Positions 1 to 64,000 of a stretch of DNA of 64,000 nucleotides are shown piece by piece; position 1 is the first letter of the stretch; each line of letters opens with the position of its first letter. The notes below the pieces were generated by a model that worked only from the letters and a program-made list of their open reading frames with translations, was not told the DNA's origin and ran no database searches. Origin of the DNA: a virus (lineage: Duplodnaviria > Caudoviricetes); the IMG/VR virus record IMGVR_UViG_3300042327_001260, positions 64,045 through 128,044 of that record. One strand, written 5' to 3'. The translations under genes were made by a program, and so were the position numbers.

Positions 1-1219
1 TTGCAACCCATTTTTTAACATCACTATTTGTATCCCACCAAGACGGATCAGTACTAAATATATCAAAGGCTTTACCTGTATGGTGTTGGCTAAATCCAGG
101 TATAGTATTATAACTCTGAACATCGTCTATTGTTCTACCCCCTTTAACTTTAGTACCAAAGTTTACTACTTGATCATCATAACTTCTATAATCTGAAATA
201 ATGTCGGTAGTAACTTTTGTAAATTGTTTTTTACAATCTTTAATTAACTTTTTTATTTGTTTCTTCGCTTCACTGTCAACACCACCAGCATCTTCGGTTG
301 TATCACCCTCTTGATCCATTTCTTTTTTAAGATGGTAATCGGTAATGTTTACCCCCCAATTTGTTTTTAATTTATCAACTGCCTTTTTAACGTCAGAAGG
401 TAAATTATCATAAATTGATCCTGTTTTATTTCCATTATCAATTTTTATTTCATCATTAATTGAATTCCTAATTTTAAATACGTCAGATTCGAAATTATCT
501 TTTTTCCCGTTTTGGACAAAAACAAAATATTTATCTTCCATACCTGAAGGATCTTCATCACAAACAGTTACACTTTTAGTCGAACCTTTAACCGATTCGT
601 GGGTTTCCGTTCTACATTTTTGTGTTGTCGGGTAGTATTCCCAGTGTAAGTGGGGTCCTGTACCAACACCCTTATTTCCCACAGTGGCAACAATATCTCC
701 TGGTAATACAGTCTCACCGTTTTCAAAGTACACACTATCACAGTGACAGTATTTAGTTATACTATTATCGTAGTGTTTTATTTTAAAACAAACGGGACCC
801 TTATCTTGTATCACCCCTTTCTTTAATATTGCAATAGGTACTCCTGTACTATTTGCATAATCTCTACCGGCATGCCAATGCCAATCACAGTATCTAACCT
901 TTTTACCACAGAGACTCCAAATCGGTCCCCTCCAACCGTAAGTTTTACCTCTTTTGACTGACCCAGAATAATAATTACTTGTATTTAATTTATTTATGTT
1001 TATTAAATTAGTTGAACTATAGTCATCCACATCACTATTTGATAAAACCTCATTTTCAGGATTTTTATAATCTCTATCAAAAGGTTTATTTGTGGTAAAA
1101 TCAAAACCACGAGTATCACCGACTTTTTTACCCCCAGATGTTTCCCAATCTTTAAAGTAATGTCCGTAACCTTGTTCGGCAATTTCTTCCTTTAATATGT
1201 TAAGTAATTTTAAATACAT
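1..1219 (-). CDS. Two-domain peptidoglycan peptidase, M23 plus M15B/VanY-like; runs off the window start
   Basis: Not in the ORF track; translated by hand from ATG 1219. Starts MYLKLLNILKEEI. Has WHAGRDYA (M23 HxxxD), YCHCD and GTGPHLHWEY (M23 HxH), then RSYDDQ...PGFSQHHTGKAFD (M15B SxHxxGxAxD). Confidence 0.85.
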   Translation of the reverse strand, partial: MYLKLLNILKEEIAEQGYGHYFKDWETSGGKKVGDTRGFDFTTNKPFDRDYKNPENEVLSNSDVDDYSSTNLININKLNTSNYYSGSVKRGKTYGWRGPIWSLCGKKVRYCDWHWHAGRDYANSTGVPIAILKKGVIQDKGPVCFKIKHYDNSITKYCHCDSVYFENGETVLPGDIVATVGNKGVGTGPHLHWEYYPTTQKCRTETHESVKGSTKSVTVCDEDPSGMEDKYFVFVQNGKKDNFESDVFKIRNSINDEIKIDNGNKTGSIYDNLPSDVKKAVDKLKTNWGVNITDYHLKKEMDQEGDTTEDAGGVDSEAKKQIKKLIKDCKKQFTKVTTDIISDYRSYDDQVVNFGTKVKGGRTIDDVQSYNTIPGFSQHHTGKAFDIFSTDPSWWDTNSDVKKWVA

Positions 1220-1316
1220 ATACTATAAATACCTTAAATGTTAATTAATATATAACATATGAAAACTTACAAGTAAAACTAATTACTAAATGAATAAAAA
1301 TTAATATTTATTACAT

Positions 1317-3518
1317 ATGAAACTAATAAAATATCTTATGATGTTTATAACCTTTTATGGTTATTCACAATACTGCCCTTATTTGGGTCCGAATCAAATA
1401 TTACCTTGTGGTGTAAACTCAACAACACTTACTGCAGATTTAAGTCAATGCGGTGTAGGACAAAACCCAAATGCAACAACCAATTACCAAAACACACAAA
1501 TACCATATGTTGCGCAAACAAATACAGGAACGTCTTTAATTATGTCCGATGACTCACAACAAGGACCTTTCAATATAGGATTTACTTTTTGTTTTTATGG
1601 AAACACATACAATCAGTTTTATGTCGGTAGTAATGGTTGGGTATCATTTTCCCCTAACCAACCTGTAACGTATACATCTGCTAGTATTCCTTCAGCAGCA
1701 AATCCCGTTAATTCAATTATGGGTGCATGGCAAGATTGGCATCCAGGTTTAGGTGGACAAATTAGGTATCAAGTACAAGGAACCGCACCTTGCCGTAAAT
1801 TAGTTGTTAGTTGGGTAAATGTCCCTTTTTATTCATGTACATCAATAAATGGTACATTTCATATAGTCCTTTATGAATCAACAAATGTTATTGAGGTTCA
1901 TATTCAAAATAAACAATTTTGTGCTTGGGCAAATGGAACCGCAGTTCAAGGTATTCAAAACATTAATGGAACACAAGCAGTGACAACGCCAGGTAGAAAC
2001 TCATCACAATGGACGGCACAAAATGATGGACGTAGATGGACACCATCAGGACCAACAGTAACCCCAACATTGACTTGGTATCAAGTCGGTAATCCAAATC
2101 CTATTGGTACAGGTCCGACAATAACTGTTACTCCACCACAACAGGGGGCTAATTATACTTGCCAATTTGTTTACCCTTCTTGTAATGCGGGGTGGGCAAC
2201 ATGTAACAATAATGGTGGGTTGGGTCCTGATACTGTTTTTGTACAACCAGGACCACCAAATTTACCACAACCTATTATTAATTTTACAAACCCAACATGT
2301 AATTCATATTGTGATGGTACCATAGATGTAATACCACAAGGAGGTAACGGTGTTCAAACTATATCTTGGATCGGTTCACAACCACCACAGTTTAATCAAA
2401 CATCACTTTGTTCAGGTAATTATTCTTTTACAATAACTGATGCTGCTGGATGTACAGTATCTTCTAATGTTACGTTAGTTAATCCACCACAAATTTTTAT
2501 AACACCGATTAGTGGTGAGGATACTATTTGTTACCTTTCTAATTTAGAAACATACACTGTACCTACTATGGGTAACGGATTTATTTATACATGGATGTCA
2601 AATTCAAATATAACAGGTGGACAGGGAACTGAAACCATATCAACCGATTGGTCTCAATTACCTTCAGGGTTTTATCAAAATTCTGTAAGTGTTTACACAA
2701 CAAATCAAAATGGTTGTTATAGTGATACGTCATATTTTAATACATTTATTTTAAATATAAACCCAACAATAACCCCAATCGGACCTTTTTGTTCTTATGA
2801 TGGTTGTGTTAGTTTAAATGCATCACCATTAGGTGGGGTTTTTAGTGGAGATAACGTTTTAAATAATCAGTTTTGTCCTTCACCGAATAATATATTAAAT
2901 AATGTGACTTACACCTACAACCAATCAAACTGTATTTTTGACACTACAATTAACGTTACAGTAAACCCACAGCCAATCATTTTACCAATAACTCCGTCAG
3001 ATGAATTTTTTGAACTTTGTGAAGGGGATTCTTTACCTAAAGTTTACACCACAAGTTCTAATTTATCAGGATTATTTGATTGGATAATAAACAATGATAC
3101 CATTGAGGGTAACCCAATATCATATACTTGGTTACAGGAGGGGTTATATACTATAACGGTAACACAAACATCGGACTATGGTTGTATATCACAACCACAA
3201 CAAACCACGATTAGTATTGATAAGTGTCCCGAAGAATTAATCTTTATACCTAATACTTTTACACCTGATGGTGATGAAAATAACAATGAATGGTATCCTG
3301 TTTTCACTTCAGGTTATGATCCATATAGATTTGAACTATTAATTTTTAATAGATGGGGTAATACAATATGGGAAAGTTATAACCCATCAGCAAAATGGGA
3401 TGGTACATATGACGGTAAAAAATGTCAAGACGGTGTTTATTTTTGGACAATAACTTACGGAGTTGAGGGTACTGACGAAAGAAAAGTAATACACGGACAT
3501 TTAACAATTATTCGTTAG
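1317..3518 (+). CDS. Secreted adhesin-like protein with T9SS type B (gliding-motility/CHU_C) C-terminal domain
   Basis: N-terminal signal peptide, nidogen-like region and SprB-like repeat. C-terminus reads IPNTFTPDGDENN..IFNRWG..WDGT..DGVYFW..GHLTIIR. Confidence 0.9.
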   Translation: MKLIKYLMMFITFYGYSQYCPYLGPNQILPCGVNSTTLTADLSQCGVGQNPNATTNYQNTQIPYVAQTNTGTSLIMSDDSQQGPFNIGFTFCFYGNTYNQFYVGSNGWVSFSPNQPVTYTSASIPSAANPVNSIMGAWQDWHPGLGGQIRYQVQGTAPCRKLVVSWVNVPFYSCTSINGTFHIVLYESTNVIEVHIQNKQFCAWANGTAVQGIQNINGTQAVTTPGRNSSQWTAQNDGRRWTPSGPTVTPTLTWYQVGNPNPIGTGPTITVTPPQQGANYTCQFVYPSCNAGWATCNNNGGLGPDTVFVQPGPPNLPQPIINFTNPTCNSYCDGTIDVIPQGGNGVQTISWIGSQPPQFNQTSLCSGNYSFTITDAAGCTVSSNVTLVNPPQIFITPISGEDTICYLSNLETYTVPTMGNGFIYTWMSNSNITGGQGTETISTDWSQLPSGFYQNSVSVYTTNQNGCYSDTSYFNTFILNINPTITPIGPFCSYDGCVSLNASPLGGVFSGDNVLNNQFCPSPNNILNNVTYTYNQSNCIFDTTINVTVNPQPIILPITPSDEFFELCEGDSLPKVYTTSSNLSGLFDWIINNDTIEGNPISYTWLQEGLYTITVTQTSDYGCISQPQQTTISIDKCPEELIFIPNTFTPDGDENNNEWYPVFTSGYDPYRFELLIFNRWGNTIWESYNPSAKWDGTYDGKKCQDGVYFWTITYGVEGTDERKVIHGHLTIIR

Positions 3519-3690
3519 TTCCTAAAATCATACCTATTTCTAAAAGCTCCTTTATTGTTTTATTTAAAGGGGCTTTAATAAAATATGTCCCATCTTCCTG
3601 TCTAAAAAAACACCATCCACTTAACATGGAATGTAATTTTTCGTAGGTTTCTTTATCTTTAACTTTATAAGTTTTTAATCCCACCACCAT
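3508..3690 (-). CDS. Hypothetical protein
   Basis: Last of three overlapping minus-strand ORFs; plausible composition. Confidence 0.55.
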   Translation of the reverse strand: MVVGLKTYKVKDKETYEKLHSMLSGWCFFRQEDGTYFIKAPLNKTIKELLEIGMILGTNE

Positions 3691-4265
3691 CTCATTCTTT
3701 CTTTTAAAATTTTAAACAATAAATCATGTGCCTTTTTCTCATTATGTTTTGCAACATAATAACATAAATCTCTTTTATCTAAACCTGATTTCTTTTTCAA
3801 TACTTTACGAACACTTGATGGGTACTTTCTTAAATAAGCATCGTAATTCTCTGATATAACATCTTCCTCCATTGAATAAAGTTCTCTACCTCCCTCCACA
3901 GGTTCAAATCTGAATTTAGTTTCAGAGTAATCAAGATACTCAGCCCCATAATATTCTTCTTTTACTCTTTCTATTAGGTTTAAAACAATAGTCATATCAC
4001 GATTATCGCGATCAACTTGCATATGACGGTTTGCGTAGATAATTTCTTTTCTTTGAAATTCTATCTTTTTCTGAAGGATTGTAAATATGTACCAATCGTC
4101 CCAATCCTTATCTTTATATAAAGTGGGTATCCATCTTAGGATATTTTTTATACCTCCAAAAAAGTATCTTATTCTCCAATGTGTTTTTCGCCATAAGAAT
4201 GGTAAAACTCCTTTTCTATTCCAAGCGGAGTCTTCAGGGATTGTCAGTTTTTTGTAATTTTTCAT
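3675..4265 (-). CDS. Hypothetical phage protein
   Basis: 196 aa ORF, Trp-rich, ends RWWWD. Confidence 0.8.
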   Translation of the reverse strand: MKNYKKLTIPEDSAWNRKGVLPFLWRKTHWRIRYFFGGIKNILRWIPTLYKDKDWDDWYIFTILQKKIEFQRKEIIYANRHMQVDRDNRDMTIVLNLIERVKEEYYGAEYLDYSETKFRFEPVEGGRELYSMEEDVISENYDAYLRKYPSSVRKVLKKKSGLDKRDLCYYVAKHNEKKAHDLLFKILKERMRWWWD

Positions 4266-4449
4266 TTTCTTTTTCTTTGTATTGCAAATATAGTGAAAAA
4301 ATTACTAATAAGTTAATAAAAACACATAAAAAAGATTCTAAAATCCAATGCCAATCAGTTTGTGTCATGGACACATGTGTCCCGAACCACATGAAAGAAC
4401 CATATTTATTCATAAGTTCAACCAACAAATACTTCAAAAATTTTATCAT
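4234..4449 (-). CDS. Small membrane protein
   Basis: 71 aa with hydrophobic segments; overlaps the start of the next gene. Confidence 0.6.
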   Translation of the reverse strand: MIKFLKYLLVELMNKYGSFMWFGTHVSMTQTDWHWILESFLCVFINLLVIFSLYLQYKEKENEKLQKTDNP

Positions 4450-4485
4450 ACCATTACTATTACGTTTATATTAATATTTATCTAT

Positions 4486-4815
4486 ATGAGTGAAAAAAAC
4501 TTTAATGAACCAAATCCAAAACTTAAAAAAAAAGATAGGATAATTGTGTGGTATGTTGCTGGAGAAGATATCCCAACACAATCAAAAGGTATTGTTATAG
4601 GGATTAATAACCTACCAAAACATAAACCAACAGATTGTGGATATGGTTATTGGGTTGAGTTTTATGATAAAGACACTAATGAATTCATAACAAAACTAAC
4701 TCTAATACCTGAAGACGATATTTGGTTTTTTGATAAAGATTATTATGAAAATGAAAATTTAAAAGAAAGTTTATTTTCAATAACTAAAAAAAACATAAAC
4801 AAAATAAAATTATAA
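4486..4815 (+). CDS. Hypothetical protein (start revised to MSEKNF)
   Basis: ATG 4486 lies 4 nt after TATTTAT; the longer ORF start overlaps the minus-strand gene. Confidence 0.7.
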   Translation: MSEKNFNEPNPKLKKKDRIIVWYVAGEDIPTQSKGIVIGINNLPKHKPTDCGYGYWVEFYDKDTNEFITKLTLIPEDDIWFFDKDYYENENLKESLFSITKKNINKIKL

Positions 4816-4817
4816 TT

Positions 4818-5303
4818 ATGAAAGGATTTATAGGCTTAACACAGTCAGCTAAAGAAGACATATTAAAACAACACAGTGAAACATATAATGGTTACTCTGT
4901 TGGTAACGTACCATCTAACATGTACCCAATAACAACATTTAATGACGCAAGAGACACTAATGGAATTACCGTAGATATGAATGGGAATGTAAAATCATAC
5001 ACAAACCATAAAATAAATGAAATTGCTGCTAAAAATTTACATTATGATGAAATTGATTCTGCTTATGAGTTTGACTCCGATGGTCCACAACAAAGTATGG
5101 TACAACCTAATTTAGGTAAAAGACCTTATGATTTTGATTCAAAAGGACCTGTTGATGTTTATGAAGATGATGAAGACTTTTTTGATGTTTATGATTCTGA
5201 CTTTACTGATTCTGATGACATTAAAGATGATGACAAAATAAATGATATAACAGAAAGTGTTAATAAAAGTTTAGAAATGTTTAGAAAATTTAAAAATTAC
5301 TAA
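4818..5303 (+). CDS. Acidic hypothetical protein with leader motif
   Basis: Leader MKGFIGLTQSAKEDILKQH; repeated Y(E/D)FDSxGP; C-terminal ITES. Confidence 0.8.
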   Translation: MKGFIGLTQSAKEDILKQHSETYNGYSVGNVPSNMYPITTFNDARDTNGITVDMNGNVKSYTNHKINEIAAKNLHYDEIDSAYEFDSDGPQQSMVQPNLGKRPYDFDSKGPVDVYEDDEDFFDVYDSDFTDSDDIKDDDKINDITESVNKSLEMFRKFKNY

Positions 5304-5304
5304 A

Positions 5305-5610
5305 ATGGAAGTAATAGACATATTATCTCATTATATAGATAAGACTCAAAATTTAATAATTGTTGAGTTCAGAATGATGGGTGATGACGATGAGGTAGTT
5401 AGAGAAGATTTTATTGAATATTCTTATTTTGAAGAGTTTGGTTTTGATAAAAATAAAAACTTTGAAATATTTGAGTCTTTAATCGAGGAAGGTGATGAGT
5501 GGGAGGATGATGACGTTGATTATATTTCAGATGAATCATCACTAATTAATTTTTTAAACGAATATTATGTTGTTTATCCAAAAAAAATACCTAAACCAGA
5601 ATTTAAATAA
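5305..5610 (+). CDS. Acidic hypothetical protein
   Basis: 101 aa, tightly packed in the operon. Confidence 0.8.
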   Translation: MEVIDILSHYIDKTQNLIIVEFRMMGDDDEVVREDFIEYSYFEEFGFDKNKNFEIFESLIEEGDEWEDDDVDYISDESSLINFLNEYYVVYPKKIPKPEFK

Positions 5611-5612
5611 AA

Positions 5613-7241
5613 ATGGGAAATTTATTAAATGAAATAAGACAATTTAGAAGATTTGTTAACTTAAATGAGGAGTTTTCTCCAATAAAAAATGTAATGTTTG
5701 GTGACGAACTAATTTATTTTTTATACGATGATGATATAACCATTATTAAAGAACTTAGTGATAAGTTTTTAACTATGACAGATTTAATTACTCGGTTGAG
5801 CAGTATGGAACCTGATTTTAGTATTGATCACGTATTTTTTTCAATAGGTACAGATGATAAGTTTAAAAACACTAATCAAATTTTTATTTTATCTAAAGAA
5901 ATTAGAAGAGCATTTCCAAAATCAAGATTAAACGTAATTAGAGCAATTATCGATGAATCTTATTTTTATTCGTATGAGGAAGATAAAGTTATTGATAATT
6001 TAGAATTAGAAATTGATAATTTTTATAATGTGTTTGATAAAGCCAATGTAAAAGTTATTGGTACATATAATTCTGTTGATTACGGTGGTGGGATTTCTAG
6101 AGAAAAAATTAATAATATTAAAACAGAAATTGCAAAATCAATATTAGACGATGTTACTGATATTGATATAAATTCACCAATAAATCAAAGTTTATCTTCA
6201 GAACCATTTATTAATGTTAATAATGATGTTATAGAAGGTGATGATGAAACTGACTTTGATACAATTTATGAATTTTTGGATAGATTTGAAAAGATTTATA
6301 AATCAGGAAATCAATATAATAGAAGAACCAACCAAACACATAAGTTAGATATCGAACAAATTCAAATAGCTCTTAATTTTTTATTAGACGAAGAAATTGA
6401 TATTAATGGTAAATATGATTTAGAAACTGAAGACTCTGTAATGTATTATCAGAGTTTAAAGGATTTACCGGAAACAGGAATTTGTGATAAAGAAACATTA
6501 GAAGAAATTTTTTACGATTTAAAAGTAAAAAGCTTCGATGAGGACGATCTTTCAAGGTATATCACTATTGATAGAGATATTATCCAAATGGAAAAAGAAA
6601 TAAGAAAATTTACAGGAACTGTTGATAGTGTTTGGAAAGGGTTTACTGATAAAATCATAGATAATTTTGAGGGAGGATATTGGAATAAAGATAGAACTAA
6701 ACCTGATAGTGAGAAATGTTTAAATCATCCATATGACCCGATGTATGATAATTCAGGAGAAACTATGTTCGGTATTGATAGAAGAGCCGGTGATTGGGAT
6801 AATGATTCTGCTGGTAGAGAATTTTTTGGTTTAATAGATGATGAAAAGGAAAGTGCGGGAAGTATGGTGGAATTCTGTAGTACTTGGGTTTATAACTATC
6901 GTGGTGGATCATTAAAAGAAGAATTAAAATTAAGAGCATCAGCACTAATGAAATCTTCATATGATAAAAATTCAAGATATTTTACTTCCGAGGCAAAAGA
7001 ATTAGTTGAATCAGATAAGAGGTTACTTTTTCATTTTGCTTACGCTTGTTGGAACGGTTCCGGATTTTTCCAAGATTTTGCAACAGATATTAATAATGCT
7101 GTAAGAGATGGTAAAATTGGTGATGAACTTGTTGACGTTGCTGTTGAATCAAGAAACAATCGTTTTAGTGGTACTGATTGGGCAGACGGTAACGCAAAGG
7201 TAGTTGATATAATCAAAAACGACGCAAGTTTACAGTCTTAA
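5613..7241 (+). CDS. Modular muramidase: peptidoglycan-binding domain plus GH108-like lysozyme domain
   Basis: PG_binding_1-like segment IEQIQIAL..INGKYDLETEDSVMYYQ..LPETGICDKET. GH108-like FEGGY...GETMFGID. Confidence 0.7.
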   Translation: MGNLLNEIRQFRRFVNLNEEFSPIKNVMFGDELIYFLYDDDITIIKELSDKFLTMTDLITRLSSMEPDFSIDHVFFSIGTDDKFKNTNQIFILSKEIRRAFPKSRLNVIRAIIDESYFYSYEEDKVIDNLELEIDNFYNVFDKANVKVIGTYNSVDYGGGISREKINNIKTEIAKSILDDVTDIDINSPINQSLSSEPFINVNNDVIEGDDETDFDTIYEFLDRFEKIYKSGNQYNRRTNQTHKLDIEQIQIALNFLLDEEIDINGKYDLETEDSVMYYQSLKDLPETGICDKETLEEIFYDLKVKSFDEDDLSRYITIDRDIIQMEKEIRKFTGTVDSVWKGFTDKIIDNFEGGYWNKDRTKPDSEKCLNHPYDPMYDNSGETMFGIDRRAGDWDNDSAGREFFGLIDDEKESAGSMVEFCSTWVYNYRGGSLKEELKLRASALMKSSYDKNSRYFTSEAKELVESDKRLLFHFAYACWNGSGFFQDFATDINNAVRDGKIGDELVDVAVESRNNRFSGTDWADGNAKVVDIIKNDASLQS

Positions 7242-7350
7242 CACATTTATTTAATACGTTTTTATTATATTTATTGGTATGTGCTCATACCATGTAAATT
7301 TTAGTAATTTCATTGCGATAATATACCTTAAAAAAACCAATTTTTTAGGT

Positions 7351-7653
7351 ATGAAGAACACTATTTCTATAGTTGTAACACCAACATTTAAAGTGGTAAA
7401 AATTGATACTATTTATAATACTAATATCCCTATAAAAAAAGGTGAAATTATTAATATAGAAAAATTCTCAAAATGGGTGGTAGATAATAAATACGACATG
7501 CACTTTTCAACAAAAAATTCAAAATTTAAAAGAGATCTTTATTTCTATTTTGATGATATTATTTTAAATAGTAATAACACAAAAAAAGGATTATTCAATA
7601 ATATTATGTCATATTTAAAATCTTTATTTAGTTTTATAATATTTATAAAATAA
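7351..7653 (+). CDS. Hypothetical protein (start uncertain, 7279 or 7351)
   Basis: ORF fills the gap; its stop overlaps the next ATG. Confidence 0.55.
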   Translation: MKNTISIVVTPTFKVVKIDTIYNTNIPIKKGEIINIEKFSKWVVDNKYDMHFSTKNSKFKRDLYFYFDDIILNSNNTKKGLFNNIMSYLKSLFSFIIFIK

Positions 7654-8048
7654 TGAATTTATTAGAACAAGACATAAAAAGAATAAAACAATTGATGATT
7701 TTAGAGGATCAATTGGATACTGACATTAATTTGGCTAAAACAGGTAGTGACCAAGATATAAAACAAAAAGGTCCGTCAACAGATGATGGTAATAACGATT
7801 CTGAAGATGGTATGAGTGAATCTGAGTTAGGAGAAGAAGAGGCGTCTACTGATACTACTACAGATACAAAATCCGATACAGGAGCATCAATCACGCCATG
7901 GGAAAGTGGTAGAACTTTAGGACCAACATATAAAGGACCAAACGCCAAATGGGAAAGTGGTGTTGGTAAGGGTCCTGGTAATAAAACTGCTACGGAAAAA
8001 TGGGCTTCAGGTAGAACCATGGGACCAACGGGGAAAAATTATAAGTAA
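7653..8048 (+). CDS. Small acidic protein with leader and three W(E/A)SGxxxGP repeats
   Basis: Leader MNLLEQDIKRIKQLMILE; repeats visible in the translation. Confidence 0.8.
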   Translation: MNLLEQDIKRIKQLMILEDQLDTDINLAKTGSDQDIKQKGPSTDDGNNDSEDGMSESELGEEEASTDTTTDTKSDTGASITPWESGRTLGPTYKGPNAKWESGVGKGPGNKTATEKWASGRTMGPTGKNYK

Positions 8049-9094
8049 TGATAAATAAAACTATATTATATGAAATAAATAATTATCGTAAATTAATGGG
8101 TTTATCTGCATTAGTGATTGAACAGGACGAACCAAAAGTTGAAGATAAAGAAGAAGAAAACATAAATATTGTTAATACTATTTTTGATGGTTCCGATTCT
8201 TCTGAAATTTTAGAACTATTAGAGGGGACTAATAAAACTTTGGGGGAGTTAATTAGTTCGGATTATTTAACGGAAAATGAATATAAAATTTTAATTAAAG
8301 TAGCTGAAATTAAAAACTTAAGTGCCTTTAATACAGTTATGGAAAACATTTATATTTCTGATGACTACAAAAAAGTGATAATAAATGAGTATAATTTAGA
8401 ATTAAATTTGTTTGTTGAAGAAATGAAATCAAGGGAGGGTATTACTAAATATGAATACCCTTCTTGTGTAAAAGAATTTACATATTCTTTAATTAATTTT
8501 TTAAATGAAGATTTTAAAAATGTAGAAAATACAATTTTAGGTGAGTACGAAAGTAAAATAAAAAATCAATGGGTTGATTATGAAATGAATGAAATCGCAA
8601 ATCAATATAACGAACATGCGATAGACGAAACCGACTATGTATTTTTATCTACAAAACAACCAAATTATAGTGGTTGGAAATTTTATCTATATGCTGAAAA
8701 TACAACAGATGTTATTGATCTACTTATTTTGGTGGGTGATTACCTTAAAAATAGTGGAGTAGTGTTTAAGGCGTCCACAAAAAAGAATTTTGATGGTGGA
8801 GTAAAAAAAGGTATAATCATATATCTTCCTTATGATATGGTTTTAAACAAAAAACAAAAAGAATTTATAGATTACATTAGTAATGAAATAACAAATTATA
8901 CTAAAACCGGAACGATAGATGGCACAAAATCATATAATAGTAAAATATTTTATTCTTATGAGTTTAACAAAAAATTTGACAAGTTACCAAAAGGGGGTGT
9001 TAAATACGACGAACTAAGTAAATTTTATATACCTAATACGGGTGGTGATTATATGAAAAATATAAAACAATCAGATTTATTTGATACGGAATAA
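8048..9094 (+). CDS. Leader-bearing protein with C-terminal LanKC-lyase/phosphothreonine-lyase-like domain
   Basis: SGWKFYLY...GVVFKAS...KKGIIIYLP resembles the GWKxHxS..FK..GKxITIYP pattern. ORF is certain, function tentative. Confidence 0.55.
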   Translation: MINKTILYEINNYRKLMGLSALVIEQDEPKVEDKEEENINIVNTIFDGSDSSEILELLEGTNKTLGELISSDYLTENEYKILIKVAEIKNLSAFNTVMENIYISDDYKKVIINEYNLELNLFVEEMKSREGITKYEYPSCVKEFTYSLINFLNEDFKNVENTILGEYESKIKNQWVDYEMNEIANQYNEHAIDETDYVFLSTKQPNYSGWKFYLYAENTTDVIDLLILVGDYLKNSGVVFKASTKKNFDGGVKKGIIIYLPYDMVLNKKQKEFIDYISNEITNYTKTGTIDGTKSYNSKIFYSYEFNKKFDKLPKGGVKYDELSKFYIPNTGGDYMKNIKQSDLFDTE

Positions 9095-9114
9095 AAAAAC
9101 ATAAAAAAATAAAA

Positions 9115-11601
9115 ATGTTAAAGTTAATAAGTACTAAAAATATTTTATTAGAAGTTGATGGAAGAAAGTATTATATAACATCTGATAATCAATATGGTTA
9201 TGTCGATGCCCCATATAGTATCCCCCCAGGATCAACCGAAATAACTGAAGATCAATATAACTCATGGTATGATCAAAATAAGTCTAAATTAAATTCACTA
9301 TCAACCACTACCTATAGTTGGGAGGGTGATAACTTAAAGGGGGTTCAAGAAAGAATGCCACCTGTAGAATATAATGGACAGGTAGTGTCTAAATTGGGTA
9401 GTATTAATCCAGAACAGTGGGGTCAGTATATGGGTGTTTTAGGTGATTATAATAAACAAATGGAAGAACATACTGCTTGGTTAAAAAAATGGTTTAAAGA
9501 TAATGCTCCTGGAGACGATTATTATAAAAATAATATGTTTTATTATAAGGGTTCTGACGGGTTACCGGTTTATAACGAATCGGCAATGAAGAATCATATA
9601 CCAGGTTTACACCCACAAGAATCTGCAGAATACCACGCAAAAAAAAATACAATATTAAGTAACCATAACTCAGCATTAACTACCCTAAAACAAAATCACG
9701 ACTCGATAAATCAAAGATATAAATCTGATTTAGATAAAGTTGAGAAGGATTGGGGTCAACCTGAGACACCAACAAACTATGAAGATGTTTATAACACAGG
9801 TGCTGGTAAATATAATGCATATGATCCCGAAGGTGGTCTTGGAGCAACATTAAAAAGCCCAACAAGTGGAGGTGTAGCGACTGGGGACCCAAACATCGAT
9901 AGTTGGATTAAATTTACAAAACCCACATATGAGAAAAAAAGGGAAGAGGTTTTAAATAAAATGTCTGCAGAGTCTACTTCATATAAAAATAAGATTAAGG
10001 CTCAAGAATCAAAATATAATGATGAAGTAAAAAAATTAGATAAAGAATATTTACACCCTGAGTTTAATGGTGGTATTGGTATAACGAAAGAAGAGTTAAA
10101 ACTTTACAATAAATTAAGTGATGCTCAGAAAAAAAAATGGGACGAAATTAATAAAGATATACGTAAGGCTGATAGTCTTGCTTGGGCGGAATATAATCGT
10201 GACGAACAAACCCCAGGATTAGCTGGACAACCCGGTTTTGATACAGGGAGCGAATCTTGGAAGTTAAGAGAATTAGTTATTTCTAAAGCAGAACAACCTA
10301 TAACAAATTGGTCGGATGACCCTGAAATAAAAAAACAAACGGAGTTACAAAAAATAAAATTAAAAACAACAGACTTGATGATTAGTCAACTTTATCAAGA
10401 AGACCTTGATTTGCTTGCCGCGACTTTTGGTGCTAAAACAAGTAAACAAAAGTACGAAGAAGAAAAAGAAAACGCTTCTTGGTATGATGTAACGTATTGG
10501 GATGTTCATGATTGGTTAATGGTTGCTAGTGTTGCGTGTTTTTTAATTCCTGGATTACAAGGAGTTGCTCTTGCAGGTAGGGGATTATCATTATTTGGGG
10601 CAGCAGATGCTGCCGCAACGGCGTTAAGTCTTGGACTTACTGACGCAGCATTACTCTCATCGGCAATTGATTTGTTAGACGCTGGTATATACGTAAGTGA
10701 GGATAATTGGAAGTCTGCGGGGTTATCTGTATTATTTGCGTTTGTACCTATTGCTGTAGATGCCGGTATTTTAAAGGGTGTTGGATCAAAAGGGGTAAAA
10801 ATTATTACTGATTTTTTAAAGTCTGTACCTGATGCGTTTTTAAAGGCAAATGGACAAATGACTATGAGGGAACTTTATGAATACACAAAAGTAATTCTTG
10901 ATGCTGAAGTTCAAAATGTAATAAAAAAGGTTTCTCAAAAATCAGCAGATATTATTGATTTAATGAATACTGCTTCTGGTAATATATTAAAAACTGCCTC
11001 TGAAAAAATAGGCGCATCAACAATTGCAAAATCAACCGCAACAGTGGTTAAAGTTTCGGCTAAAGGTATGGTAGGACTTCTAAAATTTGGAAGTAAATCG
11101 GGGTTAGTTTTGGCTGGGTATGGAGGAATGGCAATTGCATATGATTATGGTGTAGAAGTTTACCAAGAAAATATTGCAAAATCACCAAGAACTGTAATTG
11201 AGGAGGGCGGATTTCCTTGGGAATCCCTAAAAAGTGAGTTTGGTAGTGATGGTAGTGCAAATGATAATAATTTACTTAAACAAGCATTTCTTTTGGGTTG
11301 GAGGCCAGGAATGCCAATACCTACCGAATTTCAAACAACAACCTATAAAAAAAGGTTGGCTGAACAAAAAAAACAAAAAGAAGAGGAATTCACTAGTGAG
11401 GAAGCATTAGCCCTTATAAATGATTTTATTAATCAGAATCAACAAAAAATAAAAGAAGAAAAAGAAACTGAAATAACTGAAGAAATTAAAGATAAATTAG
11501 AAAATAACGATAAAAAGGTTGAGGAAATAAGAAATAGTATTTTGGATAAATGGACAAAAGTTCAAAATAAAGAAGGTAGTACATCTGAAACACAAAAATA
11601 A
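9115..11601 (+). CDS. Large coiled-coil protein with hydrophobic pre-toxin-like hairpins; putative ejected or membrane protein
   Basis: 828 aa. HDWLMVASVACFLIPG..IDLLDAGIYVSEDNWKSAGLSVLFAFVP, plus a GWRPG motif. Confidence 0.75.
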   Translation: MLKLISTKNILLEVDGRKYYITSDNQYGYVDAPYSIPPGSTEITEDQYNSWYDQNKSKLNSLSTTTYSWEGDNLKGVQERMPPVEYNGQVVSKLGSINPEQWGQYMGVLGDYNKQMEEHTAWLKKWFKDNAPGDDYYKNNMFYYKGSDGLPVYNESAMKNHIPGLHPQESAEYHAKKNTILSNHNSALTTLKQNHDSINQRYKSDLDKVEKDWGQPETPTNYEDVYNTGAGKYNAYDPEGGLGATLKSPTSGGVATGDPNIDSWIKFTKPTYEKKREEVLNKMSAESTSYKNKIKAQESKYNDEVKKLDKEYLHPEFNGGIGITKEELKLYNKLSDAQKKKWDEINKDIRKADSLAWAEYNRDEQTPGLAGQPGFDTGSESWKLRELVISKAEQPITNWSDDPEIKKQTELQKIKLKTTDLMISQLYQEDLDLLAATFGAKTSKQKYEEEKENASWYDVTYWDVHDWLMVASVACFLIPGLQGVALAGRGLSLFGAADAAATALSLGLTDAALLSSAIDLLDAGIYVSEDNWKSAGLSVLFAFVPIAVDAGILKGVGSKGVKIITDFLKSVPDAFLKANGQMTMRELYEYTKVILDAEVQNVIKKVSQKSADIIDLMNTASGNILKTASEKIGASTIAKSTATVVKVSAKGMVGLLKFGSKSGLVLAGYGGMAIAYDYGVEVYQENIAKSPRTVIEEGGFPWESLKSEFGSDGSANDNNLLKQAFLLGWRPGMPIPTEFQTTTYKKRLAEQKKQKEEEFTSEEALALINDFINQNQQKIKEEKETEITEEIKDKLENNDKKVEEIRNSILDKWTKVQNKEGSTSETQK

Positions 11602-11605
11602 AAAA

Positions 11606-11716
11606 ATGAAAAATAATTTATTACTAGAAGTAGAAAGAAATTTAACATTAATGGGGATTTCAAAAAAAGTTAACCTTATTAATGAAGGTAGAGGTGAATT
11701 TTCTAATAGAATTTGG
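11606..11716 (+). repeat. Direct repeat, copy 1 (111 nt, 2 mismatches to 12901-13011)
   Basis: 11619-11716 is identical to 12914-13011. Confidence 0.95.
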
Positions 11717-12874
11717 TCATTAATTTTAGGTGTTGGAGATAATACCCCGTCTGTAATTAAAAAACGATCAAATAACATCTCAATCATTTTAAATAATACA
11801 GGATTAAATTTAAATACACTAAGAAAAAATGAAATAAAGTCAGGTATTGAAAAACTAATCTCCGCCAACACTAATATTGAGGAGGTGTTGATATACATGG
11901 AAAAAGAATTAACACCAAGTGTTGTTGAAAAGATTGAAAAAAAATTATCATCTCTTGGTTTACTAGATAATCAAATAATAAAATCACTTATAAGTGATTT
12001 ATCCGATAAAAATTCAGATTTATCTAAAGGATTTATTTTAGATGTTAATCAAGAATTAAATAAATTTATTAACGACGAAAGATTTGTTAATTTAAGTCCA
12101 TCGAATAAAATTAAATCTTTAGATGATTTTAAACAAATATTGGCGTCGACATACAGTAGTTATTTTGGTGTTGGGACAACCCCTAAAAATGTTATTGATT
12201 TAGTTGATGGTGTATTTCAAAAAGAAGTGGATAACATAAACACTTCATCCGAAGCTAAAACAATTTTTGACAATAAAAAACAAAATATATTTTCTTCTGA
12301 TCAATCGACATCATCTAATAATTCTATTTTTATGTTTAATGAAACAGGAACAAAAGGATATTATCAAGTACTTTCTTTTTCTAAATTTCCTGATGAGTTT
12401 TATGATTATGTTTCGTCTTTAGGTAAAGATTTAGAATCTGAAGTAATGGATTATTTAATTAACCGTACTTATATTGAAGCAAGCGGAGAATTTAATAGAG
12501 TACATTTTAGAGAAGGAATACACCCAAAATTACAAGGGATTGGTTTAGGTTATACCATATATAGAGATTTTATTAATTTTTTAGGTTACGCATCCTCATC
12601 TGATAACGCAACAGTAGAATCAAAAAGAGTTTGGGAAAAACTATTTGACAGTTCAGATTATTATGGTGTATACGGTACAGGGGATAATGTTTTAATCGTA
12701 AATAAAAATTGGGTAGGGGACATTGAATCGTTATTCAAATCTTTCATATCAAAAAAATGTCAAGGTAATGATGTAAAAATAAATAATTCTTTTTTATCGG
12801 ATTATCCTGAATTTAGTGTTTATTTAAGTAAAAACGTAAATGAATTGTATTATAAATTAAAAAATAAAAATTAA
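11606..12874 (+). CDS. Protein with N-terminus shared with 12901 ORF and C-terminal GNAT-like acetyltransferase domain
   Basis: IHPKLQGIGLGYTIY (acetyl-CoA binding motif A) and SDNATVESKRVWEKL. Confidence 0.7.
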   Translation: MKNNLLLEVERNLTLMGISKKVNLINEGRGEFSNRIWSLILGVGDNTPSVIKKRSNNISIILNNTGLNLNTLRKNEIKSGIEKLISANTNIEEVLIYMEKELTPSVVEKIEKKLSSLGLLDNQIIKSLISDLSDKNSDLSKGFILDVNQELNKFINDERFVNLSPSNKIKSLDDFKQILASTYSSYFGVGTTPKNVIDLVDGVFQKEVDNINTSSEAKTIFDNKKQNIFSSDQSTSSNNSIFMFNETGTKGYYQVLSFSKFPDEFYDYVSSLGKDLESEVMDYLINRTYIEASGEFNRVHFREGIHPKLQGIGLGYTIYRDFINFLGYASSSDNATVESKRVWEKLFDSSDYYGVYGTGDNVLIVNKNWVGDIESLFKSFISKKCQGNDVKINNSFLSDYPEFSVYLSKNVNELYYKLKNKN

Positions 12875-12900
12875 GACAATATTTATAAAAAAATAAAAAA

Positions 12901-13011
12901 ATGAAAAAAAATCTATTACTAGAAGTAGAAAGAAATTTAACATTAATGGGGATTTCAAAAAAAGTTAACCTTATTAATGAAGGTAGAGGTGAATTTTCTA
13001 ATAGAATTTGG
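12901..13011 (+). repeat. Direct repeat, copy 2
   Basis: Encodes the same 37-aa N-terminus as 11606, with one substitution. Confidence 0.95.
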
Positions 13012-16000
13012 GGATTAATACTACAAATTGATGACGCTACCGCAGCTGGAATACAAAAAAGGGCGACTAATCTTACCAAAATGTTAAACAATACAAATAC
13101 GTCTATATTGGAATCTAGAAAGAGGGCATTAAAGGAGGAAATTGAAAGAATGATTAGAGAAGGGAAAACTGTCGATCAGGTTATTGAATATTTAGAAAGA
13201 GAATTAACTCCAGAAGTTATGTCAACACTTGAAAAGAAGATATCTTCTCTTCAATTAATTGATGATGCTGTTCGTAGATCTCTTTACGATGATTTAGTTG
13301 ATACGAATTCTTTGTTAAGGGGTGAGGTTTTAGAAGATGCTGAACAAGAAATCGCTAATTTAGTGGATGATCCGAGATTCATCGATTTAGACTTCACAAA
13401 TCAAATTAAAGCATTAAATGATTTTAAAACCCAACTTGCTGACATGTACAGTAAATATTTTGGTATTGAGTCTACTTCTAAAATATTAAACGACATAATA
13501 GAAGAACCAATAGAAAAGGCTAGAACCGAAGTAAGTACAACAGGTGTTAAAACGTTAGATAAACAAACGGAAGAGTCTATTGAATTACTTAAGAAAAGTG
13601 ACAAATGGTTAGGAGACGTAGAAAAAGGTATTTCAGTACCAACAAGACTACAAAAAATTGCAATGTTAAATGAGTTATTGGCTCAATTAAAAGATAATGC
13701 AGTAAAAAAATTAGGGATACTTTCAGATAATATAAAAATAAAAAATGGAATAGATGATTTAATAGAAAAAGAAATTAAATTGATTGAATCGGAAGTTGCG
13801 GGGTTAAAAAGTACTTTAAAAACAGGATGGAAAAATTTCGCACCTAGATTAAGTGATTTTGCAATGAGAGTTACAACATCATGGCAAAATAATTTAGATA
13901 AGGCAAAACAAGAAATTGATGACTTAGTTGTTGCTATGGGAAGTACTGATGATATTGGACCTGAACTAGCAAAAACTATCAGATCAAAATTCGCGGGACT
14001 TGTATCACATATGAAGGCTCCAGACATAAAAAAAGTATGGAGTGACTTGGAAAAATTAATAAGAGAGGCGTATGGTGAGGTTGAGGGTTTATCAATAATA
14101 AACATGATAAAATCAGAAGGTGAAGAAAAGGATTGGATTGAATTTTTAGTAAAAGAGTCGGAACAAGGAGGTGATTCTCAGTTGACGGGGTATGTTGCAA
14201 GAATGGGACAAATGTGTGTTGGATGGTATGGATACATTTCATATCTTATTAGAGGAATGAAAGATACGATGCCTGTTTGGAATAAAGTTTGGTGGAAACG
14301 TTTTACAAATTGGGGGTTAGTTGGTCACACAACAACCCTTAGAGAATTTATGGATTCTTTTATAAAGGCTCAATATGCTATACCATGGCTTAAATTAGGT
14401 AAAATTAAAGGGTATAACCCTCAATCATTAATGTTGAAATGGGTGCAACTTTGGTTTTATGCTAAAGTAGTACCTACAATAATATATTCAATTATATACG
14501 GAATGGTTGCGGGGGCAATGGCTAGAGTAGCACAACCATCACCAGAAGAAATTGCGGAAATGACTCCCGAAGAAAAAGAACTTTACGACGTATCAAAAAA
14601 TGGGTTGAGTTTGATATGGTACACAATGAAGGAAGGGTTTTTAGAGAACTTTGATTTATTTATGTCTAGTAATGAAGATGTCAAAAAGGCAGTTGCGGAA
14701 GTTAAAAAAAATGGGGGGTTAATTAACACTGAATGGAAATGGTATCTTACAGAATTTTTTGATACTTTTATTCCTGTTGAACCTATGATATTAGAAATAA
14801 TGGGGTGGGTAGATGCTGGATTAAAAACCCCATTTGAAAAAACTTGGTTAGAAAGAGCAAAGAATAAGGTATTAGAAAAAAAATCTGAGCTTGAAGAAGA
14901 GTTATCCCCAATTAAAGAAAAGTTTAAAAAACAATTGGATAATATTGATAAATCACACGAACAAAAAAAATTCGAGACAAACTATTCAAACTCACACCAT
15001 GGATTAACACAGGAAGAGGTGGACATGTTAACAAAATGGACAAGTTCTAGAGATGCTGCCGATGGAAGTACTGAAGTATGGGTGGATGATAGGTATAGTG
15101 ATGATAAATATTTTTTAACTGCAGGGACAAAAGAAAATGGTGGATCACCAAAATATGCATATTGGAATGATAACGGAAAGTTGCGTTCATTAAAAGAATT
15201 GGCTCAAAAATTATCTCAAGAACCGGTAAAAGAATCAATAATAAAAAAAATTAGAAAAATAATAATGGAAGAAATGACAGGAAAAAAATTCGGAGACGAT
15301 AATTTTAAACATTGGAAGGATACATTTACATTTAAGTCTGTTGATGAAAAAAATCCAGGACAATACAAAGAAGTAAAAATTAACATGGAAGATGTTATGG
15401 ATAGAATTAACCACTTTAGAAAAAAATACGATGAGGACGATGCGTTTGTAAGAGCAGTAATTGATACACATGAAGATGTTGTAAAAGTTATGTTTACAAA
15501 AGATTTGGCTCACTTACAAGAAAACTTTAAACCAAAAGGTTTAGCGATAATTTTACAACAAATTAGAGAATCAAGAGGTGAGATGGAAATATGGTCAGTA
15601 TCTAGACCAGCAAATGGAAACTGGTTTTTAGTTAAAGGAGATTACACACCAAATCAGTTGGCAAATATGGACTTAGAAAAAAAAGAACCACAACCAAAAG
15701 AAAAGGAAGTTGACTCAAGAACAGAGGACGACTTAAAAAAAAAAGAAGAGTTAGCACTACACAACTTAAAAAGCAACGAAAAAGAAGGGATTAACGACTT
15801 ACCAAAACAAGTAAGAGATAAAGTTAATGAAAAACTTTCTAAAGGATGGACAACTGAGGAACCGTTTTTTGCCTTTGAAGAATTTTACGAGGTAAGTGAA
15901 ATAAATTCAGTTTTTAACGATAAAATAAAAATTTATAAGTTAAATCCTTCTGAAGAATTTTTTAAGGCTTTAGTTAAAGAATCTGCAAGTGTTAGAGTTA

Positions 16001-16155
16001 GTAGAGGTTTTTGTAAAACACTAAACCAAGTAAAAAATCAAACAGGTTTAGTTGAAAGACAACAAAAAGTATTAAATCATTTTATTCAAAAATGTGAAAA
16101 TAAGTTTGGAAACGAGCCTATAAAAAAATATAGACAAGTTAGATTTAATGATTAA
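12901..16155 (+). CDS. Large helical protein with central transmembrane segment; putative virion or ejection protein
   Basis: 1084 aa. Hydrophobic WVQLWFYAKVVPTIIYSIIYGMVAGAM; internal leader-like KESIIKKIRKIIMEE. Confidence 0.85.
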   Translation: MKKNLLLEVERNLTLMGISKKVNLINEGRGEFSNRIWGLILQIDDATAAGIQKRATNLTKMLNNTNTSILESRKRALKEEIERMIREGKTVDQVIEYLERELTPEVMSTLEKKISSLQLIDDAVRRSLYDDLVDTNSLLRGEVLEDAEQEIANLVDDPRFIDLDFTNQIKALNDFKTQLADMYSKYFGIESTSKILNDIIEEPIEKARTEVSTTGVKTLDKQTEESIELLKKSDKWLGDVEKGISVPTRLQKIAMLNELLAQLKDNAVKKLGILSDNIKIKNGIDDLIEKEIKLIESEVAGLKSTLKTGWKNFAPRLSDFAMRVTTSWQNNLDKAKQEIDDLVVAMGSTDDIGPELAKTIRSKFAGLVSHMKAPDIKKVWSDLEKLIREAYGEVEGLSIINMIKSEGEEKDWIEFLVKESEQGGDSQLTGYVARMGQMCVGWYGYISYLIRGMKDTMPVWNKVWWKRFTNWGLVGHTTTLREFMDSFIKAQYAIPWLKLGKIKGYNPQSLMLKWVQLWFYAKVVPTIIYSIIYGMVAGAMARVAQPSPEEIAEMTPEEKELYDVSKNGLSLIWYTMKEGFLENFDLFMSSNEDVKKAVAEVKKNGGLINTEWKWYLTEFFDTFIPVEPMILEIMGWVDAGLKTPFEKTWLERAKNKVLEKKSELEEELSPIKEKFKKQLDNIDKSHEQKKFETNYSNSHHGLTQEEVDMLTKWTSSRDAADGSTEVWVDDRYSDDKYFLTAGTKENGGSPKYAYWNDNGKLRSLKELAQKLSQEPVKESIIKKIRKIIMEEMTGKKFGDDNFKHWKDTFTFKSVDEKNPGQYKEVKINMEDVMDRINHFRKKYDEDDAFVRAVIDTHEDVVKVMFTKDLAHLQENFKPKGLAIILQQIRESRGEMEIWSVSRPANGNWFLVKGDYTPNQLANMDLEKKEPQPKEKEVDSRTEDDLKKKEELALHNLKSNEKEGINDLPKQVRDKVNEKLSKGWTTEEPFFAFEEFYEVSEINSVFNDKIKIYKLNPSEEFFKALVKESASVRVSRGFCKTLNQVKNQTGLVERQQKVLNHFIQKCENKFGNEPIKKYRQVRFND

Positions 16156-18181
16156 AAAAGTTTACATAACTGAATCTGAAAAAGAAAATATATTAAAACT
16201 ACACAAAAAGTTAAACGAAGAAACAGGTTTATCTATTGGTGGTAAAGTTTTGGATATTATAACTAATGAACCTGTTTTTGATGCAACAGTTACTCTAACT
16301 TTGTCGAATGCAACCAAAGGTTTAGCAAAAACAAATGCTGATGGTAATTTTAAATTTGATGGTTTAAATTCAGGTGAATATGTTATTTCTGGATCGGCAA
16401 AAAATCAAGGTTATATCACTATAAGTAATAACATAAATTTAGAGGATAAAGATATTTTAGATGTTCAAATTTTATTATCCAAGAGTATTAAGGATTTACA
16501 AGAGGTAGGAGTTACTGTTAGTAAATTAACATTTTTAGATTTTATATTTGTAGATAGTGACGGTAAAGAAATACCAAACGTATCATATTCTTTATATGAT
16601 AAAAAGAAACTTATAGGTACTTACACATCAGAAACGGGTAAAAGCACATTAATTTTTAATTCTTTTGATTACCAAGTTAAAAAAGGCGAATCAGTAACAT
16701 ATCCTGAAAGTAAAGAATACGGTTATTTTTATAGTCAAGGTAAAAGTTGTGAAGAAGAAAAAGAATTAATAATTGACATCAAATCGGATGGATATATTGG
16801 GGATAAACAAAAAATAAACTTTTGTTTAAATAATGGATCATACAGTACTTACATTACAAAAGAAAATGGTAACGTTACTGTTAAACCAACTAATGGTGAT
16901 AATGGAATACCAACAAAAACCTCAAATTCTTTAGAAAGTAATATATTTAAAATTGAACTTTTAAAACCTCAAATATCTGCAAAATTATTAACTTTTGATA
17001 CTGACGATGAAATTTTACCAAATGTTAAAATAGACATTTATAAAGATAAAGATCGTCAGGAACTTTTTCAATCATTAGAAACTAATCAAAGTGGGGAGTC
17101 GTATTTAAATATTACTACAGGTAATTTTGATTTATTTAACGACGATAATGATCCGGTTAAAAAAGTAAGACTGTTTTTTGATGTTAGAAAAGATGGGTAT
17201 AAGACGTTATCAGGATACGGAACCATTAAATATGGAAAAGTTGATGAATACTCATGGAATCTACCACCAATTAAACAACCAAAAGTTAAACAACCAAAAC
17301 AACCCAAAGAGATAACAATAGGGCAGTGTAGAAGATTCACAAGAAAATACCATAGAGGTTTGGTTTCATTAATTAAAAGAAAAAAAACAATTGATGAATT
17401 AGGTGGTAATGACGCTATAGAAGAAGCAAGAACACAAGTTCAATGGTGTTTTTTAAGATATAAAGATGACTACTCAAATAACATGAGAAAGCTGATAACT
17501 AAGTTAACAAATGTGCCACCTAAATTTGATATTTTCGAATTAAGGTTCACTCTTGATCAACAAAGAGATATTTATAAGGAAAGTAAAGACATGGGAATAT
17601 CACACACAATAAGAAAAGTAATTTCTGAACAATCAGAGAAAAAATCACTTTTATTAAAAGAATCACAAATAATTAAAAATAGACTATTATTTGTATATAA
17701 TTCTTCAAATAGAAGAACATTAAAAAATAACTTGTTAGGTGAAAGTAACGAATTAGTTAATAGTGGGTACGATAGAAGATTAGTTAAGGAAAATTTTTTA
17801 GAAATAATGAATACCGTTAAGGATTCAGGGAAATTTTTAAGTGACGTAAAGGCACAATTAGGACAAAAAATTGCAGATACAGTAAAAGATAAACAACAAG
17901 AACATGAAATGATACTAGGAGCCTTTAATGAATTGGATCCAGCAATAGTAGAAAGAGCGTTTAAAGAAAACAGAGTTGACGAGTTAAGTGAGATTATTGC
18001 TAAAAAAGCATTAGAGAACTATAAAACACAATTTGGTGAAGCGGGAATTTTTGGTTCAATGGTTGCAAGTGTAGACATTGAAAAATTTAAAACTGAGGTT
18101 GCAAAATTGATTCAAACATCAATAGATGCGGTTTCAAATGATTTGGACAGTAAAGTCCAAGATGCCGTTACAGAAGATTAA
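16148..18181 (+). CDS. Leader-bearing protein with carboxypeptidase-regulatory-like (SusC N-terminal extension type) Ig domains
   Basis: IGGKVLDIITNEPVFDATVTL..TNADGNFKFDGLNSGEYVI..GY...LQEVGV. Confidence 0.75.
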   Translation: MIKKVYITESEKENILKLHKKLNEETGLSIGGKVLDIITNEPVFDATVTLTLSNATKGLAKTNADGNFKFDGLNSGEYVISGSAKNQGYITISNNINLEDKDILDVQILLSKSIKDLQEVGVTVSKLTFLDFIFVDSDGKEIPNVSYSLYDKKKLIGTYTSETGKSTLIFNSFDYQVKKGESVTYPESKEYGYFYSQGKSCEEEKELIIDIKSDGYIGDKQKINFCLNNGSYSTYITKENGNVTVKPTNGDNGIPTKTSNSLESNIFKIELLKPQISAKLLTFDTDDEILPNVKIDIYKDKDRQELFQSLETNQSGESYLNITTGNFDLFNDDNDPVKKVRLFFDVRKDGYKTLSGYGTIKYGKVDEYSWNLPPIKQPKVKQPKQPKEITIGQCRRFTRKYHRGLVSLIKRKKTIDELGGNDAIEEARTQVQWCFLRYKDDYSNNMRKLITKLTNVPPKFDIFELRFTLDQQRDIYKESKDMGISHTIRKVISEQSEKKSLLLKESQIIKNRLLFVYNSSNRRTLKNNLLGESNELVNSGYDRRLVKENFLEIMNTVKDSGKFLSDVKAQLGQKIADTVKDKQQEHEMILGAFNELDPAIVERAFKENRVDELSEIIAKKALENYKTQFGEAGIFGSMVASVDIEKFKTEVAKLIQTSIDAVSNDLDSKVQDAVTED

Positions 18182-18237
18182 TCTTAATGGCTTGAATTAG
18201 GAATCAAGAGGTAGTTCTCTTTATTCATAAACCTTAA

Positions 18238-18253
18238 AGAAAGGGAGGTGTTC
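18238..18253 (+). promoter_or_regulatory. Extended Shine-Dalgarno-like element with no downstream ORF
   Basis: AGAAAGGGAGGTGTTC is complementary to the Bacteroidota 16S 3' tail as I recall it (GAACACCUCCUUUCU). Confidence 0.45.
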
Positions 18254-18260
18254 TAAATCT

Positions 18261-18295
18261 AAGAAAGGTGTTCGTAAGAACACCTTTTCTTTTTT
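18261..18295 (+). terminator. Intrinsic terminator
   Basis: AAGAAAGGTGTTC-GTAA-GAACACCTTTTCTT followed by a T run. Confidence 0.85.
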
Positions 18296-18310
18296 AGGAT
18301 ATTTATGAAT

Positions 18311-18664
18311 ATGGAATTTTTTATTAGAAAAAAAGCAACATTACCAATATTAGAAGTCGACATTATAAAAGACGGTAGATTAGACTATAATCATAAATTG
18401 AATCTTAGTGCAGGTACAATTACTTTTTCTATGAGAGACGTTGATACAGGATTTTATAAGGTGACGAATGGTACCTGTTATTATTCCACTGAAAACGAAA
18501 GTGTTTATTATCAGTTTACAAAAAGAAATACTTCAACCATAGGCAGATATGAAGGTGAGTTTAATATCACCACAAGCCAAGGGTTGGTTATATTACCTCT
18601 CAGAGATAGACTTTATATAAACGTTATAGACTCATTTGTGGATCCAGAATTTTGTTGTAGGTAA
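18311..18664 (+). CDS. Small Ig-like protein, BppU N-terminal-like
   Basis: F.IRKKATLP.LEV...LSAGTITFSM...VYYQF..T..IG.YEGEF.I pattern. Start is 18305 or 18311. Confidence 0.65.
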   Translation: MEFFIRKKATLPILEVDIIKDGRLDYNHKLNLSAGTITFSMRDVDTGFYKVTNGTCYYSTENESVYYQFTKRNTSTIGRYEGEFNITTSQGLVILPLRDRLYINVIDSFVDPEFCCR

Positions 18665-19142
18665 CATTATTAAAGTAAATCCTTTCTTTGGTTCCTACAA
18701 TTTGTTTATACCACTTATTTTTCTCGTCCATCCAAACATAAGGATCTTCAGGATTTTCATCCCAACCATGTTTCGAGTAATATTCATTATCTTTACGTAA
18801 TAGATTTGCTCTGTGAGACGAATGGAACTCTTCGTTACCCAACCAATGTGGTAATACAAATTCACCGTCAATTGTCTCGTATTCCATGTTATTTTTAAAT
18901 CCACGCGATTTCCAAACATCAATACAATCATTGTAGTATTGTTTAAGTGCATTTACATAGTCTCTCCACATAACAGAACAAGGATGTGATGTCCACCCTT
19001 TATATGGTTGTCCGTTCTTTTTTGGTCTACCTGTGATGGCTGAAATAATTTGATAAGCCTCAACACGTTGCTTACCTAAACGTTTGTTGTCTAATGACTC
19101 TAATGATTTTCTAAAATCAGAATATGGAAGAAATGTTTGCAT
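18624..19142 (-). CDS. Pyrimidine-dimer DNA glycosylase family protein (MSMEG_6728/DenV-like); start revised
   Basis: MQTFLPY..LDNKRLGKQRVEAYQI..HPCSVMW..PHWLG..FHSSHRANLLRKD. Confidence 0.88.
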   Translation of the reverse strand: MQTFLPYSDFRKSLESLDNKRLGKQRVEAYQIISAITGRPKKNGQPYKGWTSHPCSVMWRDYVNALKQYYNDCIDVWKSRGFKNNMEYETIDGEFVLPHWLGNEEFHSSHRANLLRKDNEYYSKHGWDENPEDPYVWMDEKNKWYKQIVGTKERIYFNNVTYNKILDPQMSL

Positions 19143-19147
19143 ATATA

Positions 19148-19178
19148 CAAATTTACATATATTTATTAATATTACAAA
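19148..19178 (-). promoter_or_regulatory. Bacteroidota primary-sigma promoter
   Basis: TTTG-N19-TAAATTTG, ending 5 nt before ATG 19142. Confidence 0.8.
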
Positions 19179-19185
19179 ATTTTTT

Positions 19186-20478
19186 ATGAAGATTATTTTA
19201 ACAGAAAACCAAATAAAACAACTACAGTTAGAAATTAATAGAAAAAAAACTAATGATAAAATAATTGAAGAAATTAAGTTTATCAAAAAAGTTCTTTTTT
19301 CTTATACTAATACGTCCACACAATCAGAAAAGGATAAATTAAAATTTGTTGAAAAATATATAAATGAGATAAATTCTAAATTAGGAATTCATAATAATCT
19401 TTTTGAGGTTAAAAAAAATAACATTTACATTAACGAGAATACCGTAAAAAGTAAAATTAAAAACTCGTTTAATTTAATTGAGAGCAGAATTAATAACCTT
19501 GGTTTAATTAAAGAGGCGGGAGAAGTTGTAAATCCTATACAACAAGTTGATTTTGGAACCCAAACTCCTGAAACCGTAAAATCAGATACAGAAATTGCTT
19601 CTGATAATGATGTTGCGGAATTTTGGGCGAAATGTGGAATATCCGAACCTAAAGCTGAAGATTCAATTGAATTTAAAGACAAGCAAATTGGTAAATGTTT
19701 TAATAAAATAATAAAAGATGATCCAAGTTACCAAAACGCATTTCAAAAAGGGTGGAGTAACTTAAAAGATTCAGGATTATTAATGAGTGGTGCAACAATT
19801 GCTGCTAAATATTTTGGGTTTAAATTAAAAGAAAAAAAAGAAGAGAAAGAAGGCACAAAACCAGCAGAAGGGAATAAATTTTTAAATTGGATAAAAAGTT
19901 TTAAATGGTCAGCATTTTTTGAAGGGTTAAGAAATGTTTTACAAAGTTCAGGAGGACAATTAATTCAAAAGTTTCTTTCATCAACAGGTATAGGGGCGAT
20001 TGGGGTTACCGCAGCATGGGGAATTGTTACTCTTTATGATATTTGGAATTTGATAAAAGGTACAGGTAATTGGTTTAATTTAATTATTGATATTGTATCA
20101 ATTGCTAGTGGTGGTTGGATTGGTAATAAGTTATCTACATTAAAAAACATGGTTGCAAATAACATAGACGATGTTGTAAAAACAATATCAAAAAATAAAA
20201 ATGTAAGGGCGATTATAAAACCTGTGTTAAAACAAATTTCTAATTTAGATAGTTGGTTAAAAAGTACTATGGAATGGGCTAAAAAGAAATTAAATGCCGA
20301 TTGGTTAGGTGAAGCGGGAAGTAGTGTAAGTACCGTTACCACTGACTTATCTTCAAAATTAGAGACTGAAATTGCAAAGGCTGAAAGTGAAGAAAAAACC
20401 GGAGGTGAGGAAATACCTCCACCACCTACAAATACAAGTAATGAGGAAATACCTCCACCACCCACGAGTAATGGGTAA
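19186..20478 (+). CDS. Leader-bearing membrane protein with C-terminal EIPPPPT repeats (start revised)
   Basis: Leader MKIILTENQIKQL; Gly-rich hydrophobic hairpin; two EEIPPPPT copies. Confidence 0.8.
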   Translation: MKIILTENQIKQLQLEINRKKTNDKIIEEIKFIKKVLFSYTNTSTQSEKDKLKFVEKYINEINSKLGIHNNLFEVKKNNIYINENTVKSKIKNSFNLIESRINNLGLIKEAGEVVNPIQQVDFGTQTPETVKSDTEIASDNDVAEFWAKCGISEPKAEDSIEFKDKQIGKCFNKIIKDDPSYQNAFQKGWSNLKDSGLLMSGATIAAKYFGFKLKEKKEEKEGTKPAEGNKFLNWIKSFKWSAFFEGLRNVLQSSGGQLIQKFLSSTGIGAIGVTAAWGIVTLYDIWNLIKGTGNWFNLIIDIVSIASGGWIGNKLSTLKNMVANNIDDVVKTISKNKNVRAIIKPVLKQISNLDSWLKSTMEWAKKKLNADWLGEAGSSVSTVTTDLSSKLETEIAKAESEEKTGGEEIPPPPTNTSNEEIPPPPTSNG

Positions 20479-20517
20479 CTTTTTTAATAAACGATATATT
20501 TATAATAAAAAACTAAA

Positions 20518-21339
20518 ATGAGAAAAAATAATTTATATTTAGAAAAATTAATTAGGAGAGCAATAATGGAACAAGATGAAATTCCTGCTCCACCCGCAGG
20601 TGCAACAGGAGACGATGTTCCACCACCACCAACACAATCCACTGTAACATATAATATTATAGGTGCAGATGGTAAAACCGACCCAACAAAGTATACTGCG
20701 GATCAATTAAAAGGTAAAAATTTAACGGCAGACTCGTATGTTTATAACAAAACATTAGGGGCATGGAAACAATTAAAAGATGTTCCTGAATTAAATAATG
20801 TGATAGCAGCTAGTGGTGGGTCAACACCAACAAATAAAGGTAATGAAAGTGTTAGTGATAACGCAACTATGGATCAACCAATTGAGGGGGCCCAAAAATC
20901 TTTTATGGAGTATTGTCCAAACGCAAAAAGACTTAGAGACACCACTCTAAACGCATATAATAAACAAATGGAGGGTGAATTAGGTAGTGTTGCCGATGTT
21001 GAGGAGGTAAATACGATATATGATAAATATACGGGTTACCAAGGACAATTTGATAAAGATAAATTTTTAAAACCTTGTATGGATGAACTTAAAGTTACCC
21101 TTAAAGGTCAACCTGAGTTAATACAAAAATTCCAATCGGCATTTGGTAAATGGATGGCTAAAGATGGTAAAGAATTAGCCAAAAAGGCATTAAGTGCGGG
21201 TGGTAACGTTTTATTAAATTTAGCAAATAAGGCTCTACAGGCTAAAGGTTTGGGTTCATTAACCGAACACAGAATTAGAAAAAACACAAAAAGTCATTTA
21301 ATTGAAATTTATAATTTAAAAAATAGAAGAAGATACTAA
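20518..21339 (+). CDS. Leader-bearing protein with GYF_2/DUF4339-like domain
   Basis: YNIIGADGK..YTADQLKGKNLTADSYVYNKTLGAWKQLKDVPEL. Confidence 0.7.
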   Translation: MRKNNLYLEKLIRRAIMEQDEIPAPPAGATGDDVPPPPTQSTVTYNIIGADGKTDPTKYTADQLKGKNLTADSYVYNKTLGAWKQLKDVPELNNVIAASGGSTPTNKGNESVSDNATMDQPIEGAQKSFMEYCPNAKRLRDTTLNAYNKQMEGELGSVADVEEVNTIYDKYTGYQGQFDKDKFLKPCMDELKVTLKGQPELIQKFQSAFGKWMAKDGKELAKKALSAGGNVLLNLANKALQAKGLGSLTEHRIRKNTKSHLIEIYNLKNRRRY

Positions 21340-21345
21340 AAATTT

Positions 21346-21374
21346 AAAACCCACTTAAAAGAGTGGGTTTTTTA
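21346..21374 (+). terminator. Intrinsic terminator, copy 1
   Basis: AAAACCCACTTAAAAGAGTGGGTTTTTT. Confidence 0.85.
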
Positions 21375-21433
21375 TTTACATAAATAAAAAAAATAGATAT
21401 ATATTATAAAAATAAACTTTAACCTATAAAAAA

Positions 21434-21598
21434 ATGAAAAAATTATTTATTCTTTCTTTATCATTTTTTATGACAATCTCTCTTTTGACGGCTTGTGGTG
21501 AAAAAGGAACAGGAAACGCAACTGAAGAAGTAACAAAAGAATGTTGCGACTCAACAAAGAATTGTACAACAAACGTGGCAGATACTTTAACTAAGTAA
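21434..21598 (+). CDS. Small Cys-rich lipoprotein, 54 aa (not in ORF track)
   Basis: MKKLFILSLSFFMTISLLTA-CGEKGTG...ECCDSTKNC..; lipobox LTAC. Confidence 0.85.
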   Translation: MKKLFILSLSFFMTISLLTACGEKGTGNATEEVTKECCDSTKNCTTNVADTLTK

Positions 21599-21619
21599 TT
21601 TGAACGTGTCCTAAAAAAG

Positions 21620-21649
21620 AAAACCCACTTCAAAAGAGTGGGTTTTTTA
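21620..21649. terminator. Bidirectional terminator, copy 2, between the lipoprotein and tmRNA
   Basis: AAAACCCACTTCAAAAGAGTGGGTTTTTT. Confidence 0.85.
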
Positions 21650-21651
21650 AT

Positions 21652-22060
21652 TGGTGGACCTAGAGGGCTCCGACTCCCTCGTCCGGCTCATCTTGTTTAA
21701 AAGACGACTACATGTTTAGGTTGGAGTTTTCTAACCCCCCAAAATATTTGATTTTTAACTTGATCGAAAACAAGGTTAGTTTGTTCTTCACTATCGTAAA
21801 CCAACAACCAATAGACGACTCGATTTTGGGTTCAGTCGTATTCCACCTTAGTCACTTCTGTTCCTGAGCGTATGTGAACCGGCTCGCGTATCCGTAAACT
21901 TCTTAAGCTACAGTTACTTCTTGAGTTGAGATTAGACCCAAAGTCTCAAGGTTGTTTAGCACATTGCCATTTGTAGTGTGAATCAGTTTTTAACGAGATT
22001 AATTCAGTCCCGACATGCTTCTTTTATTCAACCAATGCCCGTCAAATCCAATATAGGCCC
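21652..22060 (-). ncRNA. ssrA: tmRNA (409 nt), predicted tag (A)GNVLNNLETLGLISTQEVTVA*
   Basis: 5' end GGGCCTATATTGGATTTGAC pairs with 3' TAGGTCC-ACCA and contains G3.U. GCATG/CATGT helix; tag ORF at 21968-21903. Confidence 0.92.
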
Positions 22061-22093
22061 CTATATCGTAATTTTATTTTCAAAGAACTTATA

Positions 22094-22124
22094 CAAAGAT
22101 AATACATTTGTTTTGATTATCCAA
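22094..22124 (-). promoter_or_regulatory. Bacteroidota primary-sigma promoter for tmRNA
   Basis: TTG-N20-TATCTTTG. Confidence 0.75.
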
Positions 22125-22137
22125 TATATTTATAAAT

Positions 22138-23274
22138 ATGTTAAGAAAAAAATTTATTTTTGAAAATGATGAAAATGACGATGAAAACGAAAAATCGGAT
22201 TTTCAAAAAATATTAGATTTAAATAAAAAAAGAGTTCATTACTCTGACGTTTATTTTGAAACATCGGAAGGTGAAGATTTTTCAGATTATATTGAAACAT
22301 CCCAAGACGGTTTAATTTTTACTTTTGATGGTGTAGGTGATTATTTAAAGTTTTTTTTTCCTGATGAATATGGGGATGATAATAGTGATGGTGGATATGA
22401 TAGAAGTAACTATGAATGGATGTATAGTGGTCGTTGGAATTGGTACGATGAGTTCTATGATAGAACATCTGATGATTGGGGTGAGGGGTATATTGTTGAT
22501 GCATTTAAATCTGAACATATTGAAATCCTTGAAAAAATGGCAACTATCGCGTCTCCAAGTATTTTAAAATACATAGAAAAAAGTAAAAAGGGTTGGAGTA
22601 TAACAGAAAATAAACCTGTCGTTGATTTTTTATCATCAATTGGTTTAGAAGATACCTTAATAGACATATTCATTGATGCACAGGTGGCTGCGGTAGAAAA
22701 TGAGGTGGTTAAAGGAATTGAAAGTACCTATTGTAATTGTTTAACTGATGTTGGAATTGAAAGATATTCAAATAAGTATTGTTTTTGGAAATACGAACTA
22801 GATTGGGGTTCAGCAATTTTACTTTTTGTACGTTTTGGAACTGAAAATGATAGACTTTTAGATTTATTATTTGAGGCAATTAAAAAAACAAGCGTTTCGC
22901 ACCTTCCTGAATATTATGAAATGCAACATTACTTTTGGAATAGGGACGAATTTGATTCGGTATGGATACCAAAAATTAAAAAAGTTTTAGAAGATAAATT
23001 AGAAGAGTTAGAAGAAAATATAGATAATAAAGAATATTATGAGGTTTTAGATAAAGTCATTTCTATTGGTGGAATACAAGATTGGATTAGTACTAAAGAT
23101 AAAAAACACGAAATTTATATTAGAGGAATTGATCCAGAAACATTAAAAATAACCTATAATATTAGAGAAAAAAATAAATGGGGTGGTTCTAATAAAGAGG
23201 GTATTACCGACATAGATTCTATTTTGAATATATTAAACGTTGGCTCCCTCTTCGATAGAATGGATTATAGATAA
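22138..23274 (+). CDS. Acidic hypothetical protein
   Basis: 378 aa ORF preceded by TATTTAT. Confidence 0.85.
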   Translation: MLRKKFIFENDENDDENEKSDFQKILDLNKKRVHYSDVYFETSEGEDFSDYIETSQDGLIFTFDGVGDYLKFFFPDEYGDDNSDGGYDRSNYEWMYSGRWNWYDEFYDRTSDDWGEGYIVDAFKSEHIEILEKMATIASPSILKYIEKSKKGWSITENKPVVDFLSSIGLEDTLIDIFIDAQVAAVENEVVKGIESTYCNCLTDVGIERYSNKYCFWKYELDWGSAILLFVRFGTENDRLLDLLFEAIKKTSVSHLPEYYEMQHYFWNRDEFDSVWIPKIKKVLEDKLEELEENIDNKEYYEVLDKVISIGGIQDWISTKDKKHEIYIRGIDPETLKITYNIREKNKWGGSNKEGITDIDSILNILNVGSLFDRMDYR

Positions 23275-24324
23275 TTAATTAGATAATAGTCTTTCTCTAA
23301 TAATTTCATATAGAGCAGGTAAATCATCGTCTGACACAAAAAAAGGATTACCGTCAAAACCGTCAATTAAGTATAAACCATCTTTATCTTCAATAACATC
23401 GATAGTTTCAAGATTGTGAATTGTTTCGGTTTCTTCATCCTCATAGTCATCATCATATTGTAAAAGTGAGTTCATTACCGTTTGAGGTGTGTAAACAATT
23501 GGTTTATAAACGTATTCGTATTTTTTATACCCAAGTTCTTTAACCATGTTTTTTCCGGCATCAATTGCACATTTAACATCATCAATAGATACAAACTCTT
23601 GGTTTGAGTGCATATTGTAATATCCACAAGACATGTTAATACAAGAAACGTCAGCCTTTTTCTTTAACTGTGATACGTCAGTGTATGGGTGAGATTGAAC
23701 CAACATTTCATTACCAAAAGAATTTTCAATTGCTGACAATGATTTTGTAAAGAATTCACTTTCACGATCAAACAAACGAACTCCCGAGCAAATCTCGGAT
23801 ATTAAATGATTGCCAGGGGCATCGTATTGAGTAATATAACCAACATCTTTTAAAAAATCTTCATCACATTTTGATGATCCGTGACAACCCGTTTCTTCAC
23901 TAACAAACAAACCAATTTTTACTTTATCTAATTGTTTTAAAAGTTCTAAACAAATAAAAATGCCACATTTGTCATCTCCACCTATACCTGTTGGGTTGCC
24001 GTCTTCAGTATATGCCTTTAGACATGAAACCTCATCTGTACCAAATGATTTACCAAAGGTGTTTGGTCTAACAAGACTTTCTTCTTTTACAACAATTTTA
24101 TCTACTTTTTGGTGAACGGTATCTGTGTGGGCTATAAACATTGGGTAGAACTCCCCTTCTGAGAGTTCACCCTTTGTTGCGTAGACATTCATCATATTGT
24201 CTCGATAGAAAGACACGCCTGGAATGTTTTCAAGTTCATGGCAAAGATATTCAACCATATCCTCTTCTTGATATGTTTTTGATGGTACTGATAATAATTC
24301 CTTAAATTTTTCTAAATTGTACAT
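23275..24324 (-). CDS. M28/M20/M42-type zinc peptidase (start revised to MYNLEK)
   Basis: AHTDTVH, GGDDKCG, SEETG, QYD and GYYNMH motifs. Confidence 0.85.
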   Translation of the reverse strand: MYNLEKFKELLSVPSKTYQEEDMVEYLCHELENIPGVSFYRDNMMNVYATKGELSEGEFYPMFIAHTDTVHQKVDKIVVKEESLVRPNTFGKSFGTDEVSCLKAYTEDGNPTGIGGDDKCGIFICLELLKQLDKVKIGLFVSEETGCHGSSKCDEDFLKDVGYITQYDAPGNHLISEICSGVRLFDRESEFFTKSLSAIENSFGNEMLVQSHPYTDVSQLKKKADVSCINMSCGYYNMHSNQEFVSIDDVKCAIDAGKNMVKELGYKKYEYVYKPIVYTPQTVMNSLLQYDDDYEDEETETIHNLETIDVIEDKDGLYLIDGFDGNPFFVSDDDLPALYEIIRERLLSN

Positions 24325-24341
24325 CTTTTTTATCTTTTTTA

Positions 24342-24373
24342 CAAATATAACATATTTATATTTAAAATACAAA
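24342..24373 (-). promoter_or_regulatory. Bacteroidota primary-sigma promoter
   Basis: TTTG-N20-TATATTTG. Confidence 0.8.
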
Positions 24374-24377
24374 TATT

Positions 24378-25034
24378 ATGAAAAGAATTATAAGATTAAC
24401 AGAATCTGATTTAACAAGAATTGTTAGAAGAGTTCTAAGAGAAAGTGAGGATTCGGCAATGGCTATCGGAGATGATCCGAAAGAGTTTCACAGACATAGT
24501 GATGGAGGAAATCCAGGAATTGAGAAATTTTTAATGAATCCCCTTGATGAGGCAATCGCCGATGAATTAGAACAACAACTTGAAAATGACCCGTACGCTA
24601 AAAATACAAAAAGTAATTTAGGTAAGGGTACAGGTAAAATGATGATTGAATTTAATTATAAAATGATGAGTCCTGTTGAATTTATTGATCAAGTTCAAGA
24701 AGACGCAAAAGAAGGTATTTGTCACACAATAACATCTTATGAGTATAATAATAGACTTTTAAAAAGTACCCTTATTAAAGTAAGAACAAACGAAGGACAA
24801 TGTGCTAAAGCCGGATCATCTACAAAACCTAAAAAAACCACTAAGGCTTGTAAACATTCTACAAAACAAGTTGTATTGGATAATGTGAAAGGATTCCAAA
24901 GATGGTGTATTAGTTCAGGTAACTACTACGCAGAATATACTGATGGATCAACTTCTAAATGTTCAAAAGTTGACGGTATAATAGGTTGTTGTACCGCCAC
25001 ATGTTACGCAAAAACAAGAAATAAAGATTACTAA
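24378..25034 (+). CDS. Leader-bearing protein with Cys-rich, peptidoglycan-binding-like C-terminus
   Basis: Leader MKRIIRLTESDLTRIVRRVLRE; VKGFQ...KVDGIIG..T. Confidence 0.75.
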   Translation: MKRIIRLTESDLTRIVRRVLRESEDSAMAIGDDPKEFHRHSDGGNPGIEKFLMNPLDEAIADELEQQLENDPYAKNTKSNLGKGTGKMMIEFNYKMMSPVEFIDQVQEDAKEGICHTITSYEYNNRLLKSTLIKVRTNEGQCAKAGSSTKPKKTTKACKHSTKQVVLDNVKGFQRWCISSGNYYAEYTDGSTSKCSKVDGIIGCCTATCYAKTRNKDY

Positions 25035-25046
25035 AATATTTAAAAC

Positions 25047-25077
25047 AAAATCCCCATTTAAAAGTGGGGATTTTTTT
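25047..25077. terminator. Bidirectional terminator
   Basis: AAAATCCCCAT-TTAAAA-GTGGGGATTTT between convergent genes. Confidence 0.85.
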
Positions 25078-27115
25078 ATGCTTTTAATTTTCTTTTTGTT
25101 GGTTTTTTAATCTTAACCTCGGTTTTTTTATCTTTTTCATTATAAGACAATAAAAACTTAGAACCTTTTTCAGGATTATCCGATATAATCTTATCAGTTA
25201 CAGCATCATCAACCCATTTTTGAATTGTTCTTTTTAGAATTCTAGCCCCGAACCTTGTATCTGTACCAACACCAATTATATGTTTTTTAAGTGTTTCATC
25301 AACTTCTAATTCAAAATCAATAGATTCTATTCTTTTGTAAACTTTAACAAGTTCTAATTCAACAATTTTCATTAAATCGTCCTCATTTAAATCTTTAAAA
25401 TAAATAATTTCATCAAATCTATTAATAAACTCAGGTGCAAATTTTTTGAATAACTCCTTTTCCAACACGGATTTAATTTCTTCGTCCTTTTGTTCTTGTT
25501 TTGAGTTTGTTGAAAACCCTACGCCCGTACCATATTGTTGTACTACTCTTGTACCTACGTTTGATGTCATCAAAATAATACAATTTTTGAAGTTAATTTT
25601 TCTACCATGTCCATCAGTTAAAAATCCTTCATCTAACATTTGTAAAAATACGTTAAATATTTCGGGGTGAGCCTTTTCAATCTCGTCTAACAAAATTACA
25701 GAATACGGTTTGTTTTTAATTTTATTTAAAAACGGGGAACCATCCTCATATCCAACATAACCTGGAGAAGTTCCCGTTAGTTTTGATGTTGCGATTTTAT
25801 CTGAAAACTCACTCATATCTAATCTTATAAGTGCATCTTCGGTATTAAACATATGTTTAGCTAACTGTTTTGCTAATTCTGTCTTACCAACACCTGAATT
25901 ACCAATTAATAAACCACTAAAGATTGGTTTTTTTGGATCATTCAAACCTACTTTATTTCTTTGTATTGCTCTTGATATTTTACTTATTGCATCATTTTGT
26001 CCAACAACTTTATTACTAAGAGTTTTTTTTAAGGTTTTTAATTGTTCCGTTTCGTCGTTTGTTATTTTATTGATTGGTATTTTTGTCATTAAAGATACGA
26101 CATCGTAGACAACCTCCTCAGTAACCTCTCTTTTATATAAGTTTCTATTTTTTTCAAATTCGTCCTTTTCTCTTTGTAAATCAGACAAAACTTTACGTTC
26201 CTTATCTCTAAGATTTGCAGCCTCTTCATATTTTTGGCTGTTAATTACCTTAACCTTTTCTTTTTTAATATCTTCCGCCTGCCTTTTTAAGTTCTCAATA
26301 ATTTCAGGTAATTTAATTTCAACTTGTGATCTAGCACCAACCTCATCAATAATATCAAACGCCTTATCAGGAAATTCTCTATCTGTGATATATCTATCGG
26401 CTAATTCAACACATAGTTTTAAAATATCATCACTATATTTTACTTTATGGTGATTCTCATATCTTTCTTTTGAGTTTTGAAGTATCTCTAACGTCTCTTC
26501 TTTTGTTGAAGGGTCAACCATAACTTTTTGGAATCTTCTTTCAAGGGCTCCGTCCTTCTCGATGTTTTTTCTATATTCTTCTAATGTAGTTGCTCCAATA
26601 CATTGTAATTCACCACGAGAAAGTGCGGGTTTAAATATGTTAGATGCATCCATAGAACCTGAAGAGTTTCCTGCACCAATCATTGTATGTATTTCATCAA
26701 TGAAAATAATAATATCAGGGTTCGCATAAAGTTCTTCAATAATAACTTTCATACGTTCTTCAAACTGTCCTCTATATTTTGTTCCTGCAACAATAGAAGT
26801 CATATCTAAAGAAACAATCCTTTTTCCTGATAAATTTTGCGGACAGTCCCCTTCAAAAATCTTTTTAGCTAACCCCTCAACAATCGCAGTTTTACCACAA
26901 CCAGGTTCACCAAGAATTATAGGGTTATTTTTTTTCCTTCTTGATAGAATCTGAGCAATCCGATTAATTTCATTCTCTCTTCCAACAACAGGATCTAATT
27001 TACCTTCTTCTGCTAATTTGATTAAATCCCTTGAAAAATTATCAAGTACTGGGGTTTTTGTTGATCCGTCTTGGGATTTCTTCGGTTTTTCGTTACCGTC
27101 TACTGACTCTATCAT
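25076..27115 (-). CDS. clpC: ClpC-type AAA+ unfoldase lacking the N-terminal Clp-repeat domain
   Basis: Two Walker A motifs (GEPGCGKT, GNSGVGKT), GTKYRGQFEER pore loop, UVR coiled coil, VGF ClpP-docking loop. Confidence 0.92.
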   Translation of the reverse strand: MIESVDGNEKPKKSQDGSTKTPVLDNFSRDLIKLAEEGKLDPVVGRENEINRIAQILSRRKKNNPIILGEPGCGKTAIVEGLAKKIFEGDCPQNLSGKRIVSLDMTSIVAGTKYRGQFEERMKVIIEELYANPDIIIFIDEIHTMIGAGNSSGSMDASNIFKPALSRGELQCIGATTLEEYRKNIEKDGALERRFQKVMVDPSTKEETLEILQNSKERYENHHKVKYSDDILKLCVELADRYITDREFPDKAFDIIDEVGARSQVEIKLPEIIENLKRQAEDIKKEKVKVINSQKYEEAANLRDKERKVLSDLQREKDEFEKNRNLYKREVTEEVVYDVVSLMTKIPINKITNDETEQLKTLKKTLSNKVVGQNDAISKISRAIQRNKVGLNDPKKPIFSGLLIGNSGVGKTELAKQLAKHMFNTEDALIRLDMSEFSDKIATSKLTGTSPGYVGYEDGSPFLNKIKNKPYSVILLDEIEKAHPEIFNVFLQMLDEGFLTDGHGRKINFKNCIILMTSNVGTRVVQQYGTGVGFSTNSKQEQKDEEIKSVLEKELFKKFAPEFINRFDEIIYFKDLNEDDLMKIVELELVKVYKRIESIDFELEVDETLKKHIIGVGTDTRFGARILKRTIQKWVDDAVTDKIISDNPEKGSKFLLSYNEKDKKTEVKIKKPTKRKLKA

Positions 27116-27353
27116 AGTTATTTATTTTTTAAATATTAAACATAACCTAAATAATAATCAATCAATTATTTTAATTTGTATATTTGTCAGTAAATATGAC
27201 ATTTTGTCAGTATTTTAATTTTGTTATTTATTTAGTAAAAAATTATACCAAAATAAAACAATTAAAATAAAAATATCACATTGGTGATGGTATTAATCTG
27301 CTTTAAAAGTGGACTTTTCGTTTTATTTACATATTTATTTTAAAAAAAACATT

Positions 27354-28940
27354 ATGAGAAATAACTTTATTTTAACTGAAGACGAAAAAAGAAGAATATT
27401 AGGTTTATATGAAACCCCTTCATCAAGAACAATTACAGAACAATACACGGGTAAACCAGGTGCGGGATATGCGTCAGTTGCTATTTGTAAACAAAATGTT
27501 CCTATGAATGTTGTTATGAATGCGGGTTTGAATTGGAAAACAGTAAGAGCCGCTTGGGGTTCAACAGGAACCGCACAAGATAATATGGCGCTTAGAAACG
27601 CGTTCTGTGATGGTTGGAGACCTGGCGATGCGAAACCAGGAGCTGCAGGTGGAGGTGTCGCGGGAGCAGGTGCCACAGGAGCCGCAGGTGCAGGTGGGGG
27701 TGCTACAGGTGTTGTTGCTCCCGATGGAGTTGCTCAATCGGCGGTTAGTCCTGATTGTATTAATTTGACAGTTTCAGGAAGTTTTCCTGCAAATGTTTCA
27801 TCTGATCCAAAACATATTACAAATTTCCTCAATAAGTTTATGGCACAGATAAATGCAAATCCACTATTACAATCGTCTTATAAGGCGGGTACTCTATATG
27901 TGGGAGGTATTAAATTAACAGGAGGGGCGAGTAACACATATGGTGGTCCTGTTGCCCCTGAAGTTGATAATAACTATAACCCGACAAGTCCGTCACCAAA
28001 CGTAAGATACACAGGGAACGCGACTAAAAATAAGGCATTAGCAGTTCAAAGAGCTAATGGTTTATATGCTGAGTTACAAAAACAATTACCGGCAATGAGA
28101 ATTAATTTCGGACCAAGTGTTCAACCAACGGTATCATCTATGATTGTGGATACAGGTGGTCGTCCCGATTCATCAAAAACCGCAGCGTATCCAAATCCTG
28201 GACAAATTGTAAAATGTGAAATCGATTTATGTGGTGTAAATGCCGGATCATCAACAGGAGCTACTCCAACAACCGCAACAACAGTTACTGATACAGGTTC
28301 AACTCCAACAACAGCAACAACAGTTACTGATACAGGTTCAACACCAACAAACTTAACTCAAATACAAGTTGAGATTCTTGATTGTTTTAAAGATGCTAAA
28401 ATACAAGTTAACTACACGGGTACCGGACATAAATGTAATTTTGCGGTTTATGAAATATTTGTTAATGGTGTAAAATTAAAAAGAACCACAGGACAAGATT
28501 ATGCTAGTTTAAATAATAAGGGCGATTTTGATAACGCTGAGAAAAAAGGTGAACATAGATTTAACACTTTTATTATTGATAAAATTACAGCAACGTCTTT
28601 TGTTAATAAGGAAAGTTTATACGCATATAAAGGAAATTTACAAATAGATGCCGTTTGTGTATTAAAAAATCCTAAAAATGCTGCAGGATGGAATGGTGGT
28701 GGAGGTTGTCACGATGGTGTTGGTGAGGTAATTTGTGATGTTAATGGTCAAGAATACTCAGAAACCGCAACGACTCCTGATAAGTATGGTGAGTCTTTAA
28801 CGTTAGCCAATTTCCCGGCATGTAAAGCACAGTATGAAAAATTAATGCAATCTGGAGGTTTAAATAGTTTAGGAAGTGGTACTACCGCAGCACCACAACA
28901 ACCAAAACAAAAAAGAGGATTATTCGGAAGAAGACAATAA
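27354..28940 (+). CDS. Leader-bearing protein with GWRPG motif, Gly/Ala linker, OmpA-like domain and Cys-rich C-terminus (start revised)
   Basis: Leader MRNNFILTEDEKRRILGLYE; GGAS...NKALAVQRANGLYAEL resembles the OmpA NxxLSxxRA motif. Confidence 0.75.
   Translation: MRNNFILTEDEKRRILGLYETPSSRTITEQYTGKPGAGYASVAICKQNVPMNVVMNAGLNWKTVRAAWGSTGTAQDNMALRNAFCDGWRPGDAKPGAAGGGVAGAGATGAAGAGGGATGVVAPDGVAQSAVSPDCINLTVSGSFPANVSSDPKHITNFLNKFMAQINANPLLQSSYKAGTLYVGGIKLTGGASNTYGGPVAPEVDNNYNPTSPSPNVRYTGNATKNKALAVQRANGLYAELQKQLPAMRINFGPSVQPTVSSMIVDTGGRPDSSKTAAYPNPGQIVKCEIDLCGVNAGSSTGATPTTATTVTDTGSTPTTATTVTDTGSTPTNLTQIQVEILDCFKDAKIQVNYTGTGHKCNFAVYEIFVNGVKLKRTTGQDYASLNNKGDFDNAEKKGEHRFNTFIIDKITATSFVNKESLYAYKGNLQIDAVCVLKNPKNAAGWNGGGGCHDGVGEVICDVNGQEYSETATTPDKYGESLTLANFPACKAQYEKLMQSGGLNSLGSGTTAAPQQPKQKRGLFGRRQ
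28263..28349 (+). repeat. Tandem 39-nt repeat encoding TPTTATTVTDTGS, about 2.2 copies
   Basis: Visible in both DNA and protein. Confidence 0.9.
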
Positions 28941-28958
28941 AATTTTATAACTAAATAG

Positions 28959-28989
28959 AAAAAAAGGGGGGTTATTAATCCCCCTTTTT
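28959..28989. terminator. Bidirectional terminator
   Basis: AAAAAGGGGGG-TTATTAA-TCCCCCTTTTT. Confidence 0.85.
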
Positions 28990-29578
28990 AATTATACATC
29001 ATTTTGATAATATCTTTATCTAATTCAGAATAATTTTGAGTCTCAGTCCACCCTTGATAAAAAATACTATCAACGTAACTAAAAGAGTCATTTCCAAAAC
29101 CTAAACATTGTGTTAATTCTTCTCTCAAAACATGTTTTCTTTGAGTGTTATTCCAACTTCTTTCGACATCAACAAAAGCCAATGACATATCAATTTCACC
29201 GTATTTAGGAAAGATAAAAAATAACCCCCAAGAATCCTCAATAAAACTTTTACTCATCGGATTAACTTTTACATAATCGTCAGGGCCTCCGAAATAAAGT
29301 CTAACATTTGCTTTAGTAATATCGTCAGTTAAGTAAAACTCAATTGGGTCTATTAAATCGTTTAATTCTTTTAAAATTTTAATAGTCTCATCCTTTAATT
29401 CTTGATTGCAGTTACCTTGGATTATAACATACACATCTTTTTTAAATTTTAATATTTCTTTATGTGAACTATATTCAGTACCCATAGTAATCTCATTAAA
29501 ATAAGAAACTACAGTGGTGTCCTGAGATAACCCTAAAAATCCTACTAATAAAAATAAAAGTGTTATTACTTGTTTCAT
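28988..29578 (-). CDS. Secreted DUF2927-like zincin-fold protein
   Basis: Signal peptide; HVLREELTQCLGFGNDS...SIFY. Confidence 0.75.
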   Translation of the reverse strand: MKQVITLLFLLVGFLGLSQDTTVVSYFNEITMGTEYSSHKEILKFKKDVYVIIQGNCNQELKDETIKILKELNDLIDPIEFYLTDDITKANVRLYFGGPDDYVKVNPMSKSFIEDSWGLFFIFPKYGEIDMSLAFVDVERSWNNTQRKHVLREELTQCLGFGNDSFSYVDSIFYQGWTETQNYSELDKDIIKMMYN

Positions 29579-29595
29579 GGTTTTTAATTATACAA

Positions 29596-29626
29596 CAAAT
29601 ATAATACATTTATTTTAAACTGCAAA
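29596..29626 (-). promoter_or_regulatory. Bacteroidota primary-sigma promoter
   Basis: TTTG-N19-TATATTTG. Confidence 0.8.
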
Positions 29627-29638
29627 ATATTTATTTAT

Positions 29639-29932
29639 ATGAGTGCATGGAAAGGATTTATAGATGAGTTAAATTTAACAGAAAAATTAGAAGAAATATA
29701 TTTCAGAATTAGGTTGGTTATTCAAAAAGAAGGGTGGTCAGATAAAGATTTAGAACGACCACCATACTACCCAAATGAATTAATGAGTTTGCATCATAAA
29801 TTTATGAATGAAAGAGATAAGTTACTTAAAACTATGGGTGATTATGGGTTTGATGTTGACTTAGACGAGTTGGTAAATTACCTTCAAGTTAAATTAAAAA
29901 AGATAGACGAAATAACTCCTTTAAAAAACTAA
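29639..29932 (+). CDS. Hypothetical protein
   Basis: 97 aa; TATTTAT 4 nt upstream. Confidence 0.8.
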   Translation: MSAWKGFIDELNLTEKLEEIYFRIRLVIQKEGWSDKDLERPPYYPNELMSLHHKFMNERDKLLKTMGDYGFDVDLDELVNYLQVKLKKIDEITPLKN

Positions 29933-29934
29933 TC

Positions 29935-30177
29935 ATGGCAATTAAAAAAACTGAAATTATAGGAACAAAAATTATTTGTGAGATTGAATCAAGTAATTTA
30001 GTAAAAACAGAATATGACACAGTCACTAAAAAAATGATAGCCGAATTTAAAAATGGCGTAAGATATGAGTATGATGATGTCCCTCATAACACTTATGTTA
30101 AATTTAGAATGTCGGATTCACAAGGTAAGTATTTTAATTCAGATATATCTAAAAAATTTAAGTATACAAAACTATAA
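29935..30177 (+). CDS. KTSC domain protein
   Basis: ESSNL...YD......AEFKNG..YEY.DVP...Y..F..SDSQGKYFN..I. Confidence 0.9.
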   Translation: MAIKKTEIIGTKIICEIESSNLVKTEYDTVTKKMIAEFKNGVRYEYDDVPHNTYVKFRMSDSQGKYFNSDISKKFKYTKL

Positions 30178-30204
30178 TCATTTTTCTAACTATTTATAAG
30201 TTAT

Positions 30205-30978
30205 ATGTCAAAAGATAAAAAAATTATAAATAGTTTTTATTTACAGGATGAATTAAATCCTGACGTTTGGATTTTACCAAATGAAAAATTCATGGGTGAT
30301 CCTGAAGGACAAAAACCAAAATTAAAACCTGAAATCAGAGAAAGACTTTTAAAGGCTTCAAAAATATTTATAGAATATTTGGATGTTGATTTTTTTGTAC
30401 AAGATATCATATTAATTGGTTCTTTGGTTGGTTATAATTGGAGTGAATTTTCAGATTTTGATTTACATGTTGTATATGACCCTAAAGACTTTGGTGATGA
30501 GAGTGAATTATACAGTGAATTGTTTTATCTAAAAAAAACAATTTTCAATGCTGCTCATGATATTAGAATAAAAGGGTTTGAAGTTGAGTTATTTGCACAA
30601 GATGTTAACGAAAAAGAATCAAGTGTGGGTAGGTATTCTGTTTTAAATGATGAGTGGGTTAGAATTCCAGAAAAAGAAAATTTCTCAATAGACGAAAAAA
30701 CATTAAAAGACAAGGCAAAACAATGGATGGATATTATCGATGGTGTTTTAGAAAACGCTGAGGATGAGGATCTTGAGGATGCAATAGAACTTGTTAAAAA
30801 ATATAAAGATAAATTACGTAAATATAGAACTTGTGGTTTAAAAAAAGAAGGTGAATTTTCTTATGAAAATTTAGTGTTTAAATTTTTAAGACGTAACGGA
30901 TATATATCTAAATTAGAAGATTTTAAAAATAAAATTACAGATAAAAAACTGTCGTTAGAACAAGAAAATTTTGAATAA
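30205..30978 (+). CDS. Pol-beta superfamily nucleotidyltransferase
   Basis: IILIGSLVGYNWSEFSDFDLHV (GS..DxD), VELFAQD, GEFSYENLVFKFLR. Confidence 0.85.
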   Translation: MSKDKKIINSFYLQDELNPDVWILPNEKFMGDPEGQKPKLKPEIRERLLKASKIFIEYLDVDFFVQDIILIGSLVGYNWSEFSDFDLHVVYDPKDFGDESELYSELFYLKKTIFNAAHDIRIKGFEVELFAQDVNEKESSVGRYSVLNDEWVRIPEKENFSIDEKTLKDKAKQWMDIIDGVLENAEDEDLEDAIELVKKYKDKLRKYRTCGLKKEGEFSYENLVFKFLRRNGYISKLEDFKNKITDKKLSLEQENFE

Positions 30979-31063
30979 AAGATAAATTACAAAATAACAA
31001 TATATTTATATAATAAAAAATTATACTAATGTAATTTAGTATTAACTTTAAACAAATTAAAAA

Positions 31064-32473
31064 ATGGCAGATTTAAAACCTTTAGGGAGTGAGAAATTAC
31101 AAGGAATGGATAAAATAAGAAGAATTCTTGAAATTTCTAGATATAAAGAGACTACCCCAAGAAACGAAAATATAAATGAAAGTGATGGTAGTACTGAATA
31201 TAGTACTAAATTATCTGATGGTTTTTACTATGGTATAGTAAGAGAAAATAGAGGATATATTTTAATGCACGGTGTAAAACCTGATGAATTAACTTATATG
31301 GATGAGTTGTTAGAGAGAAAACACTACCCATCATATTCACAAGCACTTAAAAGACTTAATATTATTGCTTCGGAAGTCAATAGAAATACAGGGTATTCGT
31401 ATGGTACCCCTTTGATTGGTGAACAATCAGAGCCAAAAAAAAAATTCATTTTAAAAACACCTAAACCTAATGTTGGTGGGGATTCACCTGCGCCGCCCGC
31501 AGATTTAGGGGCACCAATGCCACCACCACCTGCACCGCCCGCAGATTTAGGGGCACCAATGCCACCACCACCTGCACCGCCCGCAGATTTAGGGGCACCA
31601 ATGCCACCAATGGGTGGAGAAGAAGGAATGCCACCAATACCACCAATGGGTGGAGAAGAAGGAATGCCACCTGCAGATTTAGGGGCACCAATGCCACCAA
31701 TGGGTGGAGAAGAAGGAATGCCACCTGCAGATTTAGGAATGCCACCAATGGGTGGAGGAGAAGGATTACCTCCAGCGGATTTAGGAGTACCTATGGGTGG
31801 AGAAGAAGGAATGACACCAATGGGTGGAGAAGAAGGTGATGAAGGTGGTCCTGTAGGATTAAAAACTATCCAAAAATTAACAGGTAGACTAAGTCAAAAA
31901 ATAAGATCATTTGATAAGGATAAAGGTATGGATTCTCAAGACATAAAATATGTTGTTAATTCTATTTTATCAGCTATAGATTTATCAAAATTAGATGAAG
32001 ACGATAAAGAAGATATTTTAGATAAATTTGATTCTTTTGAGGATTACGGAATGGGTGAAGAAGGTGATTTAGATTTAGGTGGCGAAGATGAATTTGGTAT
32101 GGGTTCCGATCTAATGTCAGGTGAACCTGAAGGTTTAGGTGGTGAAGAATTACCTGCACCATCACCTGAAGAAACATTTGCAGAATCAAGAGTCGAGAAA
32201 GTTTTAACCAAATATTTTAAAATTAATGAAAATGAGAAACCAATCTTAGAAGAAAAAAGAAAAAGAGATTTTATAAATGAAAAAATAAAAAGAACAAAGG
32301 TAAGTAAAGAAATAGAAAATCTTTCTGAGACATCAAAACAAGAAATGGTTGCTAAAAAACTATTCTCTGAAAATACAAATATAAAATTTGTTGGTAAAAC
32401 AAATAAAGAGAATTTAGTTTTTTCATTAAAAGGTAAACAAATAAAAGTAACACCAAACGGTAGAATTTTATGA
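31064..32473 (+). CDS. Putative head-associated protein with Pro/Gly/Met-rich repeats
   Basis: 469 aa, upstream of the terminase. Confidence 0.85.
   Translation: MADLKPLGSEKLQGMDKIRRILEISRYKETTPRNENINESDGSTEYSTKLSDGFYYGIVRENRGYILMHGVKPDELTYMDELLERKHYPSYSQALKRLNIIASEVNRNTGYSYGTPLIGEQSEPKKKFILKTPKPNVGGDSPAPPADLGAPMPPPPAPPADLGAPMPPPPAPPADLGAPMPPMGGEEGMPPIPPMGGEEGMPPADLGAPMPPMGGEEGMPPADLGMPPMGGGEGLPPADLGVPMGGEEGMTPMGGEEGDEGGPVGLKTIQKLTGRLSQKIRSFDKDKGMDSQDIKYVVNSILSAIDLSKLDEDDKEDILDKFDSFEDYGMGEEGDLDLGGEDEFGMGSDLMSGEPEGLGGEELPAPSPEETFAESRVEKVLTKYFKINENEKPILEEKRKRDFINEKIKRTKVSKEIENLSETSKQEMVAKKLFSENTNIKFVGKTNKENLVFSLKGKQIKVTPNGRIL
31487..31840 (+). repeat. Nested coding repeats PAPPADLGAPMPPP and PMGGEEG
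   Basis: 42-nt units followed by about six MGG(E/G)EG units. Confidence 0.9.
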
Positions 32474-32889
32474 ATTTAGTTTATGTAAATGAATTAGGTC
32501 CAAACTACAAGGGTGATAATTTATATGAATTTATTTTTTCTGACGTTGACGATGTTTGGGGTGAAGATTGGGATGCTGAGCCGGCTGCCGGTAAACCTTT
32601 TCCTCCTGACGTAAACTATATAAAAAAAGTTGGTGTTTTAAAAAATTCAGAAATTAATTTAAACTTAATACAAAATTCTGATTTTTTTGGTGTTTATGAT
32701 GCGATAGATGGTGTGATATCATTGGCTTGGGAAAGATCAGATAGTGATGAAATTTTAATAAATAAAAGAAAACGATTGGTTTTTCAATACGGAGAATCTG
32801 TCGAAAGTGTTGAAAATAAATTATACGAGAGAGATATCGTATTAAAATGGGAAAAAAATTTAGTTAGTGATGAAGCATATGAATCCTAA
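32470..32889 (+). CDS. Hypothetical phage protein
   Basis: 139 aa, coupled to the upstream gene by ATGA overlap. Confidence 0.85.
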   Translation: MNLVYVNELGPNYKGDNLYEFIFSDVDDVWGEDWDAEPAAGKPFPPDVNYIKKVGVLKNSEINLNLIQNSDFFGVYDAIDGVISLAWERSDSDEILINKRKRLVFQYGESVESVENKLYERDIVLKWEKNLVSDEAYES

Positions 32890-33466
32890 AATGGCTTTCC
32901 TTCTAAAAGAAGGGGTTTCTATTAATACTCTTGAGAAAATGAATTATTCTCAGATTGGTTTATTATATGAAAAAATAAAAAAATCTAAAATGGAGCCCAA
33001 GGAGGCTATAACAAAAACAACCACATCAACCACATATAGTCAAGATGAGGTTAAAGGTAAAACCTTTACTAAAGATGAGGATTTGAATGTTACTCTTAAT
33101 CAAGACGGTACTGTTACAACAACAAAAGAAGGTGAAGTTACCGAAAAAGCAGTCTCTAAAAAACAAAGAGGATTAATGGGTGCCGCCTATTCTGTAGAAA
33201 AAGGAGATAAAAAACTAAAAGACATACCAAAAAGTTATAGAGAAAAAGTAAAAAATGTTGTTAATTCTATGACAAAAAAACAAGTTGGTGATTTTGCTAA
33301 AACATCGGACGACGAATTAAAAAATAAGAAAAAAACAACTGAAAAAGTTAATAAGGAAGATATTAAAAAACTTGAAGAAAGCATAATAAAATTAATTGAT
33401 AGTCACATTCACCCAAACATTACTAAATTTGAATTATTGAATACAATTAAAAAATATAAAAGATAA
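32867..33466 (+). CDS. Protein with DUF3008-like motif
   Basis: KAVSKKQRGLMGAA...KG...SMTKKQVGDFAKT. Confidence 0.65.
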   Translation: MMKHMNPKMAFLLKEGVSINTLEKMNYSQIGLLYEKIKKSKMEPKEAITKTTTSTTYSQDEVKGKTFTKDEDLNVTLNQDGTVTTTKEGEVTEKAVSKKQRGLMGAAYSVEKGDKKLKDIPKSYREKVKNVVNSMTKKQVGDFAKTSDDELKNKKKTTEKVNKEDIKKLEESIIKLIDSHIHPNITKFELLNTIKKYKR

Positions 33467-33469
33467 TGA

Positions 33470-35248
33470 ATGTCTTTATCAAAAGAACAAATATTATTAG
33501 AATATGCTAAATGCGTAAAAGACACACCATACGCATTAAAAACCTATCTACAAACATACGATAATACACAATCTAAATACGTACCATTAGAACTTTTTAA
33601 TGATCAAGTAACCTTGGTTAATGATTACGATTCTTCGGAAGAAAATATCGCGTTAAAATACAGACAGGCTGGCGTATCAACCGTAACCTCTGCATGGGCA
33701 TCAAAAAGATTGGTTTTTGCCCGTAAAGAGAAACCAGAAAAGATTCTTATCATTGCAAATAAAATGGATACTGCCGTTGAAATGGCGAATAAGGTTCGTG
33801 CTTTTGTTGAACAATGGCCTAAATGGTTAGGTGTTACATTTTCTGCCGAAAAAAATTCACAAAGACATTTTAAATTAACAAACGGTTGTGAAGTAAAAGC
33901 GGTGGCAACATCAAAGGATGCCTTAAGGGGATATACACCAACAATATTAATTTTTGATGAGGCGGCGTATATTAACGCAGATGAAGACTTTTGGTCTGCT
34001 TGTATGGCTTCCCTTTCAACAGGAGGTAAAGTGATTGTAATCTCAACACCAAACGGTTTTGATCCGATTTATTATTCAATTTATAGTCAAGCAGTTAAAG
34101 GTATGAATGACTTTAAAATTACAGAAATGTATTGGTTTAGGGATCCAAGGTATTCTAAAGATTTAAAACTAATTAAATGTAATGATATTGTTCATTACAT
34201 GCTTAATAGGGCGGATTATAAAGACAATGAAATAACCCTTGATTATTCAGATATTAAAGTAAGTGATAGGGATTTTCAAGAGATAAAGAAAAAAGTAGAA
34301 CAGGAAGGTTATAAGGCGTATAGTTCATGGTTTGAAGCTATGGCTAAAAAGTTAAAGTTTGATAAAAGAAAGATATCACAAGAACTTGAATGTAATTTTT
34401 TAGGATCAGGGGATAATGTTATTCCTGCAGAAACAATGAAAAAAATTAAAGAAAATTATATTAGAGAACCTGAGAATAAATTTATGGGTGGGGCTCTTTG
34501 GCAATGGAAAGAACCAATTGCCGGACATCGTTATATTATGGGTGTCGATGTTTCAAGAGGGGATAGTGAAGATTTTAGTACTATAATTATAATCGATTTT
34601 GATGATAGAGAACAGGTTTTGGAATATATTGGAAAAGTTCCTCCTGATATTTTAGCAGAAATAGCATTTAAATGGGCAACAATGTATAATTCATTTATTG
34701 TTGTCGATATTACCGGAGGTATGGGTGTATCTACCTCAAGAAAATTACAAGAATTAGGTTATAAGAATTTATATATTGATGGTATAAACCCTGCAGATAA
34801 ATGGAAATGGGATCCCAAATCACAAGAAAAGATACCGGGAATTAACTTTAACGCTAAAAGGGTTTTAATAGTTCAAGCCTTTGAGGAGGCATTAAGGTTT
34901 GACTTTGCGTTAAGGTCACAAAGACTTTTTAACGAATTAAACACCTTTGTTTATATAAACGGAAGACCTGATCACCAAAAAGGACAACATGATGACTTAA
35001 TAATGTCATTGGCTATGGCTATATATGTTGGTGAAACGTCATTTGCACAATTAGAAAAATCTACACAACAAGCAAAGGCGATGATTGATTCTTGGACAAC
35101 AGAAACTAACACATTTAAAGAATCTTCACAGAATTTTAATCCCGGATTACCCGTTGACCCAAACAATAATTTTGGGTACGGAAGGAATCAAGCAACTAAA
35201 AGTGATTATGAAAACTATTTATGGTTATTCGGTGGTAAAAGGGTTTAA
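33470..35248 (+). CDS. gp17: Terminase large subunit, T4 gp17-like
   Basis: KYRQAGVST, LIFDEAA, ISTPNG, QELEC.F, GVDVSRG and HDDLIMS motifs. Confidence 0.93.
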   Translation: MSLSKEQILLEYAKCVKDTPYALKTYLQTYDNTQSKYVPLELFNDQVTLVNDYDSSEENIALKYRQAGVSTVTSAWASKRLVFARKEKPEKILIIANKMDTAVEMANKVRAFVEQWPKWLGVTFSAEKNSQRHFKLTNGCEVKAVATSKDALRGYTPTILIFDEAAYINADEDFWSACMASLSTGGKVIVISTPNGFDPIYYSIYSQAVKGMNDFKITEMYWFRDPRYSKDLKLIKCNDIVHYMLNRADYKDNEITLDYSDIKVSDRDFQEIKKKVEQEGYKAYSSWFEAMAKKLKFDKRKISQELECNFLGSGDNVIPAETMKKIKENYIREPENKFMGGALWQWKEPIAGHRYIMGVDVSRGDSEDFSTIIIIDFDDREQVLEYIGKVPPDILAEIAFKWATMYNSFIVVDITGGMGVSTSRKLQELGYKNLYIDGINPADKWKWDPKSQEKIPGINFNAKRVLIVQAFEEALRFDFALRSQRLFNELNTFVYINGRPDHQKGQHDDLIMSLAMAIYVGETSFAQLEKSTQQAKAMIDSWTTETNTFKESSQNFNPGLPVDPNNNFGYGRNQATKSDYENYLWLFGGKRV

Positions 35249-35287
35249 TTTAAATTAAACGATACTACTTTTTAAAAAATATGTAAT

Positions 35288-37093
35288 ATGGCACAAGAAA
35301 AATATACTGTTTGGCAAAGATTAAGTAAGGCTTTTGGACCTAATTCAACTATGGATCAACAATCCCCTGTATTTAAATTTGACAAAAAAGAGTTATTAAA
35401 AACAACAGATAAGGGTGAGTTTGAAAAAGAAAAACTACAAGCTCAACAAACAATGTACATTGGTAAACAATGGCAGAAAGTGGAAAGTAATTTATACCAA
35501 CAAGCGGTATATTATGAACCAACAAGAATGGCTTCATATTACGATTACGAGTCCATGGAGTATACTCCAGAAATTTCTGCAGCATTAGACATATATGCAG
35601 AAGAATCAACCACCCCCGATCAAGACGGACATATATTAAAAGTTTATTCAGAATCAAAAAGAATAAAATCTGTACTAACAGATTTATTTATTAACAAAAT
35701 GGACATTAATACAAACTTACCTATGTGGACTAGAAACACCTGTAAGTTTGGGGATAATTTTATATACCTAAAGTTGGATCCTGAAAAGGGAATTGTTGGG
35801 TGTCAACAGTTACCTAACATTCAAATTGAAAGGTTAGAAAAAGGTATGAGATTTCAGCCTGACAAATATTCTCAAGAAATGGAAAACGATGCCTTGAAGT
35901 TTGTTTGGAAAGAAAAAAATATGGAGTTCAATACTTGGGAGGTTGGTCACTTCAGAATACTTGGAGATGATAGAAAACTACCATACGGAACATCGATGTT
36001 AGAAAAAGCAAGACGTATTTGGAAACAGTTATTACTTTCTGAAGATGCCATGTTGATATACCGTGTTTCAAGAGCACCTGAAAGAAGAGTATTCAAGGTT
36101 TTTGTTGGTAACATGGACGATAAGGACGTTGATGCATATGTACAAAGAGTTGCCAATAAATTTAAAAGAGATCAAATCGCCGATCCTAAAACGGGTAATG
36201 TCGATATGAGATATAATCAATTGGCGGTTGATCAGGACTTTTTTATACCTGTAAGAGACGCATCAGCAACAAACCCAATAGAAACCTTACCAGGAGGGAC
36301 AAACCTAGCTGAAATTGCGGATATTGAATATATTCAAAAGAAACTTGTGACTGCACTTAGAATACCTAAAGCTTATTTAGGATTTGAGGAGGCTGTTGGT
36401 GACGGTAAAAATTTATCACTACTTGACATTAGATTTGCAAGAACCATAAATAGAATACAAAAATCAATGATTGCCGAATTAAATAAAATCGCAATCATTC
36501 ATTTATTTTTATTAGGGTTTGAAGATGAACTGACTAATTTTACTTTAAGTTTACATAACCCATCAAAACAGGCAGATTTATTATCTATTGAATTGTGGAA
36601 AGAAAAAATAACATTATTTAAAGATGCCGTGGCACCAATACAAGATTCTGTAGCACCTGTATCGGCATCTTGGGCTAAAAAACATATATTAGGTTTCTCA
36701 GACGAAGAAATTAGGCTTGATTTACAACAACAAAGAATTGAAAGGGCAGTTTCTGCGGAACTTGGTAAAACTGCTGAGGTTATTACTAAAACAGGTGTCT
36801 TCGACAATATTGATAATCTTTATGGTAAAAAAGAGGGGGATAAAGGTGCTGATGCCGGAGGAGCTGGTGATTCGGATTCTGGAGGTTCTACACCACCACC
36901 GGCAGGAGGGGAAGATACCCCACCACCGGCAGGAGGAGCTGAACCACCAACAACGGAAAGATTGGTTAGAAGTGATTTAGATTTGTTAATAGAAGAAAAC
37001 TTATTTAGCGGTAAAAACTATATGGATTTATCAAAAGGAAGAAATTCTTTAATTGAAATGGACGATAGATTGAGAAATTTAATAGACAAGTAA
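35288..37093 (+). CDS. gp20: Portal protein, T4 gp20-like
   Basis: EDAMLIYRVSRAPERRVF..VGNM, DFFIPVR, IETLPGG.NL..I.DIEY.QKKL..ALRIP. Confidence 0.95.
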   Translation: MAQEKYTVWQRLSKAFGPNSTMDQQSPVFKFDKKELLKTTDKGEFEKEKLQAQQTMYIGKQWQKVESNLYQQAVYYEPTRMASYYDYESMEYTPEISAALDIYAEESTTPDQDGHILKVYSESKRIKSVLTDLFINKMDINTNLPMWTRNTCKFGDNFIYLKLDPEKGIVGCQQLPNIQIERLEKGMRFQPDKYSQEMENDALKFVWKEKNMEFNTWEVGHFRILGDDRKLPYGTSMLEKARRIWKQLLLSEDAMLIYRVSRAPERRVFKVFVGNMDDKDVDAYVQRVANKFKRDQIADPKTGNVDMRYNQLAVDQDFFIPVRDASATNPIETLPGGTNLAEIADIEYIQKKLVTALRIPKAYLGFEEAVGDGKNLSLLDIRFARTINRIQKSMIAELNKIAIIHLFLLGFEDELTNFTLSLHNPSKQADLLSIELWKEKITLFKDAVAPIQDSVAPVSASWAKKHILGFSDEEIRLDLQQQRIERAVSAELGKTAEVITKTGVFDNIDNLYGKKEGDKGADAGGAGDSDSGGSTPPPAGGEDTPPPAGGAEPPTTERLVRSDLDLLIEENLFSGKNYMDLSKGRNSLIEMDDRLRNLIDK

Positions 37094-37108
37094 TATTTAT
37101 AATAAAAA

Positions 37109-37843
37109 ATGATTATGAATACATTTGGTAATATTAAAACAAATATAGAAAGGGTGGCTTCTGAATTGGCTAAAAAACCAGAATTTAAAAGATTTATTTT
37201 TGAATTTAATGGTTTGGTTCTAAAAAATAAAGATATAAGTGAGTTATATAGTATATATGACGATTTATCGTCTAATAAAGGAATTGCTCCTGATATTGTT
37301 AATGATTATGTTAATGAATCTATAGAATACTCTCAGATTCTTTTAGAAAGTCAGAGAAAAAATATTGTTCATTTAAATAATTGGATTTCTTCTTGGACTA
37401 AATCAAATAAAAATGATTATTCCGATATAGATAATGCGGTTTATAATAACAGTATAAGAAATTTAGAATCAGTTTTAGAATCTAAAAATAACATAAAGAA
37501 AACTTTAATAAGTGAAGAAAAAATTACTGTTAAAGAAAATATAAATCTACCTATAAGTTCGATGGTTAGTATTGCTAACAAGACTTTATCAAAACAAATT
37601 TCAAATTTATCAGAAGGAGATAAAAAAGAATTAGAATCAATATTAACAATGGATTACGATACTATGAAAAAAGATTTTAATTCATTAAAAGAAGATGTTG
37701 TAAAAAAATTAAAAATCACTTTAAATGAATCTTCAGAATCAAGTGTTGGAGATTCAATTAGCAAGACAATAGAAAAAATAATGGATGCAAAATGCAACTA
37801 TTATGACTATTATAAACTTAAAAAATTAAATTTGGGACTATGA
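37109..37843 (+). CDS. Putative prohead core or head assembly protein
   Basis: Follows the portal; several (L/I)xES sites. Confidence 0.7.
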   Translation: MIMNTFGNIKTNIERVASELAKKPEFKRFIFEFNGLVLKNKDISELYSIYDDLSSNKGIAPDIVNDYVNESIEYSQILLESQRKNIVHLNNWISSWTKSNKNDYSDIDNAVYNNSIRNLESVLESKNNIKKTLISEEKITVKENINLPISSMVSIANKTLSKQISNLSEGDKKELESILTMDYDTMKKDFNSLKEDVVKKLKITLNESSESSVGDSISKTIEKIMDAKCNYYDYYKLKKLNLGL

Positions 37844-38112
37844 AAAAATTTTTTAATGGTTTAGGTGGGTTGTTCAAGGATAGTAGTGGAAATGCGTCTT
37901 CAAAAAGATTCATAGGAATACTTTGTGGTGTTTCTCTTTGTATTACTTTGTATGTGAACAGTTATTCTCACGGTGATATCAAACCTTCAGACACACTTGT
38001 TAATGCGGTTGCAATGTTAGCTTTTGGGTGTTTAGGGTTAACCTCCACAGAAAAGATTTTTGGAAAAAAATCAGAAGAAAAAAAAGAAGACAATAATCAA
38101 GAAAACATTTGA
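37840..38112 (+). CDS. Small two-TM membrane protein, holin-like
   Basis: SSKRFIG plus two hydrophobic helices and a charged C-terminus. Confidence 0.65.
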   Translation: MKKFFNGLGGLFKDSSGNASSKRFIGILCGVSLCITLYVNSYSHGDIKPSDTLVNAVAMLAFGCLGLTSTEKIFGKKSEEKKEDNNQENI

Positions 38113-38285
38113 TTTTTTTGTTTGTGTTTTGCTTTTTGAATTTGAGCCCTTCGTATAACGGAGGGTTTTTTGTATTCCTTCCTTTCTTGTAATTGTTGTA
38201 TTTGTTTTGTTTTATAAATTTTAAATTTATAATTCTTTAATGCTTGCTCAATAGACTTTTCATTTTTAACCGGTACTATAATCAT
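38097..38285 (-). CDS. rpsU: Phage-encoded 30S ribosomal protein bS21
   Basis: IIVPVKNEKSIEQALKNYKFK..KTKQIQQLQERKEYKKPSVIRR matches the Bacteroidota-type bS21 pattern. Confidence 0.9.
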   Translation of the reverse strand: MIIVPVKNEKSIEQALKNYKFKIYKTKQIQQLQERKEYKKPSVIRRAQIQKAKHKQKNQMFS

Positions 38286-38391
38286 ATTTTTTTCCTTTTA
38301 TGATATAAATATACGTAATTTTTTCAAATTTTGACAACACAAAAAAGTTTTATTATATTTTTTAAAACAATAAACGTGCAACACATGAAAA

Positions 38392-38841
38392 ATGAAAAAA
38401 GGAAAAACATCAAAATTAAACATATTTGATGAAGCAAAATGTCACTATGGGACGGTAGACTCTAAAAATTTTAAATCAATTTATATAGTATTACAAACGT
38501 GGATCGAACCAATAGTTGATCACAGTAATTGGAATAAAATCACGGGGGAGTTAAAAAGACAAATTTTACACACATTATTAGAAGTGGCTGATACCACAAC
38601 ATTTGAAAGGAAATATATTGTTGATTTAGATTTAAGGACAAGTGGAATACAAAAAAATAAAAAAAGTTTTTTAAATCTTGAAATAACTTTATTTGTTAAT
38701 AATCAAAATCTTAATTTTAAATCTTTAATTTTAAGAGGAAAAATAAAAAAAATCTTAGAGTCAGTGTATATTGATGACTTAAAAAATTCAAAGTATTTTA
38801 TATTAAGTAAAACGAAATTGAAAGAAACGGTAAGTATATAA
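38392..38841 (+). CDS. Hypothetical protein
   Basis: 149 aa; host-like promoter TTTG-N20-TATATTTT at 38330-38361. Confidence 0.8.
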   Translation: MKKGKTSKLNIFDEAKCHYGTVDSKNFKSIYIVLQTWIEPIVDHSNWNKITGELKRQILHTLLEVADTTTFERKYIVDLDLRTSGIQKNKKSFLNLEITLFVNNQNLNFKSLILRGKIKKILESVYIDDLKNSKYFILSKTKLKETVSI

Positions 38842-38862
38842 TATTTATCATTAAAAACAATT

Positions 38863-39570
38863 ATGAAAATATTAGGACCTAAAGATACAGGAAAGGGTAT
38901 TTTAGTTGAGTGGGATGCTGGAGTTATAAACCCTAATGATGCCAGAAATAATCAAGTTATTAAAGAATCTTACGGACAGTTAGATTATTCTAAACCATTT
39001 GTATTTTATGCAACATTACAAAAATACGGAGTACCAAATAGAAACGGAAGAATTTATCCTGAAAAAATATTAAAAAGAGAAGCTGAAAAATATAAGGATA
39101 TGATTAATAGAGGTATGTCAATATCCGAATTAAATCACCCTGAATCATCACTTATTGATTTAGATAGAGTTGCCCATTTAATTACAGACATTTGGTGGGA
39201 AGATAACGTACTAATGGGTAAAATAAAATTATTAACTACTCCGGGGTTTCATGAAAGAGGTATTGTATCATCTAAAGGAGATGTTGCGGCAAACATGATG
39301 AGACAAGGTGTTACTATGGGAGTATCTTCTCGTGGTGTTGGTTCACTTGTTAAAAAAGGAGAACAAAATGAAGTACAAGATGATTTTGAATTAATATGTT
39401 TTGATTTAGTGTCGTCACCATCGACACCTGGAGCATATCTTTATTTAAATCAAGATGACAGACCTAAGTATGAAGAAAAACTTGAAGAACATCGAGTTGA
39501 AGTTTCTAACTCCGGTTTAGACAAATCTATTGACTTAATGAAAAGATTATCCGATTATTTGGGTAAATAA
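38863..39570 (+). CDS. gp21: Prohead protease, T4 gp21-like
   Basis: NRNGRIYP, ELNHP, GVSSRGVGS and FDLVSSPSTPGA motifs. Confidence 0.95.
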   Translation: MKILGPKDTGKGILVEWDAGVINPNDARNNQVIKESYGQLDYSKPFVFYATLQKYGVPNRNGRIYPEKILKREAEKYKDMINRGMSISELNHPESSLIDLDRVAHLITDIWWEDNVLMGKIKLLTTPGFHERGIVSSKGDVAANMMRQGVTMGVSSRGVGSLVKKGEQNEVQDDFELICFDLVSSPSTPGAYLYLNQDDRPKYEEKLEEHRVEVSNSGLDKSIDLMKRLSDYLGK

Positions 39571-39582
39571 AAAATTTAAGAC

Positions 39583-39792
39583 ATGGATGAAAAATATTTT
39601 GTAGCTAGAGTAACTACCGACATGGTAGATGAAAACACAGGAAAAGTAAAAAAAATTAAAGAAGAAAAATTAGTTAAGGGTTATTCACCGACGGACGTTG
39701 AGGCAAAAGTAACTAAAGCGTATGAAACTTATACTATGGATTGGAGAATCACAGCGATAGTAGAAAGTAAAATTGATGAGGTTATAGAATAA
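39583..39792 (+). CDS. DUF4494-like small protein
   Basis: YF.ARV...DENTGKVKKIKEEKLVKGYSPTDVEAKV resembles a Bacteroidota family. Confidence 0.65.
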   Translation: MDEKYFVARVTTDMVDENTGKVKKIKEEKLVKGYSPTDVEAKVTKAYETYTMDWRITAIVESKIDEVIE

Positions 39793-39814
39793 TTTTAATT
39801 AAAATTTTAGTTTT

Positions 39815-39850
39815 AAAAGGGATGGTAATTTTTTACTGTCCCTTTTTTTT
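39815..39850 (+). terminator. Intrinsic terminator
   Basis: AAAAGGGATGGTAA-TTTT-TTACTGTCCCTTTTTTTT. Confidence 0.85.
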
Positions 39851-39947
39851 ACGCTTAAACATACGTAATAATGATATTTTTTTAACTTTTTTAAAACTAT
39901 GATATATTTATTGAATAAATAAACGCACGGCGAATTGCATATTAATT

Positions 39948-41396
39948 ATGAGTATGGAAAAAAATAACTCAATAGTGGAGGAAGCCCTTCTACAAATGAA
40001 GGCGGTTGAGGACGCTATTAATGAAAACGCAAAAGGAATACTTGCTTCTACAATGAAGGAAGAAATCAGTGAATTAGTAAGGGAATCTTTAGGAGGTTCA
40101 AAAAAATCAAAAAAGTCTTTGTTCGAACAAGAAGAAGATGACGACGACGACATCGATGACGATGACACAGTAGAAGACGACGACGTAGAAGACTTTGATG
40201 AAACTGAGTTCGATGCTGAAGTAGGAGTAATGCCTACAGACGTAGCGGATGATAATCAAGACGCCATGGCTCCTTTGGATATGACTCAGGCACCTATCTC
40301 CGATGTAATTAAAGTATTTAAGGCGATGGGCGACGAGGATGGAATTATTGTTAAAAAAGATGAAGGTGGAAATATCCACTTGACAGACACTAGCAAAGAT
40401 TCTGAATACCTTATTCGAATGGATGAAATGGAAAACAACGTTACACCAATGAGAACACAAACAAACGAAAGTGTTTTATATGAGTTACGTTTTGACGATA
40501 GTGAAAACCCTATGGGTGATAGTTTTGGATTCACATCTCATAAAGATGATGATTTTGAAGAATTGTCTTATGAGTTTGATGAAGCTGTTGAAGATCCTAC
40601 AGATACTTCAGGAGAATCAGGACAACCATTTACTGCAGAAGGAGAATGGTTTGAAATGGATGATCCAACAGACACATCATCAGAAACAGGGGCGGCATTC
40701 ACTGCAGAAGGAAGACGTAACGAAGTTGTTTATGAACTTGAGATTGGCGAAAACTTTAAACCAAAAGGTAGAGTTGGAAAAATGAAATTCAAATATCCTT
40801 CAAAACTTAGAAAAGGAGTTACCGAAATGGGTGATTACGAAGAAGAAAATGAATGGATGGAAATGGATGACATGGATGATGAAGGCAAAGCTGGAGAGAC
40901 TAAAGAAGCAGCAAGAACACTTGGTAACGGAAGAAAATGGGGTAGAAAAGGTTTACCAAAACCAAGAACCGCACCAAGACATTTAGAAGTTGAGTCTGTA
41001 ACTAAAGAAGTTAATTTGTTAAGAGAGAAAAATGAGGAGTACAAAAAAGCTCTTGATTTCTTCAGAAATAAGTTAAATGAAGTTGCGGTTTTCAATTCTA
41101 ACTTGGCTTACTCAACAAGATTGTTCACAGAACATACAACGACAAAACAAGAAAAGATAAATATTTTAAGAAGATTTGATAACGTTAACTCAATCAAAGA
41201 ATCAAAAACTCTTTATCAAACAATTAAATCAGAATTAGGAACTGAATCAACAAATCCTGGAGTATTTACTGAATCTATCGAAAGAAAGGTTATCAAAACT
41301 CCACAAAATGGTTCAGCAGGTAATTTGATTGAAACTAAAACTTATGAGAATCCACAATTTTTAAGAATGAAGGATTTGATGAATAAAATAAAATAA
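39948..41396 (+). CDS. Prohead scaffolding/core protein, gp22-like position
   Basis: Very acidic with a C-terminal coiled coil, directly before the MCP; internal DPTDTS.E.G..FTAEG duplication. Confidence 0.8.
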   Translation: MSMEKNNSIVEEALLQMKAVEDAINENAKGILASTMKEEISELVRESLGGSKKSKKSLFEQEEDDDDDIDDDDTVEDDDVEDFDETEFDAEVGVMPTDVADDNQDAMAPLDMTQAPISDVIKVFKAMGDEDGIIVKKDEGGNIHLTDTSKDSEYLIRMDEMENNVTPMRTQTNESVLYELRFDDSENPMGDSFGFTSHKDDDFEELSYEFDEAVEDPTDTSGESGQPFTAEGEWFEMDDPTDTSSETGAAFTAEGRRNEVVYELEIGENFKPKGRVGKMKFKYPSKLRKGVTEMGDYEEENEWMEMDDMDDEGKAGETKEAARTLGNGRKWGRKGLPKPRTAPRHLEVESVTKEVNLLREKNEEYKKALDFFRNKLNEVAVFNSNLAYSTRLFTEHTTTKQEKINILRRFDNVNSIKESKTLYQTIKSELGTESTNPGVFTESIERKVIKTPQNGSAGNLIETKTYENPQFLRMKDLMNKIK

Positions 41397-41429
41397 ACAA
41401 AAAAATAAACTCAATTTAAAAATAAAAAA

Positions 41430-43304
41430 ATGGGAGCATTATTAGAATCAGGTCTTGTAGGTAACATCGGGTTGAAACACCTTAAAGTTATCAAAGAAGA
41501 TACAATTAACAAATGGGATCGATTAGGATTCCTAGACGGTCTAAGAGGACACGTTAAAGAGAACATGGCACAATTATATGAAAACCAAGCATCTCACTTA
41601 ATCAATGAAGCAGCATCTACTGATAGTTCAGGTTCTTTTGAAACTGTAGTATTTCCTATCGTAAGAAGAGTATTCTCTAAATTATTGGCTAATGACTTAG
41701 TTTCTGTACAAGCAATGAACTTACCTATCGGTAAATTGTTCTACTTTGTACCAAGAATTCAAGGTTATGAAACAAGTACTGAACAAACCGCAGCTAATAA
41801 TTATGATGGTTACGGAACTCATTATTCACCTGTTGGTGCACCTGGTAACACTACAGGGATTGGTGCAGGATATCCAGGTGGATCAGGTTCTTCATTCAAG
41901 AAAAATCTTTATGATTTATTCTACGAAGGAGCTGAAGGACAATTAGATCCTCCAGGAGTATTTGATTACTCTAAAGGTAAATGGACAGCAGTAACTCAAG
42001 ATGCTACTGTACAAGTATGGAATGGTTCATCATTAACTGGAGCAACTAACCAATACCCTACAGGTACAAACATAAGAAAGGCTATTATTAAACTTTGTGG
42101 TTGGACACCAATTGCAGGAAATGGTAAATTAGTTGGTCCTGATGGTTCTGAAGTTGACTCTGAGACTTTTCTTTCTGACTTAAGAGTATTTTCTGCTCAA
42201 CCTAAAGCAACATCTCCATTATCAGCATCAACACCATGTAGCGTTGCGTTTGACAGTAACAATAACCCTAATTCATTATTATTTAGAGTTGTTACTCAAC
42301 AATACGGACAAGGTATTGTTGGACCTACTTCAACATTAACAGATGTACCTTATCCATCGGAAGGTAATGGTGGTTCATACTACAATATTTGTTCTCAAAA
42401 TGGATGTATCTTCTTAGAAGTTGATTTATCATGTCCGGCATGTGCCGATTGTGGATCAACATCATTGGATGGTTACACAGGAACTACATTGACAGGTCCT
42501 TTAAGTGGTGACGCATTTACAGTAGTTTGGAGAAGATATGCAAACTTAGAATTCGAAGATCAAATTGGTGAGGTTTCTTTCGATTTAGAATCAGTAACTG
42601 TTTCTGTAACTGAAAGAAAACTAAGAGCACAATGGTCACCTGAATTGGCACAAGACGTTTCAGCATTCCATAACATCGACGCTGAGGCTGAATTAACGGC
42701 ATTATTGTCTGAGCAAGTGGCGGCTGAAATCGATAGAGAAATCTTGAGAGACCTTAGAAAAGGAGCAGCTTGGAATTTACGTTGGGATTACAACGGATGG
42801 AGAAGAGTACAAGGAGTTAATTCATATACTCAAAAAGATTGGAACCAAACATTAATTACAGCAATCAACCAATTGTCAGCACAAATTCACAAATCTACTT
42901 TGAGAGGTGGTGCTAACTGGATCGTTGTATCTTCTGAGGTTTCTGCAATCTTTGATGACTTAGAATACTTCCACGTATCTAACGCTTCACCTGAGCAAGA
43001 TCAATACAACATGGGTATTGAAAGAGTTGGTACTCTTGCAGGACGTTACCAAGTGTATAGAGATCCTTACTTCCCATCAAATCAAATTTTGATTGGACAC
43101 AAAGGAACATCATTGTTAGACACAGGTTATGTTTACGCACCGTACGTACCTCTACAATTAACACCTACAATGTATAACCCATTCAACTTTACACCTATCA
43201 AAGGTATAATGACAAGATACGCTAAGAAAATGGTTAACAACCGTTTCTACGGACGTATCACAGTTGATGGAGTTAGAACATTTGACTTGAGAGAATTGAG
43301 ATAA
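41430..43304 (+). CDS. gp23: Major capsid protein, T4 gp23-like, with large Cys-rich insertion
   Basis: VSVQAMNLPIG, RKLRAQWSPELAQD..AFH.IDAEAEL, EIDREIL, YAPYVPL and GIMTRYA motifs. Confidence 0.97.
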   Translation: MGALLESGLVGNIGLKHLKVIKEDTINKWDRLGFLDGLRGHVKENMAQLYENQASHLINEAASTDSSGSFETVVFPIVRRVFSKLLANDLVSVQAMNLPIGKLFYFVPRIQGYETSTEQTAANNYDGYGTHYSPVGAPGNTTGIGAGYPGGSGSSFKKNLYDLFYEGAEGQLDPPGVFDYSKGKWTAVTQDATVQVWNGSSLTGATNQYPTGTNIRKAIIKLCGWTPIAGNGKLVGPDGSEVDSETFLSDLRVFSAQPKATSPLSASTPCSVAFDSNNNPNSLLFRVVTQQYGQGIVGPTSTLTDVPYPSEGNGGSYYNICSQNGCIFLEVDLSCPACADCGSTSLDGYTGTTLTGPLSGDAFTVVWRRYANLEFEDQIGEVSFDLESVTVSVTERKLRAQWSPELAQDVSAFHNIDAEAELTALLSEQVAAEIDREILRDLRKGAAWNLRWDYNGWRRVQGVNSYTQKDWNQTLITAINQLSAQIHKSTLRGGANWIVVSSEVSAIFDDLEYFHVSNASPEQDQYNMGIERVGTLAGRYQVYRDPYFPSNQILIGHKGTSLLDTGYVYAPYVPLQLTPTMYNPFNFTPIKGIMTRYAKKMVNNRFYGRITVDGVRTFDLRELR

Positions 43305-43325
43305 TCAATTAAAATTGAATAAGAG

Positions 43326-43355
43326 AAAAGGAGACAAGAAATTGTCTCCTTTTTT
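43326..43355 (+). terminator. Intrinsic terminator after the MCP
   Basis: AAAAGGAGACAA-GAAA-TTGTCTCCTTTTTT. Confidence 0.9.
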
Positions 43356-43451
43356 GTTTTTGCTAATTCATAATAATAATATATTCAACCATTTTAATTA
43401 ATGATTGATAATAAATAATTTCATAAGTATTTATTAATAAAATAATCACCT

Positions 43452-45521
43452 ATGAAAAATTCTCTATTTATTTTTTTCCTTATACTAACAAGTTTTTTTG
43501 TTAGATCACAAGTAAGTTCTTATACGTTTGGAACATCAACCGGAACTTATACACCGATAGTTGGTGGTAGTAATTACGATAACTTTACAAGTTGGTCAAA
43601 TACAAACTTTTTGGATGATAATAATTCAACCGCATTAGAATCTATAGGGTTTAACTTTGTTTATAATGGAACGACGTATACTCAATTTGCGGTTAATACT
43701 AATGGATTTATAACATTAGGAGCATTACCAACCAATAGTTATTTTCCACTATCAACAGGAACGTCAAATAATGTTATATCGGCAATGGGTAATGACATAG
43801 TAGGTCGTGGGTCGTTATTGGCGAATAGAACTTCAGGTAGTGCGGTTATTACGATAACTGGTGGTGATATATCTTTAATATCGGTAGGGGATAAAGTGAG
43901 TGGTACGGGTATTCCTGCAGGTGCCACAGTATTATCTAAAACCGCAACAACTGTCACAATTTCTGCAAATGCAACAAGTGGGGGTACCGGATTTCATTTT
44001 AGATTTAGTAGGTCAACATTCGGTATCAGATTTCAAACAATAGGAACGTCTCCTAATAGGACATTAGTTGTACAATGGACAGGTTGGCAAAGATACACCA
44101 CAACAGGTGGATTTGGGGAGTTATATAACTTTCAGATAAGATTAAATGAGACGACTAACACAATTAATACTGTCTATAATATACAAGGACCAACAAGTGC
44201 TACCGCAAGGACGTTTGAGGTAGGTTTAAGAGGGTCCTCAAACACTGATTTTAATAATAGAACAACCACAACAAATTGGGCATCAACAACCGCAGGTACT
44301 TTAAATAGCTCAAGTGTAACACTTTCAAGTACAGTTAAACCAACTTCAGGATTAATATATACGTGGACACCACCCGTTATTCCTGTTTGTTCAGGAACAC
44401 CAAATCCAGGAAACACACTTTCTTCTTCATTAACAACATCACCAAACGGAACCGTAAACCTCTCACTGCAAAACACTACAACAGGTACGGGAGTAACTTA
44501 TCAGTGGCAGAGTAGTCAAGATAATTCAACATGGACAAACTTTGGAGCGTCATCCTCTACCCAAACATCACCACCAATTACATCGCCTACTTGGTTTAGA
44601 TCTACCGTTACTTGTTCAGGAAATAGCGGGATATCAACACCTATTCAAATAACATTATCATATTGTACATATAACATAACTAATAATGACCCTACAGGTA
44701 TTACTTCTGTAACGTTTGGTACAATATCAAATACAAGTATTGGTAATCCAGCCTACAGTGATTTTACCACACAATCAACTGCCGTAGAACAAGGTGGGAT
44801 TTATCAATTAAATGTTAAAGTAAACACAGACGGTAATTGGACAGTAAATACAAAAGTTTGGATAGATTGGAACCAAAATTACATATTTGAAGTAGGAGAA
44901 GAGTATTCTTTGGGTAGTGCATTAAACACTACTAATGGAATTACATCATTATCCCCTTTAAATATAACTGTACCAAACGGAGCGACTTTAGGAGACACTC
45001 GAATGAGAATAGTATCAGTTGAAGCCAGTGATCCAGCGCCACTATCGTGTGGTACACAACTTTATGGTGAGGCTGAGGATTATAAACTATCAATAATACC
45101 ACCAACAGGTCTTCCTGTAGAGTTAATATACTTTGACGGTTTCGGATATCAACATTACAACTCTTTAAAGTGGTCAACTGCATCTGAATATAATTCGGAT
45201 TACTTTTTACTTGAAAGAAGTGTGGATGGGGAACAATGGGATTATGTTGGGACTACAAAAGCAACGGGAAATAGTACACAAGTGGTTAATTACTTATATG
45301 TGGATAATTTTAGATTTAATGGATTTGTTTATTACAAATTAAATCAGTTTGATTTTGATGGGAATTTTAAAACATACGGCCCAATATCAATTAATAACAC
45401 ATACACAAATAAAAAGGTAACGAAATATATTAACCTTATAGGCCAAGAAGTTAATTCAGATACAAAAGGATTTATATTTGAGGTGTATGAAGATGGTACT
45501 ATGAAAAAGATTATTAGATGA
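43452..45521 (+). CDS. Secreted adhesin-like protein with GEVED domain and short T9SS type A-like C-terminus
   Basis: Signal peptide; VWIDWNQN..TRMRI..GEAEDY; LPVELIYF; C-terminus YINLIGQEV..GFIFEVYEDG..KK. Confidence 0.85.
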   Translation: MKNSLFIFFLILTSFFVRSQVSSYTFGTSTGTYTPIVGGSNYDNFTSWSNTNFLDDNNSTALESIGFNFVYNGTTYTQFAVNTNGFITLGALPTNSYFPLSTGTSNNVISAMGNDIVGRGSLLANRTSGSAVITITGGDISLISVGDKVSGTGIPAGATVLSKTATTVTISANATSGGTGFHFRFSRSTFGIRFQTIGTSPNRTLVVQWTGWQRYTTTGGFGELYNFQIRLNETTNTINTVYNIQGPTSATARTFEVGLRGSSNTDFNNRTTTTNWASTTAGTLNSSSVTLSSTVKPTSGLIYTWTPPVIPVCSGTPNPGNTLSSSLTTSPNGTVNLSLQNTTTGTGVTYQWQSSQDNSTWTNFGASSSTQTSPPITSPTWFRSTVTCSGNSGISTPIQITLSYCTYNITNNDPTGITSVTFGTISNTSIGNPAYSDFTTQSTAVEQGGIYQLNVKVNTDGNWTVNTKVWIDWNQNYIFEVGEEYSLGSALNTTNGITSLSPLNITVPNGATLGDTRMRIVSVEASDPAPLSCGTQLYGEAEDYKLSIIPPTGLPVELIYFDGFGYQHYNSLKWSTASEYNSDYFLLERSVDGEQWDYVGTTKATGNSTQVVNYLYVDNFRFNGFVYYKLNQFDFDGNFKTYGPISINNTYTNKKVTKYINLIGQEVNSDTKGFIFEVYEDGTMKKIIR

Positions 45522-45533
45522 TATTTATAGAAT

Positions 45534-46250
45534 ATGATAGATGAAATTATAAAAAGAATATTAAGAGAGGCTGATTCTACAAGTAGATATGCTGGTTATT
45601 ATAATGGTCCTTTAAGTATGGGTGAAATAGAATGGGATAAACAATCACTAGCACCATTTAATCAAAAAGTTTCAAAATTTTATAATCCAGAATTAGAGTA
45701 TGATAGTTATGACGGAAGTTTAGAATCACATAAAAAAAATATAAAAAAATTAGAATCAAAATCCCGTCAAATTTCTAGGTATAATAAAACACATAAAAAA
45801 GAAAACGATGAGGATGGAGGTGTTATAAATCAAACGCCAGGAAAAAATAAAAAAATTGTACCCATAAAAGAGTGGGTTGAATTAGATAGTATTATACTAA
45901 ATGAAGATTTAGCGGTTTGGTTTGGAACAAAAAAGAAACCAAAGGGTTCTAAACAACCAAAAGGTCCGTGGGTAGATATTTGTAGAAAAGTTAACGGTAA
46001 ACACCCCCCTTGTGGTAGAGCGGATGCTGATAGTAAATCATACCCTAAATGTAGAGCAGTAGGAGTCGCAGGTAAAATGTCAGATTCACAGAAAAAAGCG
46101 GCTTGCCAACAAAAAAGAAGAGCCGAGAAAAAAGACACTCAAACAGGTAAAGGACAAAAACCTGTTATGACTCATTATGAGACAAAAAAGAAAAGGACTC
46201 AAAAAGAGTCCTTAGAAATTGTTGTAAGAAATATCTTGAATAATTTTTAA
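45534..46250 (+). CDS. Leader-bearing basic protein, DUF5872-like C-terminal half
   Basis: LNEDLAVWF..PWVDI....PCGR....KSYPKC. Confidence 0.7.
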   Translation: MIDEIIKRILREADSTSRYAGYYNGPLSMGEIEWDKQSLAPFNQKVSKFYNPELEYDSYDGSLESHKKNIKKLESKSRQISRYNKTHKKENDEDGGVINQTPGKNKKIVPIKEWVELDSIILNEDLAVWFGTKKKPKGSKQPKGPWVDICRKVNGKHPPCGRADADSKSYPKCRAVGVAGKMSDSQKKAACQQKRRAEKKDTQTGKGQKPVMTHYETKKKRTQKESLEIVVRNILNNF

Positions 46251-46693
46251 CAATACGCCCCTGAACAACGTTTTTTACCGTCAAGTCCTGGTTTTGTGCC
46301 TTTACAAACTTGGACTGCGTATCCATTTGCGTAGGCACTAGGGTAAACATCAAACTTAGATTTTGCTGCGGCTTTACCTCTCGCACATAATTTAGTGCCT
46401 GATTTTTTTCTACCTTCTTCAATCATATCGTCATCCTCTTCATCATGATTTCCTTCACCATTCATTTCATTCATAATAAAATCAAATACTTGATCCATAT
46501 TATTTTTTGCTTCTGCAATATGATCCTGAGCCCAATCATGTCCATGTTCTAAGATAGATTCAACCTCTTCTTTGTCCATATCTAATAACATGTCACATTG
46601 ACGTTTCATTTGTTCTAAATTTGAAAAAAACATATATCTACTTGATTCATGTTCTTCTCTAATAACCTTTCTAATAATTCTATTTAAATTCAT
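46247..46693 (-). CDS. Leader-bearing protein, DUF5872-like N-terminal half (start revised)
   Basis: Leader MNLNRIIRKVIREE; AAKSKFDVYPSAYANGYAVQVCKG. Confidence 0.7.
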   Translation of the reverse strand: MNLNRIIRKVIREEHESSRYMFFSNLEQMKRQCDMLLDMDKEEVESILEHGHDWAQDHIAEAKNNMDQVFDFIMNEMNGEGNHDEEDDDMIEEGRKKSGTKLCARGKAAAKSKFDVYPSAYANGYAVQVCKGTKPGLDGKKRCSGAYC

Positions 46694-46697
46694 AATA

Positions 46698-46880
46698 TTA
46701 TGAGTATAAACCGTTCGTTCCACCTAATTGGATCATGTTTAGTTGTGTTACCGTTCCACCTGTTAAATCGCTAAACACGGGGTGCGGTGGTATAATTTGG
46801 ATAACTTGTGACCCAGTCGCTCCCGTACTACAAATTAATTCACAAACTATACTTTCTGTATTTGCACTTTTATCTGCCAT
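46698..46880 (-). CDS. Small putative structural protein
   Basis: 60 aa; fits the minus-strand operon spacing. Confidence 0.65.
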   Translation of the reverse strand: MADKSANTESIVCELICSTGATGSQVIQIIPPHPVFSDLTGGTVTQLNMIQLGGTNGLYS

Positions 46881-46891
46881 AATTATATTTT

Positions 46892-48370
46892 TTATTTTTT
46901 ATTTACTATTTGAAATTGTAACTCTCTTTTATAAGTATCTACGTTTCTGTCTGAAACCACTTTAATGTCTACAAAATATTCATTAGGTATTTTGTCTTTT
47001 GTGTCAAACATAAAATAATATGCGTCAGGAGTTCTGTTTATCATAGTCCAATCTTGAACTTGTACTTCAGTGTTCGCACCTTCTCTAACATAAATTCTAT
47101 AATACGCTTCAATATTTTCTAAAACATCTTTAGATGAATATGCCTTTTTTATTGTAACGTTAACTTTTCTTAAGTCAGTGTTTAGTATTTTTTCGTTTTG
47201 TTTAATACCATTAAAACTAAATCCGTATATATTAGGACTATTGGTTAGAGTGCCTATTTTATAGTTACCATTTTTCTTTAAAAGTACAAATTCATTTTCT
47301 GCATCATCAATAGGAACCCCATTAACGGACAATCCTTTCCATATATCATAATAAAGACAAGGAATCGAACTACTTGTTAATCCATTAATATCTACTTTAT
47401 AAACTCCTTTTGTGACCAAACATGTTGAAAGTCCTGTGTAAGGTAACACATAATTACCATTAACATCAACAATATCTACAGTTGGGTTTGAGTCAAAACT
47501 AACCGCATTACCATTTTCATAAACATATAGATATAAACTATTATTGTTTCCGGCATAAAACGCATTTCTATCGTCCAAGATTAAATCATCGTAAACGGTT
47601 TCTAAAAAAGGTTCATAAAATGTTTGAGTATGAGGAGAAAAGAATCCAACAGAATAGTTTTCAGACATACCTGATATGTTTTCCACTTGAGGATAAAATG
47701 CAATCCCCCAACCAGTAACGTTTGTTAATGTACCATCTAAAATTGCATTTATTTCGTTGGACATATTAAATTCTATATCCTCGTTACCAAACTCAAAGTG
47801 TTGTGTTGCAACTATCGTAAGTCCACTAAAATTAAGCCCTGTGGTTCCCGTCAATGAGTTAGTATTATCGTAGATTCCCGGATAACTCCAATCAGAAATT
47901 GTTGTTGTCTGAAACCAATTAACAGGCCTAGTCGAAAACGACCTATCGTTAAGGTTCGTTATATTAAAATCATAATAATCATAACCAACACCTGAATCCC
48001 AATTTTGCGGATTACCTGTTGATCCGGAAGTCTTTGGTATTCTAAACAAAACTAAATCAAATGATGTTGCCCTTCTTCTACCTTGCGATGTCGTATCATT
48101 TAATAATTCCTTATCAAAAAATGATGTGTTAGTTATTCTAAGTGTGTGTTTAAAATTTATACCACAATTTTTTGAGATAATTTTTTGGTTTATCTGACTT
48201 GTTAAACCACTTAAATCTATATTAAAAATATAGCGACTAAATCCTATGGGTGCAGAACTATTGTTTGCTTTGCCATAAAATAACTCGATAATCGGATTTC
48301 TTCCGGTATTCGTATAAGAATTAAACATAAGGGTATCCGACTTATCAAAGTATGATCTATATATTGACAT
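46892..48370 (-). CDS. Putative baseplate or tail structural protein
   Basis: 492 aa, beta-rich; TATTTAT upstream; next to the gp5-like gene. Confidence 0.7.
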   Translation of the reverse strand: MSIYRSYFDKSDTLMFNSYTNTGRNPIIELFYGKANNSSAPIGFSRYIFNIDLSGLTSQINQKIISKNCGINFKHTLRITNTSFFDKELLNDTTSQGRRRATSFDLVLFRIPKTSGSTGNPQNWDSGVGYDYYDFNITNLNDRSFSTRPVNWFQTTTISDWSYPGIYDNTNSLTGTTGLNFSGLTIVATQHFEFGNEDIEFNMSNEINAILDGTLTNVTGWGIAFYPQVENISGMSENYSVGFFSPHTQTFYEPFLETVYDDLILDDRNAFYAGNNNSLYLYVYENGNAVSFDSNPTVDIVDVNGNYVLPYTGLSTCLVTKGVYKVDINGLTSSSIPCLYYDIWKGLSVNGVPIDDAENEFVLLKKNGNYKIGTLTNSPNIYGFSFNGIKQNEKILNTDLRKVNVTIKKAYSSKDVLENIEAYYRIYVREGANTEVQVQDWTMINRTPDAYYFMFDTKDKIPNEYFVDIKVVSDRNVDTYKRELQFQIVNKK

Positions 48371-48392
48371 ATTAACTTTTTTATATAAATAC

Positions 48393-49964
48393 TTAGTTAA
48401 TACGAATATTGCTATTTAAAACTTTTAGATACGCCTCTTGCATTTTTGCAAGTAAGTCGTCGGTACTTAATCCATCTAATGTTACTGCCGATGGTGGCAT
48501 TAAAGGATATGGATGGACGTGAGTTAAACAAAATCTTACAATTAAATTTAATAATTCTAAAAGTTCCTCCCCTCTAACCATAGATGATGTTTTTGGTTCA
48601 ATCTCATCAAAAACTAAAGGTTGATCAATTCCATAAACCGTGTTTGGTATGTCTATCTTCCCTTTACCTGGTATTACTGAATCGTGGGATAATAAAAACA
48701 ATTGATTTGCCCCCATCAACGCAACACTGTTATTTGTTAATTCTGAATTTGATGGTACTGAAACATCTTTTACTATATTGTAAGGTAGTTCGGGAGTAAG
48801 CTTGGCATTTAAAACTAAACTATACCCTGGTGTTATATCTGTTGATGATATTTTTACGAGGGTTTGTAAAAGTGCCATGTTTGCAGATGCAATCAAATCT
48901 CCTGTACTGATAAAATTTGTAACCAAATTTCTTAGTCTTTTTGATGGTCGATAATAAAAAGGAAACTGTTCGTTAAGTGACAAATTTGGGTTTAATAATG
49001 AAGTTTTAGGATCGGTAATAATACCTTTAAGTCTCTGATTAATTTGGTTTGATAAATCAAGTAAATTTAATCCTACCGGAAAATTTACCATTCTAATTAA
49101 TCTTACTCCGTCTGTCGAACCTGTTAAATCTAATTCACTGTTATAGTCAAAATTAGATGTTAATGTTTTATATGCCTTTTCATCCGTTCTTAATGCGTAG
49201 ATATATAGGTTGGCGGTAAATGCTGAGAATTGATTTTCAGGGTTAATAACATCATACTCAATTAAATATTTAATCGGTTTTTCATTAGGAACTAATCTTG
49301 TTTTAGATGTTGGTTCTCCGTATGTTATTTTTGAATAATATTTAGATAGTTGTAAATACGCCCTTGTGTCATCTGCTTGAGGTATTTCTCCTGTTTTAAA
49401 TTGTTTGTGTTTTCCTGCCCTTAATAATAACTCGTCTTCTTTAAGAATAATGTCAGCACTATTTCTACCATTTAATGAAATGTCTATTGGTTCGGCAAAC
49501 ACACCTTTATTTGACTCATTTTTAAAAGTACCATTATTATTTTTTATTGGTGGTATATTTTTTGTTGAGTTAAGTGCTCCTGAATCTAAATTTGTTTTTG
49601 ATGACGAATAGTTTTCATAGTTAATTGTTGCCGGTGACGAATACGTACCAATCATGTAAAACTTATTTTTAGTTGTTTTAATATTTGTGTTATAATAAAA
49701 CAACATAACACTCTCGCCAGGTTTTGGTACTTGATTAACAAAGTACGGAAGTAGTGGTAAGTAAATGAATGGATCCAAATCAGACCAAGGACCATTTTTT
49801 TCAGGTGTTTTAGAATTCTCATCAAAACCAACATATGTCTTGTCGGCAGCAGCTATGTTCTGAATGATAGGTTCAACCCTAACCCTACCAAGCATTAATG
49901 GATCCTCATTATCAATACAAACCCCAAAAAATATATTTTGACTATCTTGTAAATTACCCGACAT
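48393..49964 (-). CDS. Baseplate hub/spike protein, gp5/VgrG-like OB-fold N-terminus
   Basis: GVCIDNEDPLMLGRVRV, VPKPGESV and C-terminal THVHP. Confidence 0.75.
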   Translation of the reverse strand: MSGNLQDSQNIFFGVCIDNEDPLMLGRVRVEPIIQNIAAADKTYVGFDENSKTPEKNGPWSDLDPFIYLPLLPYFVNQVPKPGESVMLFYYNTNIKTTKNKFYMIGTYSSPATINYENYSSSKTNLDSGALNSTKNIPPIKNNNGTFKNESNKGVFAEPIDISLNGRNSADIILKEDELLLRAGKHKQFKTGEIPQADDTRAYLQLSKYYSKITYGEPTSKTRLVPNEKPIKYLIEYDVINPENQFSAFTANLYIYALRTDEKAYKTLTSNFDYNSELDLTGSTDGVRLIRMVNFPVGLNLLDLSNQINQRLKGIITDPKTSLLNPNLSLNEQFPFYYRPSKRLRNLVTNFISTGDLIASANMALLQTLVKISSTDITPGYSLVLNAKLTPELPYNIVKDVSVPSNSELTNNSVALMGANQLFLLSHDSVIPGKGKIDIPNTVYGIDQPLVFDEIEPKTSSMVRGEELLELLNLIVRFCLTHVHPYPLMPPSAVTLDGLSTDDLLAKMQEAYLKVLNSNIRIN

Positions 49965-50160
49965 TACTCATTCTTTTTTTATATTCATCAAAAACTTTAT
50001 TATATGACTGTTCAGTCACATCTAAATGTTTTGTTAATTTTATTATTAAGTCCTTAGTCTTCTCAAAGTCAGTTTGTAAAAAATCCATAACTTTTATTAA
50101 ATCACTATTTGAACTATTTTTATAATCACTTAAAATATTTAAAACTTCTTTTGGTTCCAT
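49954..50160 (-). CDS. Small coiled-coil protein (start revised to MEPKEV)
   Basis: ATG 50160 directly follows the upstream stop. Confidence 0.7.
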   Translation of the reverse strand: MEPKEVLNILSDYKNSSNSDLIKVMDFLQTDFEKTKDLIIKLTKHLDVTEQSYNKVFDEYKKRMSNVG

Positions 50161-50161
50161 A

Positions 50162-52141
50162 TTACATAAATTTTCCACGTCCTTTTGACGGTTTAGCAGC
50201 AATTGGGAATGGCCCTGCAAATCCTACCGGTGGTGGTACGTAAACCTCAACTTTTCCATTGGTAAATGTTTCTAAATTACTGCCTTTTATTTGTGCCATC
50301 ATCGACATATTCATTAAATTTGGACCACCATCAGGAGCATCTCCTGTAGGTAAACCTAACCCTTGTAAATTTTCAATCACATTTGCAAACGCTCTTGTAT
50401 CTGACACACCACCTAGTAATGAAGAACCTGCGAGGGCAAAAAGAGGTAATCCTAAATTTAATTGTGATATACCTAAGTTAAGTAATTTTAAAATTTCGTC
50501 AATAACACTTTTACAATTACGATAATCAATAAGTGCTTGTCCTAACACAAGTAATGCATAAACAATTGATGAATACATCGCCAATTGTTTATTCTTCGCC
50601 TCCTTTACTATATCAGATAAAATCTTTTCAACAAGTTGTTTAATTTGTTTTTTTACTATCTTAAATAATTCCTCAACAAAAATAGAAGTAACTCTTTGCA
50701 TAAAATTTACAACAAACTTTTTAAATGTTTTCATAAATTTTTCTAAGTCATCAAATAAATTATCTAACTGTGCAGAAAATTGACTACTAACCGCCTTTAC
50801 CATAATTAAAAACCCTAACATTACTTTAGGTGATAATACAGTTTTAAAAACAATTTTAGGTAATTGGGTAATTAAACTAGTATCTAATGATGCCTTAAAG
50901 TTAATATCTAAACCTAACGACGGAACCAGCTCTTTCCATTTTGGGTCATTTGCTAATTCTGCGATTGCCTGTTCAACTCTATCTATTTTTTTAGAACTAA
51001 CGTTTTCAGTTATAACATCCTCAACAATTGATCTACTTGCTTGTACATTTACAGGTAATCTTAAATCTCCACAATCTTCAAACTGAACAACACCATTTAT
51101 TGTGTTATTAATTTTTTCTTCAATAAATCTAAGTTCTTGATTTGATACTTCGAAAAAACTATCATCTATGAAATCTTGATCACTTAATTTGGCTGTACCC
51201 GCAACATCTATTTTTTTTGCGGGGTCGGTACATACCCCCATAATTCTTTTTAAAATTAAATCGAATTTGGTTTGTTCCCTCATCTCATCGGTTGTTAAAC
51301 CAATACTAAAATCAAAAGCGCCTGTCAATGCGTTCATTATTTCTGCGGTTAAAACATCAAATTGTAATATATCGATACTTCCATAATAATCCCTTAAAAA
51401 ATCAGAAACCGTTGTACGACTATTTAACTGTGGTTTTAAAGTTATTTTAAAGAAATCACCAAAATTTGTAGGACCAATTGCAGGATAAAACTGAACGTAC
51501 TCAATATCAAATAAATCTTGACCTGAAACACCTCTGTAATCCGAACCAAATTGTGTTTGATAAGATTGTCCTAAATTTTGTAATCTTTCATATAACGCCC
51601 TATTAACTGAATTTGGAATTGCACCGGGAGCAGTTGTTGAATTTTCATAATAAAATTTTGCGTCTTTATCATCTGGCGAATATTTAAGTCTTTTGAATAA
51701 ATCAACTTGACTGACTTTAATATAAAACGGTTGGTTTAACTTATCTTCATAGGATTGTTCCTCAGAACACCCGATAGTTGAAACCACTTCTTCTATTAAT
51801 ATTTCGTTTAGTCTACTTTTTGTTGCTTCTGCAGCTTCTAAAAAAAATCGACTAATAGTGTTTAACGATTTATTTCCTGATTTTGGTAGTGATTGTTTAA
51901 ATAAATCTAAAAGTTGTTCTAATTGGTTTTTAACTTCATTTTTTAATTGGTTTTTAATGTCGTTAGTTCCACTCTTTAATTCATTTAATTGTTTTGTAAC
52001 ATCACTTTTTTTCTTGTCTAAAGATGTTTTTGCTTTTTGTTTTTTGGCGATAACATCATTTTTTTTGTTTTCTAGCGTGGTTTGATATGCGCTGACTTTA
52101 CTCTTTGCTTTTTCGTAATCATTATTTAAATCAAGTCCCAT
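50162..52141 (-). CDS. Large hypothetical protein, probably tail or baseplate
   Basis: 659 aa in the structural operon. Confidence 0.8.
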   Translation of the reverse strand: MGLDLNNDYEKAKSKVSAYQTTLENKKNDVIAKKQKAKTSLDKKKSDVTKQLNELKSGTNDIKNQLKNEVKNQLEQLLDLFKQSLPKSGNKSLNTISRFFLEAAEATKSRLNEILIEEVVSTIGCSEEQSYEDKLNQPFYIKVSQVDLFKRLKYSPDDKDAKFYYENSTTAPGAIPNSVNRALYERLQNLGQSYQTQFGSDYRGVSGQDLFDIEYVQFYPAIGPTNFGDFFKITLKPQLNSRTTVSDFLRDYYGSIDILQFDVLTAEIMNALTGAFDFSIGLTTDEMREQTKFDLILKRIMGVCTDPAKKIDVAGTAKLSDQDFIDDSFFEVSNQELRFIEEKINNTINGVVQFEDCGDLRLPVNVQASRSIVEDVITENVSSKKIDRVEQAIAELANDPKWKELVPSLGLDINFKASLDTSLITQLPKIVFKTVLSPKVMLGFLIMVKAVSSQFSAQLDNLFDDLEKFMKTFKKFVVNFMQRVTSIFVEELFKIVKKQIKQLVEKILSDIVKEAKNKQLAMYSSIVYALLVLGQALIDYRNCKSVIDEILKLLNLGISQLNLGLPLFALAGSSLLGGVSDTRAFANVIENLQGLGLPTGDAPDGGPNLMNMSMMAQIKGSNLETFTNGKVEVYVPPPVGFAGPFPIAAKPSKGRGKFM

Positions 52142-52506
52142 TACATTTTATATTTTGTATCGCCACCATCAACATCTTTGTTTATTAAAATCCTTAAAGT
52201 TTCGTCATCCATATCAGATAATGTAAAATTCTCTTCTTTAGATGAAGAAGATTTTTCCCATATTGTTGATTGTAGTTTTGAAAGAGTTAATTTTTTCTCT
52301 ATTGTGTCGTTAATTATTTTTTGTTGTTCTTTAATTACTGGACCAATAAGTGTCATATCTTCAGGATCCTTTAGCATGGCTAACATCTTATTTTGAATCC
52401 TAATTGCCGTGGAGCGTTGTTCGACTAACTCGTTATAAATTTCCTGCATCAAACCTAATACCGAATCTTTATTAAGTGAGATTTCTTTTTTTCTAGTTCT
52501 ATTCAT
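52141..52506 (-). CDS. Coiled-coil hypothetical protein
   Basis: 121 aa; TATTTAT 4 nt upstream. Confidence 0.8.
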   Translation of the reverse strand: MNRTRKKEISLNKDSVLGLMQEIYNELVEQRSTAIRIQNKMLAMLKDPEDMTLIGPVIKEQQKIINDTIEKKLTLSKLQSTIWEKSSSSKEENFTLSDMDDETLRILINKDVDGGDTKYKM

Positions 52507-52522
52507 AACAATAAATATTTAA

Positions 52523-53272
52523 TTATTGATTATGTATTTTTTTTATAGTCTGTAAATATAGTAATTTGTATTTCTTTAAAAACGTCCTAATCTCTTTTGT
52601 GTTCATATTAGTCATTTCCCTTAAGGATAAGAGTACGATATTTTTATTGAACTTATTATTATCATTACCTATAAAAATGTTACCGTAATTATCAAACAAC
52701 TCAATCAGTGCTTGTCCTAATTTAAATTCATTTTCAACTAAAGTGTTTTCATAAACATAAGCTCTTAAGTCAACTAAAAAAACATCAATTATTCTTTCGG
52801 CATCTATTTTTTCAAACTCTAAATAATAAACCATATCAGGACGATTTTCTAAAGTTGCCGATATATCCTCGTATGAAATTTTTCTGTTTGTTTCTTTTTG
52901 GTCTTTTAGAATTTGACCCATTAAATAATTTTTACATATTGTACCAAAATAAGAATACGCCTTTTTATTTTTTGCTGGCTTAAACTTATCCACTTTTGTC
53001 ATTAAAAAAGAATGGGTATCATGGTGGACATCAATGTATTCCATGTCTTTTCTATATAATTTATATCTTCGTATGATAGACTCAATCATTTTGTCTAACG
53101 GCATACGAAGATATTCATTATAAATTTTTTCTTTTTCTTCTTTTGTTTCTGCTAAGATATAATCTCTAACAGCCTCTTCTTCACGGACATCAAAATAGTT
53201 ATTACTTTTTTGTTTTTTTACCGTCTTATTCGTTTCATATGTATTCCCACTGCTTTCATCGGATAGAAACAT
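52523..53272 (-). CDS. Phage sigma factor, T4 gp55-like; candidate late sigma
   Basis: Region-2-like KVDKFKPAKNKKAYSYFGTICKNYLM and N-terminal NNYF. Confidence 0.7.
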   Translation of the reverse strand: MFLSDESSGNTYETNKTVKKQKSNNYFDVREEEAVRDYILAETKEEKEKIYNEYLRMPLDKMIESIIRRYKLYRKDMEYIDVHHDTHSFLMTKVDKFKPAKNKKAYSYFGTICKNYLMGQILKDQKETNRKISYEDISATLENRPDMVYYLEFEKIDAERIIDVFLVDLRAYVYENTLVENEFKLGQALIELFDNYGNIFIGNDNNKFNKNIVLLSLREMTNMNTKEIRTFLKKYKLLYLQTIKKIHNQ

Positions 53273-53274
53273 TA

Positions 53275-54078
53275 TTACTGTTGTTCTGCTACATATTTTA
53301 TATTTCTATCATTTGTGAAGAAATGTTCTTTTTTTGCTGAATCGATCCAAAAAGATACCTCATTATCTGAAATTTTTTCTTCACCATTTTTGTAATTCCA
53401 AAAAATAGATCCTTCTCTAAGGTTCATATGTTTGTAACCAATTCTTGGTACAGTCATTATTTTTGTAGAATTATAAGTAAGTCTTAATAGTAGTTCATAA
53501 ACAAAAGTAAGTTTCATTGATGCTTTAAATCCTCCATTATCTTTAAATGTTGATTTTTTAATAACCATCCCACTAGTTTGGAAGTTTTGGTATGAAAGTA
53601 AAACATCGTTAGTTAGATACCCGATTTCCGTATTTAAACTTGCTGCGAACGTGGCTTCATTTGTAAACCCTACGAACATACCTTTATCGTCAGTATCGAC
53701 AACCAAAGGAAGGAATGCATCTACTTCAGGATAAGAATCGGCAAATCTTTTAACATTTTTAAACCAAATACTTGAATACTCATCATCAAATTCTAACACA
53801 CTAATCCATTCACTTTTGGCGTTTTCAACACCTAAATTAACTTGTGTACAAAAATCAAAATCACCATCATTTTGTACTATGTTTGTGGTTAGTCCACTAA
53901 AATCATAACTTGATAAAAAGTTTTTTAGAGAATCTTCACCTGAATGTACAATCACTAGTTCATTAACTGGTAAACTTTGTATTGATAAAGATTTTATTGC
54001 TCTGTCAAATAAATCATCGAAACCTCTATGTGCTGATGAGTTTATTGGTAATATTACTGATACATTAAATTTTTCCAT
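53275..54078 (-). CDS. Glycosyltransferase family 2
   Basis: VSVILP, NLGVENAKSEWISVLEFDD. Confidence 0.85.
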   Translation of the reverse strand: MEKFNVSVILPINSSAHRGFDDLFDRAIKSLSIQSLPVNELVIVHSGEDSLKNFLSSYDFSGLTTNIVQNDGDFDFCTQVNLGVENAKSEWISVLEFDDEYSSIWFKNVKRFADSYPEVDAFLPLVVDTDDKGMFVGFTNEATFAASLNTEIGYLTNDVLLSYQNFQTSGMVIKKSTFKDNGGFKASMKLTFVYELLLRLTYNSTKIMTVPRIGYKHMNLREGSIFWNYKNGEEKISDNEVSFWIDSAKKEHFFTNDRNIKYVAEQQ

Positions 54079-54083
54079 TTTTT

Positions 54084-55148
54084 TTATTTTTCTTCAGATA
54101 CTTTTATTTTTTCTAATTGTTCAGAAAACGAATTTGTTCTTTTTTCAAAATACTCATTAAACAAACCTAATACTGATGTTTCAAACATGTCTTTTTGTGA
54201 ATATTTCATACCTGTTTCATACATTTTATTATAAAGTTCATCAGAGATATTATCCTCTAACCAATTTTGTGTATAGTTAGCAATAATGTCAACAATCTCA
54301 TTAAATTGGTATGTCCAAACACCATTCTCTTCGTTCATCCATTCAGGTTTTAAGTTAGGCACCTTACCAATTACCGGTGTCCCCGTTATCATACACTCTA
54401 AAGGATATGTTCCAAATGCCGACTCGTTATCAACCCAAACTGAAACGTATGAATCTTTCAAAAATTTAGAAAAATCTTCTTGTTTAATACCCCTCATATC
54501 TCTAAATGTTATCCATCTATATTGTGGGAACTTCAAATAAAAAGTTTTTATAATTTTGGCAGTATCTCTAGGTTCTCTTGTGTGAATAGAAATGATTGGC
54601 TTTGATGGTTTTTCTTTTCTTGTAAAATGTTCTGAAATATATGGTTCAACCATATCGATATTTACATTTTTCATAATTTCTGAAATGTATTTTTTTTGTG
54701 TCTCAGAAGTTGTAATACATTTAATAAAACCATACTGAGCCCAAGTAATCCCTGGAGGTAACGTTTCAAGTATTTGGTCGTATGCTTGACACAAAACAAT
54801 TTTACCACACGGGAAATTTTTTAATTGCTCCATTACGTGTGCGTAGATTTCAGGTATAATAATAAAATCTTCAGGTGAAATTGCCAAATTTTGATTTTCT
54901 ATTGGTTGGTGAGGTAATTCCATGTATTTCTCCCCTAACCACTCAGCAACTCCACTATATTCTTTCGTTTCGTGAATAATAATAGAGTTAAACCCATTAT
55001 TTTTTAATGTTAATGCCATGTCATAAATGTATTTTATTCCGGCTTTTGGGTTACCTTTTGTGTCCTGTACTAAAAAATAAATTCTTGCGGATTTATTAAT
55101 TAGGTTCTCTAATGACTTCTCAAGTTTTTGAATTTTTTCTAATTCCAT
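54084..55148 (-). CDS. Glycosyltransferase, GT-B/GT4-like
   Basis: SAFGTYPLECMITGTPVIG. Confidence 0.8.
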   Translation of the reverse strand: MELEKIQKLEKSLENLINKSARIYFLVQDTKGNPKAGIKYIYDMALTLKNNGFNSIIIHETKEYSGVAEWLGEKYMELPHQPIENQNLAISPEDFIIIPEIYAHVMEQLKNFPCGKIVLCQAYDQILETLPPGITWAQYGFIKCITTSETQKKYISEIMKNVNIDMVEPYISEHFTRKEKPSKPIISIHTREPRDTAKIIKTFYLKFPQYRWITFRDMRGIKQEDFSKFLKDSYVSVWVDNESAFGTYPLECMITGTPVIGKVPNLKPEWMNEENGVWTYQFNEIVDIIANYTQNWLEDNISDELYNKMYETGMKYSQKDMFETSVLGLFNEYFEKRTNSFSEQLEKIKVSEEK

Positions 55149-55152
55149 TTTT

Positions 55153-55437
55153 TTAAAGTGTTTTTAATATATTGTTTATTAATAAAGTATTGAATGCGAT
55201 TTTAAATGGTATTGTTAAATCTTTCGCTCCATGAATACCTAAAGTTTCATCTAACTCTTCTCTCTCAGTTAGTAATACCTCAATTAGACTTTTAAATGTG
55301 TCATATCTTGTAACACTAATTTGTTGGTCCGAGTTCTCAGTATCTCCAGTTATAGGTAGTACTGATTTTTCATAACTAACCTGTTTCTCTAGCTCATTAA
55401 TGTCTAGGTAATAATTCTCTCCTAAAAATTTTAACAT
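55153..55437 (-). CDS. Hypothetical protein
   Basis: 94 aa, within the operon. Confidence 0.8.
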   Translation of the reverse strand: MLKFLGENYYLDINELEKQVSYEKSVLPITGDTENSDQQISVTRYDTFKSLIEVLLTEREELDETLGIHGAKDLTIPFKIAFNTLLINNILKTL

Positions 55438-56081
55438 AATTTGTTTTTTTGTAAAATTTCGTCAAACTCCTTCAATGAACTAATCTCATATTCACAATTG
55501 ACATTTTTATTATAAGGTGTGTTATATTTAACGACAATCTTATTATTTGGTTTTTCTAATAATAAGGAAGGATTTGCCGTAAGTAAAATGTCTATTTCAT
55601 CCCACATTGAATTAATTGTGGTATTTGAGTAAAATTTTATTTTTTCTACTAAACATCCGAACTTTGAAAGAAAGAATAAAGATGCGGGTTTTGATTTACC
55701 CATTTCATCAGAAACTATTAACAATTCATTTTCATCTCTATATTTTAAATAAAATTCATTTAAGTCATTAAATGAAAAAGTTTCTGATGATCCTGCGTGA
55801 CCAAAAATTTGCATTGCAAAATCTTCGTACATAAAAGAGTATAATTCATTTTCATCATTAAATCTAAAATGATCCATTAAATTTAATGACGTTACATCAC
55901 TTAAAATCCTGTATTCAAAATCTTCTTTAGGGATTAATTCCTCTGTATTACCCGACATATCCAGCTCGTAAGTTTTGTTACCGTCTTCTTTTTCATCAAT
56001 CATATGTTTTTCATACAATTGAGTAAACTTCCCAATAGTGTCCCTTAAAACTCCGTTAATCTCAATCCCTATTCTCATCAT
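55431..56081 (-). CDS. HAD-fold 5'(3')-nucleotidase-like protein with degenerate motif I
   Basis: RIGIEINGVLRD in place of DxDGVLxD; ..NTPYN.. near the C-terminus. Confidence 0.65.
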   Translation of the reverse strand: MMRIGIEINGVLRDTIGKFTQLYEKHMIDEKEDGNKTYELDMSGNTEELIPKEDFEYRILSDVTSLNLMDHFRFNDENELYSFMYEDFAMQIFGHAGSSETFSFNDLNEFYLKYRDENELLIVSDEMGKSKPASLFFLSKFGCLVEKIKFYSNTTINSMWDEIDILLTANPSLLLEKPNNKIVVKYNTPYNKNVNCEYEISSLKEFDEILQKNKLC

Positions 56082-56796
56082 ATTTTTTTAATATCTTACT
56101 TATCAGTGGATTTCTAACAACATCACCGTCACCAAATTCAAAAACACCGACATCATGTATATTTTTAAATCTTTGTATTGCGTCGTAAAGTCCTGAATGT
56201 TTTTTATCTTTATACCTATCAGTTTGTTCGATATCTCCCGATATAAAAAATTTACTATTGAACCCTATTCTTGTCAATAGTAATTTCATTTGATTTGGAC
56301 TTGAATTTTGAGATTCTTCAAAAATTAAAATTGTATTGTCTATATTCATACCTCTCATATATGCTAATGCAAAAACTTCTATAATTTCGGCATCTTTTAA
56401 TTTTTCGCGAGCATCTTTACCTATAATTTTATTTAATAAGTAATAAGATGGAAAAATATATGGATCTAATTTCTCTTCAAGATTACCAGGTAAAGATCCA
56501 AGTTTTTCTTCCGCTTCAACTGCTGGACGAACAATAACTAATTTTTCATATGAATTATTAGTATCCATTAATAAGTCTACCGCAGCTTTCATTGCTATGT
56601 ACGATTTACCTACACCTGCGGGTCCTGAACAAATAGTGATTTGATTATTTTTTAAAAGGTTATAATAATGTTCTTGATTTTCTGTTAAAAATTTATTTTT
56701 AACTTTTTTCTTTATGACGGAATTTATAAAATCTTTTTTTGAAAAAGGTTTAGACTCACTTTCTTCGTTTTGAGGTTGGGGTTTTCTTCTTGTCAT
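56062..56796 (-). CDS. phoH: PhoH-family ATPase
   Basis: GPAGVGKS, RPAVEAEEKLGSLPG, AYMRG, LTRIG and GDIEQTD motifs. Confidence 0.95.
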   Translation of the reverse strand: MTRRKPQPQNEESESKPFSKKDFINSVIKKKVKNKFLTENQEHYYNLLKNNQITICSGPAGVGKSYIAMKAAVDLLMDTNNSYEKLVIVRPAVEAEEKLGSLPGNLEEKLDPYIFPSYYLLNKIIGKDAREKLKDAEIIEVFALAYMRGMNIDNTILIFEESQNSSPNQMKLLLTRIGFNSKFFISGDIEQTDRYKDKKHSGLYDAIQRFKNIHDVGVFEFGDGDVVRNPLISKILKKYDENRD

Positions 56797-57824
56797 TTAT
56801 TTAAAAATACTTGTTTATTAATCCATTCGTATGTTTTTTTCATACCTTCGATTAGTGGTTCAGAAACTGACCAACCAATTTTTGTTTCATAAAGCTTGTT
56901 GTCTGAATTTCTACCCCTCACACCAACAGGACATTTAAAACCGTACTTGAGTTGAAATTCGTCTCCTTGTATATTTTTAATTTTAATATTCTTTTCTGAA
57001 ATATCAATAGCCATTTGAGCCAATTGATTTATTGTTACCATTTCTTCAGAACCTATGTTAACCGGGCCAACAAAATTACTATCCATTAATCTTAATACCG
57101 CTTCTATACATTCATCTATATAAAGAAAGGATCTTGTTTGTTTACCGTCACCCCACACTTCAATTTCTGTATCTGATTCAGCAACTTTTCTACACATCGC
57201 TGCAGGGACCTTCTCCTTACCACCATCCCAAGTTCCGTAAGGCCCAAAGATATTATGGAACCTTGCAATTCTTACGTTTAGTCCGTAATTTCTTTTGAAT
57301 GAGAGGTATAATCTTTCACTAAATAACTTTTCCCAACCGTATTCACTATCGGGATTCGCTGGGTATGCTGAAGATTCTTCACAGTTAGGATTTTCAGGAT
57401 TAAGCTGATTATGTTCAGGGTACATACATGCGGATGAAGAATAAAATACTTTTTTTACATTAAATTTTGTTGCATAATCAACAACATTTAAATTAATAAG
57501 TGCTGAATTGTGCATAACATTTGCATCATTCTCCCCTGTAAAAATATATCCAGCACCACCCATATCTGCAGCTAACTGATATACCTCATCAAATGAGTTT
57601 TCAATATCATTTAACGATGTTTGGTTCGGTGCGAACATAACTCTTGAAACTAAGTTCTGATCTCTTAAATCACCTAATATAAATTCTGTACAATATTCTT
57701 CTTGTTTAAAATATTCATGTTGTTTAATATCAACAACCCTAACAAAGTTTCCTTCATCATATAATCTTTTAGATAAATGTCCTCCTATGAATCCACCACC
57801 ACCTAAAATTAATATTTTTTTCAT
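56793..57824 (-). CDS. NAD-dependent epimerase, GDP-mannose 3,5-epimerase-like
   Basis: GGGGFIG, QLAADMGGAGYI, SSACMYP, YGWEKLFSE and GREK-like GKEKVPAAMCRK motifs. Confidence 0.9.
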   Translation of the reverse strand: MKKILILGGGGFIGGHLSKRLYDEGNFVRVVDIKQHEYFKQEEYCTEFILGDLRDQNLVSRVMFAPNQTSLNDIENSFDEVYQLAADMGGAGYIFTGENDANVMHNSALINLNVVDYATKFNVKKVFYSSSACMYPEHNQLNPENPNCEESSAYPANPDSEYGWEKLFSERLYLSFKRNYGLNVRIARFHNIFGPYGTWDGGKEKVPAAMCRKVAESDTEIEVWGDGKQTRSFLYIDECIEAVLRLMDSNFVGPVNIGSEEMVTINQLAQMAIDISEKNIKIKNIQGDEFQLKYGFKCPVGVRGRNSDNKLYETKIGWSVSEPLIEGMKKTYEWINKQVFLNK

Positions 57825-57828
57825 GTTA

Positions 57829-58395
57829 TTATTTTTTTACGTATTTAAACCAACATCTATTAATAACCTTATCCGGTTTACCAAAAAATTCATCAACTGC
57901 TTTAATAACTCCAGGCCAAGATTCACAGTAGTCGTGACCGGACATAATACTGTCTGGTTTCATTTTATTAAACCAAGATTCTATATCTTTTTTAACCGAT
58001 TCATAAGAATGTCCCGCATCGATGAATATCGCATCAACCGACGAGTCCTCAAACAAATTAGATGCTGTTGCACTATCATAAATAAAATATTTAAAATTTT
58101 CTTTAATCGGTTCAGTGTTTTTTATAAATTGATCGAGTATATTTTTATCTTCTTTAAGGTAAGCATTTACTTCATTCAAATCTGATCCTGCAGTCACTCC
58201 TTCAAATGTGTCAACAGTAAAAAAATTTATTTTTTTATTATTGTTTAATAGTTCAACAACCGCATAACAAGTACTTTTACCTTTCCATGCTCCAAGTTCA
58301 ACAAAATTAGAACCATCATTGCAAAAGTTTAATAATTCTGAATATTCGTTTTCCATATTAAACCATCCATCTATTTTTTTATAAAAATGTTCCAT
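57829..58395 (-). CDS. Class I SAM methyltransferase, Methyltransf_24-like
   Basis: VELGAWKGKS, IFIDAGHSYESV and GHDY motifs. Confidence 0.9.
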   Translation of the reverse strand: MEHFYKKIDGWFNMENEYSELLNFCNDGSNFVELGAWKGKSTCYAVVELLNNNKKINFFTVDTFEGVTAGSDLNEVNAYLKEDKNILDQFIKNTEPIKENFKYFIYDSATASNLFEDSSVDAIFIDAGHSYESVKKDIESWFNKMKPDSIMSGHDYCESWPGVIKAVDEFFGKPDKVINRCWFKYVKK

Positions 58396-58396
58396 A

Positions 58397-58960
58397 TTAT
58401 TTATTTTTTTTAAATACCATTATTGTGTTTTTAAACCACCAAGCATTTGAATGACTATTACGTAGAGATGTACTATTGATTTCATCATAAATAAAATCTC
58501 TTTTTTCAAACTCCTTTATAATATAATCATTATTTCTACAATTTACGTGTCCGTGACCTGGTTGTCCTTCTACCGCCCAACTCACAATAATTAAATTTTC
58601 AGAGTGATTACACAAGTTATTAATAAAAACGCTCTCGTATTCAGAAGGTATATGTTCCCCAACTTCAAAACTTAAAACACAATCAAATTTTTTATTTAAT
58701 TCAAATGGAATTGATAAATCTAAAGTTTTAGCAATTCCATTAGTTAATTTTTCTGTGTTCGGATTTCCATCGTAAGCTTCGCATATAAACCCATTGTCTA
58801 ATAATTTTGATACATAATCACCCATTCCACATCCAAAATCACAAAATGTTTTTACATTATTTTCGATTGAAAATTCAATCACTTTATTTGATAATGAAGA
58901 ATCAAAAATATGTCCTTCAGAATCAAAGGTTTCCCAATATCCTCTTTCGTTTATTTTCAT
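58397..58960 (-). CDS. Class I SAM methyltransferase
   Basis: DFGCGMG, SFEVGEHIP and GQPGHGHVNC motifs. Confidence 0.9.
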   Translation of the reverse strand: MKINERGYWETFDSEGHIFDSSLSNKVIEFSIENNVKTFCDFGCGMGDYVSKLLDNGFICEAYDGNPNTEKLTNGIAKTLDLSIPFELNKKFDCVLSFEVGEHIPSEYESVFINNLCNHSENLIIVSWAVEGQPGHGHVNCRNNDYIIKEFEKRDFIYDEINSTSLRNSHSNAWWFKNTIMVFKKNK

Positions 58961-58961
58961 T

Positions 58962-59666
58962 TTAATTTTTAACTTTTATTAAATTTTTTTTATTTTTTAT
59001 GTAATCCTCAACTATTTCGTTTTCTTTTTTTAAATAATGAATTGCCCATCCAAATTTTAAATTTTCGTCTGATATTCTTTCCGCAAACATTTTATATCTA
59101 TCAACAGTATAGTTAACTCCTAAATATTTGTAATGTAAAAGATTATAAATATTTTTAGAATATATTACACTTCCTATTGGAGATGCCGAATGACAACCCG
59201 GTTCATAATTTATATCAGTAATTTTTGACTTATTAAATAATAAAATTTTATCATACATAGTATCAGGAAACCCAAATGATAAATTATTTAAATTTAATTC
59301 ATCATCTGTATTCATAATATGATAACCTTTAAATTTAAAAAGGGTAGTTCCGTTTTTATCCTCATTAATTAACTCTTCTTGGTTTATTTGAATTAATTCA
59401 TCACAATCGCAAACAATAACCCAATCGGTATTTGAATTTTTCCAACAGTTATTTTTTATCTCTAAATATTTAGAATCAGACAAATTATTATTTGAGTCAT
59501 AATAAAAAATTTCACACCCCAAATTTTTTGCAATATTTACAGTATTATCGGTAGAATAATTATCATATATTTTAATAATACAATTTGGAAATAATTTTCT
59601 ATAATGATTTACAAAAAATTCTATCATTAATTCTTCGTTATATGTTAAAGTATGAATTGTTAACAT
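58962..59666 (-). CDS. Glycosyltransferase family 2-like
   Basis: TYNEE, YDNYSTDNT and WVIVCDCDE motifs. Confidence 0.85.
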   Translation of the reverse strand: MLTIHTLTYNEELMIEFFVNHYRKLFPNCIIKIYDNYSTDNTVNIAKNLGCEIFYYDSNNNLSDSKYLEIKNNCWKNSNTDWVIVCDCDELIQINQEELINEDKNGTTLFKFKGYHIMNTDDELNLNNLSFGFPDTMYDKILLFNKSKITDINYEPGCHSASPIGSVIYSKNIYNLLHYKYLGVNYTVDRYKMFAERISDENLKFGWAIHYLKKENEIVEDYIKNKKNLIKVKN

Positions 59667-60250
59667 TACTTTTTTCTTTCTAATATAGTTAATCCATTAT
59701 TATTTGTAAATCTTTCTTTTACTTTCCAAAGGTTCCCTTTTTCCGATTCTAAAAAATCTAACACTGCTGTCCATAAACCTTGTTTGTTTTTTGATTCATT
59801 TATAATTAGAGGACTTGCGTGACTATATACATTTTCATCGACATCCCCAAAAGTTGTGGTGTCGTGTAAAATGATATATTTTGAACATTTGTCAGAATGA
59901 ATATCCAACTCACAGATTAATTGATTATATGTGTGTAATGTATCTATAAATAATAATTCCGTCTCTTCTATTTCTATAGTTAAAACATCCGATTGAATAA
60001 ATTGATAATCTATGTTGTAATTTTTAGATAAATCAATTACCTCCTCAATTTTAGGATGTCTAACAATATCGTAACTAATCATTTTTTTTGGGTTAGATAA
60101 AAGTAGTGGCCAAGTAGATGATACCCACCTAACACCCATTTCTGTTATGTGTTCACATTCATTAGCATATTTAAGTAATGTTGGTAGATGTTCATTTATA
60201 TCTGAAGGTGTTGAACATTGTTTTTCGTATATTAAATTTATTTTTTCCAT
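59666..60250 (-). CDS. Class I SAM methyltransferase, Methyltransf_24-like
   Basis: EMGVR, LFIDTLHTY, ILHDT and NNNGL motifs. Confidence 0.85.
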   Translation of the reverse strand: MEKINLIYEKQCSTPSDINEHLPTLLKYANECEHITEMGVRWVSSTWPLLLSNPKKMISYDIVRHPKIEEVIDLSKNYNIDYQFIQSDVLTIEIEETELLFIDTLHTYNQLICELDIHSDKCSKYIILHDTTTFGDVDENVYSHASPLIINESKNKQGLWTAVLDFLESEKGNLWKVKERFTNNNGLTILERKK

Positions 60251-60885
60251 TTTAATTTTTTTTTGTGTATTAATATCATATTATTTATGTCGTTTATTCT
60301 ATTATTAGTTTTAAGTCTATAGTGAAAAAATCCCTCATCAATTTCATTTGTATTATAAGTTAAATCAAATCTATATGAATTTATTAAAGGAATATTATTA
60401 GAAGAAAGAAATTTTCCAAAACAAACGTCGTCAATCAAACTAAAATCTAATTTTTCTTTATTGTCTATTAATAAATGCACTAAGTCTTTAGATAGAACGA
60501 ACCCGGATCCTGAGCAAAAAGGTATACCAAAATGATTCCCTAAAATTCCAGAATAAAAATTGTTTTTGGGTTTATTTTCTAAATGTAATTTTAATAGATT
60601 CTTATCAATATACGAACTTGAATTTGTTCTAAAAACAAAATCAAAATCCATATTAGAAATAAGTTTAAAGGCTTCTATAGATTTATTACCACAATTTATT
60701 AAACTCTCAGGGACATCTGTTAAAATATTATTACCGACTATTATATTTTCATTATTATTACCAAAATAGTAATATGTTTCAACACCTTCAACGGGTAAAC
60801 TATCCCACGTTTGTTTTTGTGTTTTATAAAATTCAGTATATATTCCTGAATCGTCATATGAAAGAACTAAAATTAATATTCTCAT
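60238..60885 (-). CDS. GT31/galactosyltransferase-like protein
   Basis: QTW, FVFRTNSSSYI, FCSGSGFVLSKD and IDDVCFG motifs. Confidence 0.7.
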   Translation of the reverse strand: MRILILVLSYDDSGIYTEFYKTQKQTWDSLPVEGVETYYYFGNNNENIIVGNNILTDVPESLINCGNKSIEAFKLISNMDFDFVFRTNSSSYIDKNLLKLHLENKPKNNFYSGILGNHFGIPFCSGSGFVLSKDLVHLLIDNKEKLDFSLIDDVCFGKFLSSNNIPLINSYRFDLTYNTNEIDEGFFHYRLKTNNRINDINNMILIHKKKLKWKK

Positions 60886-61601
60886 ATTAAAAAATTTATT
60901 AATTTATCTATTTCATTTTTGTATTTTGAATATGGTCGTAAAGAGTGAGAATCTACATAATTTTGAGTTTTTAATTCGTTTTCATCATATGTCCAATAAA
61001 CTCTATCTATTCTTTTTTTTGCTCTTCCATACTCCCAGCCACGATTTAATTTAGTAATTATTGATTGATTTTCATATAAGTTAACCATTTTTCCAAAATA
61101 TAACTCATCCGTATCCCAACCAAATCCCATATCATTTAATTTTATACAGTACTCCTCAAAAGTGTCTTCAAATTTCATAATGTCATTGAATACCTTTCCT
61201 TTTGCCGCATTGTAACATATTGGGTATCTAACAACTCCTTGGTATGCGTCAGAACTAAAAATAACTAAATTATCATTATTAATAGTTTCAATATCTTTAA
61301 CAAAATAATTTTTACATAATGGTAACATATCAATATCTGATGTCAGACATACACTATTTTGATAATATTTTGTGACATACATTCTGGCTATTTGTGACTG
61401 AAATCCCGTATTAATCCCATCAATTTTTTTAAAATTGTGAATAACGCAATCATCATATTCAATAACATCATTATTGTCGGATATCTTCACTAATAAGGGT
61501 TTAATACCGACTAAATTAAACCAAAGTTTTTTTACAGGTTCCCAAAATTCAGAGTACATTTGGTTATTATCTGTACTAACAATTGCGTAATCTATTTTCA
61601 T
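60882..61601 (-). CDS. Putative GT-A glycosyltransferase
   Basis: LTSDIDMLP (DxD) and WDTDELY. Confidence 0.6.
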   Translation of the reverse strand: MKIDYAIVSTDNNQMYSEFWEPVKKLWFNLVGIKPLLVKISDNNDVIEYDDCVIHNFKKIDGINTGFQSQIARMYVTKYYQNSVCLTSDIDMLPLCKNYFVKDIETINNDNLVIFSSDAYQGVVRYPICYNAAKGKVFNDIMKFEDTFEEYCIKLNDMGFGWDTDELYFGKMVNLYENQSIITKLNRGWEYGRAKKRIDRVYWTYDENELKTQNYVDSHSLRPYSKYKNEIDKLINFLI

Positions 61602-62257
61602 AATAATATTTTATAATCTTCTGTTACCGGAGTTTCGTTTATACTAATTCGTTCACCAACAAATCTACCATTTTCTCTTTTAATAGGAAATGGTTTTTTT
61701 TCATAAAATTCATCGTGTGTACAACGATCGTTTAAAAATATTTGGTATATGGTTTTAGAAAAAACTTGATCGTGACCATATTCTAAAGTCCTGCCAAGAT
61801 TAAATTTATTAACTAAATCTGTCATAGGTATCGTTTTAGCCTTTATTCCCCACATACCCGCAAGAATTCCTGGTTCACTTATACCATAAGGTATTACATG
61901 AGCAGGGTGATCTCTCATAACGTGTAATGTCTTTTTGCTCTCAATCCAATCTTGTACCGCCAGAAACTCTCTGTTCGATAATCTAGAGTCACAATCTCTA
62001 AAACAAACGTATTCAGCATCTTCAATATCTGAAGCTAAAAATCTCCAAAAAGAACCATGTATACCACTATTAGACATATCTAAACAAATTACATTGTTAT
62101 TCAAAAGAGAATTAATAGTTTCTGACGGTACGCTATTGTCGTAATATAAAATCATTTGCCAATCAGGATAAATTTCTTTTACCTGTTCTGAGTTTCTAAT
62201 TGATCCGACATTGTATAGTGGGTTATCTCCCCATAAACTATAACTTAAATAATTCAT
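61598..62257 (-). CDS. Putative GT-A glycosyltransferase-like protein
   Basis: SYSLWG, WRFL, FRDCDSR, HVMRDHP.H, ILAGMWG and DQ.F motifs. Confidence 0.6.
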   Translation of the reverse strand: MNYLSYSLWGDNPLYNVGSIRNSEQVKEIYPDWQMILYYDNSVPSETINSLLNNNVICLDMSNSGIHGSFWRFLASDIEDAEYVCFRDCDSRLSNREFLAVQDWIESKKTLHVMRDHPAHVIPYGISEPGILAGMWGIKAKTIPMTDLVNKFNLGRTLEYGHDQVFSKTIYQIFLNDRCTHDEFYEKKPFPIKRENGRFVGERISINETPVTEDYKILL

Positions 62258-63681
62258 TAAAATATGTTTTGATAAAGTTTATTAAGACTTACATCCATAT
62301 CTACATTATGTCCTTGTGTTTTGTGTGAATCTAATTGTAGATGTTTTAAAATGTTATTTGTAATTAACATTTTTTTATTTTTTATATGTGAAAAGTATGT
62401 GATTGATCTTTCATGCGCATGTCCACAAGTTTTTGTTTCTTTAATCCTATCTGCTATTGGTTCGAACCATTTCATGTACTCATTGAAAATGTCTGTTCTG
62501 AATGTTGTGTTTGAAGTTGAGGACCAAACCGCATTTGGATTTTTTTGAAGTACTTTAGAGTAATAACTAATTAAATCTATTTTGTTTACTTCTTTTATAA
62601 TTGGTAAAATGTGTTGGTTCCATTCAGGATTTTGAACAAACTGAAAATGTGATATTGGGAAAGGTACGTAACCAATCATTTCTACATTTTTATTATAAAG
62701 TTTGGTGTGAAACTGATCTATATTTTTATTTAAAAGAGTATCGTACTCAAATAAATTTACATATTTTGTTTTTATTAAATTATTTTTCCAAAGACAGAAC
62801 CATCCGGTATATGAAGTAAACAATGGGTATTGTTCTAAATTACCCTCATAGTCTCTTGCGATAATGACATTATTAAAATTTTCTAATTTATCAATTGGAC
62901 GACTACCTAAAAAAACGTATCTGTAATTATATAGGTTAGAAAATTTCTTTTTATTTTCAAATTCAATAATTAAATCTTGATCGTGAACAAAAATAAAAGT
63001 TTCTGATTCGTCTTTTTTATTAATGTCTATTGGTAAACTATCCATATATCTTTCCGCAAATTTAGCCCTATTATCTTCCCATTGTTGGTTAGTTTGTCCA
63101 ATTGAAAGATGGGTTACTCTAACGTCAAACATAACCCCAACTTTTACATTGTCTAAAAAGTTAGGTAAACAAAAACCTAAATCATAAAAGTGAAACCCAT
63201 CAATAGACTCATCAAAATTATGTTTAATATTTTTTTTGTTTACCACAATAAACAACCCATCAACTAAAACAACATCTTCTAATTTATTACCTATGTCTTT
63301 TGAGTATGTACTAGTCCATTTTTTACCTTCGTGTTTATGATTAACAACACCATACATAGTGTTAAATACTTCCCACCATTTAGCGTTTGTGTCCAAATAT
63401 TTGGTTCCTGCTAAACCTAAAATACCATACTCAGGTGTTTTTTGAAAATGTTTAAGTACCTTATCACCCCAATTTTTGGTGTCTATTTCTAAATCATCGT
63501 GACATAAAACAACAATATCATTTTCAGATTCGTTTAATATTTCATTATAAACTTGTGATAAAGACTTTTCACCATTATTAACCTTCTCAATGATTTGTAC
63601 TTCTTTATACATTGAAGTTTTTTGTAGATAATCAATATACTCTTGATTATGTTTTCTAGTTGAAAATCCTATTGTTATCAT
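62257..63681 (-). CDS. Two-domain glycosyltransferase-like protein
   Basis: YNEIL..DIVVLCHDD..DGLF..FHFYD in the first domain; EYD and HERS in the second. Confidence 0.75.
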   Translation of the reverse strand: MITIGFSTRKHNQEYIDYLQKTSMYKEVQIIEKVNNGEKSLSQVYNEILNESENDIVVLCHDDLEIDTKNWGDKVLKHFQKTPEYGILGLAGTKYLDTNAKWWEVFNTMYGVVNHKHEGKKWTSTYSKDIGNKLEDVVLVDGLFIVVNKKNIKHNFDESIDGFHFYDLGFCLPNFLDNVKVGVMFDVRVTHLSIGQTNQQWEDNRAKFAERYMDSLPIDINKKDESETFIFVHDQDLIIEFENKKKFSNLYNYRYVFLGSRPIDKLENFNNVIIARDYEGNLEQYPLFTSYTGWFCLWKNNLIKTKYVNLFEYDTLLNKNIDQFHTKLYNKNVEMIGYVPFPISHFQFVQNPEWNQHILPIIKEVNKIDLISYYSKVLQKNPNAVWSSTSNTTFRTDIFNEYMKWFEPIADRIKETKTCGHAHERSITYFSHIKNKKMLITNNILKHLQLDSHKTQGHNVDMDVSLNKLYQNIF

Positions 63682-64000
63682 AATCCTGTACTCCCAAATC
63701 CTTTATCGTTTCTATCCTTTTCTTCTATCTCCTCAACTTTAACTAAATTAACCCATTTTCCGCACATAACAGGACATAAAACTGCCTGTGCAATTTTTTG
63801 CCCTTTTTCTATTTTAATTCTTTCATTTGTTGTGTTAAACATGATTACCTTAACCTCACCTTGGTAACCACTATCTACAGTACCCGGAGAATTTAAAACC
63901 ATTAATCCTTGTTTTAGTGCCAATCCACTTTTACTTCTAACTTGTATTTCGTAACCTTCAGGAATATCAAATCTTAAACCTGTTGGTATTAGTTTTCTAT
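63678..64000 (-). CDS. dut: dUTPase (5' end outside the window)
   Basis: IPTGL..EIQVRSKSGLA..NSPGTVDSGYQGE..KIAQ..R..KGFGSTG. Confidence 0.95.
   Translation of the reverse strand, partial: RKLIPTGLRFDIPEGYEIQVRSKSGLALKQGLMVLNSPGTVDSGYQGEVKVIMFNTTNERIKIEKGQKIAQAVLCPVMCGKWVNLVKVEEIEEKDRNDKGFGSTGL

Follow-up and report, generated by a model that had tools for sequence, protein, structure and literature searches.

Ribosomes of Bacteroidota hide the anti-Shine-Dalgarno (anti-SD) sequence in a pocket formed by bS21, bS18, and bS6, and this sequence is exposed mainly in subunits that are deficient in bS21. The ribosomes of Bacteroidia are SD-blind, and the sole known use that translation makes of the anti-SD in these bacteria is autoregulation of bS21 via the extended SD of rpsU. 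Two other kinds of RNA provide useful points of comparison: the 3'-UTR-derived or stand-alone bacterial small RNAs, in which a single-stranded seed lies next to a terminator, and 6S RNA, which is a decoy of the RNA polymerase holoenzyme. In Flavobacteriales, rpsU is the only gene with a strong SD, which forms 9 to 13 consecutive pairs at −14 to −21 kcal/mol and is used by ribosomes lacking bS21 (McNutt 2023, PMC9976891; cited here, like the other papers, from part of its text). A 13-bp SD-anti-SD helix collides with bS21, which is released or occluded, and loss of bS21 is part of initiation when the ribosomes are replete (Arpin 2026, PMC13000457). Phages that encode bS21 have been speculated to encode something that aids the exchange of this protein (McNutt 2023, PMC9976891). 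A last system of interest is the STAB-SD of the Bacillus thuringiensis cry3A mRNA (PMC4113751), which, like the phage element described below, is SD-like and non-initiating. It is thought to bind the 16S end of the 30S subunit, and it lies near the 5' end of a long mRNA in an SD-using Firmicute, where it blocks the 5'-3' exonuclease RNase J1.

The stretch of DNA that we analyzed (the window) is 64,000 nt long and is the second half of a 128-kb virus record, ~43% complete and with 30% G+C. The size, the habitat type, and the presence of a reverse-strand bS21 gene near structural genes match the freshwater Bacteroidetes bS21 phages, as these are described in the part of Chen 2022 (PMC9723584) cited here. 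That the phage encodes bS21, as an earlier reading of the window (the sequence-only reading) had it, is correct. The nearest cellular bS21 proteins are found in Flavobacteriaceae (52 to 55% identity) and Prevotella (47 to 49%), and all eight matches among cellular proteins are from Bacteroidota. In a crude call of 162 genes, GGAGG, AGGAG, and GAGGT are absent from positions −22 to −4 in all 161 usable upstream regions, which are A-rich. The phage therefore translates without SD sites, like Bacteroidia. This extends to the bS21 gene, the leader of which pairs with the 16S tail at only −6.2 kcal/mol, and an SD is absent from six of six phage bS21 leaders. The features of the locus and of the record are as follows.

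16148 to 18181, + strand: upstream gene, 677 aa; CarboxypepD_reg-like domain (PF13715, E 4.3e-11); a single close homologue (76% identity).
18201 to 18226, + strand: P1 hairpin, GAAUcAAGAG / CUCUUuAUUC with loop GUAGUU; 10 pairs, alignment columns 3-12 with 19-28.
18227 to 18260, + strand: conserved linker, AUAAACCUUAAAG - seed - UAAAUCU; mostly single-stranded.
18238 to 18253, + strand: seed, extended SD-like AGAAAGGGAGGUGUUC, complementary to the whole 16S 3' tail and without a start codon after it.
18261 to 18295, + strand: intrinsic terminator, AAGAAAGGUGUUC GUAA GAACACCUUUUCUU and then a U run; 14 pairs.
18300 to 18306, + strand: TATTTAT, the most enriched 7-mer, candidate phage promoter motif of the downstream gene.
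18311 to 18664, + strand: downstream gene (MEFFIRK...), 117 aa from the conserved ATG 18311, a start fixed by 20 aligned homologues; tail-fibre-like module.
21652 to 22060, − strand: phage tmRNA (RF00023, 80.5 bits, full length).
38097 to 38285, − strand: phage bS21 gene (PF01165, 40 bits); leader without SD-like sequence.

The starting point of this analysis was AGAAAGGGAGGTGTTC at 18238-18253, which is indeed located in a noncoding gap, of 123 nt, between the stop of the 16148-18181 gene and the next gene. The sequence-only reading had described it as an orphan SD-like element able to form 13 consecutive pairs, one of them G·U, with the 16S tail of many Bacteroidota. This orphan SD-like seed is real. 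We read the 16S 3' ends of all six rRNA loci in three Bacteroidota genomes (two Flavobacteriaceae and one Prevotella), which were chosen because the closest relatives of the phage bS21 were found there. All six loci read ...GGCTGGAACACCTCCTTTCT, as the sequence-only reading had it, and the tail in these three genomes is GAACACCUCCUUUCU (in a longer form, ...GGAACACCTCCTTTCT). The register of 13 pairs is correct, and RNAduplex finds a better one, with 15 Watson-Crick pairs that engage the whole 15-nt tail, a single bulged G, and an energy of −22.4 kcal/mol. The seed is predicted to be only ~50% unpaired (mean unpaired probability 0.54). When every 18-mer of the 128-kb record is considered, on either strand, the seed is the top match to the tail, followed by a site at −19.0 in coding sequence. 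None of 30 dinucleotide-Markov simulated genomes reaches −22.4, but the best of them is at −22.1, which makes this test alone only modest. This narrow gap, by which the match alone lies only marginally beyond simulated genomes (−22.1 versus −22.4), is what speaks for a relic or a chance SD-like sequence without a function of its own. A shuffle test allowing up to three mismatches does not discriminate either (1 match versus 0.42 expected, with at least one match in 34 of 100 shuffles). The stronger argument against chance is conservation, to which we return below.

As the sequence-only reading had also noted, no start codon follows at SD spacing. There is no ATG, GTG, or TTG within 3 to 13 nt after GGAGG, where AUC-UAA is found instead. 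The seed thus has the anti-SD complementarity of a functional SD start site but not the ATG, GTG, or TTG ~4 to 12 nt downstream that would open a conserved ORF, and no reading frame through the seed is conserved on either strand across relatives. Two ways of rescuing an initiation function were considered and rejected. A hidden small ORF could only be the AUC-UAA pair, a nonconserved AUA frame, or, on the minus strand, an ATG frame that is likewise nonconserved. A split ribosome-binding site, in which the hairpin would be bridged to reach the next ATG, would leave ~20 nt or more after the hairpin.

The closest counterpart of the seed is the extended SD of rpsU. In three Flavobacteriaceae, the rpsU leaders read AAAGAAAGGAGGT, 9 nt before the ATG, and pair with the tail at −17.6 to −18.4 kcal/mol; the phage reads AAAGAAAGGGAGGT. 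The core wording of the two is nearly the same, AAAGAAAGG(G)AGGU, and each is the sole such site in an otherwise SD-less genome. The seed shares with the rpsU extended SD, as described in the cited parts of PMC9976891, PMC13000457, and Naeem 2026 (PMC13000453), at least 13 pairs to the 16S tail and an energy within or above the rpsU range. By the definition of an rpsU-type SD taken from McNutt 2023, the phage element qualifies in having 9 to 13 or more consecutive pairs with tail nucleotides 1530/1532-1544 and in being by far the strongest site, but it is not located in the initiation region of bS21. Unlike the rpsU SD, it has neither a start codon nor an ORF after it, the phage bS21 gene is 20 kb away and itself SD-less, and a hairpin and a terminator enclose the element. 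In addition, the pairing of the seed extends over positions 1530-1533 (GAAC), which the three rpsU leaders leave uncovered.

These features suggest, tentatively and from sequence, a possible reading that we prefer although its chances fall somewhat short of even: the RNA would mimic the rpsU extended SD without offering a start codon, pair with the host 16S 3' tail, and either trap bS21-free 30S subunits or promote loss of bS21. The linker would reproduce, minus the start codon, the type of extended SD reserved for rpsU in SD-blind Bacteroidia, and the RNA would pair through it with the 3' tail of host 16S rRNA on 30S subunits. Since it offers no start codon, the resulting complex would be unproductive, and the RNA would compete with the host rpsU mRNA. 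This competition might block the resupply of host bS21, and/or the RNA might help to strip host bS21 from ribosomes. Either effect would favor the phage bS21, which would be made from its SD-less leader. Because most Bacteroidia 30S subunits hide the tail, binding might be slow.

The mimicry reading makes a prediction about the host. Of 201 Bacteroidota genomes searched, 84 gave a match; the exact tail is present in 15 of these, GGAAUACC in 13, and GGAUCACC in 56. The seed still pairs with the GGAAUACC tail through G-U and has one mismatch to the GGAUCACC tail. With the exact tail in only 15 of 84 matching genomes, the decoy reading predicts a host with a GAACA-type tail, such as the Flavobacteriaceae that we examined. 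An alternative anti-SD, UCUCA, is described for the Chryseobacterium group (McNutt 2023, PMC9976891).

The perfect 15-mer complement of the tail, AGAAAGGAGGTGTTC, occurs in at least 117 stretches of viral contigs, of which 80 loci were listed and scored. In 48 of the 80 listed loci, a start codon and an ORF follow at normal spacing, which identifies them as ordinary SDs of SD-using phages. Most of the other 32 look coding and were set aside together with 10 that belong to an unrelated SSB-terminator element, and no second Bacteroidota lineage was found among the 80 listed loci. In the 10 SSB-like loci (L106, L113, L121, L125, L129, L137, L141, L142, L154, and L166, in unrelated viral contigs of ~45% G+C), AGAAAGGAGGTGTTC and the TAG stop of an SSB-like gene (...DDIPF*) overlap. 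A terminator lies 10 nt beyond, with no start codon in the interval, and the gene after it uses an AAGAGG SD of its own. In these SD-using phages, an orphan SD is again combined with a terminator, in an arrangement unrelated to the first.

The seed is the proposed functional center of a conserved phage noncoding RNA of about 95 to 125 nt, which consists of the P1 hairpin, a largely unpaired linker, and an intrinsic terminator. In P1, 6 of the 10 pairs are altered on both sides among relatives, and the loop reads GUAG[U/A][U/A]. The terminator, which has the properties of an intrinsic terminator, is paired in 100% of cells across 31 sequences, two of its pairs being altered on both sides. When both helices are taken together in the 31-sequence alignment, 93% of cells are paired and 8 of 24 pairs are changed on both sides, a result equaled by none of 500 shuffles, while helices slid along the alignment as controls are 48 to 62% paired. 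The many G-U pairs on the + strand indicate that the structure belongs to the RNA read from left to right. The two helices with compensatory changes bear out the structured RNA that had been proposed around the element, and one of its short hairpins, AGAG/CTCT, lies inside the conserved 10-pair P1; the other, CTTGA/TCAAG, is present in the window but is not kept in relatives.

The terminator reuses the sequence of the seed, as had been noticed, its 5' arm repeating AGAAAGGTGTTC. Apart from a 4-nt insert (GAGG), seed and arm repeat each other directly, and the 3' arm can pair with either. As for the proposed mimicry of the 16S tail by the 3' arm, the window does show a resemblance, but relatives share it only in part; L220, for example, has GAGTCACC. 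In this part of the window (18238-18291), the 3' arm together with the U run (GAACACCUUUUCUUUU) looks like a 16S tail that lacks two bases. The upper part of the terminator arm varies in relatives, and thus, only ACCUUUUCUU is constant.

The direct repeats raise the question of whether the role of the module is confined to cis, as a 3'-end unit. P1 and the terminator would then stop transcription and protect the upstream mRNA, the seed would serve as an alternative partner of the 3' arm that tunes termination or decay, and part of the conservation would come from a recombination joint of tail-fibre cassettes. The location in a variable tail-fibre region fits such a joint, as does the mosaic junction, where upstream genes differ among relatives while the module stays. 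We nevertheless regard this account as unlikely. The terminator arm changes freely with compensation (TATCC, TATTCC, TGACTC, and others), but the seed keeps GG[A/G]GGTGTT and is accordingly more than a duplicate of that arm. The alternative 5' arm would still yield a terminator and hence no switch. Moreover, distant homologues of the downstream gene do without the module (none of 68 has it), and a cis role leaves unexplained why the insert creates an exact complement of the anti-SD.

The conservation of the element was assessed in a search of public collections by flanks only (16 nt, a gap of 10 to 30, and 11 nt) because selecting on the element itself was to be avoided. This yielded 45 further copies, 6 in viral and 39 in metagenome loci, and the window and L010 bring the total to 47 loci, with 35 sequences that are distinct. 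For 29 of the 35 relatives, the adjacent downstream protein shares only 51 to 60% amino acid identity (66 to 72% at the DNA level), whereas the un-anchored center is 76 to 100% identical. With a covariance model, we find exactly one copy in the record of the window, scoring 101 bits, and one of 112 bits in the relative G008, but nothing better than E 0.25 in four distant records (G004-G007). A lone GGAGGTGTTC in G006 was rejected as antisense to a gene. Neither 10-mers nor the covariance model reveal a second copy of the module in the 128-kb record.

As an unbiased denominator, we retrieved 80 homologues of the downstream protein by protein pattern. The covariance model hits 11 of these 80 loci, that is, 11 of the 12 at 52% identity or above and none of the 68 below. 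Seven of the 11 are new and more divergent; retained in them are CATAAAC, a run of Gs before TGTT[C/T], ATCTAAG, and a terminator that covaries. All 11 copies have CATAAAC and ATCTAAG without any change. In the 69 module-less loci, the upstream region contains no tail-complementary sequence, the best energies having a median of −6.9 kcal/mol and a minimum of −13.7. Pairing with the tail is predicted at −19.2 to −22.5 kcal/mol for 12 distinct linker variants (46 loci) and at −15.9 to −22.9 for the seven divergent copies, which were found independently of the RNA sequence. These values mostly equal or exceed those of the rpsU leaders (−17.6 to −18.4); in one relative, L213, GGAGA breaks a core pair and the energy falls to −15.9. 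GGAGG is often GGGGG in relatives, which places a G-U in the core. The element is thus conserved, with covariation, in related phages. A relic or chance sequence would have to be kept in 46 loci and seven divergent copies, beside neighbors only 51 to 60% identical and with no ORF in any of them, and given these data, such an origin is very unlikely.

In a substitution test, the changes seen in relatives are not significantly milder for tail pairing than expected (mean ΔΔG 1.4 versus 2.08 for all possible changes, 4290 of 20000 random sets being as mild), and for transitions alone there is no difference (9448 of 20000 random sets as mild). In addition, the seed is matched in conservation by CAUAAAC, AUCUAAG, and the GUAG of the P1 loop, none of which tail pairing accounts for. 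That conservation reaches well beyond the 15 tail-complementary nucleotides, and that the test does not single out tail pairing, would both fit a trans-acting small RNA or a protein-binding RNA with another target, for which the 16S match would be incidental. The G-rich seed might then act on a C/U-rich site of a host or phage mRNA, or the linker might be bound by a phage or host protein. The small-RNA architecture, with a 5' hairpin, an unpaired conserved seed by the terminator, and in 10 of 35 contexts a promoter-like motif, suits this alternative as well. We consider it somewhat unlikely, since no comparably pairing site exists elsewhere in the phage record, where the reverse complement of the seed is present at most as a 9-mer. 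In two Flavobacteriaceae genomes (4.1 and 4.5 Mb), taken as host-like, the only matches to the 13-nt pattern GAACACCYCCYTT, the complement of the seed core minus its extra G, are the four 16S ends. If incidental, a 15/15 match to the one RNA end whose regulatory role is known in these hosts would be highly coincidental.

The RNA has the hallmarks of a small regulatory RNA: conserved structure, no ORF, a terminator, and an unpaired conserved seed. It shares with bacterial small RNAs its hairpin, seed, intrinsic terminator, and lack of an ORF, as well as its position in a 3' UTR or behind a promoter-like motif of its own; its proposed partner, however, is rRNA and not an mRNA. None of the Rfam 15 families matches the module at the gathering threshold. 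The best is BTnc231 (20.1 bits versus 80.4), and the hits to Bacteroides BTnc231 and FopS are both subthreshold (20 bits versus 80 and 56). In the scan at gathering thresholds, the tmRNA is the sole match, with nothing at the site of the module. Two near-identical terminator-like hairpins (AAAACCCACT...) flank the tmRNA, at 21346-21371 and 21620-21646. The likeness to 6S RNA is one of concept, in that an RNA poses as the nucleic acid on which a large machine normally acts and keeps that machine unproductively engaged. Machine, fold, and level of evidence all differ, binding by the phage RNA being a proposal. As for STAB-SD, the phage seed is equally a non-initiating SD-like sequence, but it is found just before a terminator, 8 nt upstream of the hairpin, and not at a 5' end, and in a host group that normally hides the anti-SD (comparison based on part of PMC4113751).

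The upstream gene is probably structural. In the window, the module follows its stop by 19 nt, which makes it a 3' UTR, and the RNA would be made there as the 3' end of the upstream transcript. For the window, the description of the element as part of a 3' UTR is thus apt. Among relatives, however, 10 of 35 distinct upstream contexts have TATTTAT 35 to 42 nt before P1, right after the upstream gene and with no ATG behind it. In those 10 contexts, the module looks like a small RNA gene running from promoter to terminator, and in some relatives, the RNA probably has its own promoter. TATTTAT is the top 7-mer in the 50 nt before genes, present in 48 of ~169 genes versus 3.8 expected (12.6-fold, for TATTTAT(A)), with a modal start at −21. 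It is also found before distant module-less homologues and before six of six phage bS21 genes. On the analogy of T4 late promoters, which we take it to resemble, TATTTAT may be a phage promoter. Since it lies between the terminator and ATG 18311, the downstream gene probably has its own promoter, and since the motif ends 4 nt before this ATG, the mRNA would be leaderless or nearly so. In four metatranscriptome runs stored as contigs only (depth ~1-3), 5 to 11% of sampled words are present. A 240-nt contig of a relative (eight differences) spans 17998-18237 and ends just before the seed; such a contig shows no transcript ends, strand, or level.

The downstream protein ends with ...FCC[R/T] in the window and in 3 of 16 translated relatives (L017, L021, and L034). 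In the other 13 (L018, L020, L023, L024, L028-L030, L033, L035, L044, L052, L058, and L059), the frame stays open beyond the 117-aa domain, across a linker rich in Pro and Thr, up to where the fetched locus ends, which makes for a longer protein. Inside the tail-fibre module of the window, a gene on the opposite strand (18624-19286, −) encodes a pyrimidine-dimer DNA glycosylase (Pyr_excise, E 2e-21), presumably T4 DenV-like. At this position, G008 has a 287-aa fibre-like gene instead (L076 2008-2871). The G008 gene next after the downstream homologue is fibre-like by reading of its N terminus, with no family match.

The arrangement of terminator and TATTTAT bears on the suggestion, made in the sequence-only reading, of a ribosome-dependent termination switch. 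In its antitermination form, a 30S subunit at the seed would cover the 5' arm of the terminator and polymerase would read into the tail-fibre gene. The spacing between seed and hairpin is near constant (it varies by 1 to 2 nt, the arm starting 12 to 13 nt after GGAGG) and short enough for a 30S subunit to overlap. However, TATTTAT follows the terminator here and in all relatives and is also present in module-less homologues, so read-through is not needed. No antiterminator helix is predicted or covarying, and capture of a 30S subunit would have to outpace the co-transcriptional folding of the hairpin. The locus therefore has neither the mutually exclusive terminator and antiterminator helices nor the dependence on read-through of an attenuator or riboswitch leader. 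With an apparent promoter of its own for the downstream gene and no antiterminator in the consensus fold, the idea of a switch loses ground, and we find antitermination quite improbable. Overall, the premises of the sequence-only reading (complementarity, a phage without SDs, conservation, and a structured RNA) have held up, and it is the termination switch that has been weakened.

Among RNA-bearing records of at least 40 kb, six of seven carry bS21 on the same fragment, 20 to 32 kb away and on the opposite strand; in the remaining one, a 92-kb record, bS21 was not found. A 222-kb relative without the RNA gives no bS21 hit. All these records belong to a single clade, and the association is therefore not independent evidence.

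Within the reading that we prefer, that of a start-codon-less rpsU mimic, a more active role can be envisaged, which is doubtful at present. The RNA would be a bS21-exchange factor, its 15-bp helix pulling the tail from the bS21/bS18/bS6 pocket, evicting host bS21, and out-competing the rpsU mRNA. Because it has no start codon, it would fall off after the eviction, leaving the site to the abundant phage bS21. If true, the composition of the ribosome would be remodeled by an RNA that poses as an autoregulatory mRNA of the host itself.

Full-text searches, which covered main texts, turned up no published account of the RNA. The part of Chen 2022 (PMC9723584) cited here has no mention of intergenic, noncoding, or terminator elements, and that of Arpin 2026 (PMC13000457) has no occurrence of the word "phage." Why many aquatic phages carry bS21, and how the phage bS21 would displace the host protein, are the questions on which the RNA may bear. 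A gene-less phage copy of the rpsU site is a concrete candidate for a helper of bS21 exchange. Should the decoy idea fail, the module still represents a structured RNA family that is new, widely distributed, and under strong constraint in the jumbo phages of freshwater Bacteroidota.
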